Shown here piece by piece: positions 1-64,000 of a stretch of DNA of 64,000 bases. A program made the position numbers and the translations under genes. The notes beneath the pieces are model-generated. The model did not search any database and had not been told where the DNA came from. It saw only the letters and a list, made by a program, of their open reading frames with translations. The stretch is from an uncultured Candidatus Rokubacteria bacterium (lineage in GTDB: Bacteria; Methylomirabilota; Methylomirabilia; Rokubacteriales; CSP1-6): NCBI GenBank assembly GCA_963762145.1, contig CAVXJS010000011.1, positions 416,001-480,000 on the forward strand, in the 5' to 3' direction. Each line of letters begins with the position of its first letter. The stretch's first letter is position 1.

Positions 1-350
1 AGATAGCCCGAGAAGAAGAGCAGGAGCTTCTCCATGGACCAGCCGCGCCAGAGCATGGAGGCGGTCTCGCGGAAGGACGGGACCATCCAGTCCGTCCGGC
101 GCAGGGCGGCGACGCTCGCCACCTGGGTCGCCTCCTGGCCCTTGATGGGCGCGAAGGTGCCGATGCGCCCCTGGCGCTGCAGTCGCAGCATGCGCTCGTC
201 GAAGCGCCGGGCCAGCAGCATGGCGCGGTAGAGGCGCTTGAGCTCGTCCGGGGGGATCTGAGGATCGAGGGCGGAGTCCAGGTTGCCGTCACTGTCCAGG
301 ACGGACAGGTGCTCGATCGTGAACTGCGGCTCGATGACGGTTCTGGGCAT
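1..350 (-). CDS. pdhA: Pyruvate/2-oxoacid dehydrogenase E1 alpha subunit (5' part; runs off the window)
   Basis: Manual translation from ATG 350: MPRTVIEPQFTIEHLSVLDSDG...LYRAMLLARRFDERMLRLQRQGRIGTFAPIKGQEA...WMVPSFRE, a typical E1-alpha N-terminus. Not in the ORF track. Confidence 0.88.
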   Translation of the reverse strand, partial: MPRTVIEPQFTIEHLSVLDSDGNLDSALDPQIPPDELKRLYRAMLLARRFDERMLRLQRQGRIGTFAPIKGQEATQVASVAALRRTDWMVPSFRETASMLWRGWSMEKLLLFFSGY

Positions 351-406
351 TGGCGGCCGGCCCGTTCCCACGCATTCTACCCCGGACCCGGGGTATTCTC
401 TCCGCC

Positions 407-1315
407 ATGCGCGTCCGGGTTCGCGTGCCCGCCACCTCCGCCAACCTCGGGCCGGGCTTCGACGCGCTCGGCCTGGCCCTGGGCCTGTACAACGAGGTGG
501 TCTTCGAGGAAGCCGACGGCATCACCGTGGCCGTGGAGGGCGAGGGCGCCGGGCGCCTCGACGACGGCGCCAAGAACGTGGTCGCGCGGGGGGTCGCGCT
601 GGCCTTCGAGGTGGCGGGCCGGCCCTTCCGCGGCGCGCGCCTCCGCTGCGTCAATCATATCCCGCTGAGCCGCGGCCTGGGCTCGAGCGCGGCCGCGTGG
701 GTCGGCGGCCTGGTCGCGGCCAATGCGGTGCTGGGCGAGCCGCTCGATCGCGAGGCGCTCGTGACGGCGGCGGCCCGGGCCGAGGGCCATCCCGACAACG
801 TGGCCGCGGCGGTGCTGGGTGGGCTCACCGTGTCCTGCGCCGACGCCGCGCGCGTCACCGCGGTGAGCCTGCCCGTGCCGCCCGAGATCGCCTGGGTCGT
901 GCTGCTGCCGGGCACCGAGAGCTCCACCCGGGAGGCGCGGGCGGTGCTCCCGGACTCGGTGCCGCGGGCCGACGCGGTCTTCAACGTGCAGCGGGTCAGT
1001 CTCCTGCTCGCCGCCCTCGGCGCGGGCCGCCCGGACCTGCTCGACCTCGCCATGCAGGATCGTCTGCACCAGCCGTATCGCCAGCGGCTCTTCCCGTGGA
1101 TGGAGGCGGTGGCCGCCGCGGGGCGGCAGGCGGGCGCGCTCGGCTGCGTCCTGAGCGGCGCGGGGCCGTCGATGCTCGCGGCGGTGCGCGGCCGCGGCGA
1201 CGCGGTGGCGCGCGCGATGGAGCGCGCGCTCCGGGAGGCCGGCATCGAGGGGCGGGCACTCGCTCTGCCGGTCGACGCGGCGGGCGCGACGTGGGAGAGG
1301 CTGTCCGAGACTTGA
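407..1315 (+). CDS. thrB: Homoserine kinase
   Basis: [31 protein letters not shown] and SGAGP GHMP-kinase motifs; start set at ATG 407. Confidence 0.95.
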
Positions 1316-1358
1316 CTCCCACTCGGAGCAGGCAGTACGATCGGTTCGAGGTGTACCC

Positions 1359-1910
1359 GTGATCAAGAGCGACCGCTGGATTCGCCGGATGGCCGCCGAG
1401 AAGGGCATGATCAAGCCCTTCGAGGACCGGCAGGTGCGGAAGGGCGGGATCTCCTACGGGCTCTCCTCCTACGGCTACGACATCCGCATCGCGGATGAGT
1501 TCAAGATCTTCACGAACATCAACACCACGATCGTGGATCCCAAGAGCTTCGACCCGCGTTCCTTCGTTGACGTGCAGGGCGAGGTGGCGGTGATCCCGCC
1601 CAACTCGTTCGCGCTGGGGCGCTCGGTGGAGTATTTCAAGATCCCGCGCAACGTGTTGACGATCTGCGTGGGGAAGTCTACGTATGCGCGGTGCGGCATC
1701 ATCACGAACGTGACGCCGTTCGAGCCGGAGTGGGAGGGGTACGTGACGCTCGAGATCAGCAATACCACCCCGCTCCCGGCCAAGATCTACGCCAACGAGG
1801 GGATCGCGCAGGTCCTCTTCTTTGAATCGGACGAGGCCTGCGAGACGTCATATGCGGACAGGCAGGGGAAGTATCAGGGCCAGCAGGGAATCGTGCTGCC
1901 GACCGTCTAG
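1359..1910 (+). CDS. dcd: dCTP deaminase
   Basis: [28 protein letters not shown] and YQGQ motifs. Confidence 0.95.
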
Positions 1911-1956
1911 GCCCTGAACGCCGGCTCCGCGGATCGGAGCCAGGAGGTGACGTCCC

Positions 1957-2160
1957 ATGGCTGAGCAGAAGAAGAAGGAAACGAGGCCGACCAAGCCCGC
2001 CGAGGGTGGTGACGAGGGCGGCGCGGGAAGCGCGGAGCTGTCCAAGAAGGGCAAGAAGATCAAGGAGGAGCTGGACAACCTCCTGGACGAGATCGACGAT
2101 ATCCTCGAGGAGAATGCCGAGGAGTTCGTGAAGAGCTACGTCCAGCGCGGCGGACAGTAG
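1957..2160 (+). CDS. pup: Prokaryotic ubiquitin-like protein Pup (C-terminal GGQ)
   Basis: 67 aa with a disordered N-terminus; C-terminus LDNLLDEIDDILEENAEEFVKSYVQRGGQ matches the Pup signature; strong RBS AGGAGG upstream. Confidence 0.9.
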   Translation: MAEQKKKETRPTKPAEGGDEGGAGSAELSKKGKKIKEELDNLLDEIDDILEENAEEFVKSYVQRGGQ

Positions 2161-2196
2161 CCGCGGGCTGGACGGGAGAAAGATCGGAGCGGCCTC

Positions 2197-2412
2197 ATGC
2201 CCATCTACGAATACGCGTGCCTGGCCTGCGGGGCCGAGTTCGAGAAGCTCGTGCAACGCCTGGAGCCGGTGGTCTGCGCGTCGTGTGAGAGCGAGCGCGT
2301 CAGCCGGAGGCTCTCCCTGGTCGGCGTCAAGACCGGCGGACGCACGAGCGACGCGTCGTCCGCGCCCATGAGTGGGGGCGGCTGCTGCGGGGGTGGGTGC
2401 GGCTGCCGCTGA
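2197..2412 (+). CDS. FmdB-family zinc-ribbon protein
   Basis: MPIYEYACLACG...CASC motif and Cys-rich CCGGGCGC tail. Confidence 0.85.
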   Translation: MPIYEYACLACGAEFEKLVQRLEPVVCASCESERVSRRLSLVGVKTGGRTSDASSAPMSGGGCCGGGCGCR

Positions 2413-2439
2413 GCCCGCGACCGAGCCGTCGCGACCGGC

Positions 2440-2462
2440 GAGGGGCCTTCGGGCCCCTTTCG
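2440..2462 (+). terminator. Intrinsic terminator after thrB-dcd-pup-FmdB
   Basis: AGGGGCC-TTCG-GGCCCCT hairpin followed by a short T run. Confidence 0.65.
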
Positions 2463-2497
2463 TGTCTGTGCGCCAGCTCGCGGCGAAGGGGCTCGGC

Positions 2498-2526
2498 TTT
2501 ACACGGTCACGGAGCGCTTCTATACT
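2498..2526 (+). promoter_or_regulatory. Sigma70-type promoter for the LysR gene (probably leaderless mRNA)
   Basis: TTTACA-N17-TATACT, ending 7 nt before GTG 2534. Confidence 0.7.
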
Positions 2527-2533
2527 CGGGCGC

Positions 2534-3427
2534 GTGGACCTACGCCAGCTCGAGATCTTCGTCAAGGTCGCCGAGCTCGGGTCGTTCTCCAAGGCGGCCG
2601 ATGCCCTCTTCCTGACGCAGCCCACGGTCTCGGAGCACATCAAGAGCCTCGAGGACGAGCTGGGCGTGCGCCTGCTGGACCGCCTCGGGCGCGGGGCGGC
2701 GGTGACCAAGGGCGGGGCCCTGCTGCAGGGCTACGCGCAGCGCCTCCTGGCGCTGTCGCGCGAGGCACGGCAGGCGATGGAGAGCTTCCAGGGACGCATG
2801 AGCGGCGAGCTCCTGGTGGGCGCCAGCACGATTCCCGGCGAGTACATCCTTCCCGCCCTGATCGGCCGGTTCAAGGAGAAATTCCCCGATATCGCGATCA
2901 CCCTGCTCATCGGCGGGAGTCAGGCGGTGACGGAGTGGGTGGCCGAGGGACGGGCCGAGGTGGGCGTCGTCGGGGCGCGCTCGAGCCACCGCGGCATCGA
3001 CTTCCGCGAGCTGCTGCCCGACGACATCGTCCTGATCGTGGGCGCGGCGCACCCCTGGCACGGGCGCAAGCAGGTCGTGCTGGAGGAGCTGCGCGCCGAG
3101 CCGCTCCTCCTCCGCGAGCGCGGCTCGGGCACGCGGGCGGCGTTCGAGGCCGCGCTCACCCAGGGCGGCACCGACATCGCGGCCTTCCGCGTGGTCGGGG
3201 AGATGGGCTCCACGCAAGCGATCAAGCAGGCGGTCAAGGCCGGGGTCGGCCTGTCGCTCGTGTCGCGGCGGGCGGTCGAGGAGGAGTGCCGGGCCGGCAG
3301 CCTCTGGTGCCTTCGCGTCAAGGATCTCAAGATCACCCGGGCCTTCTATCTCGCGACCCACCGGGAGCGCAGCCGCTCGCCGCTCGCGGAGGCCTTCCGC
3401 GCCTTCGTCGAGGCGGAAGCCGTCTGA
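2534..3427 (+). CDS. LysR-family regulator (CysL/selenium-metabolism-associated type)
   Basis: LysR HTH (DLRQLEIFVKVAELGSFSKAA...TQPTVS), GASTIPGEY and RERGSGTR motifs; directly upstream of selD. Confidence 0.9.
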   Translation: MDLRQLEIFVKVAELGSFSKAADALFLTQPTVSEHIKSLEDELGVRLLDRLGRGAAVTKGGALLQGYAQRLLALSREARQAMESFQGRMSGELLVGASTIPGEYILPALIGRFKEKFPDIAITLLIGGSQAVTEWVAEGRAEVGVVGARSSHRGIDFRELLPDDIVLIVGAAHPWHGRKQVVLEELRAEPLLLRERGSGTRAAFEAALTQGGTDIAAFRVVGEMGSTQAIKQAVKAGVGLSLVSRRAVEEECRAGSLWCLRVKDLKITRAFYLATHRERSRSPLAEAFRAFVEAEAV

Positions 3428-3462
3428 CCGCCGCCCGTCGCGGCGTTCGCTCCTCCTCACGT

Positions 3463-4530
3463 ATGGAGCCGAGGCTGATCGATCCGAAGACCGGCAAGGA
3501 GATCCGTCTCACCGCCTACGCGGCCTGCGCGGGCTGAGCGTCGAAGATGGGTCCTGGAGATCTCCAGGACGTGCTCGGGGACCTGCGCGACGAGGAGCAC
3601 GCCGACCTGCTGGTGGGGCTCGGCCGGAGCGACGACGCCGCCGTCTATCGCGTGACCGACGACGTGGCCATCGTCGAGACGGTGGACTTCTTCCCGCCCA
3701 TCGTGGACGATCCCTATCTCTTCGGGGCGATCGCGGCCGCGAACTCGATGTCCGACGTGTACGCGATGGGCGGGCAGGTGCTGTTCGCGCTCAACGTGGC
3801 GGGCTTCCCGCGCGAGCTGCCCAAGGACATCATCGCCGCCGTCTTCCGCGGGGGCGCCGACAAGGTGCGTGAGGCGGGCGGCGTCATCGCGGGCGGGCAC
3901 ACCGTCGTGGACGCGGAGCCCAAGTACGGGCTCTGCGTGACCGGCCGGGTGGACCCGCAACGCATCCTGATCAAGGGCGGGCTCCGCCCGGGTCAGCGGG
4001 TGTTCCTCTCGAAGCCGCTCGGCACCGGGGTGATCGCGACCGCGGCCAAGAGCGACCGGTGCGAGCCCGCCGTGCTCGACGGCGCGGTGCAGAGCATGCT
4101 GCGGCTCAACCGCGTGGCCGCGCTCGCGGCGCTGGAAGCGGGGGCGACCGGGGCCACCGACATCACCGGCTTCGGGCTCCTCGGCCACGCCAGCGAGATG
4201 GTCGCCGCCTCCGGCGCAGGTCTGGTCCTTCGGAGCGCCGACCTGCCGCTCTTGCCGGGTGCGCGCGCGCTCGCGGACCTCGGAACCTTCAGCGGCGGCA
4301 TGGGCCGCAACCGCCGCTACCTGGAAGACGAGTTCGGACGGCTCCGCATCGACCCGGCGGTTCCGGACGCGCTCGTCAAGCTGCTCTGCGAGTCGGAGAC
4401 CTCCGGTGGTCTTCTCTTCGCCGTCGATCCAGCACGCGCCGTCACCGTGCACGAGGCATTCGCGCGCGCCGGCGAGCCCGTCTGGGAGATCGGTGAGGTA
4501 ACCGCCGAGCTGCCCCTCGCGCTGATCTAG
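3463..4530 (+). CDS. selD: Selenide, water dikinase (selenophosphate synthetase), selenoprotein with in-frame UGA
   Basis: ATG 3463 gives MEPRLIDPKTGKEIRLTAYAACAG-[TGA 3535-3537]-ASKMGPGDL, in frame with ORF 3547-4530 (DDAAVY, TVDFF, SDVYAMGG, GGHT, TDITGFGLLGH, TSGGLL). The UGA sits at the catalytic Cys/Sec position. Confidence 0.95.
3551..3570 (+). promoter_or_regulatory. Candidate bacterial SECIS hairpin for the selD UGA
   Basis: GTCCTGGA-GATC-TCCAGGAC perfect 8-bp stem starting 13 nt after the UGA, with G in the loop. Confidence 0.65.
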
Positions 4531-4551
4531 GCACCGGCGGCAAGATCAACC

Positions 4552-4603
4552 GCTTCGAGCGCGGGCTTCGCCCGCGCAACCTGCTTCTGGGGGGAGGTTC
4601 GGA
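4552..4603. repeat. One part of a REP-like palindromic intergenic element split by the IS110
   Basis: GCGCGGGCTTCGCCCGCGC hairpin plus GGGGGGAGGTTCGGA; joins 5733-5754 when the IS is removed. Confidence 0.55.
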
Positions 4604-4620
4604 AGCGACTGTCTTGCCGG

Positions 4621-5553
4621 TCAAGCGGGTTGCCATGGGCGGCGGTCCCGGAGCATGGCGTTGAGGATCGTGAGCAACTTGCGCATGGCCGCGATGACGG
4701 CGACCTTCTTGGGGCGCCCCGCGGCCGTGAGCCGCCGGTAGACCTCCCGGATCACCGGGTTGTGGTGAATCGCCACGATGGTGGGCATGTACAGCGCGCG
4801 GCGGACGGCGGCCCGGCCCCCGCCGATCATGCGCCGCCCCCGCCAGCGGCCGCTGTCGCGATTCCACGGCGCCAGGCCGACGAGCGCGGCAATCCGACGC
4901 CGATCCAGCCGACCCAGTTCCGGGAGGTCGGCGATCAGCGCGTGCGCGGTGAGGGCGCCAATCCCGGGCGCCGAGGTCAGCAGATCCTCCGTCTCCCGCC
5001 ACACGGAGCTCGTGCGAATGAGCCGGGCGATCGCCGCGTCGACCTCCGCGATCGCCCGCGTGAGCCACGTGACGTGCGCCCGGATGCGCTGTTGCAGCCC
5101 GCGGACCCGCGCTTGGCGATGCCGGTTCTGCTCGGCCCCCAGCATATCGACGAGCTGGCGCCGCCGGGCCACGAGTTCCCCCAGCCCCTGCGCCTGCTCC
5201 GTGGCCAGCGGCCGCGCCGCCGGCTGCACCAACTCCGCAAAGCGCGCATTGGCCCGCGCATCGAGCCGATCCGTCTTCGCCAGCTGCCCCGTGGCCAGCG
5301 CAAACTGCCGGACCTGCCGGGGATTGACCACCGCCACCGGTAACCCGGCGTGCGCCAGCGCGGCGGCGACGGCGCTCTCATACCCGCCGGTCGCTTCCAG
5401 CACAATCAGCGTCGGCCGCAGGTCGACCAGCCGGTGCACCAGCGTGGCCACCCCCGCCTCTTCGTACGCCACCGCGAACTCCTCATCCGTGGGGCGTACA
5501 TGCACGTCCAGCCGATCCTTCGAGACATCCAGCCCCACGAAGATCCGTTCCAT
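4621..5553 (-). CDS. IS110-family DEDD recombinase/transposase
   Basis: Start MERIFVGLDVSK (ATG 5553); LEATGGYE, KTDRLDA, PGIG and GLAPWNRDSG (Tnp-domain Ser) motifs; appears intact. Confidence 0.95.
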   Translation of the reverse strand: MERIFVGLDVSKDRLDVHVRPTDEEFAVAYEEAGVATLVHRLVDLRPTLIVLEATGGYESAVAAALAHAGLPVAVVNPRQVRQFALATGQLAKTDRLDARANARFAELVQPAARPLATEQAQGLGELVARRRQLVDMLGAEQNRHRQARVRGLQQRIRAHVTWLTRAIAEVDAAIARLIRTSSVWRETEDLLTSAPGIGALTAHALIADLPELGRLDRRRIAALVGLAPWNRDSGRWRGRRMIGGGRAAVRRALYMPTIVAIHHNPVIREVYRRLTAAGRPKKVAVIAAMRKLLTILNAMLRDRRPWQPA

Positions 5554-5718
5554 GTCCCGTCCTTGTCGATGCGGGCTCGCCGAGCGGCCCAAGCGACTGT
5601 TCGGGTTCACGGCACGTGAAGCGGCAGGCAGGGCCCCAGGCTTCCGAACGGTCTTGGCCGACCCAGGGGGGCGCGGGCTCCCGCCCGCCTTCACTCCGGC
5701 TACGCTATCCGCCGGAGT
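5554..5718 (-). ncRNA. Predicted IS110 bridge RNA (5' hairpin, target-binding loop, donor-binding loop)
   Basis: Contains GCGCCCCCCT (5674-5665) and GTTCGGAAG (5649-5641) matching the flanks, and ACAGTCGCT (5600-5592) and ACAAG (5566-5562) matching the circle junction, each inside internal loops of predicted stems. Confidence 0.85.
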
Positions 5719-5732
5719 TCCTAAGATACAAG

Positions 5733-5754
5733 GGGGGCGCAGCCCCCCTCCGAG
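5733..5754. repeat. Other part of the REP-like element interrupted by the IS110
   Basis: Minus-strand CTCGGAGGGGGGCTGCGCCCCC continues into CTTCCGA on excision, forming a GC hairpin. Confidence 0.55.
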
Positions 5755-6018
5755 CTATCTACTCGCGTCGGAGCGCTTCAGGAACGCGATCAGCTTCTGG
5801 CGGAGCTCGGCGGGGAGATTCGTCTCGGGGTGCTCACGAAGACGTCGGGCGGCGTTGACGGTACCTTTGTAAGTGTTGACGAAGGCCACGCACGGCGGGC
5901 AGCCGTCGAGATGCCACTCGAGCTGCGCGGTTTCCTCTTGAGGGAGCGACCCGTCGATGTAGTCGGCGAGCAGCTCGACACACTCCGGGCACCCGATCTC
6001 GCGCGACGCTCCGTCCAT
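5755..6018 (-). CDS. Small zf-HC2 (anti-sigma zinc-finger) domain protein
   Basis: CPECVELLADYIDG...HLDGCPPC (HxxxCxxC). Confidence 0.85.
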   Translation of the reverse strand: MDGASREIGCPECVELLADYIDGSLPQEETAQLEWHLDGCPPCVAFVNTYKGTVNAARRLREHPETNLPAELRQKLIAFLKRSDASR

Positions 6019-6150
6019 CCGCTCCCCCTCGCCGGTGAGGCGATGACCTTGTGTAGCGAAACCTTAACACAGGGCCGGCCCGGAGCAAGTCCGTCTTTGC
6101 TTTCGCGTCAATTGCCTTGCCGCGCGGCGCCGGTGTAGGCTCTCGAAGCC

Positions 6151-7197
6151 ATGGCCGCCCGGGTGGCTGTCCTTGCGCCGTTCGCTTCGCCGTCGGTGCG
6201 TGGGAACGCCATCACGGTGGATCGCATCACGCGCGGCCTCCGGCAGCGCGGCGTCGAAATACGGGTGTGGGATCTCTCGGTGGTGCCCGAAGGGGCGATC
6301 GAGCACCAGGTCGGCCAGTACGGACCCGCGGTCATCCACGCGTTCCACGCCTTGCGTACCGGCCCCACCGCGGTGCGGCTGGCGCGCCAGGTGGGCGTCC
6401 CGCTGCTGGTGACGGCCACGGGCACCGACGTGAACCACGACCTCTTCGACGAGGATGGCGCGCCGATCGTCCAGCGGGTGCTGGAGGGGGCGGGGGCGGT
6501 GAGCGTCTTCGACGAGTCCATGGTCGCCCGCATCATGGAGGCGCTGCCCGCGACGGCGGGCCGGCTCGTGGTGATCCCGCAAAGCGCCGTGTTCGAGATG
6601 CCGCCGTCCGGCCACTGGCCGCCCATCGCCGCGCTCCAGCGGCGGCCCGGCCCAATCATCCTGTTTCCGGCGGGCATCCGGAGGGTGAAGCGGCCCATGT
6701 TCCCGCTCGAGCCGCTCGAAGGCCTGCGCGACCGGTATCCGACGCTCGACCTCGTCTACGTGGGACCCATCATCGACGCAGCGGAAGGCGAGGCCTTACG
6801 CCGGCTGCTGAGCGCGTATCCGTGGGCGGAGTACCTGGGGGCGGTGCCGCACCATCGAATGCCCGCCCTCTTCGACCTGGCGGACGTGGTGCTCAACTGC
6901 TCGATCGCCGAGGGCGGGATGGCCAACGCGATCGTCGAGGCGCTCGCGCTCGGCCGGGCGGTGCTCGCCGCCGACATCGCGGGCAACCGATCGCTCGTCG
7001 AGGACGGGGTGACCGGCTTCCTGTTCGGCTCGACGGAGGAGTTCGCCGTGAAGGCCGACCGCCTGCTGCAGGATCCCGACCTCCGCGCGCGGCTCGGCGT
7101 GGCGGGGCGCGAGCGTGTCAGCGCGCGCTTCGGCGCCGATCGCGAGACCGACGGCTACCTCGCCGCGTACGCGCGACTGGCGCCCGGCTTCGCCTGA
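6151..7197 (+). CDS. Glycosyltransferase family 4 (GT-B fold)
   Basis: GNAIT N-terminus; NCSIAEGGMANAIVEA (ExxxxxxxE-like) and DGVTGFLF motifs. Confidence 0.85.
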   Translation: MAARVAVLAPFASPSVRGNAITVDRITRGLRQRGVEIRVWDLSVVPEGAIEHQVGQYGPAVIHAFHALRTGPTAVRLARQVGVPLLVTATGTDVNHDLFDEDGAPIVQRVLEGAGAVSVFDESMVARIMEALPATAGRLVVIPQSAVFEMPPSGHWPPIAALQRRPGPIILFPAGIRRVKRPMFPLEPLEGLRDRYPTLDLVYVGPIIDAAEGEALRRLLSAYPWAEYLGAVPHHRMPALFDLADVVLNCSIAEGGMANAIVEALALGRAVLAADIAGNRSLVEDGVTGFLFGSTEEFAVKADRLLQDPDLRARLGVAGRERVSARFGADRETDGYLAAYARLAPGFA

Positions 7198-7202
7198 GCG
7201 CG

Positions 7203-7218
7203 CGGCACGGTCTATGCT
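7203..7218 (+). promoter_or_regulatory. Candidate sigma54 (-24/-12) promoter
   Basis: CGGCACGGTCTATGCT: GG-N10-GC, close to the TGGCACG-N4-TTGC consensus. Confidence 0.5.
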
Positions 7219-7351
7219 GTCGCAACGAGTCAATCGGGCGCCGCGCGGTTGCCGAGCGCCTTTCGCGTGCGGTCCGGGGGTGTGGCGCGCGTCACGTTGA
7301 GTGGAATTCCGGCATCGCGCGTGACGAAGTGGTGAAAGAAGGGGCAGGTAG

Positions 7352-7380
7352 TTGACGGGGCTGGAACGCCCCCCTATGAT
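7352..7380 (+). promoter_or_regulatory. Sigma70 promoter of the moxR operon
   Basis: TTGACG-N17-TATGAT. Confidence 0.75.
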
Positions 7381-7414
7381 GGATCAATTCCAACGCGAGG
7401 AAGGAGCCGTTCAA

Positions 7415-8452
7415 ATGGCGCAGCCTCCCGTTTCGAGCCAGTCCCAGGAGCAGCGAGTCCAGGAGTTCGTGAGCGCTCACCAGGCGCTGCGGGCCGAGGT
7501 CGGCAAGGTCATCGTCGGCCACCACGATGTCGTCGGCGAGGTGCTGGTCGGCCTCTTCGCGGGCGGTCACGTGCTGCTGGAAGGCGTCCCCGGGCTCGGC
7601 AAGACACTCCTGATCAAGACCCTCGCGGAGAGCCTCGAGCTCTCCTTCTCCCGCATCCAGTTCACGCCCGACCTGATGCCGGGCGACATCATCGGCACCA
7701 ACATCATCGTGGAGGACGCGGAAGCGCGGAAGCACTTCCAGTTCCAGCGCGGGCCCATCTTCGGGCACATCCTCCTCGCGGACGAGATGAACCGGGCCAC
7801 CCCGAAGACGCAGTCCGCGCTGCTGGAGGGCATGCAGGAAGGCTCGGTCACGGTCTCGGGGAACTCGCACCCGCTGCCGCAGCCCTTCTTCGTGCTCGCC
7901 ACCCAGAACCCCATCGAGATGGAAGGCACCTACCCGCTGCCGGAAGCGCAGCTCGACCGCTTCCTCTTCAAGCTGCGGGTGCGCTACCCGGCCCTCGAGG
8001 AGCTCACCGAGATCATCGATCGCACCACGCACGTGCGGCACGTCGAGGTCCGGCGCGTCCTGACCGGCGCGCAGGTGCTCGCGATGCGGGAGCTGGTGCG
8101 CGAGATCCCGATCGCCACTCACGTGCGGGATCTCGCTTCCTACATCGTGCTCGCCACCCACCCGCAGTGGGAGCGGGCTCCCGAGTCGACCCGCCGCTTC
8201 ATCCGCTACGGGGCGAGCCCGCGCGGAGCCCAGGCCCTGGTGCTGGGCGCGAAGGTCCGCGCGATCTCGGAGGGCCGCTTCAACGTCAGCGTCGAGGATC
8301 TCCGGGCCACCGCGCTCCCCGCGCTCCGGCATCGGCTCATCCTGAACTTCGAGGGTGAGGCGGAAGGAGTGGACGTCGACGACCTGATTCGCAAGACCGT
8401 CGAGGCCGCCGAGGCGATGACCGGTTCAGAGAAAGAGGTCTTCCTGAGGTAG
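7415..8452 (+). CDS. MoxR-family AAA+ ATPase
   Basis: EGVPGLGKT Walker A, RIQFTPDLMPGD, LADEMNRA, ATQNPIE and YPLPEAQLDRF motifs; RBS AAGGAG before ATG 7415. Confidence 0.95.
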   Translation: MAQPPVSSQSQEQRVQEFVSAHQALRAEVGKVIVGHHDVVGEVLVGLFAGGHVLLEGVPGLGKTLLIKTLAESLELSFSRIQFTPDLMPGDIIGTNIIVEDAEARKHFQFQRGPIFGHILLADEMNRATPKTQSALLEGMQEGSVTVSGNSHPLPQPFFVLATQNPIEMEGTYPLPEAQLDRFLFKLRVRYPALEELTEIIDRTTHVRHVEVRRVLTGAQVLAMRELVREIPIATHVRDLASYIVLATHPQWERAPESTRRFIRYGASPRGAQALVLGAKVRAISEGRFNVSVEDLRATALPALRHRLILNFEGEAEGVDVDDLIRKTVEAAEAMTGSEKEVFLR

Positions 8453-8468
8453 GCAAGAGGAGAATCTG

Positions 8469-9953
8469 ATGCCCGGTCCCACGGTGATCGAGCGGCTCGT
8501 CGCGGACGTCGCCCGGCAGATCCGCCTGCGACGTGCGGAGTTCTACGGCCTGCGCGGGCTCTTGTGGGGCTCGATGGCCGCGGTGGTGCCACTCGTCCTC
8601 AAGGAGTCCCTGGGGATCTGGAGCTATGTGGGCGCCGCGATCCTCCTGCTGGCGGGCGCGGGAGCGGGCGCGCTCCGGGGCTTCCTGATGACGCTGCCGC
8701 CGGCCGAGGCGGCCCGGCTCGCCGACCGCGGCTACGGGCTTCAGGAGCGGGTGAGCACCGCGCTCGAATGGGCCGATCGGGCGGATCGCACCCCGATCGT
8801 GGAGGCGCTCGTCGCCGACGCGGCCGTCCGCGCCGACCAGCTCGGAGCGCGGCGCATCATCCCGCGCCGGGTGCCGCGCGAGGCCAAGTTCGTGCCCGTT
8901 CCCCTCGTGCTCGGCCTCGTGCTGGCCGCGGCCCCGCCGATTCCGCTCCCGCAGGGCGGCCTGCCCAACTTCTCGGTCTCGCGCGACGAGGAAGAGGAAA
9001 AGGTCAAGGACCGCGGCGGAGACCTGCAGCAATCGGAGCGCCGCCAGGCCACCCGGCGCGACCCGGTGCAGCGGGCGGAGGTGCAGGAGCGCACGTTGAC
9101 GCCGCGCATGGGCGGAGGCGGTCAGAGCCAGCCCGGCGATCTGGCCGCCGTCTTCAAGGACACCTCGCTGGCCGGCCGGGCGCCCGATTTCAACTCCTTC
9201 CTCAAGAAGGGCGACGACCGTCTGCGGATGCTGGAGCAGACGGACCGGCTGCCGGATCTTCAGAGCGACTTCACGCAGAACCAGGCCCGGGCCGTCTTCC
9301 AGAAGGCCAAGGCGCTGCGCGGCGGCCTGGACCCCAATAAGAAGGTGTCGCCGGAGAAGCTGCGGGAGCTGCTGCAGGAGATGGAGCGGCTCGGGCGGAA
9401 GAACCAGCCGGGCGGCGGGCAGAGCGACTGGTCGGGGGACGTCTACGAAGGCATGGAGGCCCTCGAGGGCGGGCAGAGCGACAAGGCCATGGAGGCGATG
9501 GAGCGCGCGCTGAACAAGATGCGCTCCAAGGAAGAGCGTGGCCGCGACGGCAAGTCGCTCAAGGGCGGGCGGGAGAGCGACCGCCGCGGCAACAAGCGCG
9601 GGAACGAGAAGGGCCAGGGTCAGGGCGGGCCGGGCGACGAGGGCGACTTCCCGGAGGGTGAGGGGCTCCTGCCCGGCCGCGGCAAGAGCGGCTCGCCGAA
9701 GGGCGATCCGACCGCGCGCCTGCGGGGCAATCCGTTCGACGTCGGCGTGGAAGGTGAGGCCCGCGCGGGTCGCAAGCAGGGAATCGACACCAACATGGTC
9801 GGCCGCGGCTCGCAGATGCCCTCGCGCCTGCAGTACATGGGCGTGCTGGGGCAGTACCGGAAGATGATGGAGGAATCCATCGCGCGCGAGCAGGTGCCGC
9901 GCGACTTCCAGAGCCAGGTGAAGGAGTACTTCCAAGCGCTGGATGAGAAGTAA
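8469..9953 (+). CDS. Membrane-anchored coiled-coil protein of the MoxR operon
   Basis: N-terminal TM helices, ERVSTALE motif, Q/G/E-rich helical region and VPRDFQSQVKEYF C-terminus typical of MoxR-cluster partners. Confidence 0.75.
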   Translation: MPGPTVIERLVADVARQIRLRRAEFYGLRGLLWGSMAAVVPLVLKESLGIWSYVGAAILLLAGAGAGALRGFLMTLPPAEAARLADRGYGLQERVSTALEWADRADRTPIVEALVADAAVRADQLGARRIIPRRVPREAKFVPVPLVLGLVLAAAPPIPLPQGGLPNFSVSRDEEEEKVKDRGGDLQQSERRQATRRDPVQRAEVQERTLTPRMGGGGQSQPGDLAAVFKDTSLAGRAPDFNSFLKKGDDRLRMLEQTDRLPDLQSDFTQNQARAVFQKAKALRGGLDPNKKVSPEKLRELLQEMERLGRKNQPGGGQSDWSGDVYEGMEALEGGQSDKAMEAMERALNKMRSKEERGRDGKSLKGGRESDRRGNKRGNEKGQGQGGPGDEGDFPEGEGLLPGRGKSGSPKGDPTARLRGNPFDVGVEGEARAGRKQGIDTNMVGRGSQMPSRLQYMGVLGQYRKMMEESIAREQVPRDFQSQVKEYFQALDEK

Positions 9954-10851
9954 CGACGTGGCCACCGCGCGTGCCGGCCACGAGTTGCTCTCGACGGACT
10001 TTCTCACCCAGCTCGAGCGCCTGAGCCTTCTCTCCCGCCGGTCCTTCCGGGGTCGGGTCAAGGGCGAGCGCCGCAGCCCGCGCAAGGGCATCAGCGTGGA
10101 GTTCTCCGACTACCGCCCCTACGGGGTCGGCGACGATCTGCGCTACGTGGACTGGAACGTCTACGCGCGTCTCGACCGCCTCTACCTCAAGCTGTTCGTG
10201 GACGAGGAGGATCTCTGCCTGCACCTGCTCGTGGACGCCTCCGGCTCCATGGGGTTCGGCGAGCCGTCCAAGCTCGACTACTCGACGCGGCTGGCCGGGG
10301 CCCTCGGCTTCGTGGGCCTGGTGGGGCTCGAGCGGGTGGGGGTGGGCGTGGTACGGGACCGGATGGCCGAGGGCTTCAATCCGGCGCGCGGTCGGAGCCA
10401 GGCGATCCCCCTCATGGACTTCCTGGGCCGCCTGCGCGCGGGTGGGTCCACCTCGCTCAACGACGGGCTCGCGGCCTACGCGCTGCGCGCCCGCGAGGCG
10501 GGCCTGGCCGTGCTCCTCACGGACCTGATGGACCCGGGCGGGTACGAGCGCGGGCTCAAGGCGCTGCTGGAGCGGCGCTTCGACGTGCACGTGATCCACG
10601 TGCTGTCCGCGGACGAGATGAATCCCGGCTTCGGGGGTGATCTGCGGCTGCTCGATTCGGAGAGCGATGAGGAGCGCGACCTCACCCTCGACGGCGAGGC
10701 CCTGCGCGGCTATCACGAGCGGCTCCGCACCTTCCTCGATCGCGCCGAGCAGTTCTGCCGGGGCAACGAGATCACCTACCACCGGGTCGTGACCGAGACC
10801 CCGGTCGAGGAGTTCATGCTGCGCCAGCTCAAGGGGCTCCTGCTCGCATGA
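9943..10851 (+). CDS. DUF58 (vWA-like) protein
   Basis: EFSDYRPYGVGDDLRYVDWNVYAR and DASGSM motifs; start may instead be GTG 9958. Confidence 0.92.
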   Translation: MRSNDVATARAGHELLSTDFLTQLERLSLLSRRSFRGRVKGERRSPRKGISVEFSDYRPYGVGDDLRYVDWNVYARLDRLYLKLFVDEEDLCLHLLVDASGSMGFGEPSKLDYSTRLAGALGFVGLVGLERVGVGVVRDRMAEGFNPARGRSQAIPLMDFLGRLRAGGSTSLNDGLAAYALRAREAGLAVLLTDLMDPGGYERGLKALLERRFDVHVIHVLSADEMNPGFGGDLRLLDSESDEERDLTLDGEALRGYHERLRTFLDRAEQFCRGNEITYHRVVTETPVEEFMLRQLKGLLLA

Positions 10852-13800
10852 ACTTCCTCAGCCCCTTCGCTCTGTTGATGGCCACCCTCTCGGTGCCCCT
10901 CCTCCTCCTCTATTTCTTGAAAGTGAGGCGGCGGCAGATGCGGGTATCGAGCCTGCTCCTGTGGGCTCCCGCGCTCCGGGACCGCGAGGCCTCGACCTTC
11001 TTCCAGCGGCTGCAGCGCGACCCGCTCCTCATCCTGCAGCTCCTGGCCCTGCTCGCCCTCACCGTCGCGCTGGCCCGGCCGGCGGTGAACGTGATGGGGC
11101 AGGGGGCGAAGCGCGTCGCCATCGTCATGGACAGCTCCGCGTCCATGAAGGCCACGGACGTGTCGCCGTCGCGCTTCGTGCAGGCGCAGCGGGCCGCCCT
11201 CGGGCTGCTCGGTCGCCTGGGCGAAGGCGCCGAGGTGATGGTGATCGAGGCGGGCGTGCAGCCCAAGGTGCTGGTCCCCTTCACCCGCGAGCACGACCGG
11301 GTCTCCGCGGGGATCCGCTCGATGGAGGCGCACAACCTTCCCAACCGCCTGCCGGAGGGGCTCCGCACCGCGCGTGCGCTGGTCGGACCCGACCCGCGCG
11401 CGGAGATCCACGTCTTCACCGACGGGGCGCATCCCGACGCGATCAAGGCCCAGGGGGACGACGTCCGGGTGCGCTGGACCGGCACCGGGCTCCGCTCTCA
11501 CAACGTGGGCATCACGAGCCTCGCGGTCCGCCGGAGCTACTTCGGGGCGTACAACTCGCAGGCATTCTTCTCGGTGGGCAATTTCTCGGGCGAGCGGCAG
11601 ACCCTGTCGCTCAAGCTGACCCTCGATGACGAGGTCCTCGCCGAGCGCACGCTCACCCTCGACCCGCAGGTGCGGCGGGCGGTCACGGTGCCGTTCAGCG
11701 AGCAGCGCGGCGGCGTGCTCAAGCTCAAGCTCGACGTGTCGGACGATCTCGACGCCGACAATACCGCCTACGCGGTCATGCCGCCGCCCCGGACGATCTC
11801 GGTCCTGCTGGTCAGCCCCGGGAATTTGTTCCTCGAGAAGGTGCTGAAGACCGATCCGCAGGTGCAGCTCGAGGTGCGCAAGCCCGACGCCTACCAGGGC
11901 GGCATGGAGGGCTTCGACGTCGTGGTGGTGGACAGCGTGAGTCCGCAGAAGCTGGGTAACGGCCGCTTCGTCCTCGTCAATACCGTGCCCGCGGACGTGC
12001 CGCTCGAGGTGCTCGGGCGTCTCGACAATCCCACCATCATGGACTGGGACCGCTCGCATCCGATCATGCGGCAGATCGACTTCGCCAAGGTGACGATGGA
12101 GGACGCGATGCGCGTCCGGCCGCTCGCGGCCGGGAAGACCCTCGTGGAGGCGGTGGGCGGGCCGCTGATCTACGCCCTGGAAGAGCGCGATCGCAAGGCC
12201 CTCTTCTTCGGCTTCGATCTCTTCCGCAGCGACTTTCCGCTGCGGGTGGCCTTCCCGCTCATGCTCTCCAAGGGGCTCCGCTGGCTACACCCGGCCGGGC
12301 TCGACCAGGCGAGCCTGCAGCTGCAGGCGGGCCAGCCGATCCTGCTGCCGGTGGAGCACGGCGTGACCTCCGCGACCGTGCGCACCCCGTCCGGACGCAG
12401 CGTGCGGGCGCAGGTCAACCGCGGCATGGCCAGCTTCACCGACACCGACGAGGTCGGGATCTACGCGGTGGTGACCGGCCGCGGCGAGACACGCGTGGCC
12501 GTCAACCTGATGAACGGCGACGAGTCGGACCTGACCCCCCAGGCGCTGCCCAGCTTCGTGGAGAGCGCGCGGCCCGAATCGTCTCCGGTGCTCATCGTGC
12601 GCGAGCTCTGGCCCTTCTTCGTGGCCCTGGCTCTGGTGCTCTTCGCGCTCGAGGGGTTCCTCTACTGGCGCCGGCAGACCGGTGGGCGTCTCAACCTGCC
12701 CCGCGGGCTGGGCGACCGCTGGGCCATCGGCCTGCGCTGCGCGCTCCTCGTGCTGCTGCTCTTCTCGCTGACCAAGCCGACGATCCCGCGCTGGGCCGAC
12801 CGCCTGAACGTGACGTTCCTGATGGACATGTCGGACAGCGTGAGTCTGGCTGCGCGCGAGAGCGCGTACCGGTTCGCGGCCCAGTCGGTGGCGGCCATGC
12901 AGGCGGGCGACCAGGCCGGCGTGGTGGTGTTCGGCGAGGAAGCGATGGTGGACCAGCCGCTCCGCGCGACCGTCAAGCTCGACCGGCCGCAGGCCCAGGT
13001 GGGCGGGAGCGGGACGAACCTGGCCCAGGCGCTCCAGCTCGGCCTGGCCACCGCGCCGCCCGGCCAGGCCAACCGGTTCGTGCTGCTCACGGACGGCCGG
13101 CAGAATCAGGGCAACGCCCTCGCGGTCGCGCAGGCGGCCAAGGACGCGGGCGCCGACATCTACTACGTGCCGGCCCCGCTGACCTTCCCGCAGGAAGTGG
13201 TCGTGGAGTCCATGGTGCTGCCGCAGGAGGTGAAGTTCGGCGAGCCGTTCCAGGCCAAGGTGGTGGCCTGGAGCCAGGCGGAGACCCAGGGCCGGCTCTC
13301 GCTCTACCGCAACGCCGAGTTCCTCGGCTCGCAGGTGGTGAAGCTGTCCCCGGGCAAGAACGTCTTCACCTACCGCCAGTCGCTCGAGCAGAGCGGGATC
13401 CACGTCTACCAGGCGGCGCTCGACGTGGACGGCGACACCATCGAGGAGAACAATCGCGCGGTGGGCACCCTGGTGGTGCGCGGGCGGCCCCAGGTGCTGC
13501 TCGCCGAGAAGGACCGCACCCAGGCGCAGGCCCTGGCCGCCGCCCTGCGCTCCCAGCACGTCGACGTGACGGTGGTGGAGGCGGACAAGATCCCCAAGGA
13601 CATGGCGGGGCTGCAGAAGTACGACGGCCTCATCCTGTCCAATGTGTCCTCGCTCAAGATGACGAAGAAGCAGATGGAGAACATCCGCGACTACGTCCGC
13701 GAGCAGGGCGGCGGCCTCGTGATGCTGGGCGGCGAGGAGAGCTTCGGCCTCGGCGGCTACTATCGCACCCCGATCGAGGAAGCGCTCCCGGTGACGATGG

Positions 13801-15246
13801 AGGTCAAGCAGAAGATCGAGATCCCGAGCCTCGCGGTGGTGCTCTCGATCGACCGCTCGGGCTCGATGGCCATGACCACCGACGAGAAGGTGACCAAGCT
13901 CGACATCGCCAAGGAGGCCGCGCACCTGGTGGTGGATCTCCTCGACGACCGCAACGAGGTCGGGGTCATGAGCTGGGACACCGAGTTCATCTGGGACGCG
14001 CCGCTGCAAGCCCGCCCGGGACAAGCAGGGCATCCACCACGCGATCTCCACGATCAAGGCGGGCGGTGGCACCGACGGCTATCCGGCGCTGAAGGAGGCC
14101 TACCAGATTCTGTTCGACCGGCCCGCGCTGCTGAAGCACGTGATCTTCCTGTCGGACGGGCAGATGACCCGCGGCGACTTCTCGGGCCTGCTGCGCCGGA
14201 TGGCCAAGGACAAGATCACGGTCTCCACGGTGGCCATCGGCAAGGACGCCGACGTGCCGCTCATGGTGGACGTGGCCAAGTGGGGGCGCGGGCGCTTCTA
14301 CTACACCGAGGACGACTCCACGATTCCGCGGATCTTCACCCTGGAGACGCAGCTGGCCTCCAAGGCGTCGCTCGTGGAGCAGCCCTTCAAGGCCACCGTG
14401 GCCAGCCCGGCCCACGAGGCCATCCAGGAGATCGACTGGAAGGAGGCGCCACCGCTCGGCGGGTACGTGGCGACCAGCATGAAGAGCAGCGCCGATCTGG
14501 TGCTGATGACGCACCAGGAGGACCCGCTCCTGGCCACGTGGCGCTACGGGCTGGGCCGGTCGGTGGCCTTCACCTCCGACGCCAAGGCCAAGTGGGGCGT
14601 GCTCTGGGTGCGCTGGGGCGGCTTCAACAAGTTCTGGTCCCAGGTGACGCGCTGGACGCTGCGCACGGGCACGAGGAGCGATACGGTCGCCACGGTCTCG
14701 CGCACTGACAACGTGGGCGAGGTGCTGGTCGACGCGATCGACCCCAAGGGCGAGTTCATCAACTTCCTCGACACGCAGGTCGGCGTGGTGTCGCCGGACA
14801 AGACGCGCACCGTGGTCGATCTCGAGCAGATCGGCCCGGGCCGCTATCGTGGGCGATTCCCGGCGAGCCAGGAGGGTGTATACCTGGTCGGGATGGCGCA
14901 GCGCCGGGCGGACCAGATGGTGGGCTCCCAGCTCGCGGGCCTGGTGGTGCCCTACGGCCAGGAGTTCCGTGACCTGGGCGTGGACGAGACGCTCCTCCGT
15001 GAGCTCTCCGAGCTCACGGGTGGCGGTATGCTGACCGAGCCGAAGGACGCGTTCCTTCAGAACCGGCACAAGTCGCGTCTGAGCGTGGACATCTGGCCGT
15101 GGCTGGTGGGGATGGTGGCGGTGTTGCTGATCCCGGAGATTGCGCTGCGCCGGGTCGGGCCGGTTGGCTTCGGCCGGTTGATGGCGCGTCTGCGGGCGGG
15201 CCGAGCCAAGGGAGGGCGTGGAGATGAGAGCGCTGATCCGAGCTAA
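10848..15246 (+). CDS. Large BatA/triple-vWA membrane protein with a glutamine-amidotransferase-like domain (one frameshift near 14010)
   Basis: BatA N-terminus (LLLLYFLK...VSSLLLW, LARP); MIDAS motifs DSSASM, DMSDSV, DRSGSM; continues in ORF 14140-15246 (LSDG, WRYGLGR). Confidence 0.85.
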
Positions 15247-16570
15247 CCGGGCCGTCGTCACCGCACTGCTGCTCGCGCTGGTCGCCACCGCGGGGGTCGA
15301 GGCGGCCCCCAAGCCGCGCAACGTGCTCATCCTCCCGTTCGCCACCGTGGACCTCACGCGCGAGGAGCAGTGGCTCGGCGAGGGCGTGGCGCAATCGCTC
15401 ATGCTCGCCCTCGTGCACGTCCCGGGGCTCGTGCAGATCGACCGCGACCGCCTGCGGCAGCTTCCGCAGCCGGAGGCGTGGGACGAGACCGCCACCGCGG
15501 CCGCGGCCAAGCGGCTCGGCGCGGACATCGCCCTGTTCGGGGAGGTGAAGCGGACCGGGAGCGATCTGATCCTGCAGCCCCGCTTCGTCGAGCTGCGCGG
15601 CGATAGGGTCGAGCGCGGCGCCCTGGATACCGTGGCCATCGCGGAGGGCCAGCTCCTGGACCGGCTCCGCCCGCTCCCGGCGGGTTACCTGAAGGCCCTC
15701 AAGGTTCCCGCGAGCGACGTGGAGCTGGCGCGCGTCCAGAAGTGGGCGGCGCCCACCGGCCAGCTGCGCGCCTACGAGCTCTACGTGCGCGGGCGCCAGG
15801 CCGTGTACCGGACGACGCAGGATGGCAGTGAGGCGGCGGTCGAGTTCCTGAGCCGCGCCATCGAGGCGGATCCGCAGTTCGTCGCCGCCCAGCACGCGCT
15901 CGGGGTGGTCCACCAGAACCTCGGCAACCGCTGGAAGGCGGCCGCGCAGTTCCGCGCCTCCGCGCAGCTGGATCCGACCTACGCGGAGCCCTACAAGGCC
16001 CTCGGCGATCTTTACCTCACGGCGCCGCGCCGGCTCTTCGACGAGGCCATCAAGGCCTACGCCAAGGCCATCGAGCTGCGCCCGTTCTACGCGGAGGCGC
16101 ACGTGGGGCTGGGCGATGCGCTCGCCGCGAAGGGCGACGTGGATCCGGCGGTCGCCGCGTACCAGCGCGGCATCGAGCACAATCCGATGAACGGCAAGGT
16201 GTACGTGAGCCTGGGCAAGCTGTACTACGCGGAGAAGGGGCTCTACTACGAGTCGGTCACCGCCTACAAGAAGGCGATCGACCTGGATCCGACGTACCTC
16301 GACGCGCGGATGGGCCTGGCGGAAGTCTACGAGGACAAGGGCCTCTACAAGGAAGCCATCGAGGAGTACCGGAAGGTCGTGGACGCCGACGCCAAGAACA
16401 CCGGCGCGCTCTACAACCTGGCACTCGTCTACGAGAAGGTGGACCCGAAGGAGTCGATCACGCTCTGGGAGCGCTACATCGCACTCGCCGGGAGCCTTCC
16501 CGCGGAGAAGGACTGGGTGGACGTCGCCCGGCTGCACCTGCGCAAGCTGAAGCAGCAACAGGGCAACTAG
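15224..16570 (+). CDS. Exported TPR-repeat protein with N-terminal TolB-N/FlgO-like domain
   Basis: Signal peptide, LILPF...WLGEGVAQSL segment and multiple TPR repeats. Confidence 0.85.
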   Translation: MRALIRANRAVVTALLLALVATAGVEAAPKPRNVLILPFATVDLTREEQWLGEGVAQSLMLALVHVPGLVQIDRDRLRQLPQPEAWDETATAAAAKRLGADIALFGEVKRTGSDLILQPRFVELRGDRVERGALDTVAIAEGQLLDRLRPLPAGYLKALKVPASDVELARVQKWAAPTGQLRAYELYVRGRQAVYRTTQDGSEAAVEFLSRAIEADPQFVAAQHALGVVHQNLGNRWKAAAQFRASAQLDPTYAEPYKALGDLYLTAPRRLFDEAIKAYAKAIELRPFYAEAHVGLGDALAAKGDVDPAVAAYQRGIEHNPMNGKVYVSLGKLYYAEKGLYYESVTAYKKAIDLDPTYLDARMGLAEVYEDKGLYKEAIEEYRKVVDADAKNTGALYNLALVYEKVDPKESITLWERYIALAGSLPAEKDWVDVARLHLRKLKQQQGN

Positions 16571-16583
16571 CGGCCGGCGACAG

Positions 16584-16829
16584 CTAGATTCCCAGCAGCG
16601 TCTTGAGCTGTGGCTTGTTGAAGCCGCGGACCACCTGATCCCCGACCACGATCACCGGGATGCTCATTCCTCCCGACAGCTTGATCAGCTCGTCTCTGGC
16701 TCCCGCGTCGGCGAGGACGTTGATGTCCTCGAAGGCCACTCCCTGGGACGAAAGAAACTCTTTCGCCGCTTTGCAGGGCCCTCAGGTAGGGCTGCTGAAG
16801 ACTCGCACCTTGAGCTGTTGGTCTGTCAT
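16584..16829 (-). CDS. Selenocysteine-containing glutaredoxin/NrdH-like redoxin (UxxC)
   Basis: Manual translation: MTDQQLKVRVFSSPT-U-GPCKAAKEFLSSQGVAFEDINV...GMSIPVIVVGDQVVRGFNKPQLKTLLGI. The TGA (plus-strand tca 16782-16784) falls at the first Cys of CxxC. Absent from the ORF track. Confidence 0.9.
16749..16765 (-). promoter_or_regulatory. Candidate SECIS hairpin for the glutaredoxin UGA
   Basis: mRNA CGAAAGA-GUU-UCUUUCG stem-loop starting 16 nt after the UGA. Confidence 0.55.
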
Positions 16830-16889
16830 GGGGCCAGTATACAGGACGTAACCACGTCGTCTCCGCGTCTCTGCTGGGCCGCCCCGCGG

Positions 16890-17648
16890 ATGCCCCTATG
16901 TCTCCTCGCGGTGGGTGTCCTCCTCCTCGCCCACGCGACGCCCGCTCGGGCCCACGATGGGAATGACACCGAGCTGAGCTTCTTCGATCCGCTGGTGACG
17001 CTCGCGCCGGGGATCTCGCGGGAGCTGGATCTGCTCTTCGAGCACACGCGGACCGGCCAAGAACGCCTCACCCTGATGTCCGCCAAGCTCCAGTATCCGG
17101 TCTCCCCCTGGCTTCAGTTCAGCGTGGAGATGCCGGGGCAAGTCCTGGAGCCGAGAGGGGGAGAGACGGCGTCCGGCGCCGGCGACCTGGTCGTGGCCGG
17201 CCAGGCCGCGGTGCTGAACTCGCGCCGAGAGAAGGTCGAGCTCGACGTGGGCGTCGAGCTCACGCTGCCGACCGGCTCGGCCACTCTCCTGGCGGGATCC
17301 ACCGCCGTCCGGCCATTCGTGAGCGGCGCAATCAAGCTTGGGCCCCTCGATCTGATCGCCAACCTGAGCCACCAGTGGGTGCTGGCCGGGCCCGTCTCGG
17401 GTGTCCGGCTCTTCCAGGCCAACGCCGCAGTCGGCTACCGGCTGGACTGGATCGCGCCATTCGTGGAGCTCAACCTGATTCAGCCCGTGCGGCGAATCGA
17501 GGACGATCGTCCTCAGCTGTACGTGCTCCCGGGGCTCGAGCTCTTCCTGCCGTGGAACCTGAGCCTGTCCGTCGGGGTCCAGCTCCCACTCACTTCCGCG
17601 AGATTTTTCGAGCAGCGGGTTCTCGGCTTCCTGAAGTGGCAGTTCTGA
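16890..17648 (+). CDS. Putative outer-membrane beta-barrel (phenol_MetA_deg-like transporter family)
   Basis: Signal peptide (ARAH), GAGD and LTLPTG motifs, alternating beta strands, C-terminal Phe (KWQF). Confidence 0.65.
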   Translation: MPLCLLAVGVLLLAHATPARAHDGNDTELSFFDPLVTLAPGISRELDLLFEHTRTGQERLTLMSAKLQYPVSPWLQFSVEMPGQVLEPRGGETASGAGDLVVAGQAAVLNSRREKVELDVGVELTLPTGSATLLAGSTAVRPFVSGAIKLGPLDLIANLSHQWVLAGPVSGVRLFQANAAVGYRLDWIAPFVELNLIQPVRRIEDDRPQLYVLPGLELFLPWNLSLSVGVQLPLTSARFFEQRVLGFLKWQF

Positions 17649-17744
17649 TCCGTCGCTGCCGGATTCAGTCACTCGATGACTCGTCGCGTCATGAGTCCTG
17701 ATTCCCAGGGGTTTGAATTCAACTAGATACCGGGCACCGGCCCA

Positions 17745-17760
17745 TGGCCTCTCTCTTGCT
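17745..17760 (+). promoter_or_regulatory. Candidate sigma54 promoter of the pilin-like gene
   Basis: TGGCCTCTCTCTTGCT (TGGC-N7-TTGC). Confidence 0.55.
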
Positions 17761-17772
17761 CATGTCGAGGGC

Positions 17773-18162
17773 ATGACCTGGAGGCGAACCCGCGCGCAGG
17801 GCGGCTTCACGCTCGTCGAGCTGATGGTCGTCGTGGCCGTCATCGGCGTTCTGGCCACGATCGCGATCCCGCTCTACGCGAACGTGCTGGCCCGCGGCCG
17901 CATCGCGAAGGCGCAGGCCGACTCCCGGTCCCTCGCCTCGGCGGTCGGTGTCTATGGCGCCCACATGGGGACGATCCCGGCCTCCCTGAGCCAGCTGACC
18001 TCGGCCGTGACCAACGCGCAGGGGAACTGGGCGGGCCCGTTCATGAACTCGATGCCCATCCCTCCAGGGGGCTGGGCCGCATATGCCTACACCGCGAACG
18101 TTTCGGCCGGCACCTACCGGATCACCTCGAGCGGGGACGGCACCAGCGTCAGCTACCCGTAG
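17773..18162 (+). CDS. Type IV pilin / T2SS pseudopilin-like protein
   Basis: Prepilin cleavage/methylation motif QGG|FTLVELMVVVAVIGVLATIAIP. Confidence 0.9.
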   Translation: MTWRRTRAQGGFTLVELMVVVAVIGVLATIAIPLYANVLARGRIAKAQADSRSLASAVGVYGAHMGTIPASLSQLTSAVTNAQGNWAGPFMNSMPIPPGGWAAYAYTANVSAGTYRITSSGDGTSVSYP

Positions 18163-18214
18163 GCTCGTGCGCGGCGCCCGCCGCGGCGGATCGTCCCGTA
18201 ACTCCCGGCCGACC

Positions 18215-18243
18215 TTGACTTAACGAGGGCCATTCCCTATCGT
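18215..18243 (+). promoter_or_regulatory. Sigma70 promoter of the GalT-like gene
   Basis: TTGACT-N17-TATCGT, 9 nt before ATG 18253. Confidence 0.65.
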
Positions 18244-18252
18244 GGCCCAAGC

Positions 18253-19237
18253 ATGAGCGATCTCCGCAAGGATCCGACCCGGGGCCGCTGGGTTCTGGTG
18301 CGGCCGGGCCCGAAGCGCCCCGCCGCTTCGGTGTGTCCATTCTGTCCCGGAAACGAATCGCAGACGCCCCCCGAGATCTTCGCCTACCGCGAGGAGGGCT
18401 CGGCGAGCAACGGGCCCGGGTGGTCGGTGCGGGTCATCCCGGAGGCCGATCCCTACTTTCGCATCGAGCAGGAGCTGGTGCGTGAGGGGCTGGGTCTCTA
18501 CGATCGCATCTCTCCACGGGGCGCCACCGAGCTGATCGTCGAGAGCCCGAATCACGACGACACCGCGGCCACGCTCGGAGACAGCCAGTGGGAGCAGGTG
18601 CTCTGGATGTACGGAGAGCGCATCCGGGACCTCAAGCTGGATCAGAGCATTCGCGACATCCTCGTCACACGGCGCCACCGGGCGGCCGGCTCGCAGGATC
18701 ACGCACCCGTACTCGCGTCTCACCGCGATTCCGATCATCTTCGACGAGGTCCGCCGCAAGCTCCGCGAGTGCCGCGAGCATTACGAGTACAAGCGGCGCT
18801 GCGTGTACTGCGACATGATCCGCCAGGAAATCGCGGCGGGCGATCGGGTGGTGCGGCTCACCGACCACTTCCTGGCCCTGGCGCCGTACGCGGCCGGCTC
18901 GCCCCACGAGACGTGGATCCTGCCTCGCCAGCACCATTGCCTCTACGAGGCCTCGCTCTCTGGCGAGAGCGTGGCGGATCTGGCCGGGCTCCTGAGCGGT
19001 CTCTTCCGGACCCTCAGCGGCAAGCTGGGGGACCCGCCGTTCGAGATGACGCTCTACACCGCGCCCAATCTGGCCGCCAAGATCCTGCCCGGGGAGTGGT
19101 CGACCATCGCCGACGACTACCACTGGCACATCGAGGTCCGCACCGTGCCGGACCGCCTCAACGGGATCGGGGGCATTCACGTCAACGAGACGCCTCCCGA
19201 GGAGGCCGCCAAGCAGTTCCGGGAAGGCTGGTCGTAG
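18253..19237 (+). CDS. GalT-family (hexose-1-phosphate nucleotidylyltransferase-like) protein with atypical active site; frameshift near 18690
   Basis: SDLRKDPTRGRWV, CPFCPGNE, CVYCDMI, PHETWILP and YHWHIE motifs; HPYSR where HPHSQ is expected. Confidence 0.8.
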
Positions 19238-19347
19238 TCTGGTCAGACCGCTCTAAGTCGGGTGCCGGCCACCAGAAACCGAGATATACCTTGACAGGGC
19301 GCCCTCCGGGGAGCAGACTGCGACGGTAGGGGTCGGCGATAGTAAGG

Positions 19348-19391
19348 GTCGGATATAGGCCGTCGGTTATAAGCCGGTCGGATATAAGCCG
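19348..19391 (+). repeat. Three tandem 14-15 bp repeats upstream of the isc regulator (candidate operator)
   Basis: GTCGGATATAGGCC / GTCGGTTATAAGCCG / GTCGGATATAAGCCG. Confidence 0.7.
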
Positions 19392-19404
19392 GGAGGGCAT
19401 CGCG

Positions 19405-19844
19405 GTGCTGAGATTCACGAAGCGAGCGGATTACGGGCTCATGGCCGTGCACTTCATCGCCTCGCACGGCGAGGACGGCGCGGTGAGCGCGAAGCGGATC
19501 GCGGAGGAGTTTCACATCCCGCCCGAGCGGCTGGCCAAGATCCTCCAGCGCCTGGCGAAGAAGAAGCTGGTCGCCAGCTCAACGGGCCCAAGGGCGGCTA
19601 CGTGCTGACCCGGGACCCGTCGGAGATCACGGTGGGGCAGGTGGTCCGGGCGCTCGAAGGCCCGATCAGCGTGGTGAGCTGCATGAGCGAGCGGGACGAT
19701 TGCCCGCAGTTCGAGCGCTGCAACCTGCGGGGCCCGGTGCAGAAGATCCAGGCCAGCATCAGTCACGTACTGGATAGCATGACGCTCGCGGAGCTGGGAG
19801 CGGAGCCGACCGTCTCGCTCACCCCGCTCGCGGTCATTCACTAG
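19405..19844 (+). CDS. Rrf2-family Fe-S regulator (IscR/SufR-like); frameshift near 19580
   Basis: TKRADYGL, GPKGGY and ALEGP motifs plus three Cys (CMSERDDCPQFERC); heads the isc operon. Confidence 0.88.
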
Positions 19845-19863
19845 ACTCGAGGAGAGCGACGGC

Positions 19864-21091
19864 ATGGCGTTGAAGCTTCCGATCTTCATGGATAGCCAGT
19901 CCACGACCCCGGTGGATCCGCGGGTGCTCGAGGCGATGATCCCGTACTTCACGGAGAAGTTCGGCCATCCGGCGAGCCGCAACCATCCCTTCGGCTGGGA
20001 AGCCGAGAGCGGCGTGGACGTGGCCCGCGACCAGATCGCCAAGCTGATCGGCGCCCGGGACCCGAAGGAGATCGTGTTCACCTCCGGAGGCACGGAGGCG
20101 ATCAACCTCGCGCTCAAGGGCGTGGTGGAGATGTACCGGGAGAAGGGCAACCACATCGTCACCACCACCATCGAGCAGCGGGCCACGCTGGACGTCTGCA
20201 AGCGGCTCGAGCGGCAGGGGGTCGAGGTGACCTACGTGCCGGTGGGCCGCGACGGGCTGGTGGACGTGGAGGCGGTCCGGGCCGCGCTGACCGACAAGAC
20301 CATCCTGATCTCGATCATGTTCGCCAACAACGAGATCGGGACGATCCAGCCGGTCGCCGAGCTCGGCAAGCTCGCCAAGGAGAAGGGCATCATCTTCCAC
20401 ACCGACGCCACCCAGGCGGTGGGCAAGATCCCGGTGGACGTGGAAGCGATGGGCATCGACCTGCTGTCGGCCACCGCCCACATGATCTACGGCCCCAAGG
20501 GCGTCGGCGCGCTCTACGTGCGGCGGAAGAGTCCGCGGGTGCGCATCGCCGCCCATGGTGGACGGCGGCGGCCACGAGCGCGGCATGCGCTCGGGCACGG
20601 TGCCGGTGCCGCTGGTGGTCGGCTTCGGCAAGGCGGCGGAGATCTGCCGCGAGGGCATGGGCGAGGAGAGCAAGCGGCTCGCCGCGCTCCGCGACCGGCT
20701 CCAGGAGCAGATCGTGTCCAAGGTGGACGAGGCCTACGTGAACGGGCATCCCACGCTGCGGCTGCCTCACAACCTGAACATCTCCTTCGCGTACGTGGAA
20801 GGGGAGTCGGTGCTGATGGGGCTCAACCGGGAGGCGGCGCTGGCCTCGGGCTCGGCCTGCACGTCGGCCACCCTCGAGCCGTCCTACGTGATCTCGGCGC
20901 TGGGCGTGGACTCGGAGCTGGCCCACTCGTCGATCCGCTTCGGGCTGCACCGGTTCTCCACCGAGGAAGAGGTGGACTTCGTGGCGCGCAAGACGGTCGA
21001 GGTCATACTGCGCTTGCGGGAGATGTCGCCGCTGTACGAGCTCGCCAAGGAAGGCGTCGACCTGAAGTCGATCCACTGGAAAGCGGAATGA
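19864..21091 (+). CDS. iscS: IscS-like cysteine desulfurase homolog lacking the PLP Lys; frameshift near 20550
   Basis: TTPVDP, FTSGGTE, NNEIG, HTDATQ, RSGT, SGSACTS and SSIRF motifs; but TAHMIYGPKG and EQRA. Confidence 0.88.
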
Positions 21092-21138
21092 CGACGCCCC
21101 CCAGCCATCAGATCATTTGATCAGGAGGATGTACGGAC

Positions 21139-21556
21139 ATGGCCTACAGCGATAAGGTGGTCGACCACTACAACAACCCCCGCAACGTGGGGTCCTTCAC
21201 CAAGGACACCCCGGGGGTGGGCACGGGACTGGTCGGGCGCGCCCGAGTGCGGCGACGTGATGAAGCTGCAGATCAAGGTCAACGTCGAGACCGGCGTCAT
21301 CGAGGACGCCAAGTTCAAGACGTTCGGCTGCGGCAGCGCCATCGCCTCGTCCAGCCTGGCTACCGAGTGGCTCAAGGGCCGCACGGTGGACGAGGCGGCC
21401 AAGATCAAGAACACCGACATCGTCAACGAGCTGAAGCTGCCGCCGGTGAAGATCCACTGCTCGGTGCTCGCCGAGGACGCGATCAAGGCCGCGCTCCAGG
21501 ACTACAAGGAAAAGTGGAGCGCGAGCGAAGCCCCGGCGGGCCCGGCCGCGTCTTAA
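21139..21556 (+). CDS. iscU: Fe-S scaffold IscU; frameshift near 21240
   Basis: YSDKVVDHYNNPRNVG, PECGD, FGCGSAIASSS and LPPVKIHCS motifs. Confidence 0.93.
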
Positions 21557-21577
21557 GGCCGAGGAGGCCCACGCTCA

Positions 21578-21904
21578 ATGGCACTGGCGCTGACCGAAAC
21601 CGCGGTGAAGCAGGTCAAGCAGCTGATGGAGACCCAGAAGCTGGAGAATGTCTATCTGCGGGTGGGGGTCAAGGGAGGCGGCTGCTCGGGTCTCTCCTAC
21701 CAGCTGGAGTTCGACAACGAGATCGGCCCCCACGACAAGAAGTTCGACATCGACGGGGTGCAGGTGGTCTGCGACAAGAAGAGCTACCTGTACCTGAACG
21801 GCACCACGCTCGACTACGTCACGCAGGGGCTGCAGGGCGGGTTCACCTTCGTCAACCCCAGCGCGAAATCGAGCTGTGGGTGCGGGACATCGTTCTCGGC
21901 CTGA
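21578..21904 (+). CDS. iscA: A-type Fe-S carrier IscA
   Basis: GGGCSGLSY and NP...CGCGTSF motifs. Confidence 0.93.
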   Translation: MALALTETAVKQVKQLMETQKLENVYLRVGVKGGGCSGLSYQLEFDNEIGPHDKKFDIDGVQVVCDKKSYLYLNGTTLDYVTQGLQGGFTFVNPSAKSSCGCGTSFSA

Positions 21905-21927
21905 GGATCGGCCCGGATGACACGAAC

Positions 21928-21956
21928 ACGGGCCCTGCCGGGCCCGTTGTTGTTTT
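21928..21956 (+). terminator. Hairpin/terminator between iscA and hscB
   Basis: ACGGGCCC-TGCC-GGGCCCGT followed by TGTTGTTTT. Confidence 0.6.
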
Positions 21957-21968
21957 GAGGAAAGGCGC

Positions 21969-22564
21969 GTGAGCGATTACTTCACGGTGTTCGGGCTGCC
22001 CCGCAAGCTCGAGGTGGACACGGAGGCGCTGCAGCGGCGGTTCTACGAGCTGTCCCGCCAGCATCATCCCGATTTCCACCAGGGGGCGGGTGCCGACCGC
22101 CAGGCGGAAGTGCTGGGCCAGTCGGCGCTGATCAACCGCGCCTACCGCGCCCTGCGCGAGCCCCTCGCGCGCGTGGAGTACCTGATCGCGCTGGAGGAAG
22201 GCCGGGAGGTCCGCGAAGGCGCCATCGACAAGCCGAAGGCGCCGCGGGAGCTGCTGGAAGAGATGATGGAAGTGCAGGAGGCGCTCGAGGAGGCCCGGGC
22301 GGAAGGCCTCGCGGGAGACGCCGGCACCCGGCTCCGCGAGGAGCGCGGGCGGCTCGAGCAGCGCTACGCGGCCGAGGCGGCGGCGATCGTCGATCGGGCC
22401 GCCGAGTGGGACCGGCTGGTGGACGAGGGGGCGATCGCCGGCCGCTGCTCGAGTGGTTCAAGCAGCGGCTCGCGACCCGTGCCTACCTGCGGACCGTCAT
22501 CGACGACCTGAGTGATGCGCTGGGGGAGCGCGAAGACCAACATGTCTCGCATCGTCGGCATTGA
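21969..22564 (+). CDS. hscB: Co-chaperone HscB; frameshift near 22430
   Basis: [12 protein letters not shown]-domain motif, INRAY...RVEYL. Confidence 0.9.
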
Positions 22565-24379
22565 CCTAGGGACGACCAACAGCCTGGTCGCCCACGTGGA
22601 GGGCGGCATCCCGCGGGTGATCCCGGACGCGGAGGGACGCAGCCTGCTGCCCTCGATCGTGGCGTGGACGAACCACGGCGTGGTGGTGGGCGAGGCGGCG
22701 CGCCGGCAGCTCGCGCGGAACGCGGCGCGCACCGTCTACTCGGTCAAGCGGCTGATGGGCCGCGGCTACGAGGACGTGAAGGACGAGCTGCCGCGGCTGC
22801 CCTTCGAGGTGACCCCGCAGGCCGAGGTGGTGAGCATTCGCATCGGCGATCGGGCGGTCACGCCGCCCGAGGTCTCGGCCCACGTGCTCCGCGCGCTGAA
22901 GCAGCGGGCGGAGGGGCACTTCGGCGAGCCGGTCGAGCAGGCGGTGATCACGGTGCCCGCCTACTTCAACGATGCCCAGCGGCAGGCCACCAAGGACGCG
23001 GGCCGCATCGCGGGCCTCGAGGTGCTGCGCATCGTCAACGAGCCCACCGCGGCCGCGCTCGCCTACGGGCTGCAGAAGCTCTCCCAGGGGATCATCGCGG
23101 TCTACGACCTGGGCGGCGGGACCTTCGACATCTCGATCCTGCGCGTCAAGGACGGCGTCTTCGAGGTGCTGGCCACCAACGGCAACACGCATCTGGGTGG
23201 CGACGACTTCGACCGGGCGATGGTGGACTGGCTCCTGGCCGACATCAAGAGCCGCCACGGGGTGGACCTGTCCGGGGACGCGGAGGCGCTGCAGGAGATC
23301 CGGCTCGGCGCGGAGGCCGCCAAGTGCCGGCTCTCCTTCGAGGCGCGCACCGTGCTCACGATCCCGTTCGAGGGCTTCACCTACCACCGCGACATCGCCG
23401 CGGGCCGACGTCGAGGCCCTGGTGGGGCCGCTGGTGGCCGCGACCCTCGGCCCGTGCCGCCAGGCCCTCGCGCGACGCCTCGCTGCGGGCCGACCAGGTG
23501 GACGAGGTGGTGCTGGTGGGCGGCTCCACCCGGATGCCGCTGGTGCAGCGCCGGGTCGAGGAGCTCTTCGGGCGGACCCCGCACAGCCGCATGAATCCGG
23601 ACGAGGTGGTCGCCCTCGGGGCGGCGGTCCAGGCGCAGATCCTGGCCGGCGGCATCACCGACATGCTGCTGCTCGACGTGACGCCGCTCTCGCTCGGGAT
23701 CGAGACCCTGGGCGGCATCGTGAGCGTGCTGATCGCCCGGAACACCACGATCCCGACGCTGGCGAAGGAGTACTTCACCACCTCGGTGGACGGGCAGACC
23801 ACGGTGGACATGCACGTGCTCCAGGGCGAGCGCGAGCTCGCCAAGGACAACCGCTCGCTGGCCCGCTTCGATCTGGCCGGGATCGACCCGATGCCGGGCG
23901 GCATGCCCAAGATCGAGGTGACCTTTCTCATCGACGCCAACGGAATTCTCCAGGTGCAGGCGCGGGAGCTTCGCACCGGCAAGGCGGCGAGCATCGAGGT
24001 CAAGCCGACCTACGGCCTCACCGAGGGCCAGGTGGAGCAGATGGTGGAGGACTCGTTCACTCACGCGGAGGCCGACGTCGAGGCCCGGCTGCTCATCGAG
24101 ACCCAGACCGAGGCCGACACCGTCCTCAATCACGTCGAGCGCGCCCTGCGCCAGGCCCGCGACATCGTGGGCGCGGAGGAGCTGACCGCGATCGAGGCGG
24201 CCCGCGCCGCGCTGCGGACCGCGCGGGCGGGAACGGACCGCGATCGGATCCGCGAGCTCACCACCGCGCTCAACCAGGTCACCGCGCCGCTCGCGGACCG
24301 GCTCATGGAGTCCGCGATCAAGGACGCGGTCACCTCGAAGCGGGCCGACCGGCTGCTGGAGAATTCGGAGAATTCGTGA
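22542..24379 (+). CDS. hscA: Fe-S chaperone HscA (Hsp70 family); frameshifts near 23400-23475
   Basis: [36 protein letters not shown] and [12 protein letters not shown] motifs; isc context. Confidence 0.9.
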
Positions 24380-24702
24380 TGGCGGTCCACAAGGTCACGT
24401 TCCTGCCGCTCAACCGGACCGTCGAGGTGGACGACAGCAAGTACCCGCTGGCGGACCACGGCCGGCCGGGGTCGCTGCTCGACATCGCGCTGGCCAACGA
24501 CATCCACCTCGAGCACAACTGCGGCGGGAGCTGCGCGTGTACCACCTGCCACGTCATCGTCCGGGAGGGCGAGGACAACCTCTCCGCCATGGAGCAGGAC
24601 GAGGAGGACCGGCTGGACACCGCGGAGGGGCTGACCCTCCACTCCCGGCTCGGCTGTCAGGCGGTGGTCAAGGGAGACGTGGTCGTGGAGATACCCAAGT
24701 AG
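24379..24702 (+). CDS. fdx: ISC 2Fe-2S ferredoxin
   Basis: [14 protein letters not shown] and SRLGCQ motifs. Confidence 0.92.
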
Positions 24703-24749
24703 GGCGAGCCGCCGCCGAAGGCAAGGCGAGCGAATAGGGAGAATGGATC

Positions 24750-24950
24750 GTGAAGTGGCAAGACGCCGAGGACATAGCGCTGGCCCTCATCGGAAGCTCA
24801 CCCGGGAGTGGACCCGCTGGGGTGCGCTTCACGGACCTGCACAAGTGGGTGATGGCGCTGCCGGGATTCACCGACGAGGCCAAGGGCTCCAACGAGGGCA
24901 TCCTGGAGGCGATCCAGATGAAGTGGCACGAGGAATTTCAGGATCGCTAG
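24750..24950 (+). CDS. iscX: Fe-S assembly protein IscX
   Basis: MKWQDAEDIA...VRFTDLHKWV...NEGILEAIQMKW. Confidence 0.9.
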   Translation: MKWQDAEDIALALIGSSPGSGPAGVRFTDLHKWVMALPGFTDEAKGSNEGILEAIQMKWHEEFQDR

Positions 24951-24958
24951 GCCGCGAG

Positions 24959-25188
24959 CTACCAGGTGATCACGTGATCGTGCGCGAAGATCAGATCGAG
25001 CAGGCCCGCGTAGTCCAGGTCGCCCGGCGCGAGACGCCGGACCGCGACGCCGGCGGGGAGGGACGGCGGCGGCGCGGCGTCGAGCATGGCCACCGTGACC
25101 CGCGCGTCGGCGTCGCGGAGATTGGACTCGATCACCGGCCCGCGAGCGCGGCCGCGTCGCGCTTCACGAGGTGCAGGAAGGTGGCCAT
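24959..25188 (-). CDS. Small DsrH/TusB-like protein; frameshift near 25150
   Basis: [10 protein letters not shown] start; C-terminus [19 protein letters not shown] resembles the DsrH/TusB end; third gene of the triad. Confidence 0.55.
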
Positions 25189-25546
25189 CAGAACACGAGG
25201 AAGCGGGTGGCGCGGGAGAGCATGGCCGCGATCTCGGCCGCGGTGACCGGAACCACCGGATGGCCGTCGTGGTTCCAGTCGGCCATGGCGGCCGGAGCGC
25301 CCTCGACGTGGAACGGCACGCCCAGCTTCCGGAGCGCCGCGCGGAACTTGGCGATATCGTCGCCGTCCACCAGATCGTCGGTGTCGTCGTCGAGCAGATG
25401 CACCGCGGGTCCGGTGAGCACGATGGGCACCTCGTTCTCGCCCGCCACGATGCCCAGCGCGATGCGCATCGCCTCGTTGGCGCGGTGCGAGACGCGCGGG
25501 TCCTCCGAGATGAGGACGAGGGTGGGCTGGCTCGGGCTTTCGGCAC
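25188..25546 (-). CDS. DsrF/TusC-like (DsrE-family) protein; frameshift near 25525
   Basis: [23 protein letters not shown]...LTGPAV...RFLVF. Confidence 0.6.
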
Positions 25547-25547
25547 G

Positions 25548-25862
25548 CTAGTTCAGCGCGATGAAGCGATCGGTCCCGTTGATCACGTCGGTGAGCACCA
25601 CGAGGCCGCAGTTGGTGGCGCGCTCGGACAGGGGCCGGCGGCGCTTCTGGCAGCCGTAGGCGCACACGAAGAGTCTGAGGCCTCGATCGGCGAGGGCGAG
25701 GAGACGCGCGTCGTCGACCGCGTCCACCCCGTCGTCGATCAGGTACAGGTAGACGTCACCGCCGCCGTCCAGCGCGGCCGGGGACAGCCCGACGGCGGTG
25801 TCGAGGTCGGATGGGCGGAGGCGGTGGAGAGCATCAGACCGAGCTTCTTTGGCCGAGGCCAT
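25548..25862 (-). CDS. DsrE/TusD-family sulfur-relay protein (indels near the 5' end)
   Basis: [19 protein letters not shown] (conserved Cys) and [18 protein letters not shown] motifs. Confidence 0.75.
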
Positions 25863-25898
25863 GCGGGCGCAGCGTACCATCGTGAAAGGGGAGCGTCA

Positions 25899-27059
25899 AT
25901 GAACCGGAAGGTGTATCTCGATCACAACGCCTCCACCCCCGTGCATCCGGAGGTGGTGGAGGCGATGCTGCCGTACTTCAGCGAGCGCTTCGGCAACCCG
26001 TCGAGCGTCCACGGCTTCGGCCGCGAGGCCCGCGAGGGGCTCGAGACCGCCCGCGAGCAGATGGCGCACGTTCCTCCGCGTCGGCAAGGAGGAGGTGGTG
26101 TTCACCTCGGGCGGCACCGAGTCCGACAACATGGCGATCAAGGGCGTGGCGTGGCGCGCCGCCGCGGGCACATCATCACGTCGAAGATCGAGCACCACGC
26201 GGTGCTCCGCGGCGGTGCAGACGCTGGAGAAGCTAGGGCTTCGAGGTGACCTATCTGCCCGTGGACGGCGACGGCCTCGTCGATCCCGACGACGTCCGGC
26301 GCGCGATCCGCCCCGACACCATCCTGATCTCGATCATGCACGCCAACTCCGAGATCGGGACGATCCAGCCGGTGCGGGAGATCGGGCGCGATCGCGCGGG
26401 AGCACGGCGATGCCGTTCCACGTGGACGCGGTGCAGACCTTCGGCAAGGTGCCGATCGACCTCGACGCGTTCGGCATCGACCTGCTGTCGTTCTCCGGCC
26501 ACAAGATCTACGGGCCGAAGGGCGTGGCCGGGCTCTACATCCGCAAGGGCACCAAGATGGTCTCGATCCAGCACGGCGGCGAGCACGAGCGGCGCCGTCG
26601 GGCGGGCACCGAGAACGTGACCGGGCATCGTCGGGCTCGGCAAGGCGGTGGAGATCCGCGGCGCGCGACATGGCGGAGGAGGCCGTCCGGGTCACGGCGC
26701 TGCGGGACCGGCTGTGGGAGGGCATCAGCGCGCGGGTCCCCGACGTGCGGCTCAACGGCCACCCCACCGAGCGGCTCCCCGGCACGTGCAACATGTGCTT
26801 CCGCCACGTCGAGTCGGAATCGATCGTGCTCGGCCTGGATCTGAAGGGCATCGGCGTGTCGGCGGGCTCCGCCTGCACGTCGGGCAACGTCGAGCCGTCG
26901 TACGTCCTCGTGGCGATGGGGGTGCCGCTCGACTGGGCGATGGGCGCGGTGCGCATGTCGCTCGGCCGGACCACGACCACCGAGGACATCGACTACGTCA
27001 TGGAGTCGATCGAGCCGCTGGTGGCGAAGCTCCGGAGCGCGATGCCGGCCCGGGTCTAG
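25899..27059 (+). CDS. Second cysteine desulfurase (NifS/IscS type) with intact catalytic motifs; several frameshifts
   Basis: [44 protein letters not shown] and SAGSACTSG motifs. Confidence 0.9.
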
Positions 27060-27067
27060 GCGGCGAG

Positions 27068-27458
27068 ATGCAGTACAGCCCGACCCTGATCGATCACTTC
27101 CGGAACCCGCGGAACGCTGGCATCATGCGGAATCCGGACGGGGTGGGCGAAGGCGAGTACAAGGACTGCATGGACCTGGTGCGGTTTCACCTGCGGGTGG
27201 AGGATGGCAAGGTGACCGAGGCCCGATTCCAGGCCTACGGCTGCGGGCCGACCATCGCGGCGGCGAGCGCGGCCACCGAGGTGGCGACGGGCTGTACGCT
27301 CGAAGCGCTGCTGGCGGTGGAGGCGGCGCGGGTCGAGGCCGCGGTGGGTGGACTGCCGGAGCCGCGGCGGCACGCGGCGGACGTGGCGGCCCTGGGACTG
27401 CGGGCGGCCGCGCGCGACGCGCTGACCGGGCGGAGAGGAGGAGCGAACGCGTGTTTGA
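27068..27458 (+). CDS. IscU/NifU-N-like protein lacking the third Cys (3' end approximate)
   Basis: YSPTLIDHFRNPRNAG, DCMD and FQAYGCG motifs; RRHAA in place of KxHC. Confidence 0.8.
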
Positions 27459-28103
27459 GCGATGAGGCGGGACATGCGGACGGTGCTCGAGCGCGACCCG
27501 GCCGCGCGGTCGGCGCTCGAGGTGGTCCTCTGCTATCCCGGCGTGCACGCGATCTGGCTCCACCGGATCGCGCACCGCCTGTGGGGCGCCGGGTGGACCA
27601 CGCCCGCGCGCCTCGTGGCCCACGTGAGCCGATTCTTGACCGGCGTCGAGATCCACCCCGCGGCCGGGCTCGGGCCCGGGCTCTTCATCGACCACGGCAT
27701 GGGCATCGTCATCGGCGAGACGGCCGAGATCGGCGAGAACGTGTCGCTGCTCCAGGGCGTGACCCTCGGGGGCACCAGCGTGAAGCGCGAGAAGCGGCAT
27801 CCGACGCTCGGCGACAACGTCGTCGTGGGCGCGGGCGCCAAGATCCTGGGCGCGTTCACGATCGGTGCGGGCAGCCGGATCGGCGCCGGGTCGGTGGTGG
27901 TCCGCGAGGTCCCCGAGAACTCGGTGGTGGTCGGCGTGCCCGGGCGCGTCACCTTCCGCGACGGCCGGCGCGTCCAGGGCGAGATCGACCTCAACCAGGT
28001 CGATCTGCCCGACCCGCTGGCCCGGGCGGTCGAGTCGATGATGGACCGCATCCAGTCGCTCGAGCACGAGCTGGAGGTGCTCAAGCAGTCGGTGTCGCGA
28101 TGA
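27451..28103 (+). CDS. cysE: Serine O-acetyltransferase
   Basis: [29 protein letters not shown] and KRHPTLG motifs; likely GTG start at 27451 with a 1-nt loss (alternative ATG 27462). Confidence 0.93.
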
Positions 28104-28671
28104 TCGACCGCGACGGCGCGTGGGCGGTGCTGACCGAGTTCACGGCCGCCGAGAGCCTGCGCAAGCACGCGCTCGCGGTGGAGGCGGCGATGCGGGCGTA
28201 CGCCGCGCGCGAGCGGTGCGCGGACGCCGAGGCGTGGGGCACCGCCGGCATGCTCCACGACTTCGACTACGAGATGCACCCGACCGCGCCGCACCATCCG
28301 CTCAAGGGCGCCGAGATCCTCGCCGGCCGCGGCGTGCCCGACGCGGTCGTCTACGCGATCCTCGCCCACGCCGACTACTCCGGGTGCCCGCGGACCTCCC
28401 GGCTCGACCGCATGCTCTACGCCTGCGATGAGCCCGCGGGGTTCGTGACCGCGTGCGCGCTCGTGCGTCCCGGGCGCGCCATCGCCGGCCTCGAGGTCGG
28501 CTCGGTGCTGAAGAAGCTGAAGGACCGGGCGTTCGCGCGCACCGTCAACCGCGCCGACGTGTACCGCGGAGCGGAGGAGATCGGCGTGCCCCTCGACGAG
28601 CACCTGGGCTTCGTCATCCAGGCCTGACCGCGGCGGCGCCGCGCCTGGGCCTCGGCGGCCCGCCCGCGTAG
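28100..28671 (+). CDS. HD-domain (HDIG-like) hydrolase
   Basis: [21 protein letters not shown] and KKLKDRAFA motifs; ends at 28627, or at 28671 if there is an indel. Confidence 0.85.
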
Positions 28672-28725
28672 CCCGCGCCCGATGCCGTGAGGGCGAAGCC
28701 CGTTGCCAGCCCGAGGGCGAAGCCC

Positions 28726-29978
28726 GTGCCAACTGAATCCGCGCCCGCGGTCCGGACCATCCTCCACGTCGACATGGACGCGTTCTACGCGTCCGTCGAG
28801 CAGCGCGACCGGCCGGAGCTGCGCGGCCGGCCGGTGATCGTGGGCGCGGACCCGCGCGGGCGCGGCGTCGTGTCCGCCGCCTCGTACGAGGCGCGCCGCT
28901 TCGGCGTGCAGTCGGCGATGCCGATCGGCCGCGCCGGCGCGGCTCTGCCCCGCACGCGCGTGTTCCTCCCCGTCGACCAGGACAAGTACGCGGCGGTCTC
29001 GCGCCAGATCATGGCGATCCTCGGCGACTTCACCCCGCTCGTCGAGCCCGTCTCGATCGACGAGGCGTTCCTCGACGTGACCGGCAGCCGAGGCGCTGTT
29101 CGGCGACGGGCGCGCGGTGGCGCGGCGCGCATCAAGGCCCGCATCCGCGCCGAGCTGCGACCTCACCGCGTCGGTCGGCGTGGCCGCCGAACAAGTTCGT
29201 GGCCAAGGTCGCGTCCGACCTCGAGCAAGCCGGACGGGCTCGTCGTGGTGGCCGCCGGGCGACGGAGGCGGAGTTTCTCGCGCCGCTGCCGGTCGGCCGG
29301 CTGTGGGGCGTGGGCCGCGTGACCGCGGAAGCAGCTCGAGGCGATCGGGTGTCCAGACGATCGGTCAGCTCGCCGCGCTCCCCGCCGAGTCGCTCGCCGC
29401 GCGCTTCGGCCCGGGCAGGCGCGATCTCCACGACGCTGGCCGACGGGCCGCGACGACCGCGCCGGTCGAGCCGTTCGCGGCGCCCAAGTCCATGGGTGCC
29501 GAGGAGACGTTCGGCCGCGACCATCGCGATGCGGCGCGCCTGCACGCCACGCTGCGCGCGCAGGCCGAGCGCGTGGCGCGCGAGCTGCGCGCGGAGGGCT
29601 ACGCGGGGCGCTGCGTCACCCTCAAGCTCCGCTTCGCGGACTTCTCACGATCACGCGCCGGCACACGCGACGAGCCCACCCAGGACGGGCTCGCGATCTA
29701 CCGTCGAGCTCGCGCGCTGCTCGACCGCAGTCCGCTTGCGCCAGCCCGTCCGGCTGATCGGGCTATCGGTCTCCGCGCTGGGCCCGGCGCGGCCGGCCAG
29801 CTGTCGCTGCTCGACGCCGGACGCGCATGCGCCGGGAGCGGCTGGCGCGCGCCGTGGATCGCCTCACCGGGCGCTTCGGCGACGGTGCAGTCCGCTGCGC
29901 CTCGCCGACCAGCGCGTGCGGTCCGCGCCGGCCGCCCCGGCGAGGCGGCCGTTGCCTTCGCGCGTAGCCTCGGGCTAG
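28726..29978 (+). CDS. dinB: DNA polymerase IV; multiple frameshifts, 3' end approximate
   Basis: ILHVDMDAFYASVEQ, SYEARRFG, SIDEAFLD, KPDG, KSMGAEETF and TLKLRF motifs. Confidence 0.9.
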
Positions 29979-30022
29979 ACTCGCTGAACAGCGGTTCATT
30001 CTCGTCGTCGCAGGAGGCAGCC

Positions 30023-30781
30023 ATGGAGCGGCCCATCGCGTACGACAAGCTCGCCCGCGAGGATCGCTTCATCCGGATGCGGGCGCGCGAGGTCGCGCAG
30101 CTCAAGATCGAGCAGGGGCTCGCCCCGTTCCCGGACCTGCTCGCCCGCGAGTCGATCAAGGAGCGCGTGCACGGCATCATGGTGGGCGAGATGCAGGCGA
30201 TGGAAGGGCGCGGGCCGCACCGTCTACGACTTCCCGGACGCGCCGTGGGAGTTCACCATGGACATGGCGCGGCAGGTGTGGGACGAGTCGCGCCACGTCG
30301 AGATCTACCTCCGGCTGCTCGAGCACCTGGGCGGCTACATCGGCGAGTTCCCGGAGACGACCATCCTCTGGCGCTGCGCGTGCGCGGAGGACGCGGCGGC
30401 CCGCGTGGCCGGCGTGAACCGCGGCCTCGAGGGCCTGGCCTGCGACGTGTTCAACCAGCTCGTGCACATCGCGCGGAAGATGGGGGACCCGATCCTCGAG
30501 CGCGCGGTCGACTTCGTGCTGGCCGACGAGATCACCCACGTCCGGATGGGCTCGAAGTGGCTGACCAAGCTCACCGAGGGCGATCCGGAGCGCCGCCGCC
30601 TCGCCATCGAGTTCCAGGAGACCATCGACGAGCGCTTCAACCTGGGCGGTATCCGGCAGCGACGGCGCGCACGAGTGGTCCTGATCTCCATCGCCACCGA
30701 GGCGCGCCGAGCTGGGCGGCTTCACCGACGAGGAGATCGCGCGGCTCATCAAGACCACGCAGCGCTCGGCCGGTCTACTGA
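30023..30781 (+). CDS. Ferritin-like diiron protein (DUF455-like); frameshifts
   Basis: GEMQA...WDESRH...GLEGLACD...ADEITH, i.e. E/ExxH/E/ExxH ligand pattern; RBS AGGAGG. Confidence 0.75.
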   Translation: MERPIAYDKLAREDRFIRMRAREVAQLKIEQGLAPFPDLLARESIKERVHGIMVGEMQAMEGRGPHRLRLPGRAVGVHHGHGAAGVGRVAPRRDLPPAARAPGRLHRRVPGDDHPLALRVRGGRGGPRGRREPRPRGPGLRRVQPARAHRAEDGGPDPRARGRLRAGRRDHPRPDGLEVADQAHRGRSGAPPPRHRVPGDHRRALQPGRYPAATARTSGPDLHRHRGAPSWAASPTRRSRGSSRPRSARPVY

Positions 30782-30799
30782 GCCGCCCGCTCCTGCCGC

Positions 30800-31785
30800 A
30801 TGACGCACCCGCTCGCGGGATATCTCGAGGTCGACGAGTCGGCGAAGACCGTCCGGCACTACCGCTACGTCGGTCGAGCGGATGATGCGCATCCTGGGCG
30901 GCTGGATGGCGCTGACCCCGGAGCTGTCGGCCAAGCTGCTCATGGGCCGCCACGTCTGGGACAACGCCCAGCACGCGGACGCGTGGGGCAAGCGGCTGCC
31001 CGAACTGCGCGCCACCGCCCAGGTCTCCGAGCCCGCCAACGCGCGGCTGGTCGGCCTTCATGGACGCGGTCGAGGCCGCCGAGCGGCCCGAACAGACCGT
31101 CGAGCGCGTGGTCGCGATCTACCGGGTGCTCAAGCCGCACCTGCTCGCCACCTACAAGGCCCACCTCGCGACCGCCAACGCGGTCTACGAGCCGCCCACC
31201 TGCCGCATCCTCGCGCCGCTGCATCGAGGACGAGCGGCGCCACATCGCGGCGGGTGAGACCGTCCTGCGACATCTCCTCCGCAGCCCGGAGCTGGACGCG
31301 CGCGCGCGCGCCTGCGAGGCGCGGCTCTGGGCGCTGCTCGGCGGCGGGTGGCGTGACCGGGACGGGCGCGGTCAGCTCGGGTGAGCGCGCCGGGGACGCG
31401 CGGGTCGGCGCGCTGAGCGACGAGGCCGCCGAGTTCATCCGCCTCGAGCAGTCGACCGGCACCTGGCCGATCGCGCCCGCGCTCGCCGCGGCGCTCGCGG
31501 GCCTTCGGCGATGCGCTGGTCGCGGGTGACGTGGCCGGAGCCCGGCGCTGGCTCGCGCCCGAGGTGGAGGTGGGCGCGGGCCTGGGGACGAGGCTGCGCG
31601 AGGCGCACGGAAGCGGGCACTCGATCGTCGCGTGCGCGCGCCTCGGAGAGCAGCGCCTGGTGAAGCTCCGCCTCGAGGGCGCCCACGGCGGTCTCACGCT
31701 CCTGCTCCGCTGGGTGCCCACCGGCGCCGACTGGCGAGTCGTCGTGCTCGAGGCCGTCTCCGCTCCCCCCGCGTCGCCCGCCTGA
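30800..31785 (+). CDS. Ferritin-like protein with degenerate ligands plus a C-terminal domain; frameshifts
   Basis: MMRILGGW...[19 protein letters not shown]...EDERRH, pieced across frames. Confidence 0.6.
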
Positions 31786-31790
31786 TCTCC

Positions 31791-33134
31791 GTGCTGCAGA
31801 GCGTCCTGATCGCCAACCGGGGAGAGATCGCCCGCCGGGTCATCCGCGGCTGCCGGGCCCTGGGCATCCGCGCGGTGGCGGTGTACTCGGAGGCCGACGC
31901 GGGGTGGCCGCACGTCGCCGACGCCGACGAGGCCGTGCTCATCGGCCCGGCCCCCGCGCGCGAGAGCTATCTCGACGTCGAGCGCATCCTCGACGCGGCC
32001 CGGCGCACGGGCGCGCAGGCCGTCCATCCCGGCTACGGCTTCCTCTCCGAGAACTGGCGCTTCGCCCAGGCCTGCGAGGCGGCCGGCTTGATCTTCGTCG
32101 GGCCGTCGTGGCGGGTGATCCAGCAGATGGGCGACAAGGTCGGCGCCCGCCGAGCTCATGGCGGCGGCGGGCGTGCCGGTGGTGCCGGGCAGCGACGGCC
32201 CGGTGGACTCGGTCGAGGCGGCGCGGGAGGTCGCGGGCCGGATCGGGTACCCGGTGATGATCAAGGCGCGCGGCGGGCGGCGGGGGATCGGGATGATGCG
32301 GGTCAAGGCGAGGCGGGCGCTGGCGGCCGCCTTCGCGTCCGCCCAGCGGCGTGCCCAGTCCGCGTTCGGGTCGGGCGCGCTGTTCGTGGAGCGCTTCCTC
32401 GAAGCGCCGCGCCACATCGAGGTCCAGATCTTCGGCGACGCCGGCGGCCGCGTGGTGCATCTCCACGAGCGCGAGTGCTCGATCCAGCGCCGGCACCAGA
32501 AGCTCGTGGAGGAGAGCCCCGCCCCGAACCTGTCCGCGGCCCTGAAGGCGCGACTGACCGCGGCCGCGGTGGCGGGGGCCCGGGCGGTGGGCTACGCGAA
32601 CGCGGGGACCATGGAGTTCATCGTCCAGGGCGACGAGTTCTACTTTCTCGAGATGAACACGCGCCTCCAGGTGGAGCATCCGGTGACCGAGGAGGTGACC
32701 GGGTTCGACCTGGTGGCGGCCCAGCTCCGCGTCGCCTCCGGGGAGCCGCTGCCGTGGACGCAGGAGCAGGTCGCCGCAGCGCGGAGCGAGCATCGAGTGC
32801 CGGATCTACGCGGAGGATCCCGCCAAGGGCTTCATGCCCTCGCCGGGCCGCATCACGCGGCTCGCGCTGCCCGAGGGGCCCGGGGTGCGGCTCGAGTGCG
32901 GGGTCGCGGAGGGCGTGCGAGGTCACCGTGCACTACGACCCGCTCCTCGCCAAGCTGATCGCCACCGGGGGCACGCGGGACGAGGCCATCGCGCGCATGC
33001 GCGCGGCTCTCGACGGCTTCGTGGTCGAGGGCGTGAAGACCGCGATCCCGTTCCAGCGGCGCGTGATGGAGAGCGCCGCGTTCCGGGCCGGCGCGGTGCA
33101 CACGCAGATGGTCGAGCAGGGCGCCTTCGCCTGA
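31791..33134 (+). CDS. Biotin carboxylase subunit of an acyl-CoA carboxylase; frameshifts
   Basis: [45 protein letters not shown] and YDPLLAKL motifs. Confidence 0.92.
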
Positions 33135-33157
33135 GCCGGCTCCCCCAGGTCCCCGTC

Positions 33158-34771
33158 ATGGAGACGACTCTCACCGACGCGCGGGTCCGGGCGATGACGG
33201 GGCCCGGACTCTGGCGCAACGAGAGCCTCGCCGACTACCTGGACCGCTGGGCGCGAGAGCGTCCGAACAAGATCGCGCTGGTCGACCGCTGGGGCCGCAC
33301 CACGTGGGAGGAGCTCGCCCGATCGGTGGATCGGGTGGCGGCCGGGCTCGCCCGGCGAGGGGTCGAGCGGGGGACGGTGATCGCCGTCCAGCTCCCCAAC
33401 TGGAGCGAGGCCGTGACCGTCTTTCTGGCCGCTCTCCGCCTGGGCGCCGTGATCAATCCGATCCCGCCCACCTACCGGGCCAGCGAGCTCCGGTTCATGC
33501 TGGGCCTGCTGGAGACCCGGGTGGTGGTGGGGCCGGCCGCCTTCCGCGGCTTCCAGCATGCCGGCATGCTGGCCGCGCTGCGACCCGAGCTCCCGCGCCT
33601 CGAGCACGTGTTCGTGGTGCGGGGCGACGGGGCCGTCGGCACGACGCCGTTCACCGCGCTCGCGGACACAGCGTCCGCGCCCGCGGGCGCCACGGCGGGG
33701 ACCCCGGTGAACGCGGTGCACGAAGTGGTGTTCACGTCCGGTACCACCGGGGAGCCGAAGGGCGTGATGCATACCGAGAACACCACGCTCTCGCTCATGC
33801 ACCACGCGATCGAGCGGCTCGAGCTGTCGGAGCGCGACGTGATCCTGATGGCCTCGACCGTCGGCCACCAGACGGGGTACCTCTACGGGCACTGTCTGAA
33901 CGTGCTGCTCGGCGCCACCACCGTCTGGATGGATATCTGGAATCCCGCGGAGGCGGCGCGCCTGATCGAGGCCGAGCGGGTCACGGTGAGCATGGGGGCC
34001 ACGCCGTTCTTGCGCGACCTGACCTACGCCGACGCCGGGCCGAGCCTGCGCTCGCTGCGACTGTTCATCGCGGCGGGCGCCCCGATTCCCCGGGCGCTGG
34101 TTCGCGACGGTCGGGCGCGGCTCGGCTGCGCGATCTCGGCCGGCTGGGGCATGACCGAGAACGGCATGGTCACCTGTAACGGGCTCCACGATCCCGAGGA
34201 GAAGATCTTCGGCAGCGACGGCGCCCCCCTGGGCGGAATGGAGCTCCGGGTGGTGGGCGATGACGGCGCGCCGGTCGCGCCCGGCGTCGAGGGGGACCTG
34301 CTGGTGCGCGGGCTCTCCCAGTTCGTCGGCTACGTCAAGCGGCCGCAGTTCACCGCGGACGCCTACACCGCGGACGGCTGGTTCAAGACCGGCGACCGGG
34401 CGACGCTCGATCCGCAGGGATACCTCGCCATCACCGGCCGGTCGAAGGATCTGATCATCCGAGGAGGGGAGAACATCCCGATCGTGGAGGTCGAGAACCT
34501 GCTCTACACTCATCCGAAGATCGCCGGGGTGGCCATCGTGGCCGTCCCCGACCAGCGCCTCGGGGAGCGGGCCTGTGCGGTGGTGATCCCGCGGGGGGGC
34601 GAGACGATCACCCTGGAGGAGATCACCGCGTACCTGGAGGGGCATGAGCTGGCGCGGCAGAAGTTTCCCGAGCGGCTCGAGCTGGTCTCCGAGTTCCCGA
34701 TGACTCCCAGCGGCAAGATCCAGAAGTACAAGCTCCGCGACATGATCGCCGAGCGCGCGAAGCCGCGATGA
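33158..34771 (+). CDS. Acyl-CoA ligase (cyclohexanecarboxylate-CoA ligase AliA-like)
   Basis: [43 protein letters not shown] and SGKIQK motifs. Confidence 0.85.
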
Positions 34772-34785
34772 AAGGCTGACCAACC

Positions 34786-35583
34786 ATGAATCTGAACCTG
34801 GGCGGCAAGAGCGTCATCGTCACCGGCGGGGGCTCGAACATCGGGCGGGCGATCAGCCTGGCCTTTGCGAAGGAGGGCGCGCACCTCACCGTCGCCGAGA
34901 TCGACGAGGGGCAGGGACGGAAGGTGGTGACGGAAGCCCAGGGCCTGGGCGCCGCGTCCGCCACGCTCGTGCCGACCGACGTGACCCGCTGGGAGTCCGT
35001 GCAGGCGATGGTCCGCGAGGTCGAGGCCCGCGCGGGCCGGGTGGACGTGCTCGTGAACAACGTGGGCTGGACCTACGACCGCCTCTTCGTGGAGAAGGAG
35101 CGGACCGAGTGGGAGCGGGAGATCCAGCTCAACCTGTGGGGCATGATCAACTGCACCCGCGCGGTCCTCGACGGCATGATCGCGCGCAAGGGGGGCGCCA
35201 TCGTCAGCATGGGCTCCGACGCCGGGCGCATGGGGGAGTTTCGCGAGGGCGTCTACGGCGCGTGCAAGGCCGGGGTCATCGCGCTGTCCAAGAGCCTCGC
35301 GCGTGAGGTCGGCCGCCACGGCATCCGGCTCAACGTGGTCTGCCCCGGGATGACCATCCCGGACTCGGAGGAAGATTTTGGCGGCCTCAGCATGTGGGCC
35401 GCGGAAGCCAACCGGGCCTGGAGCGCGCCGGACATGCAGGCGCGAATCGCCAAGGCCTATCCCCTGCGGCGGATCGGCAAGCCGGAGGACGTGGCGCCCG
35501 CGGTGATGTTCCTCGCCTCCGACGCCGCGGGCTTCATCACCGGGCAGACCCTCTCGGTGAGCGGCGGCTATACGATGATGTGA
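34786..35583 (+). CDS. SDR dehydrogenase (BadH-like)
   Basis: TGGGSNIG, NNVGW, SDAGR and YGACK motifs. Confidence 0.85.
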   Translation: MNLNLGGKSVIVTGGGSNIGRAISLAFAKEGAHLTVAEIDEGQGRKVVTEAQGLGAASATLVPTDVTRWESVQAMVREVEARAGRVDVLVNNVGWTYDRLFVEKERTEWEREIQLNLWGMINCTRAVLDGMIARKGGAIVSMGSDAGRMGEFREGVYGACKAGVIALSKSLAREVGRHGIRLNVVCPGMTIPDSEEDFGGLSMWAAEANRAWSAPDMQARIAKAYPLRRIGKPEDVAPAVMFLASDAAGFITGQTLSVSGGYTMM

Positions 35584-35597
35584 GTGCGGAGGCGGCC

Positions 35598-36374
35598 ATG
35601 GACCTCGAGACGATCACCTACGCGACCGCCGGCGGCATCGCGCGCGTCACGCTGAACCGGCCGGACCGGCTGAACGCGATCAGCCCCGAGCTGCTCGCCG
35701 ATCTCGATCACGCCTGCGCGGCGGTGGAGGGCGATCCCGACGCGCGGGTCATGACCCTGACCGCGGCGGGCCGGGCCTTCTGCGCGGGCGCGGATCTCCG
35801 AGCGGTGCGCGAGCTCTCGCCCGATGCGGAGCGCTGGGGCGCGTTCATGGGCCTCTGGCACCGTGTCTTCGACCGGATCGAGGCCCTGCCGGTGCCGGTC
35901 ATCGCCGGGGTGCACGGGCTCGCGCTCGCGGGAGGGCTCGAGCTCGTGCTCGTGGCGGACCTGGTGGTGGCCGACGACGGCGCGCGGCTCGGTGATCAGC
36001 ACGCGAACTTCGGGCTGGTGGCGGGCGGGGGCGGCAGCCAGCGCCTGCCGCGTCTCATCGGGGCGCGTCGGGCCAAGGAGCTGATGCTGCTCGGCGGCTG
36101 GCTCACCGCGCCGGAGGCGCTCGCCTGGGGCCTCGTCAATCGCGTGGTCCCGGCCGGGACGGTCGCGGCGGCGGTGGACGAGATGGCGGCCGCGCTGGCC
36201 GCGGGCAGCGGATCGGCCAACCGCACCGTGAAGGCGCTGGTGGCTCGCGCCTTCGATACCGAGCTGGCGGACGGCCTCGCGCTGGAGCGGCGCCTGGTGG
36301 CGGAGCACATGCGCTCCGCCGATGCGGCCGAGGGGCTGCGCGCGTTCGCCGAGAAGCGGAAGCCGAGGTTCTAG
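35598..36374 (+). CDS. Enoyl-CoA hydratase/isomerase (crotonase superfamily)
   Basis: LNRPDRLNA, FCAGADL, AGGLEL and EKRKP motifs. Confidence 0.9.
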   Translation: MDLETITYATAGGIARVTLNRPDRLNAISPELLADLDHACAAVEGDPDARVMTLTAAGRAFCAGADLRAVRELSPDAERWGAFMGLWHRVFDRIEALPVPVIAGVHGLALAGGLELVLVADLVVADDGARLGDQHANFGLVAGGGGSQRLPRLIGARRAKELMLLGGWLTAPEALAWGLVNRVVPAGTVAAAVDEMAAALAAGSGSANRTVKALVARAFDTELADGLALERRLVAEHMRSADAAEGLRAFAEKRKPRF

Positions 36375-36380
36375 AGACGC

Positions 36381-37532
36381 ATGGATCTCGCGTTCTCGCC
36401 CGAGCAGGACGAGCTGGTGCGCGCGCTCCGGCAGTTCGCGCGGCGCGAGCTCGCGCCGCACTCGGCCCACTGGGACCGGACCGGCGAGTTCCCCTGGGAG
36501 GCCTGGCGACGCATGGGCGAGCTGGGGCTGCTGGGCCTGCGCATCCCCGAGGCCTACGGGGGCCAGAGTGCGGACTTCCTGACCTTCGGCATCGCGATGG
36601 AGGAGATCGGGCGTGGCGATTTCAGCTGTACCTACGGGATCCAGCTCGCGGGGCTGGCCGGAGAGATCCTGGGGCGCAGCGGCGGCGAGGAGATCAAATC
36701 CCGGTGGCTGCCCCCGACCGCGAGCGGCGAGGCGGTCGTCGCGCTCGCCCTCACCGAGCCGGGCGCCGGCTCGGACGCGGCCAACCTGGCCTGCCGGGCC
36801 GAGCGTGACGGCGATGGCTATGTCATCACCGGGGAGAAGTCCGGCATCAGCCTGGGCATGGCGGCGCAGGCCGCGATCGTCTTCGCGCGCACCGACCCCG
36901 CGGGTCGCGCGCGCGGGGTGACCGCCTTCCTGGTGCCGCTCGACCTGCCGGGCGTCTCGCGAAGCCCCCTCCGCGACATGGGCACCCGCGCCATCGGCCG
37001 CGCCGTCCTGGCTTTCGACCACGTGCGCGTGCCCGCGTCGCACCGGCTGGGCGAGGAAGGCACCGGCTTCTACCAGGTCATGCAGGGCTTCGACTACAAC
37101 CGGATCGGCATCGCGCTCGCGTGCCTCGGGGTGGCCCAGCAGTCGGTCGAGGAGACCATGGGCTACGTGAAGGAGCGCAAGGCCTTCGGCCACGCGATCG
37201 CCCGCTTCCAGGGCGTCTCCTTTCCGATCGCGGAGGCGGCCACGCACCTGGAGGCCTGCCGCTGGCTCTGCTACCGCGCGCTCTGGCTCGCCGATCACGG
37301 GCGCCCGCACACCAAGGAATCGGCGATGACCAAGTGGTGGGGTCCGCGGCTGGCGGTGGACACGATCCACCAGTGCCTGCTGCTGCACGGCCACTACGGC
37401 TACACCGACGAGCTGCCCTTCGAGCAGCGCATGCGGGACGTGATCGGGCTCGAGATCGGCGACGGGGCCAGCGAGGTCATGAAGATGGTGGTGGCCCGCG
37501 AGCTCATGGGACGCGAGAGCCTGCCCTACTAG
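36381..37532 (+). CDS. Acyl-CoA dehydrogenase (cyclohexanecarboxyl-CoA dehydrogenase AliB-like)
   Basis: LTEPGAGSDA, RKAFG, FQGVSFP, HGHYGY and RDVIGLEIGDG motifs. Confidence 0.88.
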   Translation: MDLAFSPEQDELVRALRQFARRELAPHSAHWDRTGEFPWEAWRRMGELGLLGLRIPEAYGGQSADFLTFGIAMEEIGRGDFSCTYGIQLAGLAGEILGRSGGEEIKSRWLPPTASGEAVVALALTEPGAGSDAANLACRAERDGDGYVITGEKSGISLGMAAQAAIVFARTDPAGRARGVTAFLVPLDLPGVSRSPLRDMGTRAIGRAVLAFDHVRVPASHRLGEEGTGFYQVMQGFDYNRIGIALACLGVAQQSVEETMGYVKERKAFGHAIARFQGVSFPIAEAATHLEACRWLCYRALWLADHGRPHTKESAMTKWWGPRLAVDTIHQCLLLHGHYGYTDELPFEQRMRDVIGLEIGDGASEVMKMVVARELMGRESLPY

Positions 37533-37613
37533 CCGCGCCGCCCGGCGGCGGCCTTCTGTGAGAGAATGCGGCGGCCTCGAGAGACGCCGCGATAATTCGA
37601 CAAGGAGCCTTCA

Positions 37614-37829
37614 ATGCCCGAGGAAGTCAAAGCCCACATCACCGGCGTGGTGTTCCAGATTCCCACCAAGCTGGGTGACGCGGTGGCCGCCGGTGACGCG
37701 ATCATCGTGCTCGAATCGATGAAGATGGAAATTCCGGTGGAAGCTCCCCGCGCCGGCACGGTGCGCGAGATCAAGGTCACCGAGGGCCAGACGGTACAGG
37801 AGGGAGATACCGTCGCGCTCCTAGACTGA
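37614..37829 (+). CDS. Stand-alone biotin carboxyl carrier protein
   Basis: ESMKME biotinylation motif. Confidence 0.92.
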   Translation: MPEEVKAHITGVVFQIPTKLGDAVAAGDAIIVLESMKMEIPVEAPRAGTVREIKVTEGQTVQEGDTVALLD

Positions 37830-37851
37830 CCCCGTCCCCGAAGGAGACCCC

Positions 37852-38355
37852 ATGTCCATCGCGCTGGTCCGGGAGCACTACGACTACCACCACTGGGCGA
37901 ACCGGCGGCTCTTCGACCAGGCCACCGGCCTGGGCGACGCGGTGACGCGCGACATGGGCGCGCACTGGAGCGCCCCCACGCTCAAGGGCATGTTCGCCCA
38001 CATCCACGGCGCCGACCACGTCTGGCTCGCCCGGTGGAGGGGGTCGTCCCCGAGCCGGCTCCGGGGGGACGCGGACTTCGCGAGCATGACCGATCTGCGC
38101 GCGCAGTGGGACGCGCTGGAGGCGGAGCAGCGCGCCTTCGTGGCCGGACTGGGAGACGCCGATCTCACCCGGCCGGTGCAGTACCGGAACACGGAGGGCA
38201 AGGAGTTCCAGGTGGCCCTCGGGGCGCTGCTCCAGCACGTGGTCAACCACGCGACCCACCATCGCAGCGAGGCCGCGACCATGATCACCCTGATCAGTGG
38301 CTCGCCCCCCGACACCGGGATCAACACCTACCGCGTCGCGGTCGTGAAGGGCTGA
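37852..38355 (+). CDS. DinB/YfiT-family metalloprotein
   Basis: YHHWANRR, H...W and HVVNHATHHR motifs. Confidence 0.85.
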   Translation: MSIALVREHYDYHHWANRRLFDQATGLGDAVTRDMGAHWSAPTLKGMFAHIHGADHVWLARWRGSSPSRLRGDADFASMTDLRAQWDALEAEQRAFVAGLGDADLTRPVQYRNTEGKEFQVALGALLQHVVNHATHHRSEAATMITLISGSPPDTGINTYRVAVVKG

Positions 38356-38366
38356 GCCCGTTGGGG

Positions 38367-39911
38367 ATGAAGGAGCTGGCCGACGATCTCCGGACGCGGC
38401 GGCAGCGGGCCGTCGCGATGGGAGGCCCGGAGGCCGTCGCCAAGCAGCACGCGGAGGGCAAGCTGACCGTCCGCGAGCGCCTGGACCTGCTCTTCGATGC
38501 GGGCTCGTTCCAGGAGCTCGGCGTGCTCGCCACCCACGCCAACATCGTGCCCTCCATGAGGGGCCGGGAGACGCCGGCCGACGGGGTGGTGACCGGCTTC
38601 GGCAAGGTCAGCGGCAGGCCCGCCGCGGTGATCGCCTACGACTTCACGGTCATGGCCGGCTCCATGGGGCGCACCGCCGAGGTGAAGTGCAACCGGGCCC
38701 GCGAGATCGCGCTCACCAAGCGCATGCCGATGATCTGGCTGATCGACTCGGCGGGCGCGCGGATCCAGGAGGCGATCGGCTCCACGTTCGCGGGCTCGGG
38801 CTTTCTGTTCCGGGAGGAGTCCATCATGTCTGGCGTGGTCCCGATGGTGGCCGCCATGATGGGCCCGGGCGCAGCCGGTACCGCCTACATTCCCGCGCTC
38901 GCGGACTTCGTGCCGATGGTGGCCGGGACGAGCCACATGGCCCTGGGTGGCCCGCCCCTGGTGAAGGCGGTGGTGGGAGAGGAGATCACGGCGGAGGAGC
39001 TGGGGGGCTCGAAGGTCCACACGGAGATCTCGGGCGTGGCCGACCTCGAAGTCGCGGACGACCGGGCCTGCATCGCGGCGGTGAAGGAGTATCTCGCCTT
39101 CTTCCCGACGTCGAACCTGGAGCAGCCCCCGGTGCTCCCCTGCGACGATCCCGCCGATCGCATGGACGAGGCGCTGGTGAGCCTCGTGCCGGACAGCGCG
39201 CGCCGCGCCTACGACATGAAGAAGGTGATCGGGCACCTGGTCGACCACGGGCGGTTCTTCGAGATCAAGCCGGGCTGGGCCCGCAACCTCATCATCGGCC
39301 TCGCTCGGATGGGCGGCCGGCCGGTGGGCATCGTCGCGAACCAGCCCATGGTGCTGGGCGGGGCCCTCGACGTGGACGCGGCGGACAAGGCGGCGCGCTT
39401 CATCATGCTGTGCGATGCCTTCCACATCCCGCTGCTGTTCCTGCAGGACGTGCCCGGCTTCCTGGTGGGCTCGAAGGTGGAGCGCCAGGGTATCATCCGC
39501 CACGGGGCCAAGATGCTCTACGCGGTCAGCGAAGCCACCGTGCCCAAGGTCACGGTGGTGGTGCGGAAGGCGTACGGCGCGGGCTACTTCGTCATGTGCG
39601 GGCGAGCCTACGAGCCGGACCTGATCGTGGCCTGGCCCACCGCCGAGATCTCGGTGATGGGGCCGGAGGGTGGCACCAACATCATCTTCCGGAAGGAGAT
39701 CGCGGCTGCGGCCAGCCCCGACGAGGAGCGCGCCCGGAGGGTGGAGGAGTTCCGCGGGCTGATCAACCCCTACATCGCGGCGGGCGGCGCGCTGATCGAC
39801 GACGTCATCGACCCGAGGGAAACCCGCCCGGTGGTGATTCGCGCGCTCGAGATGGCCCGCACCAAGAAGGTCGAGCGGCCCTGGAAGAAGCATGGAGTGA
39901 TGCCGGTCTAG
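38367..39911 (+). CDS. Acyl-CoA carboxylase carboxyltransferase (beta) subunit
   Basis: GKLTVRERL, DGVVTG, DFTVMAGS, GARIQE, DVPGF, RKAYGAG and KKHGVMP motifs. Confidence 0.92.
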   Translation: MKELADDLRTRRQRAVAMGGPEAVAKQHAEGKLTVRERLDLLFDAGSFQELGVLATHANIVPSMRGRETPADGVVTGFGKVSGRPAAVIAYDFTVMAGSMGRTAEVKCNRAREIALTKRMPMIWLIDSAGARIQEAIGSTFAGSGFLFREESIMSGVVPMVAAMMGPGAAGTAYIPALADFVPMVAGTSHMALGGPPLVKAVVGEEITAEELGGSKVHTEISGVADLEVADDRACIAAVKEYLAFFPTSNLEQPPVLPCDDPADRMDEALVSLVPDSARRAYDMKKVIGHLVDHGRFFEIKPGWARNLIIGLARMGGRPVGIVANQPMVLGGALDVDAADKAARFIMLCDAFHIPLLFLQDVPGFLVGSKVERQGIIRHGAKMLYAVSEATVPKVTVVVRKAYGAGYFVMCGRAYEPDLIVAWPTAEISVMGPEGGTNIIFRKEIAAAASPDEERARRVEEFRGLINPYIAAGGALIDDVIDPRETRPVVIRALEMARTKKVERPWKKHGVMPV

Positions 39912-39928
39912 CCAAGGAGGAGACTGCC

Positions 39929-40765
39929 ATGGATCTCGGAATCTGCATGTTCGCCACCGACTATTCGATCCGGACCGACGAGCTGGCCCGCGCGGCCGAG
40001 GAGCGCGGCTTCGAGTCGCTGTTCGTGCCGGAGCACACCCACATCCCCACCAGCCGGCGCACGCCGTTCCCCGGCGGCGAGCCGCTCCCGAAGGAGTACT
40101 CGCACACGTTCGATCCCTTCATCTCGCTGATGGCGGCGGCCGCGGTCACCAAGCGCCTGAAGATCGGCACCGGGATCTGCCTGATCATCGAGCGCGACAC
40201 GATCACCACCGCGAAGGAGGTGGCGAGCCTCGACCAGCTCTCGGGCGGGCGCTTCCTCTTCGGGATCGGCGCGGGGTGGAACCAGGACGAGATGGAGAAC
40301 CACGGCACCGAGTACAAGAGCCGCTTCCATCGGATGCGCGAGCAGGTGCTGGCCATGAAGGAGATCTGGACCAAGGACGAGGCGCAGTTCCACGGCCAGC
40401 ACGTGAACTTCGATCCCATCTGGTCCTGGCCCAAGCCCGCCCAGCGGCCCCATCCGCCGGTGCTGCTGGGTGGGGAGAGCGGCCACACGCTGCAGCGGGT
40501 GGTGGACTTCTGCGAGGGCTGGTTCCCGCGTGGCCGCGCGGGGGACGTGATCCTGGCCGGGCTCAAGGACCTGAAGGCCCGGGCTGCGCGCGCCGGGCGC
40601 GACATGAAGACGATCTCGGTCTCGGTCTTCGGCGCGAAGCCCGACGAGGCGACGCTCGAGACCTACGCGGGCGCGGGTATCAACCGGTCCATCCTGCGCC
40701 TGCCGTCCGATGGGCGCGACGTGATTCTTCCGCTGCTCGACCAGTACGCGAAGCTGATCCGCTGA
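39929..40765 (+). CDS. LLM-class (putatively F420-dependent) oxidoreductase
   Basis: PEHTHIP, DPF, SGGRF..GIGAGWN and PKPAQ motifs; RBS AAGGAGG. Confidence 0.88.
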   Translation: MDLGICMFATDYSIRTDELARAAEERGFESLFVPEHTHIPTSRRTPFPGGEPLPKEYSHTFDPFISLMAAAAVTKRLKIGTGICLIIERDTITTAKEVASLDQLSGGRFLFGIGAGWNQDEMENHGTEYKSRFHRMREQVLAMKEIWTKDEAQFHGQHVNFDPIWSWPKPAQRPHPPVLLGGESGHTLQRVVDFCEGWFPRGRAGDVILAGLKDLKARAARAGRDMKTISVSVFGAKPDEATLETYAGAGINRSILRLPSDGRDVILPLLDQYAKLIR

Positions 40766-40779
40766 GAGCAGGAACAAGA

Positions 40780-40815
40780 CGGGCCCGGCGGCCGATCTTC
40801 CGGCCGCCGGGCCCG
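40780..40815. terminator. Hairpin between the convergent LLM and sigma genes
   Basis: CGGGCCCGGCGGCCG-ATCTTC-CGGCCGCCGGGCCCG long perfect stem. Confidence 0.65.
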
Positions 40816-40833
40816 ATGTCGTCCTGGCCCGAG

Positions 40834-42360
<1,527 letters not shown>

Positions 42361-42617
42361 TACGGCCTCTCGTGTTCGTCGGGATGTGTCGGTATTTATT
42401 TCCGGCCCGATTCTCCGTGGTCCACGCCTCGCTGTTTAGACGCCGATTCCGGTGCGGAGGTTTCAGAGAACGTTGGCGCTCCGTGAAGCTCATCCGAGGG
42501 AACCCGTCAACTGCGCGCTGTGTTCCGCGCACCCCGGCATCGGAGCAATGACGTACGCCGCCAGCGCAGTATTCAGCCCGGTGGCCGGTTCTCGGAAAGG
42601 GACGCTACCGCGGGGGC

Positions 42618-43229
42618 TTAGTTGGCCTTGTTGAGGGCGAGGTCGAACCAGGCCAGCACGTATTCCTTCATGGGGACCACCAGCCAGGATCGAAGCAGGG
42701 GGATCCCGTAGTCGCCGGGCCGGATCCGGTCCTCGCCCCGGACCCACAGGGCACCCTGCCGGAGGCGGATGCGCCCGAGGAAGCTCACGGGTCGCTCGGT
42801 GCCTCGCATGAAGAGCACCCCGTGGAGGGCCAGCAGCACGTCGGTGTTCTCGCTCAGCGACGCGAACGAGCTCTCGACCTTGTCGATCCGGAACCGGATC
42901 TCGGGATGGGGCTCGCCATCGAGCGCCCGCCGGAGATCCTTGTCCCGGCCCGTCTTTCCGGTCCGAAGACTGGCGACCGGTGCGGCCAGGGAGCCCTTGA
43001 TGGGCTTCTTGAGGTCCTCGATGTCCACCTCGACTTCGCCGCTGGGGACCTCGCTCGCGCCGGTGAAGTTCCCGAAGGGGTGGAAGGCGTCGAAACCCAC
43101 ACGGCTCTTGCCGCTTTCCACCACCCAGCGTCCGGTCTCGGCGAGGGCCGGTCCGGTGGGGGAGAAAGCAAGGAGCACGAGGGTGAGCGATAGGACGGCA
43201 CGTCGTGCGGGCACAGGGTGGGATACCAT
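42618..43229 (-). CDS. YceI-family periplasmic protein
   Basis: Signal peptide, SRVGF, SLRTG..GRDKDL and HPEIRF motifs. Confidence 0.8.
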   Translation of the reverse strand: MVSHPVPARRAVLSLTLVLLAFSPTGPALAETGRWVVESGKSRVGFDAFHPFGNFTGASEVPSGEVEVDIEDLKKPIKGSLAAPVASLRTGKTGRDKDLRRALDGEPHPEIRFRIDKVESSFASLSENTDVLLALHGVLFMRGTERPVSFLGRIRLRQGALWVRGEDRIRPGDYGIPLLRSWLVVPMKEYVLAWFDLALNKAN

Positions 43230-43323
43230 GGGCGCTACGAGCGGGTCAACATTGGCGGGAAAATTGTTGACACCGCCGGAGGGGCAGTCTTACCGTCTAA
43301 ACGCCCGCCATGACGAACGATTG

Positions 43324-44760
43324 ATGGCCGTAGCCCCCAGCGCCTCCTACAGCTTCACGGTTCGCCTCGAGATCCGGAACAAGCCCGGCATGCTGGGCCG
43401 CGTCACCTCGGTCATCGGCAAGGCCGGCGGGGATATCGGCGCCGTCGACCTGGTCGAGATGAGCGGGGAGCGGGTGCTCCGCGACATCACGATCAAGGCC
43501 CGGGACAGCCGGCATGCGCACGACATCATCGATCGCCTCAGGGCCACGACCGGGGTGCGCATCGCCAACATCTCCGATCGCACCTTCCTCATGCATCTGG
43601 GCGGCAAGATCGAGATCCACAGCAAGGTGCCGATCCGGACCCGCGACGACCTCAGCATGGCCTACACCCCGGGGGTGGCGCGGGTCTGCCTCGCGATCAA
43701 GGACGACCCGAGCCGGGCCTTCACCCTGACCATCAAGCAGAATGCGGTGGCGGTGGTGACCGACGGGACCGCGGTCCTGGGGCTGGGCGACATCGGGCCC
43801 GAGGCCGCCATGCCGGTCATGGAGGGCAAGGCCATGCTCTTCAAGGAGCTGGCCGGGGTGGACGCCTTCCCGATCCCGCTCGACACCAAGGACCCCGGCA
43901 AGATCGTGGAGACCGTGAAGATGATCGCCCCCGCGTTCGGGGGGATCAACCTGGAGGACATCTCGGCCCCGCGCTGCTTCGAGATCGAGGAGCGGCTGCG
44001 CAAGGAGCTGGACATCCCGGTCTTCCACGACGATCAGCACGGCACCGCGGTGGTGGTGCTGGCCGCGCTGTTCAACGCGCTCAAGATCGTCAAGAAGGAC
44101 ATTCGCCGGATCAAGGTGGTCGTCTCCGGGGTGGGTGCCGCCGGGACGGCCACGATCAAGATCCTGCTCGCCCTCGGGGCCCGGAACATCATCGGGGTGG
44201 ACGAGCACGGCACGATTCACCGGGGCCGTCCCGTCGGCATGGACTTCATGAAGACGTGGGTGGCCTCGGCGACCAATCCCGGCAACGTCAAGGGCCGGAT
44301 GTCCGACGCGATCCGGGGGGCGGACGTGTTCATCGGCCTGTCGGTGCCGCGGGTGCTCACGGTGCGGGACGTCAAGAGCATGGCCCGCGACCGCATCGTC
44401 TTCGCGATGGCGAACCCGGTGCCCGAGATCCAGCCCGAGGAAGCCGAGCGCCACGTGCGCGTGATGGCCACCGGCCGCTCCGACTACCCGAACCAGATCA
44501 ACAACGTGCTCTGCTTCCCCGGGTTCTTTCGCGGGCTGCTCGATTCCCGTGCGCGCGTGGTGAACGACGAGATGAAGATCGCGGCGGCCCACGCCATCGC
44601 CTCCTGCGTGGGCCGCCGGGAGCTGGGCCCCGAGTACATCATCCCCAGCGTCTTCAACAAGCAGGTGGCCCCCGCGGTCGCCCGCGAGGTGGCGAAGGCG
44701 GCCCAGAAGACGGGCGTGGCCCGGCGCCGCCGCCGCGCCGATGCGCCCGACTGGGTGTAG
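43324..44760 (+). CDS. NAD(P)-dependent malic enzyme with N-terminal ACT domain
   Basis: ACT (NKPGMLGRV), AYTPGVA, PVMEGK, INLEDI, HDDQHGT, GVGAAG and YPNQINN motifs. Confidence 0.93.
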   Translation: MAVAPSASYSFTVRLEIRNKPGMLGRVTSVIGKAGGDIGAVDLVEMSGERVLRDITIKARDSRHAHDIIDRLRATTGVRIANISDRTFLMHLGGKIEIHSKVPIRTRDDLSMAYTPGVARVCLAIKDDPSRAFTLTIKQNAVAVVTDGTAVLGLGDIGPEAAMPVMEGKAMLFKELAGVDAFPIPLDTKDPGKIVETVKMIAPAFGGINLEDISAPRCFEIEERLRKELDIPVFHDDQHGTAVVVLAALFNALKIVKKDIRRIKVVVSGVGAAGTATIKILLALGARNIIGVDEHGTIHRGRPVGMDFMKTWVASATNPGNVKGRMSDAIRGADVFIGLSVPRVLTVRDVKSMARDRIVFAMANPVPEIQPEEAERHVRVMATGRSDYPNQINNVLCFPGFFRGLLDSRARVVNDEMKIAAAHAIASCVGRRELGPEYIIPSVFNKQVAPAVAREVAKAAQKTGVARRRRRADAPDWV

Positions 44761-44769
44761 GACGCGCCG

Positions 44770-45514
44770 ATGAGTGGCCGGCCGCACTGGTCGGTGATCA
44801 TCCCCGCCTACAACGAGGCGGCCCGGCTGCCCTCCTATCTCAAGGAGATCCAGGCCTACTTCGAGGGGCGCGATGAGGCCTACGAGGTCATCGTGGTGGA
44901 CGACGGCAGCCGGGACGGGACCGCAGATCGGGTTCGCGAGGTGGCGGCCGGGCGGTCCGGCGTCACGGTGCACGCGGTCGACCGGAACCGGGGCAAGGGC
45001 CACGCGGTCCGCGCGGGGATGGCGCGGGCCGTCGGCGAGCTCCGCCTGATGGCGGACGCGGACGGGGCCACGCCGATCGCGGAGGTCGCGCGGCTCGAAG
45101 CGGCGGTGGCCGCGGGCGCCGATCTCGCGGTCGGCTCGCGCGTGCTCGAGGACCCCGCGGTCATCCGCGAGGTCCGGACGCATCGCCAGCTCTCCGGCCA
45201 CGTCTTCAACTTCCTGCTGCGCCGCCTCGGGGTCGCGCCGGTGCTGGACACCCAGTGCGGCTTCAAGCTCTTCCGCGGGGCGGTGGCCGAGCGCGCTCTT
45301 CCCGCACGTCACGACGGACGGCTTCGGCTTCGACGTCGAGCTGCTGATGCTCGCCCGGCGCCGCGGCTTCCGGATCACGGAGGTGGCGGTCAACTGGGCC
45401 GATCAGCCCGGCTCCAAGGTCCACGTGCTGCGCGAGGGCCCGCGCATGCTCCTCGAGGTGCTGGCGGCGCGCCGCCGCCTCGCCGCGCACCACCCCGGAG
45501 GGCGGCGGGGATGA
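44770..45514 (+). CDS. GT2 polyprenyl-phosphate glycosyltransferase; frameshift near 45300
   Basis: IIPAYNE, VVDDGS, GKG, DADG, DTQCGFKLF and GFDVE motifs. Confidence 0.88.
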
Positions 45515-46655
45515 TCGCGCGGCGCGCGCAGGAGATCGAGCCGTTCCTGGCCGTCGAGGTCTTCCAGCGCGCTCAGGCCCTCGAGCGGCAGGGCGTCGAC
45601 GTCATCCACCTGGAGTTCGGCGAGCCGGACTTCGACACCCCGGCGGTCATCCGCGAGGCGGCCGAGAAGGCGCTCAAGGACGGACGCACCCGCTACGCGC
45701 ACCCGCTCGGGATCCTGCCGCTGCGCGAGGCGATCGCGGAGCACTACCACACTCGCTACGGGGTGACGGTGTCGCCCGATCAGATCCTGGTGACCGCGGG
45801 CACGTCGCCCGCGATGCTGCTCCTGTTCAGCGCGCTGCTCGATCCGGGCGACGAGGTGATCCTCTCCGACCCCTACTACGCCTGCTACCCGAAGTTCGTG
45901 AAGTTCTCGGGCGGCGTGCCGGTCTACGTGCCGGTCGAGGAGTCGGACGCCTTCCAGTTCCGTCCGGAGGCGGTGGCGGCCCGCGTCACGCCGCGGACCA
46001 AGGGGCTGCTCGTGAACTCGCCCGCCAACCCGACCGGCACCGTGCTGAGCCGCGAGCGGCTCGCCGCCCTCTGCCGCCTCGGGCCCTGGGTGATCTCGGA
46101 CGAGATCTACCACGGCCTCACCTACGAGGGCCCGGAGCACACCGTGCTCGAGTTCACCGACCACGCGTTCGTGCTGAACGGCTTCTCCAAGGCCTTCGCG
46201 ATGACCGGCTGGCGCGTCGGCTACGTGATCGCCCCCCGGGAGCTCATGCCCGCGCTGACCGCCATGCACGGCAACTTCTTCATCTCGACCAACGAGTTCG
46301 TGCAGTGGGCCGCGGTCGCCGCCCTCCGCGAGGCGGCGGACGAGACGCGCGCGGTTCCGGCGCATCTTCGACGAGCGGCGCCGGGTGATGGTGGACGGTC
46401 TGCGGCGCATCGGGCTCGGCGTGGGCGCGCCGCCCACCGGCGCCTTCTACGTCCTGGCCAACGCCCGTCGCTTCACGAGCGACTCGCTCGCGTTCGCCTT
46501 CGAGATCCTCGATCGTGCCCACGTGGGGGTCACGCCCGGGGTGGACTTCGGGCGCAACGCGGAAGGGTACCTCCGGTTCTCGTACGCCCAGTCGGTCGAG
46601 CGGATCCAGGAAGCGCTGCGTCCGCCTCGGCCGCTTCCTCTCCGAGCGCGGATGA
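45511..46655 (+). CDS. Class I PLP aminotransferase; frameshifts
   Basis: GEPDFDTP, NSPANPTG, SDEIY, SKAFAMTGWRVG and GAFY motifs. Confidence 0.9.
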
Positions 46656-47073
46656 CCGCCGAGCCGTGCGTGATGTGCGACAAGTACGGCCGGAGCGACG
46701 GCCCGCTCCACGTCGCCGACCTGACCCTCTCGCGCGTGTTCCTGCACGAGGACCAGTTCTTCCCCGGCTACGTGCTCCTGGTGCTGCGCCGCCACGTCAC
46801 CGAGCTCTACGACCTGCCCGAGCCGGAGCGCGCGGCGCTGATGGAGGAGGTGAGCCGGGTGGCGCAGGCGCTCGCCCGGAGCTTCCGCCCGTCAAGATGA
46901 ACTACGAGCTGCTCGGCAACCTGGTGCCGCACATCCACTGGCACCTGGTGCCGCGCCTGGCGAGCGATCCCGCGCTCCGCTCGCCGATCTGGACCGTCGA
47001 GCACGAGGCGGCGCCCCTCGCGCCCGCCGCGGCCCGCGAGCGGATCGAGCTGATACGCCGGGCCCTCGTCTGA
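46652..47073 (+). CDS. HIT-family protein; frameshift near 46890
   Basis: CVMC and GNLVPHIHWHLVPR (HxHxH) motifs. Confidence 0.88.
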
Positions 47074-47092
47074 CCGTCATGGGGGCTTCGTC

Positions 47093-49298
47093 ATGACCGG
47101 CCGCCACGGGCTCGCGCTGGCGGGCCTGCTGATCGGGCTGGCCGCGATCATGGCGGTCTGGCTCGGCCATCGATCGCCGCCCGCCCGAGTGGGATCACGC
47201 CAACCATCTCGAGCGCGCGCCTCTCCTGTCATCGGAGCCTCGGCGAGTCCGCAGGGTGACTGGCTGCAGGAGATCATCACCGAGTCGAGCTTCTACCCGC
47301 CGATCGTGACGTGCACGGCCGGGCTGCTCTACTTCGTCTTTCCGGTCGTTCCGCCTGACCGTCCAGGCGGTGGTCTGGGCCTTCCTCGTCATGGGCACGC
47401 TCGCCGTGTACGGCCTGGGCCGGCGGCTCCTCGACGCCGACGCCGGCCTGCTCGCGGCCTTCCTCTTCGCCACCGCGCCCTTCGTCGTGTTCATGCTGCT
47501 GAACTTCCAGCTCGACCTGCCGCTGGCCGCCATGGTGGCTCTGGCGCTGTACGCCCTGGTGCGAACCGAGGATCTGATGGTTCGGCCGGTGGGTGCTCGG
47601 GCTCGGTCTGGTGCTCGGCCTGGGCATGCTCACCAAGCCGCCCTTCGCGGCCTATCTCTCTGGCGCCGCTCCTCTGGATGGCCTGGCGGGCCGTGCGGGC
47701 ACCGGATCGTCGCGCGCGGCTGCTCCACCTGCTCGCCGCGGTCGGTGTGGCGGCAGCGGTCGCGCTGCCGTGGTACGGGCCGCGCCTCGTCGGGCTGCCA
47801 GGCCCAGTTCATCAACCGCTCGTTCAAGCAGGCGGCGGAAGCGGGGCAGGCACCGGCGCTCACCGGCGCCTCGCTGATGTTCTATCCGGAGTGGATCGTT
47901 CCTCAGTGGGGCTGCTGGCGACGGCGCTCTTGCTGTGGGGGATCGTCGCGCTCGCGCGTCGGCCACGGGCCCGTGGGCTCCTGTGGGCCGCGCTGGCGCC
48001 GTTCGTGATCTTCGCCCTGATCCAGAACAAGAACCTGCGCTACACGCTGCCGCTCCTGCCTGCGGCGGCGCTGGCGGCGGCGGCCGGGGTGGCCGTGCTG
48101 CCCCCGCGGATGAGGCGGGGCGTCGCCTGGGCCTGCGCGATCGTGGGCGTCGCGCAGGTGAGCTCGGCGGCCTTCGCGCTGCCGCCTTCCACCCTGCTGG
48201 CGCCGGTCGTCCCTTCGGTGCGCGTTCTCCCGCCGCCCGATGCGGCTGACTGGCGTCACCGGGAGATCCTCGAGGCCATCCAGCGTGCGTCGGGGCCCGG
48301 CGGAACGCGGGTGGCGGTGGTGCCCAACGACAACTACTTCTCGATCTCCAACTTTCGTTACGACGTGAGGCGCGATCGGCTGCCGTTCCGCCTGAGCCGC
48401 GCGTGGGACCAATCTCCGCTCGGCGTGGACTTCGCGATCGTGAAGACGGGGGACCAGGGGCCCGACGCGGCGTCGGCCAAGCCCGACCGGATCATGGCCG
48501 CGCTGGAAGGCGGCGATCCGTGGCTCGACGCGGCGTACCCGGTGATCTTGCGCGTGCCGCTCCCCGACGGCAGCGAGGGCATGGTGCGGAAGCGGCGCCT
48601 CGAGCCGGTCCGCGATGCTGGCGCCCGCGGAGCTCGCGGAGCGGCTGCGGCGCGGCGTGGCCGGGCTGCTCGCCGACCTGGTCCGCGACGCCCAGGGCTT
48701 TCGCATCGCGCTCGACTATCGCGACGACGCCCTGCTGGCCGGATCGGTGGCCGCGGTGACGGTGGAGGCCCAGTCGGCCCTCGTCGGCGAGTTCGTGCGA
48801 CGCAAGCCGCCCCTGCGCATCGGTCCGGTGCGTCTGCGCCTCCGCGAGGTCGTGGTGAATCCGGGGCGGCTCGCGGCCACCGGCGGCGTCGAGCTCCTCG
48901 ACGTCGGCTCTCTCCACGTGGAGCGGCTCGGCATCGCAGAGTCGGATCTGGCCGAGTTCATCGCTCAGCAGCGCGGCCTTGGCGGGCTGCGCGCCACCAT
49001 GGATGACGGATGGATCCAGGCCCGCTGGGCGCTGCCCGGCCCCGAGCTCTCCGCTCGGCTGGGGCTGGCGGCCGGCTCGCCGCCCGATCCGCTCACCCTG
49101 CTCGCGGCGGACGTCCGCTACGGCGGGGTGCGCCTGCCGCGGCTCCTGGTGAACTGGATCCTGAGAAACTTCGACCCGACCCCGCGCCTGCGCCGGCTCC
49201 CGATGCCGGTGTCGATGGCACCGATTCGTATCGAGCGGGGGCGGCTCGAGGTCGGCGCGGACCCCGCGCCCACCGCCGCGACAAAGGAGTCACGCTGA
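47093..49298 (+). CDS. ArnT/PMT-like (GT-C) membrane glycosyltransferase with a C-terminal soluble domain; many frameshifts
   Basis: WDHANH, FYPP, FQLDLPLAA, GMLTK, LPWY and NKNLRY motifs; many TM segments. Confidence 0.7.
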
Positions 49299-50005
49299 TG
49301 GCCGAGAGTCTGGCGCAGAAGAAGGCCCGGGCGGGCAAGATCTTGACGCGGCTGGCGAAGGCCTACCCGGACGCGCGCACCGCGCTCGACTTCACCACGC
49401 CGCTCGACCTGCTGGTCGCGACGATCCTGTCCGCGCAGTGCACCGACGAGCGCGTCAACGCGGTCACCGCCGGGCTCTTCCCGCGGTACCGTCAGGCCTC
49501 GGACTGGGCGGCGGTGCCGCTGCCGCTGCTCGAGCGCGAGATCCATTCGACCGGCTTCTTCCGGGCCAAGGCCAAGTCGCTCAACGGCATGGCCCGTGCG
49601 CTGGTCGAGCGGCACGCGGGGGAGGTGCCCCGGACCCTGGAGGACCTGGTGGAGCTGCCTGGAGTCGGCCGAAAGACCGCCAACGTGGTGCTGGGTAACG
49701 CCTTTGGCATCCCGGCGCTGGCGGTGGACACCCACGTGTTCAGGGTCTCGCAGCGCCTGGGGCTGGCCCGGGGCGACGACCCGGAGGAGATCCACGACCA
49801 GCTCTGCCAGATCCTGCCGCGTCCTCGCTGGACGCAGGCCAGCCACCTGCTCATCCTCCACGGGCGGCGCGTCTGCGCGGCCCGCAAGCCGGCCTGCCCG
49901 ACCTGTCCCGTCCTGGCCCTTTGCCCGTGGACGGGCAAGACCAAGGCCGCGGGGACCTCCGCCCGCCGGGACGGACCGCGGTCCGCCCGGAGGCGGGCAG
50001 GGTAG
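49298..50005 (+). CDS. nth: Endonuclease III
   Basis: LSAQCTD, LPGVGRKTANVV, VDTHV and CxxxxxxCxxCxxxxxC motifs. Confidence 0.95.
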   Translation: MAESLAQKKARAGKILTRLAKAYPDARTALDFTTPLDLLVATILSAQCTDERVNAVTAGLFPRYRQASDWAAVPLPLLEREIHSTGFFRAKAKSLNGMARALVERHAGEVPRTLEDLVELPGVGRKTANVVLGNAFGIPALAVDTHVFRVSQRLGLARGDDPEEIHDQLCQILPRPRWTQASHLLILHGRRVCAARKPACPTCPVLALCPWTGKTKAAGTSARRDGPRSARRRAG

Positions 50006-50034
50006 TTGACCGCACCGGGTCTTTCTTTTATGAT
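50006..50034 (+). promoter_or_regulatory. Sigma70 promoter of the rplM operon
   Basis: TTGACC-N17-TATGAT. Confidence 0.75.
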
Positions 50035-50096
50035 TACCCGTTGCCATTTACCGAAGTATTCGACGTGGCTGGGGGAGCCTTACCCGGACGGAGATC

Positions 50097-50540
50097 ATGA
50101 CGACGCTGATGCCGAAGGAAGAGGATGTGGAACGGAAGTGGTTCGTGGTCGATGCCCAGGACCGGGTGCTCGGCCGTCTCGCCACCCAGGTCGCGACGGT
50201 ACTGCGGGGCAAGCACAAGCCGCAGTTCTCTCCGCACCTCGATGTGGGCGATCACGTGGTGGTCATCAATGCCGAGAAAGTGCACCTCACCGGGCGCAAG
50301 CTGACCGACAAGATCTACCGCTGGCACAGCGGCTATATCGGGGGGCTGCGTGAGGTCAGCGCGGAGCGGATGCTCAAGACGCATCCGGAGCGCGTGATCG
50401 AGTGGGCGGTGCAGGGCATGCTGCCGAAAGGCCGCCTGGGCCGCGCGATGGCCAAGAAGCTGAAGGTCTACAAGGGGGCGGACCACCCGCACGCCGCCCA
50501 GAAGCCCGAGCCGCTCGCCCTGCGCGAGCGCGCCCGCTGA
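50097..50540 (+). CDS. rplM: 50S ribosomal protein L13
   Basis: WFVVDA, LGRLA, GKHKP and GMLPK motifs. Confidence 0.97.
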
Positions 50541-50548
50541 GGAGCCCC

Positions 50549-50944
50549 ATGGCCGTTGTCAGTCGCTTCTATGGAACCGGTCGCCGCAAGACCTCCGTCG
50601 CCCGCGTGTGGCTGCGGGCGGGCAGCGGCCGCATCCTGATCAATCGCCGCCCGTTCGAGGACTACTTTCCCCGCGAGACGCTGCGCATGGTCATCTCGCA
50701 GCCGCTCCAGCTCACCAACACGTTCGGCCAGTTCGACGCCATCGTGAACGTGGGCGGCGGGGGCCCGACCGGACAGGCGGGGGCGGTGCGCCACGGGATC
50801 GCGCGGGCGCTCCTGCAGTTCGACGACAAGCTGCGCCAGACCCTCAAGCGGGCCGGCCTCCTCACCCGCGATCCGCGGATGAAGGAGCGCAAGAAGTACG
50901 GCCAGCCGGGCGCGCGCTCCAAGTTCCAGTACTCGAAGCGGTAG
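50549..50944 (+). CDS. rpsI: 30S ribosomal protein S9
   Basis: [24 protein letters not shown] and QYSKR motifs. Confidence 0.97.
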
Positions 50945-50961
50945 GCGTCCGCGAGGCCGCC

Positions 50962-52011
50962 ATGTTAAAGGTCGCGGTCACCGGGGCCAGCGGGTACATG
51001 GGGGCGGAGCTGCTCCGCCTCCTGTCCGTTCATCCCAAGGTGCAGATCAGCGCGGTCACCTCCGAGCGGCTGGCGGGGGAGCGCCTCGATCGCCTCTACC
51101 CGCATCTGCGCGGGCTCAGCGATCTCGTGTTCCAGGAGATCGATGGCGAGCGCCTGGCCGGCGAGGCCGACGTCGTCTTCCTCGCGCTGCCGCACATGGA
51201 GTCCCAGCGCCTGATGCCGACGCTGAGGCGTCACGGCAAGAAGGCGGTCGATCTCTCCGCCGACTACCGCTTGCGGGACGCCTCCCTGTACGTGACGTGG
51301 TACAAGGCGCCCCACGAGGACGCGAATGGCCTGGCCGAGGCGGTGTACGGCCTGCCCGAGCTGCACCGCAAGCAGGTCGCGGGCGCGTCCCTGGTGGCCT
51401 CGCCCGGCTGCTACCCGATGGGCGCGATCCTCGCCACCGCGCCGCTGCTCAAGAGCGGGCGCGGGAGCGTGGACGGCATCGTGATCGACGGCAAGTCCGG
51501 CGTGACCGGGGCGGGCGCCCAGGGTCGCAAGGCCGACGCGATGTACCTCTTCACCGAGGCGAACGAGAACGTGCAGGCCTACGGCATGGCCACCCACCGC
51601 CACACTCCGGAGATCGAGCAGGAGCTCTCGATGCTGGCGGGCCGGCCGGTGGTGGTGGCGTTCACGCCGCACCTGGTCCCCCTCAACCGCGGGCTCTTCA
51701 CCACCGCGTCGGTGCCGCTCACGAAGCCGGCCACGACCGCGGAGCTGGTCGCGCTGTACCAAGAGTTCTACGCGGGCGAGCCGTTCGTGCGCGTGCTCGA
51801 GGAGGGGCAGCGTCCCACGACCCGATCCGTCGTGGGCTCGAACTTCTGCGACGTGACGGTGGTCGCGGACCCTCGCACGAAGCGCGCGGTCTGCGTGTCG
51901 GCGCTCGACAACCTGGGCAAGGGCGGCTCCGCCAACGGCATCCAGAACCTCAACATCATGATGGGGTGGGACGAGCGGACGGGTCTCGACGCGCCTCCGG
52001 TGTATCCGTAG
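50962..52011 (+). CDS. argC: N-acetyl-gamma-glutamyl-phosphate reductase
   Basis: GASGYMG, DLSADYRL, PGCYP, SGVTGAG, HRHTPEI and DNLGKG motifs. Confidence 0.95.
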   Translation: MLKVAVTGASGYMGAELLRLLSVHPKVQISAVTSERLAGERLDRLYPHLRGLSDLVFQEIDGERLAGEADVVFLALPHMESQRLMPTLRRHGKKAVDLSADYRLRDASLYVTWYKAPHEDANGLAEAVYGLPELHRKQVAGASLVASPGCYPMGAILATAPLLKSGRGSVDGIVIDGKSGVTGAGAQGRKADAMYLFTEANENVQAYGMATHRHTPEIEQELSMLAGRPVVVAFTPHLVPLNRGLFTTASVPLTKPATTAELVALYQEFYAGEPFVRVLEEGQRPTTRSVVGSNFCDVTVVADPRTKRAVCVSALDNLGKGGSANGIQNLNIMMGWDERTGLDAPPVYP

Positions 52012-52016
52012 CCGGC

Positions 52017-53233
52017 ATGGCCGGACTTCCAGTGGCTGGAGGGGGGCATCACCGCCGTGCCCGGCATCCTCGCCTCCGGCGTCGCGGCCGGCATCAAGCC
52101 CAGCGGCAAGAAGGATCTGGCTCTCGTCTACTCCTCCTCGCCGGCCCGCGCGGCCGCGGTGTTCACCACCAACCAGATCAAGGGCGCGCCGGTGCTCGTC
52201 TCGCAGGAGCACGTGCGTGACGGCCGCGCCCAGGCCATCCTGGCCTCCGCGGGCTGCTCCAACGTCTGCACCGGAGAGCAGGGCGTCAAGGACGCGCGCG
52301 AGATGACCCGCATCATCGGCGAGCTGCTGCAGATCCCGCCGCGGCAGGTGCTGATCGCCTCGACCGGGGTGATCGGCCAGCCGTTGCCGATGGACAAGAT
52401 CCGGGCCGGGCTGCCCAAGCTGGTCAAGGGGCTCTCGCCGCAGGGCGGCCGGCTCGCCGCGGAGGCCATCATGACGACCGACACCCGGCCCAAGGAAGCG
52501 GCCCTCCGGTTCGACGTGGCCGGCCGGCCGGTCACGATCGGCGGCATCGCCAAGGGCGTGGGCATGCTCGAGCCGCACATGGCGACCATGTTCTGCTTCC
52601 TGGCCACCGACGCGATGGTGGCGCGCGATGCGCTGCCGCGGGTGCTGCGCCGGGCCATCGACCGCTCGTTCAACCGGATCACGGTGGACAGCGATCAGTC
52701 GACCAGCGACACGGTGGCGATCCTCGCCAACGGGCTGGCCGAGAACGCGCCGCTCGAGCGCGGCGGCAAGGGTCTGCGCCAGTTCGCGCGGGCGCTCGAG
52801 GCGATCGCGGAGCGGCTGGCCCGGATGCTGGTCGAGGACGGTGAGGGCGCGAGCAAGCTGGTGGAGGTGGCGGTGCGGGGGGCGCGCACGCCGCCGGGAG
52901 GCGGTGATCGCGGCCCGGAGCGTGGCCAACTCGCCGCTCGTGAAGACCGCCATCAACGGGGCGGACCCCAACTGGGGCCGGATCATGATGGCGCTGGGCA
53001 AGTAGCGCGGCGCGCGTCGCCGCGGATCGCGTGGCCGTCGCGATCGGCGGGGAGCTGCTGGTGGAGAAGGGCATGCTGCGCCCGGGGGCCCGGATCGACC
53101 GCATCCACGAGGTGATGGGCGGCCCGAGTACACGATCGCGATCGACCTCGGGCTGGGGCGGGGCGAGGACCGGGTGTGGACATCGGACCTCAGCGAGGAG
53201 TACGTCCGAATCAACGCGAAGTACACGACCTAA
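52017..53233 (+). CDS. argJ: Ornithine acetyltransferase/N-acetylglutamate synthase; frameshifts
   Basis: STGVIG, IMTTDT, KGVGM..P.MATM, DGEGASK, SPLVKTA, DPNWGR and [10 protein letters not shown] motifs. Confidence 0.92.
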
Positions 53234-53330
53234 CACGCACGGTCGCGAGCTTCGGTCTCCGCCGCCCTCGTCGGCTGGCGGGGAAGTGTCGCGCCCCTCT
53301 CCGGGGTCGGCCGCTCGCGACCGGAGGCCA
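53233..53330 (+). ncRNA. rpsB (S2/t44-like) leader RNA
   Basis: ACACGCAC-GGTCGCGAGC...GCTCGCGACC-GGAGG long-range 10-bp stem directly upstream of rpsB. Confidence 0.6.
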
Positions 53331-53361
53331 ACCGAACGACGACGGAAAGGACGGCAGGACC

Positions 53362-54139
53362 ATGGCGGCACTGACCATGAAGGAGCTGCTGGAGGCCGGG
53401 GTGCACTTCGGCCACCAGACCAAGCGCTGGAACCCGAAGATGCAGAAGTACATCTTCGGCGAGCGCAACGGCATCTACATCATCGACCTGCAGAAGACCC
53501 TCAAGAAGTTCCGCGAGGCCTACGCGTTCGTGCGCGACCTCGCCGCCGAGCGGGGGCATCGTGCTCTTCGTGGGCACCAAGAAGCAGGCCCAGGAGACGG
53601 TGCTCGAGGAGGCCACCCGCTGCGGGCAGTTCTACGTCAACCACCGCTGGCTGGGCGGCACCCTCACCAACTTCACGACGATCCGGAAGTCCATCGCCCG
53701 GCTCAAGAAGCTCGACGAGATGAGCGAGACCGGCGAGTACGAGCGGCTGCCCAAGAAGGAAGTGATCGGGCTCGAGCGCGAGCGCGCGAAGCTGGAGAAG
53801 GCGCTGGTCGGCATCAAGAACATGGACCGGCTGCCCTCCGCGGTCTTCATCATCGACCCAAGAAGGAGACGATCGCGGTGGAGGAGGCCCGCCGGCTGGC
53901 CATCCCGATCGTGGCGATCGTGGACACCAACTGCGATCCGACCGGGATCGACTATCCGGTGCCCGGCAACGACGACGCGATCCGGGCGGTGCGCCTGATC
54001 ACCTCGCGCATCGCCGACGCGATCATCGAGGGCCGCGGCGGGCTCGCCAAGCAGGAGGCGGAGGAGGAGACCCGGCCTCGCCCGACATGCCGGTGGTGAC
54101 CGAGGCCGAGATGACGAGTCGGCGGAAGCCGGCGTCTGA
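53362..54139 (+). CDS. rpsB: 30S ribosomal protein S2; frameshifts, 3' end approximate
   Basis: [35 protein letters not shown] and PGNDDA motifs. Confidence 0.95.
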
Positions 54140-54151
54140 GGCGGAGCGTCC

Positions 54152-54754
<603 letters not shown>

Positions 54755-54762
54755 GGCGACCC

Positions 54763-55520
<758 letters not shown>

Positions 55521-55523
55521 GCC

Positions 55524-56091
55524 ATGGCCATGACCCAAGCGGAGGTGGTGAAGGATCTCGAGACCCGGATGCAGGCGGCGGCCGACGTGCTCGCGCGGGA
55601 GTTCGCGGCGTGCGCACCGGCCGCGCCAACGCGTCGCTGCTGGACGGGATGCGCGTGGAGGCCTACGGCAACCTGACGCCGATCAACCAGCTCGCCACGG
55701 TGTCGGTGCCCGACCCGCGCACCATCATGATCCAGCCGTGGGACGCCTCCCAGATGAAGGCGATCGAGAAGGGATCGCCAAGTCCGACCTCGGGCTCACG
55801 CCCGAGCAACGACGGCAAGGTGATCCGGCTCACGATGCCCACCCTGACCGAGGAGCGGCGCAAGCAGCTCGCCAAGCGGTCGGGCAAGTTCGCGGAGGAC
55901 GCGCGCGTGGCGATCCGCAACGTCGCGGCGCGAGGCCAACGACAAGCTGAAGGCCCTCGCCAAGGACAAGAAGGTGTCCCAGGACGAGGAGCGCCGGGGC
56001 CACGACCAGATCCAGAAGACCACCGACCGATTCATCGTCGAGGATCGACGAGCTGGCGAAGAAGAAGGAACAGGAAGTGATGACGGTGTAG
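55524..56091 (+). CDS. frr: Ribosome recycling factor; frameshifts
   Basis: RTGRA, IQPWD, LTEERRK and IQKTTD...KKEQEVM motifs. Confidence 0.93.
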
Positions 56092-56146
56092 GTCTGCGGA
56101 CAACCGCCGGCTCATTACCGTTTAGTTCTTCAAGCTCTATTATAAA

Positions 56147-56173
56147 TGCGGGGGCCCAGAAATGGCCCCCGCA
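56147..56173 (+). terminator. Hairpin after frr (probable terminator)
   Basis: TGCGGGGGCC-CAGAAAT-GGCCCCCGCA; no strong T tail. Confidence 0.45.
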
Positions 56174-56321
56174 CTCCCCCAGTCCGCGGACGTTCGTGGC
56201 GGACACTCGTGGTCGATGGGTGCGCGAGTTTCTGTAAGCCTCCGAAATACCTCTCGGTTTTTGCTGTTATCGGGGGGTTTTTCCTGGCAATTCCGGAGGG
56301 CCTCACGTAACATGACCTGAT

Positions 56322-57105
56322 ATGGCGGCGAAGGCCGGGATCTCCGCGGCGGTGTCAGAGCTGTCGACGCTCCACGAGGACGATCTCAGGCGACGCATCC
56401 TCGCCCGTCCGGTCCCGCGGCACGTGGCGGTCATCATGGACGGCAACGGCCGCTGGGCCACCAGCCGCGGGCTGCCGAGGGTGGCCGGGCACGGCGAGGG
56501 AGTGAAGTCGGTGCGCGCGGTCGTGCGCACCGCGGGCGAGCTCGGGATCGAGTTCCTCACCCTCTACGCGTTCTCCTCGGAGAACTGGAACCGGCCCCAC
56601 CAGGAAGTGTCGACCCTGATGACGTCTGCTCGAGCGCTCCATCGAGCGCGAGCTACCCGAGCTCATGGAGCGCAACGTGCGCTTCCGGGTGATCGGCCGG
56701 CCGGACGGGGTGCCCGCGCGGGTGGGCGAGCGCATCAAGCGACTCATCGAGACGACGTCGCGCAACACCGGCCTCACGCTGGTCATGGCCTTCAACTACG
56801 GGGGCCGCGACGAGATGGTGGACGCGGTGCGCGCGCTCGCGCGCGAGGTGCAGACCGGGCGGCTGCGGCCGGAAGACATCGACGAGGTCCGCGTCTCCCG
56901 CGCGCTCTACACCGACGGCATCCCCGATCCGGACCTGCTGATCCGCACGAGCGGAGAGCTGCGCCTCTCCAACTTCCTCCTGTGGCAGGTCGCCTACACC
57001 GAGCTCTGGATGACGCCGACCCTGTGGCCGGACTTCGGGGCGCGCGAGTTCTGCCTCGCGGTCGCCGACTTCCAGCAGCGGGACCGCCGCTTCGGAAGGG
57101 TCTGA
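56322..57105 (+). CDS. uppS: Undecaprenyl diphosphate synthase; frameshift near 56625
   Basis: [27 protein letters not shown] and [15 protein letters not shown] motifs. Confidence 0.95.
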
Positions 57106-57982
57106 TGGCGCAGGCGCAGGGCGTGCCGGTCGCCGGCTCGGTGGAGCAGACGACCCCGTCCCACCGCGGAGGCCTCGTGCGACGCGCTCCTGAGCACGCT
57201 GATCCTGCTGCCCCTCTTCGTGTGGATGGTGGTGAGCGGCCCGGTGTGGCTCTTCGGGGCTGGTCATGGTCCTCGCGGGCGCGCTCGGTCAGTGGGAGTT
57301 CACCGGCATGTTCGAGCGGGCGGGCGTGCGGACCTTCCGGGTGCTCGGCCTCGTGGGGGGCGCGCTCGTGACCGCGAGCTTCGCGCTGCCCCTGTCCGAG
57401 CGGCGTGGCCTTCACCGCGGTGCTACTCGCGCTGCTCGCGGTCGGCCTGTCTGCGGCCCCGGGACAATCGGCCGGTCTGGGAGCCGGTGGCGGTAACCCT
57501 GTTCGGGATCTGCTACGTGAACTGGCTCCTCGGCTACACCTTCTGGCTGCGCGGATCTGGACGACGGGCCGCGAGTGGATCCTGCTCCTCGTCTGCGGTC
57601 ACGTGGCTCGGCGAGACCGCGGCGTACCTCGTCGGCTCGACGATGGGCCGGCACAAGCTCGCCCCCGCGATCAGCCCCCGCAAGACGGTGGAGGGCGCGA
57701 TCGCCCAGCTCGTGATGTCGGTGCTCGCCGCGCTCGGCGCGCGCGCGACGTTCTTCCCCGCGCTCTCGCTGGAGGACGCGATCGCGGTCGGCTTCCTCCT
57801 CGGCGTGGTGGGCCAGGCCGGCGATCTCCTGGAGTCCGCGCATCAAGCGCAGCGTCGGCACCAAGGACACCGGGCAGCTCATCCCCGGCCACGGCGGGAT
57901 GCTCGACCGCGTCGACAGCCTGCTCTTCAACACGCCGGTCCTCTTCTACTACGCGACGTACGCGAGGGCCCTGGGCGCATGA
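57105..57982 (+). CDS. cdsA: Phosphatidate cytidylyltransferase; frameshifts
   Basis: [18 protein letters not shown] and [12 protein letters not shown] motifs. Confidence 0.92.
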
Positions 57983-59162
57983 AGCGGCTGATCGTGCTGG
58001 GGGTGACCGGCTCGGTGGGGCGGCGCACGCTCGAGCTCGTCGAGCATTTCCCGGACGACTTCCGGGTGGAGGGCATGGCGGCGCGCGGCTCCGATCCCGA
58101 GCTGCTCGCCGAGCTCTGCCGCCGTCACCGGCCCCGGGCGCTGGCCCTGGCCGACGCGTCGGCGATCGACGCGGTGGCGCGCGCGCTGCCGGGTCCCCGC
58201 GCCCGGAGCTCCTCGCCGGGCGCCGCGGGCATCGTGACCCTCGCGCGGCGAGGTGGAGGCCGACGTCGGTGCTCTCCGCCATCGTGGGCGGGGCGGGCCT
58301 CCTGCCCACCATGGCCGCGATCAAGAGCGGCAAGGCGCGTCGCGCTCGCCAACAAGGAAACGCTGGTGATGGCGGGCAGCCTGATGACCGCGGCGGCCCG
58401 CGAGCGCAGCGTCCCGCTGCTGCCGGTGGATTCCGAGCACAGCGCGGTCTTCCAGTGCCTCGAGGGCCACAACCGCGCCGAGGTGGGCCGGGTGCTGCTC
58501 ACCGCGTCGGGCGGCCCCTTCCGGACGATGAAGGCGGCGGACCTCGCGAAGGTCACGGTGGAGGAGGCGCTGAACCACCCGACGTGGCGAGATGGGCGCC
58601 AAGATCACGGTCGACTCGGCCACGCTCATGAACAAGGGCCTCGAGGTGATCGAGGCGCGCTGGCTCTTCGACCTCCAGCCCGAGCAGGTGCAGGTGGTGG
58701 TGCATCCGCAGTCCATCGTGCACTCGATGGTCGAGTACGTGGACGGCTCGGTCATCGCCCAGCTCGGCGTGGCCGACATGGGCATCCCGATCCTCTACGC
58801 GCTGACGTACCCCGAGCGCCTGCCCTGTCCGGCGGAGCGCCTGGATCTCACGCGGGTCGGGCCGCTCACCTTCGAGACGCCGGACGTGGAGCGCTTCCCG
58901 TGCCTGGCCCTGGCGCGCCGGGCCTTGCTCGAAGGCGGCTGCGCGCCGGTCATCCTGAACGCGGCCAACGAGGTCGCGGTGGCCGCGTTCCTCGAGGGCG
59001 CGTCTCCGCTTCACCCAGATTCCCGAGCTGATCGCGGAAGCGCTGGCGCGGGTGCCCGCGCAGGCGCTCGACAGCATCGACACGTGCGTGGACGTCGACA
59101 CCCGGACGCGGGCGGCGGTGCAGGACTGGCTGCCCGGCGGGGTCGCGGCCGCGATGAGATAG
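57979..59162 (+). CDS. dxr: 1-deoxy-D-xylulose 5-phosphate reductoisomerase; frameshifts
   Basis: [37 protein letters not shown] and NAANE motifs. Confidence 0.95.
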
Positions 59163-59170
59163 GAAGCCTC

Positions 59171-60533
59171 ATGGCAACGGTGCAGATGCTCGTCTCGTTC
59201 GTGGTGGTCCTCGGCATCCTCATCATCGTGCACGAGCTCGGCCACTTCTTCATGGCCCGGCTCTGCGGGGTGGGGGTCGAGCGGTTCTCGGTCGGCTTCG
59301 GGCCCGTGCTCTGGCGGTTCCGGGGCAGGGAGACCGAGTACTGCCTGTCCCTGATCCCGATGGGCGGCTACGTGAAGATGATGGGTGACGACGAGAACCC
59401 GCTCGAGGGCGGCAAGGCGCCGACGGTGGATCCGGCCAAGGCCTTCAACAACAAGTCGCTCGCGGCCCGATTCATGATCGTCTTCGCGGGCCCCGCGATG
59501 AACTTCGTGCTGGCCGTCGCTCATCGCGGCCGCGATGTTCATGTTCATCGGCCGGCCGGTGGCGCCCGCCGAGGTGGGTCGCGTGACCGAGGGCGCGCCC
59601 GCCGGGCAGGCGGGGCTCCGGACCGGCGACCGCATCACCGCGGTGGACGGCAAGCCGGTGCAGTACTGGGAGGATCTGGCCCGGGTGGTCCAGACCGCCA
59701 ACGGCCGCCCGCTCGCGGTCACGGCGCAGGGGCGTGACGGCACCTCCCGCACGGTCGCCCTGACCCCGGTGCAGGCCAAGCGCAAGGATCTCTTCGGCGA
59801 CGATCAGGTCGTGTGGGAGATCGGCGCCTCGCCGTATCTCGCCCCCGCCATCGGGGACGTCATTCCGGGCGATCCCGCCGAGCAGGCGGGGCTCAAGGCG
59901 GGCGACGTGGTGACCGCGCTCGAGGGACAGCCGGTCATGTCCTGGGACGAGCTGGCCGAGAAGATCCACCAGCGCGCGGGCCAGCCGACGCGGCTCGAGG
60001 TCAGGCGCGGGACCGAGACGCTCACGATCACGGTGACGCCCAAGAAGGGCAAGGTCCCGGGGCCCGACGGCAAGGAGATGGAGGTCGGGCTGGTCGGGAT
60101 CCGCCCCGGCGGGGCCCCGGTGATGGTCCGCTCGAACCCGCTCTCCGCGATGTGGGAAGGGCTCGCGTGGTCCGCCGACGTGACGGCCAAGACCGGCATC
60201 GGCCTCTACAAGATCGTGGTCGGCCAGCTCGACCGCAGCAATATCGGCGGCCCGATCCAGATCGCCAAGACCGCGGGCGAGCAGGCGCGCCAGGGCATCG
60301 TGAGCCTCGCGCTCTTCACCGCGGTCATCAGCATCAACCTGTTCCTGCTCAACCTGCTGCCGGTGCCGATGCTCGACGGCGGCCACCTGCTCTTCTTCGC
60401 CTTCGAGGCGGTGCTGGGCCGGCCGCTCTCGGTGCGCAAGCGGGAAGTCGCCCAGCAGGTCGGCTTCGCGCTGCTCATGCTGCTCATGGTGTTCGCGTTC
60501 TACAACGACTTCAAACGGATCGGACTCTTCTGA
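59171..60533 (+). CDS. rseP: RIP metalloprotease RseP (two PDZ domains); frameshift near 59520
   Basis: HELGH, GGYVKM, AGPAMN and [12 protein letters not shown] motifs. Confidence 0.95.
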
Positions 60534-60856
60534 TGGGCCAGTACGAGCGGCACGTGTTCGTGTGCACGGCGGGCGATGACTGCCCGGCCCAGGGCGCCGT
60601 CGAGCAGTACGTCAAGACGCTCCGGGCGGGCGTGGTCACCGCCCGCCGCCAGGTCGAGGTCCGCGTGAACAAGGCGGGCTGCTTCTCGCAGTGCGGCCAC
60701 GGTCCCATGATCGTGGTGTATCCGGAGAACGTCTGGTACGCGGGCGTCCAGGAGAGCGACCTCCCCGAGATCCTCGAGTCGCACCTCCTCAACGGGGTGC
60801 CGGTCAAGCGCCTGATCTACGATCCCGGCGTCAAGGGCGCCAACAAGGTCAAGTAG
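60533..60856 (+). CDS. Thioredoxin-like [2Fe-2S] ferredoxin
   Basis: HVFVC...C...GCFSQCGHGP..VVYPENVWY. Confidence 0.88.
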   Translation: MGQYERHVFVCTAGDDCPAQGAVEQYVKTLRAGVVTARRQVEVRVNKAGCFSQCGHGPMIVVYPENVWYAGVQESDLPEILESHLLNGVPVKRLIYDPGVKGANKVK

Positions 60857-60863
60857 GCCCGCC

Positions 60864-62558
60864 ATGCGCTGGACCCGGTCGCTGATTCCCACGCTCCGGG
60901 ACGATCCCGCCGACGCGGAAGCCATCAGCCACAAGCTCATGGTGCGCGCCGGGCTCGTTCGCCAGCTCGCCGCCGGCATCTACGTCTACCTCCCGCTCGG
61001 GCTCCGGGTGCTCGAGAAGGTCAACGCGATCATCCGCGAGGAGATGAACGGCATCGGCGGGCAGGAGATCGAGATGCCGGTGCTCCATCCCGCCGAGCTC
61101 TGGCAGCAGTCCGGCCGGTGGGACGTGATCGGCGGGGAGATGTTCCGTCTCAAGGACCGCAACGGCCGCGACATGTGCCTCGGCATGACGCACGAGGAGG
61201 TCATCGCCTGGCTCGCCGCCCGCGAGATCCGCTCCTATCGCGACCTCCCGCAGATCTGGTACCAGATCCAGACCAAGGAGCGGGACGAGGCGCGCCCGCG
61301 CTCGGGCGTGCTCCGCACGCGCGAGTTCCTGATGAAGGACTCCTACACCCTCGATCCGGACGCGGCCGCGCTGGAGATCTCCTACAACGCGCACAAGGAG
61401 GCGTACTGCCGCATCTTCGACCGCTGCGGGGTCACCTACGTGGTCGTGCAGTCCGATCCCGGGATGATGGGCGGCTCGGGCTCCCACGAGTTCATGGCTC
61501 CCAGCGCGGCGGGCGAGGACGAGGTGGCCCTCTGCGACGCCTGCGGCTACGCCGCCAACGTGGAGCTGGCCCGCGGAGTGCCGAGCGCGCCTCCGGCGGG
61601 ACCCGGAGGGAAGGAAGAGGTGGCCACGCCGGGCGCGCGCACCATCGCGGAGGTGTCGGCCCAGCTCAAGATCGATCCGGCCGCCACGATCAAGTCTCTG
61701 GTCTTCATGGGACCCGACGGGCCGGTGCTGGCGCTGGTGCGCGGGGATCACGCGCTTCACGAGCGCAAGCTCGCCCGCGCACTCCGCGCGGAAGCCCGGC
61801 CGGCCCACCCGGGAGAGGTCCAGCAGCACCTCGGCGTGGCGCCGGGCTCCATCGGGCCGGTCGGCGTGCGCGGCGCCCGCATCATCGCGGACGAGTCGCT
61901 GCGCGAGGGGCGCTACGTGGTCGGGGCCAACCGTGAGGGGTTCCACCTGACCGGGGTGACGCCGGGCCAGGACTTCGCGTGCGACTGGGCCGACCTGCAG
62001 GTGGCCTTGGCCGGAGAGGGGTGCCCCACCTGCGGCAAGTCGCTCCGGATCGAGCGGGTCATCGAGGTGGGCAATATCTTCAAGCTCGGGACCAAGTATT
62101 CGGTGCCGCTCGGGGCCACGTACCTCGATGAGCGGGGCCAGCAGCAGCCGATCGTCATGGGTTCCTACGGGATCGGCCCGGCCCGGATCGCCGCGGCCGC
62201 GGTCGAGCAGCGCCACGATGCCGACGGCATCGTCTGGCCCTGGGCCATCGCCCCGTTCCACGTGCATCTGGTGCCGGTGGCGGTCAAGGATGCCGCGCAG
62301 ATGGCGGCCGCCGAGGAGATCTACCGGGATCTTCGGGCTGCCGGCTTCGACGTGCTCATGGACGACCGGGAGGAGCGGGCCGGCGTCAAGTTCAAGGATG
62401 CCGATCTGCTCGGGATCCCGATCCGGGTGACCATCGGCAATGCTCTCGCCAAGGAGGGCGCGGTCGAGCTGCGTCAGCGGAGCACTCGGGCCGACCGCCG
62501 GGTGCCCAGGGCCGAGGTGGTCGCGACGGTCCGGGAGATGGCGCAAACGATTTCATAG
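60864..62558 (+). CDS. proS: Proline--tRNA ligase (with INS editing domain)
   Basis: SHKLMVRAG, THEE, RDEARPR, REFLMKDSY, IEVGNIFKLG, GSYGIG and GVKFKDADL motifs. Confidence 0.96.
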   Translation: MRWTRSLIPTLRDDPADAEAISHKLMVRAGLVRQLAAGIYVYLPLGLRVLEKVNAIIREEMNGIGGQEIEMPVLHPAELWQQSGRWDVIGGEMFRLKDRNGRDMCLGMTHEEVIAWLAAREIRSYRDLPQIWYQIQTKERDEARPRSGVLRTREFLMKDSYTLDPDAAALEISYNAHKEAYCRIFDRCGVTYVVVQSDPGMMGGSGSHEFMAPSAAGEDEVALCDACGYAANVELARGVPSAPPAGPGGKEEVATPGARTIAEVSAQLKIDPAATIKSLVFMGPDGPVLALVRGDHALHERKLARALRAEARPAHPGEVQQHLGVAPGSIGPVGVRGARIIADESLREGRYVVGANREGFHLTGVTPGQDFACDWADLQVALAGEGCPTCGKSLRIERVIEVGNIFKLGTKYSVPLGATYLDERGQQQPIVMGSYGIGPARIAAAAVEQRHDADGIVWPWAIAPFHVHLVPVAVKDAAQMAAAEEIYRDLRAAGFDVLMDDREERAGVKFKDADLLGIPIRVTIGNALAKEGAVELRQRSTRADRRVPRAEVVATVREMAQTIS

Positions 62559-62589
62559 GCCGACGGATCGTCCGGCCGCCCGGCACCGC

Positions 62590-62652
62590 TTGCGGGGGCC
62601 CAATCCCTGTGCTAAAGTCCTGAAAAAAGTGGGCCGTCGCCCACTTTTTTTT
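62590..62652 (+). promoter_or_regulatory. rimP-nusA promoter plus leader terminator hairpin
   Basis: TTGCGG-N17-TAAAGT with extended -10 TG; then AAAAAAGTGGGC-CGTC-GCCCACTTTTTTTT. Confidence 0.7.
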
Positions 62653-62665
62653 GTGGGGGTGCGGC

Positions 62666-63151
62666 ATGGCGGAAGATGCACAGTGGCTCGACCAGATCGA
62701 GGCGGTCGTGGAGCCTGTGCTCGCCTCGCGCGGCATGAACCTGGTCGACAGCGAGTGGCGCCGGGAAGGCCGGCGCTGGGTGCTTCGCCTCTTCGTGGAC
62801 AAGCCGGGCGGCGTGGGCATCGCCGATTGCCAGGCTTTCAGCCGGGAAGCCGGCGACGTGCTGGACGTGTCCGGGCTCATCGAGCCCTCCTACGATCTCG
62901 AGGTATCTTCGCCGGGGCTCGACCGGGTGCTGAAGAAGGACCGTGAGCTGGCCTGGGCGATCGGTCGGGACGTTCACTGCTGGGTGGCCGAGACCCTGGA
63001 TGGGCGGACGGAGTTCTCGGGCAAGCTCCTGGAGGTGTCCCCGGGGACACTGACCCTGGAGGAGCCGGTGGGGACGCGACGCGAGATCCCGCGCCGGCTG
63101 GTGACGAAGGCGAGGCTGGAAGTGATAGCGTTCGGGCGGGTGAAGCGATGA
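62666..63151 (+). CDS. rimP: Ribosome maturation factor RimP
   Basis: LRLFVDKPGGV...DC and YDLEVSSPGLDR motifs; precedes nusA. Confidence 0.95.
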   Translation: MAEDAQWLDQIEAVVEPVLASRGMNLVDSEWRREGRRWVLRLFVDKPGGVGIADCQAFSREAGDVLDVSGLIEPSYDLEVSSPGLDRVLKKDRELAWAIGRDVHCWVAETLDGRTEFSGKLLEVSPGTLTLEEPVGTRREIPRRLVTKARLEVIAFGRVKR

Positions 63152-64000
63152 TGAACAAAGACCTCATATACGTGATCGAGCAGATCGGGCGCGAGAAGGG
63201 GATCTCCAAGGAGGTCCTTTTCGAGGCGCTGGAGTCTGCCCTCCTCTCGGCCTCCAAGAAGACGATGGGTGCGGCGGACAACGTGCGGATGGAGATCGAT
63301 CGCCGCACCGGTACGCTTCGGGTCTTCGCGCGCAAGAAGGTGGTGACCGCGGTCACCGATCCGAAGCTCGAGATCACCCTCGCGGAGGGCCGCCGGCTCA
63401 ACGGCGACGCGCAGCTCGAGGACGAGCTCGAGATCGAGCTGGCCCCCCAGGAGTTCGGGCGCATCGCGGCCCAGACCGCCAAGCAGGTGATCCTGCAGCG
63501 AGTGCGCGACGCCGAGCGGGACGCGGTGTACTCGGAGTTCATCGACCGGGAAGGCAAGATCGTCCGCGGCACCGTGCATCGCATCGAGAAGCGCAACGTG
63601 GTGGTAGAGCTCGGCAAGGCCGAGGCGGTCATCACCGAGCGCGAGCAGCTTCCCGGCGACCGGTTCAACCCGGGGGATCGACTGCGCGCCTACATGCTGG
63701 AAGTCAAGAAGACGGCCAAGGGCCCGCAGATCCTGCTCTCGCGCACGCATCCCGGCTTCCTGGTCCGGCTCTTCGAGACCGAGATCCCGGAGATCGCGGA
63801 GGGCATCGTGCTCGTGAAGGCGGCCGCCCGTGAGCCCGGCGAGCGGGCCAAGGTGGCGGTGTCGTCCACCAAGCGCGACGTGGACCCGATCGGGGCCTGC
63901 GTCGGTCTCCGGGGTACGCGCATCCAGGTCATCAGCCGGGAGCTGCGTGGCGAGAAGATCGACATCGTGGAGTGGTCGCCCGACTCGGCGGTGTTCGTGG
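63148..64000 (+). CDS. nusA: Transcription termination factor NusA (3' part runs off the window)
   Basis: Manual translation MMNKDLIYVIEQIGREKG..., FGRIAAQTAKQV, LSRTHP, AREPGERAKVAV, DPIGACVG. Confidence 0.95.
   Translation, partial: MMNKDLIYVIEQIGREKGISKEVLFEALESALLSASKKTMGAADNVRMEIDRRTGTLRVFARKKVVTAVTDPKLEITLAEGRRLNGDAQLEDELEIELAPQEFGRIAAQTAKQVILQRVRDAERDAVYSEFIDREGKIVRGTVHRIEKRNVVVELGKAEAVITEREQLPGDRFNPGDRLRAYMLEVKKTAKGPQILLSRTHPGFLVRLFETEIPEIAEGIVLVKAAAREPGERAKVAVSSTKRDVDPIGACVGLRGTRIQVISRELRGEKIDIVEWSPDSAVFV

Follow-up and report, generated by a model that had tools for sequence, protein, structure and literature searches.

The window analyzed here, a 64,000-nt stretch of a contig from an uncultured Candidatus Rokubacteria bacterium, carries on its minus strand a recombinase gene bounded by two identical CT dinucleotides, with a left end that extends 177 nt past the core and a right end of only 17 nt counting the core (Table 1). 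Long terminal inverted repeats are absent, and the sole inverted pair is a 3-bp AAG...CTT that flanks the donor halves. Every string that a first-pass annotation of this DNA had proposed as an end, core, hairpin or guide was recovered in place.

Table 1. Features of the element and its flanks, in window coordinates (cores, flanks and guides are written 5' to 3' on the minus strand).
Feature	Position	Strand	Remarks
Whole IS110-group element, both CT cores included	4604..5732	minus	1,129 bp; 1,127 bp with one core
Recombinase gene, 310 aa	4621..5553	minus	D9, E53, D95, D98 and S234 align with the IS621 DEDD and Ser
Left CT core	5731..5732	minus	read from sequence
Right CT core	4604..4605	minus	read from sequence
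Left flank GCGCCCCC	5740..5733	minus
Right flank TCCGAAC	4603..4597	minus
REP-like hairpin GGGGGG-CTGCG-CCCCC	5748..5733	minus
Left target half CGCCCCC (target positions 1-7)	5733..5739	minus	3' arm of the hairpin in the row above
Right target half TCCGA (target positions 10-14)	4599..4603	minus
Left donor half ACAGTCG (donor positions 1-7)	4606..4612	minus	right end of element
Right donor half TGTAT	5730..5726	minus
Predicted -35 box TTGACC	4619..4624	minus	right end; overlaps TGA stop codon; 17 nt from -10 box once joined
Predicted -10 box TATCTT	5723..5728	minus	promoter complete only in circle; overlaps right donor half TGTAT
5' stem-loop of bridge RNA	5693..5718	minus	ACTCCGGC 5718..5711 with GCCGGAGT 5700..5693
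Target-binding loop and closing stem	5623..5689	minus	5689..5674 pairs with 5637..5623
Left target guide CGCCCCCCU	5665..5673	minus	same sense as left flank + core
Left target guide as first annotated, (G)CGCCCCCCT	5674..5665	minus
Hairpin within target loop, GGTC-loop-GACC	5650..5663	minus	GGTC 5663..5660, GACC 5653..5650
Right target guide UCGGAAG	5641..5647	minus	complement of core + TCCGA
9-nt right stretch GTTCGGAAG	5649..5641	minus	includes GU 5649..5648, apparently matching by chance only
Target-loop handshake positions CC	5639..5640	minus
Linker hairpin UUCACG-UGC-CGUGAA, between the two loops	5606..5620	minus	only some homologues have one
Donor-binding loop	5556..5605	minus	stem CCCG 5605..5602 / CGGG 5559..5556; inner hairpin 5590..5573
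Left donor guide ACAGUCGCU (ACAGTCGCT)	5592..5600	minus	same sense as right end + core
Right donor guide AUCGACAAG (ACAAG within ATCGACAAG)	5562..5570	minus	discontiguous pairing with CTTGTAT, CG bulged
Donor-loop handshake positions GA	5560..5561	minus

The recombinase matched PF01548 (RuvC-like DEDD, N-terminal; E = 5e-21) and PF02371 (Tnp, C-terminal; E = 6e-18) in Pfam, and scored 211.7 bits, against a cut-off of 140, to the NCBIfam model NF033542 ('IS110 family RNA-guided transposase'). Among solved structures its best match was the ISCro4 transposase (PDB 9t56; E = 6e-36, residues 3-307 of 310), a comparison made at the protein level only, followed by a likewise nearly full-length match to IS621, which has the same two-domain organization of DEDD and Ser (PDB 8wt6; E = 4e-34). 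The residues D, E, D, D and SG line up in these matches: the four acidic ones sit in GLDVSK, VLEATG and KTDRLDAR, opposite the equivalent IS621 motifs, and S234-G235 aligns with the IS621 SG (catalytic numbering from the text of Hiraizumi et al. 2024, PMC11208158). A longer frame of 357 aa starting from the GTG at 5694 was rejected: homologues begin at the ATG, and the gap lengths in the left-end alignment, which are not multiples of three, also oppose it.

The genome contains three copies of the element, each spanning exactly the 1,129-bp extent, and these are its only matches to NF033542. The copies are ~99% identical (pairwise differences at 8-9 of 1,129 positions), all three frames are open, and the guides are free of differences; one sister copy has a different loop in the hairpin that lies within the target loop. 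All three are inserted at the same site of the same REP-like repeat, CTCGGAGGGGGGCT(GC/AT)GCCCCC-CT-TCCGA, with a right flank that reads TCCGACG in both sisters. The hairpin repeat that hosts the insertions follows stop codons in this genome.

Minimum-free-energy folding of the left end yielded a 5' hairpin, a target-loop stem with its hairpin and a donor-loop stem with its hairpin, which reproduces the three-part fold proposed in the first-pass annotation. The fold energy of this single left end was not significant (z = -1.39; 21 of 200 shuffles folded equally well), and a scan of positions 4300..6100 against Rfam 15 with E up to 10 matched no bridge-RNA family, its sole match being a chance one to the Brucella sRNA CII26 (11.5 bits vs 218). 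Homologous left ends were more informative about the stems. We aligned 17 of 26 delimited left ends, leaving aside nine that were longer or more divergent (L016, L018, L029, L030, L031, L035, L036, L038 and L039), and found 94.6% of stem cells paired, compared with 33-44% when the partners were slid. Changes on both sides were seen in 13 pairs, compared with 2-5 with slid partners, and none of 500 shuffles reached the observed values. Both sides had changed in 3 of the 4 pairs of the 5' stem-loop (helix 1) and in 9 of the 15 pairs of the stem that closes the target loop (helix 2). These compensatory changes speak for the left end being a structured RNA.

To compare guides with insertion sites, we started from 42 loci and removed seven: six same-place duplicates (L005, L019, L023, L024, L026 and L027) and L004, a 58-nt chance match. 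Both boundaries and sufficient flank were available for 24 of the remaining 35 loci (L009, with a right flank of 4 nt, was excluded). An exact complement of the core plus five flank bases was present in the locus's own left end for 17 of 20 distinct left ends, the other three matching over 5 nt, compared with 10 of 360 mismatched pairings. At its anchored position the right guide matched 7/7 in 16 of 19 guide pairs (mean 6.79 vs 3.77 for 324 cross pairs), and the best 9-mer match of the left guide averaged 6.68 (vs 5.51 for 342 cross pairs); in each case none of 10,000 permutations reached as high a value. Covariation of guides and flanks among homologues, which had been put forward as a check on an RNA-guided system, is thus present, with the left guide following the left flank.

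The left-guide match in homologues was frequently 6/9 and at times lower: anchored by eye, it fell to 3/9 in L042 and to 4/9 in both L033 and L016 (unanchored best matches of 6, 5 and 5, respectively). Such weak matches may reflect either a tolerance of mismatches or copies that are off-target or decayed. In the element itself the left guide had been credited with 10/10 matches. Nine of these belong to the guide; the tenth, G 5674, is invariant and forms a pair within the stem that closes the loop.

On the donor side, the 7-nt left donor guide is identical to the right end of the same locus in 23 of 25 loci, across six heptamers. Right donor guides follow the frame AU-(0-3 nt)-(A/G)C(A/U)AG; the form AU...(A/G)CAAG recurs in most homologues, as called with a search pattern that presupposes it. 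Because the opposite side, CT-TGTAT, is near-invariant, covariation on the right donor side is little informative. The IS621 donor had been quoted as ACAGTAT-CT-TGTAT and called nearly identical to that of the element: A6, T7, C8-T9 and T10 of that string agree with the text of PMC11208158, but the full string has no occurrence in the main text of either PMC11208160 or PMC11208158 and presumably stands in figures or supplements. Donor positions 6-7 are CG here and AT in IS621.

The bases that follow the right-hand guides conform to the handshake model (Hiraizumi et al. 2024, main text of PMC11208158), in which the non-cognate position 7 pairs and the cognate one does not. In the element, the first C of the target-loop CC could pair with donor position 7 (G) and not with target position 7 (C), and the G of the donor-loop GA with target position 7 (C) and not with donor position 7 (G). 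Among homologous loci, donor position 7 is a fitting partner for the target-loop base in 25 of 25, with one informative change (L015, A with U), and target position 7 is one for the donor-loop base in 27 of 28, among them L015 (G with C) as well as L016 (T with A); by eye, L035 (T with A) fits too, as does L038 (G with C). Informative changes are few in these counts.

When the two ends are joined in silico they create a predicted sigma-70-type promoter with 9 of 12 consensus matches, and a promoter-like site is absent from positions 4450..5900 of the integrated sequence. The same promoter criterion was passed by 12 of 25 homologous junctions and by none of 25 integrated left boundaries, the junction failures being mostly -10 boxes that end in C or A. 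TTGAC was within the pattern used to search for right ends; its presence in homologues is not independent evidence.

Together, the protein family, the three near-identical copies in one repeat, the covariation of guides with flanks and ends, and the compensatory stem changes identify this as a bridge-RNA element, very probably an intact insertion sequence of the IS621 type, belonging to the IS110 group within the family of that name. This is the reading that the first-pass annotation had reached, with an IS621-type bridge RNA that encodes both its own target and its own donor. Its further description as 'naturally reprogrammed' was overstated: every natural orthologue carries its own guides, and Durrant et al. 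2024 analyzed 5,511 ncRNA-target pairs (PMC11208160, main text).

By homology with IS621, the element would be transcribed, form circles and be catalytically competent. Its recombinase, with a RuvC-like DEDD domain and a Tnp domain bearing the catalytic serine, would excise it as a circle, and the joining of right end to left end would assemble the promoter TTGACC-17 nt-TATCTT, from which the ~170-nt left end could be transcribed as the bridge RNA. The first internal loop of this RNA would read the 14-bp target CGCCCCC-CT-TCCGA through a 9-nt left and a 7-nt right guide, and the second would read the circle junction ACAGTCG-CT-TGTAT. After strand exchange, the base that follows each right-hand guide could pair with position 7 of the other DNA (the 'handshake'), and recombination at the CT core would insert the element into the REP-like hairpin repeat.

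Other readings of the same locus can be weighed against this one. It could be a variant bridge system with an extended 9-nt right target guide and a truncated 5-nt right donor guide, since in this copy all nine bases after the GACC hairpin complement the core plus seven flank bases, and some orthologues have right target guides that exceed that of IS621 (Durrant et al., main text of PMC11208160), in which the right guide reads target positions 10-14 (Hiraizumi et al., main text of PMC11208158). However, throughout the family the GACC hairpin is followed by a near-constant G(T/A/C), which supplies the two 5'-most bases of the stretch; these agree with the flank in 4/18 and 0/18 other guide pairs, and both pairs are broken at the sister copies, which have the same RNA next to TCCGACG. 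On this sequence comparison the two extra matches are fortuitous, and the working guide, once described as unusually long, is of the family-standard 7 nt (core + 5). The right donor match had conversely been called short, at 3 nt, but AUCGACAAG can pair with all seven bases of CTTGTAT once CG is bulged out, in the 9-on-7 discontiguous pattern described in the text of Durrant et al. (PMC11208160). We regard the variant system as improbable. Scarcely credible is the proposal that the left end is no RNA guide and that the guide-like matches are a by-product of insertion into a C-rich palindromic repeat; low-complexity similarity or terminal sequences read by the protein would be its possible sources. 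The target is indeed C-rich, the genome has 70% G+C, and CGCCCCCCT is found five times in the window. Against this, the covariation spans unrelated targets (for example CTGTGTC-CT-CTGTG, GCGTCCG-CT-GCCCC and ATGAGGT-CT-AACTT), and the compensatory stem changes favor a structured RNA. Moreover, both guide words co-occurred in only 6 of 200,000 mononucleotide shuffles of the left end (the 9-nt left word occurred in 735 and the 7-nt right word in 1,990); a chance origin of the matches is unlikely.

A further alternative accepts the element as a true IS110 member and holds that its mobility has been lost, the three copies being fixed relics that drift has kept, or a domesticated copy. A perfect free 14-nt target is absent from the 88%-complete assembly (6 sites at ≤1 mismatch, 100 at ≤2), so the scope for further spread within the genome may be small. 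For the rebuilt empty site of 17 nt, the window offers no match with up to 2 mismatches and the whole genome no exact one (1 at ≤1 mismatch, 3 at ≤2 and 49 at ≤3). At least part of it was present, as contigs, in 20 of the 24 listed rows of public runs that were considered for the whole stretch. The contigs of four metagenome DNA runs, none of which spans the whole stretch, contained neither a circle junction nor a trustworthy empty site, although missing contig support of this kind does not count against mobility. Three 'skip' joints did occur in contigs (4583>5730, 4593>5730 and 4604>5733). Because their sides are short (25-30 nt) and they carry extra letters or mismatches, one of them skipping 1,128 nt rather than 1,127, they are probably other copies of the repeat and not the empty site. 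RNA-labelled runs contained 0.06-0.13 of the sampled words. Decay has also occurred at homologous loci: L017 is frameshifted, the frame of L042 is partial and its left guide matches poorly, and the left end of L040 lacks its beginning. In this genome, in contrast, the copies share 99% identity, their frames are open, their catalytic residues intact and their guides the same, and nothing that the IS621 model requires is missing, the predicted junction promoter and the non-cognate handshake bases included. Loss of mobility therefore appears unlikely.

The intact IS110-group element that we favor has its closest described counterpart in IS621 of Escherichia coli, an IS110-group bridge recombinase (Durrant et al., PMC11208160, and Hiraizumi et al., PMC11208158, both 2024). 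As far as the text of these papers describes IS621, the two have in common a long left end, a short right end and CT as the core; a bridge RNA in which a 5' stem-loop precedes the target loop and the donor loop; a 14-bp target divided 7 + 2 + 5; a discontiguous right donor guide; handshake bases; a promoter rebuilt in the circle (predicted here); and insertion into REP-like sequences. The element is a distant orthologue of IS621, known here from sequence and coming from an uncultivated soil lineage of high G+C content. Its target, CGCCCCC-CT-TCCGA, differs from the ATCAGGC-CT-AC given for IS621 in the text of PMC11208160; its very short right end extends 17 nt past the stop codon, with the -35 box overlapping that codon; and it has an additional linker hairpin between the loops. 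Elements of the IS1111 group share the recombinase family and the RNA-guided logic, with the seekRNA or bridge RNA in the right end, and are described in the main text of PMC11208160 as having a short left end, a long right end and sub-terminal inverted repeats of 7-17 bp, whereas here the left end is 177 nt, the right end 17 nt and the inverted pair only 3 bp.

The element is an ordinary new representative of a family described in 2024, and knowledge of that family is unchanged. Literature joining IS110 or bridge RNA with Rokubacteria or Methylomirabilota was not found among the matches listed, and Supplementary Data 2 or the orthologue tables of Durrant et al. might list the element's family. 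What it adds is a natural example of a bridge-RNA system in G+C-rich soil bacteria that are uncultivated, with a full base-level map of four guides, two handshake positions, a predicted junction promoter and the catalytic residues. Its ~20 relatives show, independently, the same covariation that was published for IS621 (of guides with targets, of guides with donors, and at the handshake), and could form a small natural data set on the asymmetry in tolerance between left and right guides. The element could also serve as an extra orthologue in bridge-editing screens, for example for G+C-rich targets.

Lastly, we offer a more speculative and doubtful reading, in which this would be a very compact (1,127 bp, 17-nt right end), currently active bridge recombinase of an uncultivated Rokubacteria-like lineage that chooses its target by a DNA hairpin in the left half as well as by the 14-bp RNA match, and that is strict at the right half-site (core + 5) while tolerating poor left matches ('half-match' insertion). 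The half-match idea derives from the anchored left-guide matches of 4/9 (L033) and 3/9 (L042) seen by eye. Hairpin-dependent target choice is proposed from the abstract on ISPpu10 of Pseudomonas putida, a 'structure-gated' element (bioRxiv 10.64898/2026.03.19.712850). According to that abstract, all ISPpu10 insertions lie in copies of one intergenic repeat, as they do here, and the target left half of our element, being the 3' arm of a hairpin 5' of the core, resembles the 'target DNA 5' stem-loop' of ISPpu10. The bridge RNA of ISPpu10 is described there as having no 5' stem-loop, whereas the element analyzed here has one.

On the minus strand, the sequence in and around the element runs, in order, through a stop codon, CTCGGAGGGGGGCTGCGCCCCC, CT and TGTATCTT and, farther on, ACAGTCG, CT and TCCGAAC, and every string named in the first-pass annotation lies where that annotation placed it. 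The protein encoded by the element matches DEDD_Tnp_IS110 (5e-21) and Transposase_20 (6e-18) in Pfam, and scores 211.7 bits, against a cut-off of 140, with the NCBIfam equivalog NF033542, 'IS110 family RNA-guided transposase'. Among solved structures it matched only two transposases, those of ISCro4 (9t56, 6e-36) and IS621 (8wt6, 4e-34), each over nearly the full length. Residues D9, E53, D95, D98 and S234-G235 fall inside motifs that align with motifs of IS621, in which the corresponding residues are described, in the available text of Hiraizumi et al. (2024, PMC11208158), as the DEDD active site and catalytic serine loop.

Features of the element and its surroundings, in window coordinates
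Feature	Position	Strand	Remarks
Element including both CT dinucleotides	5732..4604	-	1,129 bp
Recombinase frame	ATG 5553 to TGA 4623..4621	-	310 aa; sole long frame of the element
TTGACC	4624..4619	-	right end; overlaps stop codon
TATCTT	5728..5723	-	left end
selD, selenide, water dikinase	3547..4530	+	TIGR00476, 5e-97
Anti-sigma-factor-like gene	6018..5755	-	87 aa; weak hits below cut-off (RsrA-like, 1.7e-8)
REP-like repeats	5733..5748 (-) and 4560..4603; genome contigs C7, C9, C14, C19, C21		pattern search

In the minimum-free-energy fold of 5732..5554, a 5' hairpin is followed by a long stem around an internal loop that carries a small GGUC/GACC hairpin (the first, target-binding loop); after a short linker hairpin, another stem encloses the second, donor-binding loop, which carries a GGGC/GCCC hairpin. 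Its energy is unremarkable (z = -1.39; 21 of 200 shuffles fold equally well), and a single-sequence fold by itself proves nothing. We aligned 17 of 26 delimited left ends, omitting nine more divergent or longer ones, and RNAalifold returned 35 pairs in five helices. Standard pairs occupied 94.6% of cells, versus 33-44% when partners were slid by 1-3 columns, and 13 pairs had changed on both sides, versus 2-5 when slid; none of 500 shuffles reached the alignment's values on any measure. The target-loop closing stem supplied most of the covariation signal (compensatory change in 9 of 15 pairs), and the variable columns are the guide segments and hairpin loops. Rfam 15 held no family matching the left-end RNA.

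Homologues were sought among the proteins of 100 other genomes of the same family, 13 of which gave matches at E up to 1e-40; a scan of one genome per species gave 17 loci (41-68% identity), in MAG records titled Candidatus Rokubacteria, Rokuibacteriota and Methylomirabilia, and also Gemmatimonadota, Hydrogenophaga, Burkholderiaceae, Gammaproteobacteria, Dehalococcoidia, Stellaceae and Planctomycetota. Removal of 7 loci (6 duplicates, 1 chance hit) from 42 left 35, and 24 of these had both ends and sufficient flank, representing 20 distinct left ends. Element ends were set by conserved terminal words alone, with the guides unused: on the left, CT before a TGTAT-like word; on the right, TTGAC, 7 nt, a heptamer and CT.

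An exact complement of the core plus five flank bases was present within the element's own left end in 17 of the 20, the other three matching over 5 nt, while mismatched element/flank pairs succeeded in 10 of 360. When the right target guide was read at a fixed position just 3' of the small hairpin, it matched at 7 of 7 positions in 16 of 19 distinct pairs, at six in two and at five in one (mean 6.79, versus 3.77 in 324 cross pairs). The left target guide, scored as the best 9-mer match to seven flank bases plus the core, averaged 6.68, versus 5.51 in 342 cross pairs. The first-pass annotation had proposed covariation of guides with flanks among homologues as a check, and it holds: on neither side did any of 10,000 flank permutations score as high. 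For the window element itself, only 6 of 200,000 left-end shuffles held both the 9-nt word equal to left flank plus core and the 7-nt word complementary to core plus right flank.

These comparisons also revise the guide lengths first proposed. The right target match had been called unusually long, at 9/9, and resolves into seven real and two fortuitous positions. The two 5'-most bases, which directly follow GACC (an almost invariant G, then T, A or C), agree with the flank in 4 and 0 of the other 18 guide pairs, and the sister copies in the same genome have the same RNA but CG for AC at both extra flank positions. A right target guide of core plus five is common to this element and IS621, whose structures have the guide bound to target positions 10-14 in the available text of Hiraizumi et al. 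(2024, PMC11208158). Likewise, the tenth left match (G 5674) drops out as a guide base, being invariant across homologues and paired in the loop-closing stem.

Left matches are looser than right ones, typically perfect over the 4-6 bases beside the core and degenerate farther out, and from these alignments the clade's natural insertions seem more tightly constrained in the right half-site than in the left one. Three loci (L033, L042 and L016) match at 7 of 7 right positions, yet their anchored left guides match by eye at only 4, 3 and 4 of 9 (unanchored best 5, 6 and 5). Off-target 'half-match' insertion (the term is from the title of bioRxiv 10.64898/2026.08.31.748434) may account for them, as may decay of the inserted copies. 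In several homologues (L007, L014, L030-L033) the last base of the left target guide is not T.

On the donor side, 23 of 25 loci have a second-loop heptamer identical to the right end of the same element, across six kinds of heptamer (ACAGTCG, ACAGTTG, ACAGTTA, ACGGATG, ACGGTTG and ACAGATG); the other two loci are copies of a single element, and each has one mismatch. The right donor match, initially described as short, covers the whole of CTTGTAT once two bases are bulged: in AUCGACAAG, CTTGT is paired by ACAAG and AT by AU, with CG bulged between them, so that nine RNA bases lie over seven DNA bases. The homologues fit the frame AU, 0-3 nt, (A/G)C(A/U)AG, in a search whose pattern presupposed that frame, and this guide shows little covariation because the facing CT-TGTAT is nearly invariant. 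At the end of the left donor guide that would be expected to face the CT core (alignment columns 148-149), the final two bases read CT in the window and AC, CC or CG in many homologues. In this clade, the left-hand guides seem able to do without core pairing.

In each right-hand guide of IS621, the bases that follow the core-pairing part on its 3' side were shown to pair with positions 6-7 of the other DNA after strand exchange, and to block exchange when paired with the cognate DNA (Hiraizumi et al. 2024, PMC11208158, available text). At the corresponding place in the window, the target loop has C, complementary to the G at donor position 7 but not to the C at target position 7, and the donor loop has G, complementary to the C at target position 7 but not to the G at donor position 7. 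Across loci this handshake rule held for 25 of 25 target-loop bases and 27 of 28 donor-loop bases, the exception (L018) being a truncated contig with 44% identity. With G and C dominant, many of these rows carry no information; those that do agree with the rule, namely L015 (donor A with U, target G with C), L016 (target T with A) and, as judged by eye, L035 (T with A) and L038 (G with C).

Joining the two ends through one core places TTGACC and TATCTT 17 nt apart with 9 of 12 consensus matches, and no promoter-like site was found on either strand of the integrated region 4450..5900. Homologous junctions passed the same criterion in 12 of 25 elements with both ends, compared with 0 of 25 integrated left boundaries; failing junctions mostly have TATCTC or TATCTA as the -10 box. 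According to the available text of Hiraizumi et al. (2026), bridge RNA is weakly expressed from integrated copies, and excision is less efficient than insertion. By analogy with that work and with IS621 biochemistry, the element would be excised as a circle and its bridge RNA transcribed from the junction promoter; two recombinase dimers would assemble on the two RNA loops, the top strand would be cut after the CT core via a phosphoserine link, handshake bases would aid strand exchange, and resolution would leave the element inserted at CGCCCCC-CT-TCCGA.

The source assembly (6.26 Mb, 25 contigs, 88% complete, 70% G+C) contains three copies of exactly 1,129-bp extent, which are its only NF033542 matches. 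All three recombinase frames are open. One sister departs from the window copy at 8 of 1,129 positions and the other at 9; two of these differences affect the small hairpin's loop within the first RNA loop, and the guides have none. Each copy lies directly after a stop codon in the common motif CTCGGAGGGGGGCT(GC or AT)GCCCCC, CT, TCCGA, followed by AC in the window and CG in both others. A small REP-like repeat family is found immediately after stop codons, with the form GGAGGGGGG-loop-CCCCCCTTCCG..., often followed by CCTCCCCCC and GCGCGGGCG-AAGC-CCGCGC. Besides the 3 occupied repeats, the pattern search located 10 unoccupied ones, each at least one base off the 14-bp site, and the assembly, at 88% completeness, held no perfect unoccupied site; one free repeat, on contig C21, matches the whole 14-bp site save GT for the CT core.

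The 3' arm of a DNA hairpin makes up the target's left half, an arrangement that recalls the 'target DNA 5' stem-loop' requirement reported for ISPpu10 (bioRxiv 10.64898/2026.03.19.712850, available text). The insertion site lies between the convergent ends of selD and the anti-sigma-factor-like gene. After insertion, 5723..5748 (minus strand) reads as the repeat hairpin GGGGGG-CTGCG-CCCCC followed by the T-rich start of the element (CTTGTATCTT). This was the only terminator-like site scored in 4450..5900, and it could keep transcription of the anti-sigma-like gene from running on into the element.

Public runs with this stretch are soil and rhizosphere metagenomes; in the four examined as assembled contigs, none spanned the whole stretch. 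Three joints skipping the element fitted imperfectly and had short sides; other copies of the repeat are their probable source. In one run (X1) the element contig (window 4678..5754) had a word depth of 13, versus about 3.9 for flanking contigs, which fits three genomic copies collapsed into one contig and has no bearing on activity.

At the sequence level, the element has a complete recombinase gene, a structured left-end RNA, four guides that match target and donor, handshake bases, a split promoter and three copies in one repeat. Protein models, covariation of guides with flanks and element ends, and stem covariation bear out the first-pass identification of an IS110 element with its own guide RNA, and we consider its assignment to the IS110 group with an IS621-type bridge RNA highly probable on sequence grounds. 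Of the group's defining features, all those testable in silico were found; since, in addition, a bridge-RNA model built from covariation of 5,511 RNA-target and 2,201 RNA-donor pairs is already published (Durrant et al. 2024, PMC11208160, available text) and the NCBI annotation model NF033542 already terms such proteins RNA-guided transposases, the element belongs to a known kind, and the high novelty first claimed for it is not supported. Specific to it are its lineage, the linker hairpin, its compact build, with a right end of 17 nt, and a C-rich target of 14 bp within a hairpin repeat. The IS1111 group was considered and rejected, its long right end and long sub-terminal repeats both being absent.

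Some relatives are decayed: the recombinase frame of L017 (same place as L023) is split at residue 195/196, L042 aligns over residues 21-271 only, and the left end of L040 lacks the CT-TGTAT start. Palindromic repeats recur as targets across the clade. The flanks of L020 and its sister copies L006 and L025, in one genome (G038), are inverted repeats of each other (…CCCTCACCCTGCCCCTCTCCCC, CT, CCGGGGGAGAGGGCAGGGTGAGGG…), so that the element sits at the apex of a long palindrome, and L030-L032 adjoin CTCTCCCGCAAGCGGGAGAG palindromes.
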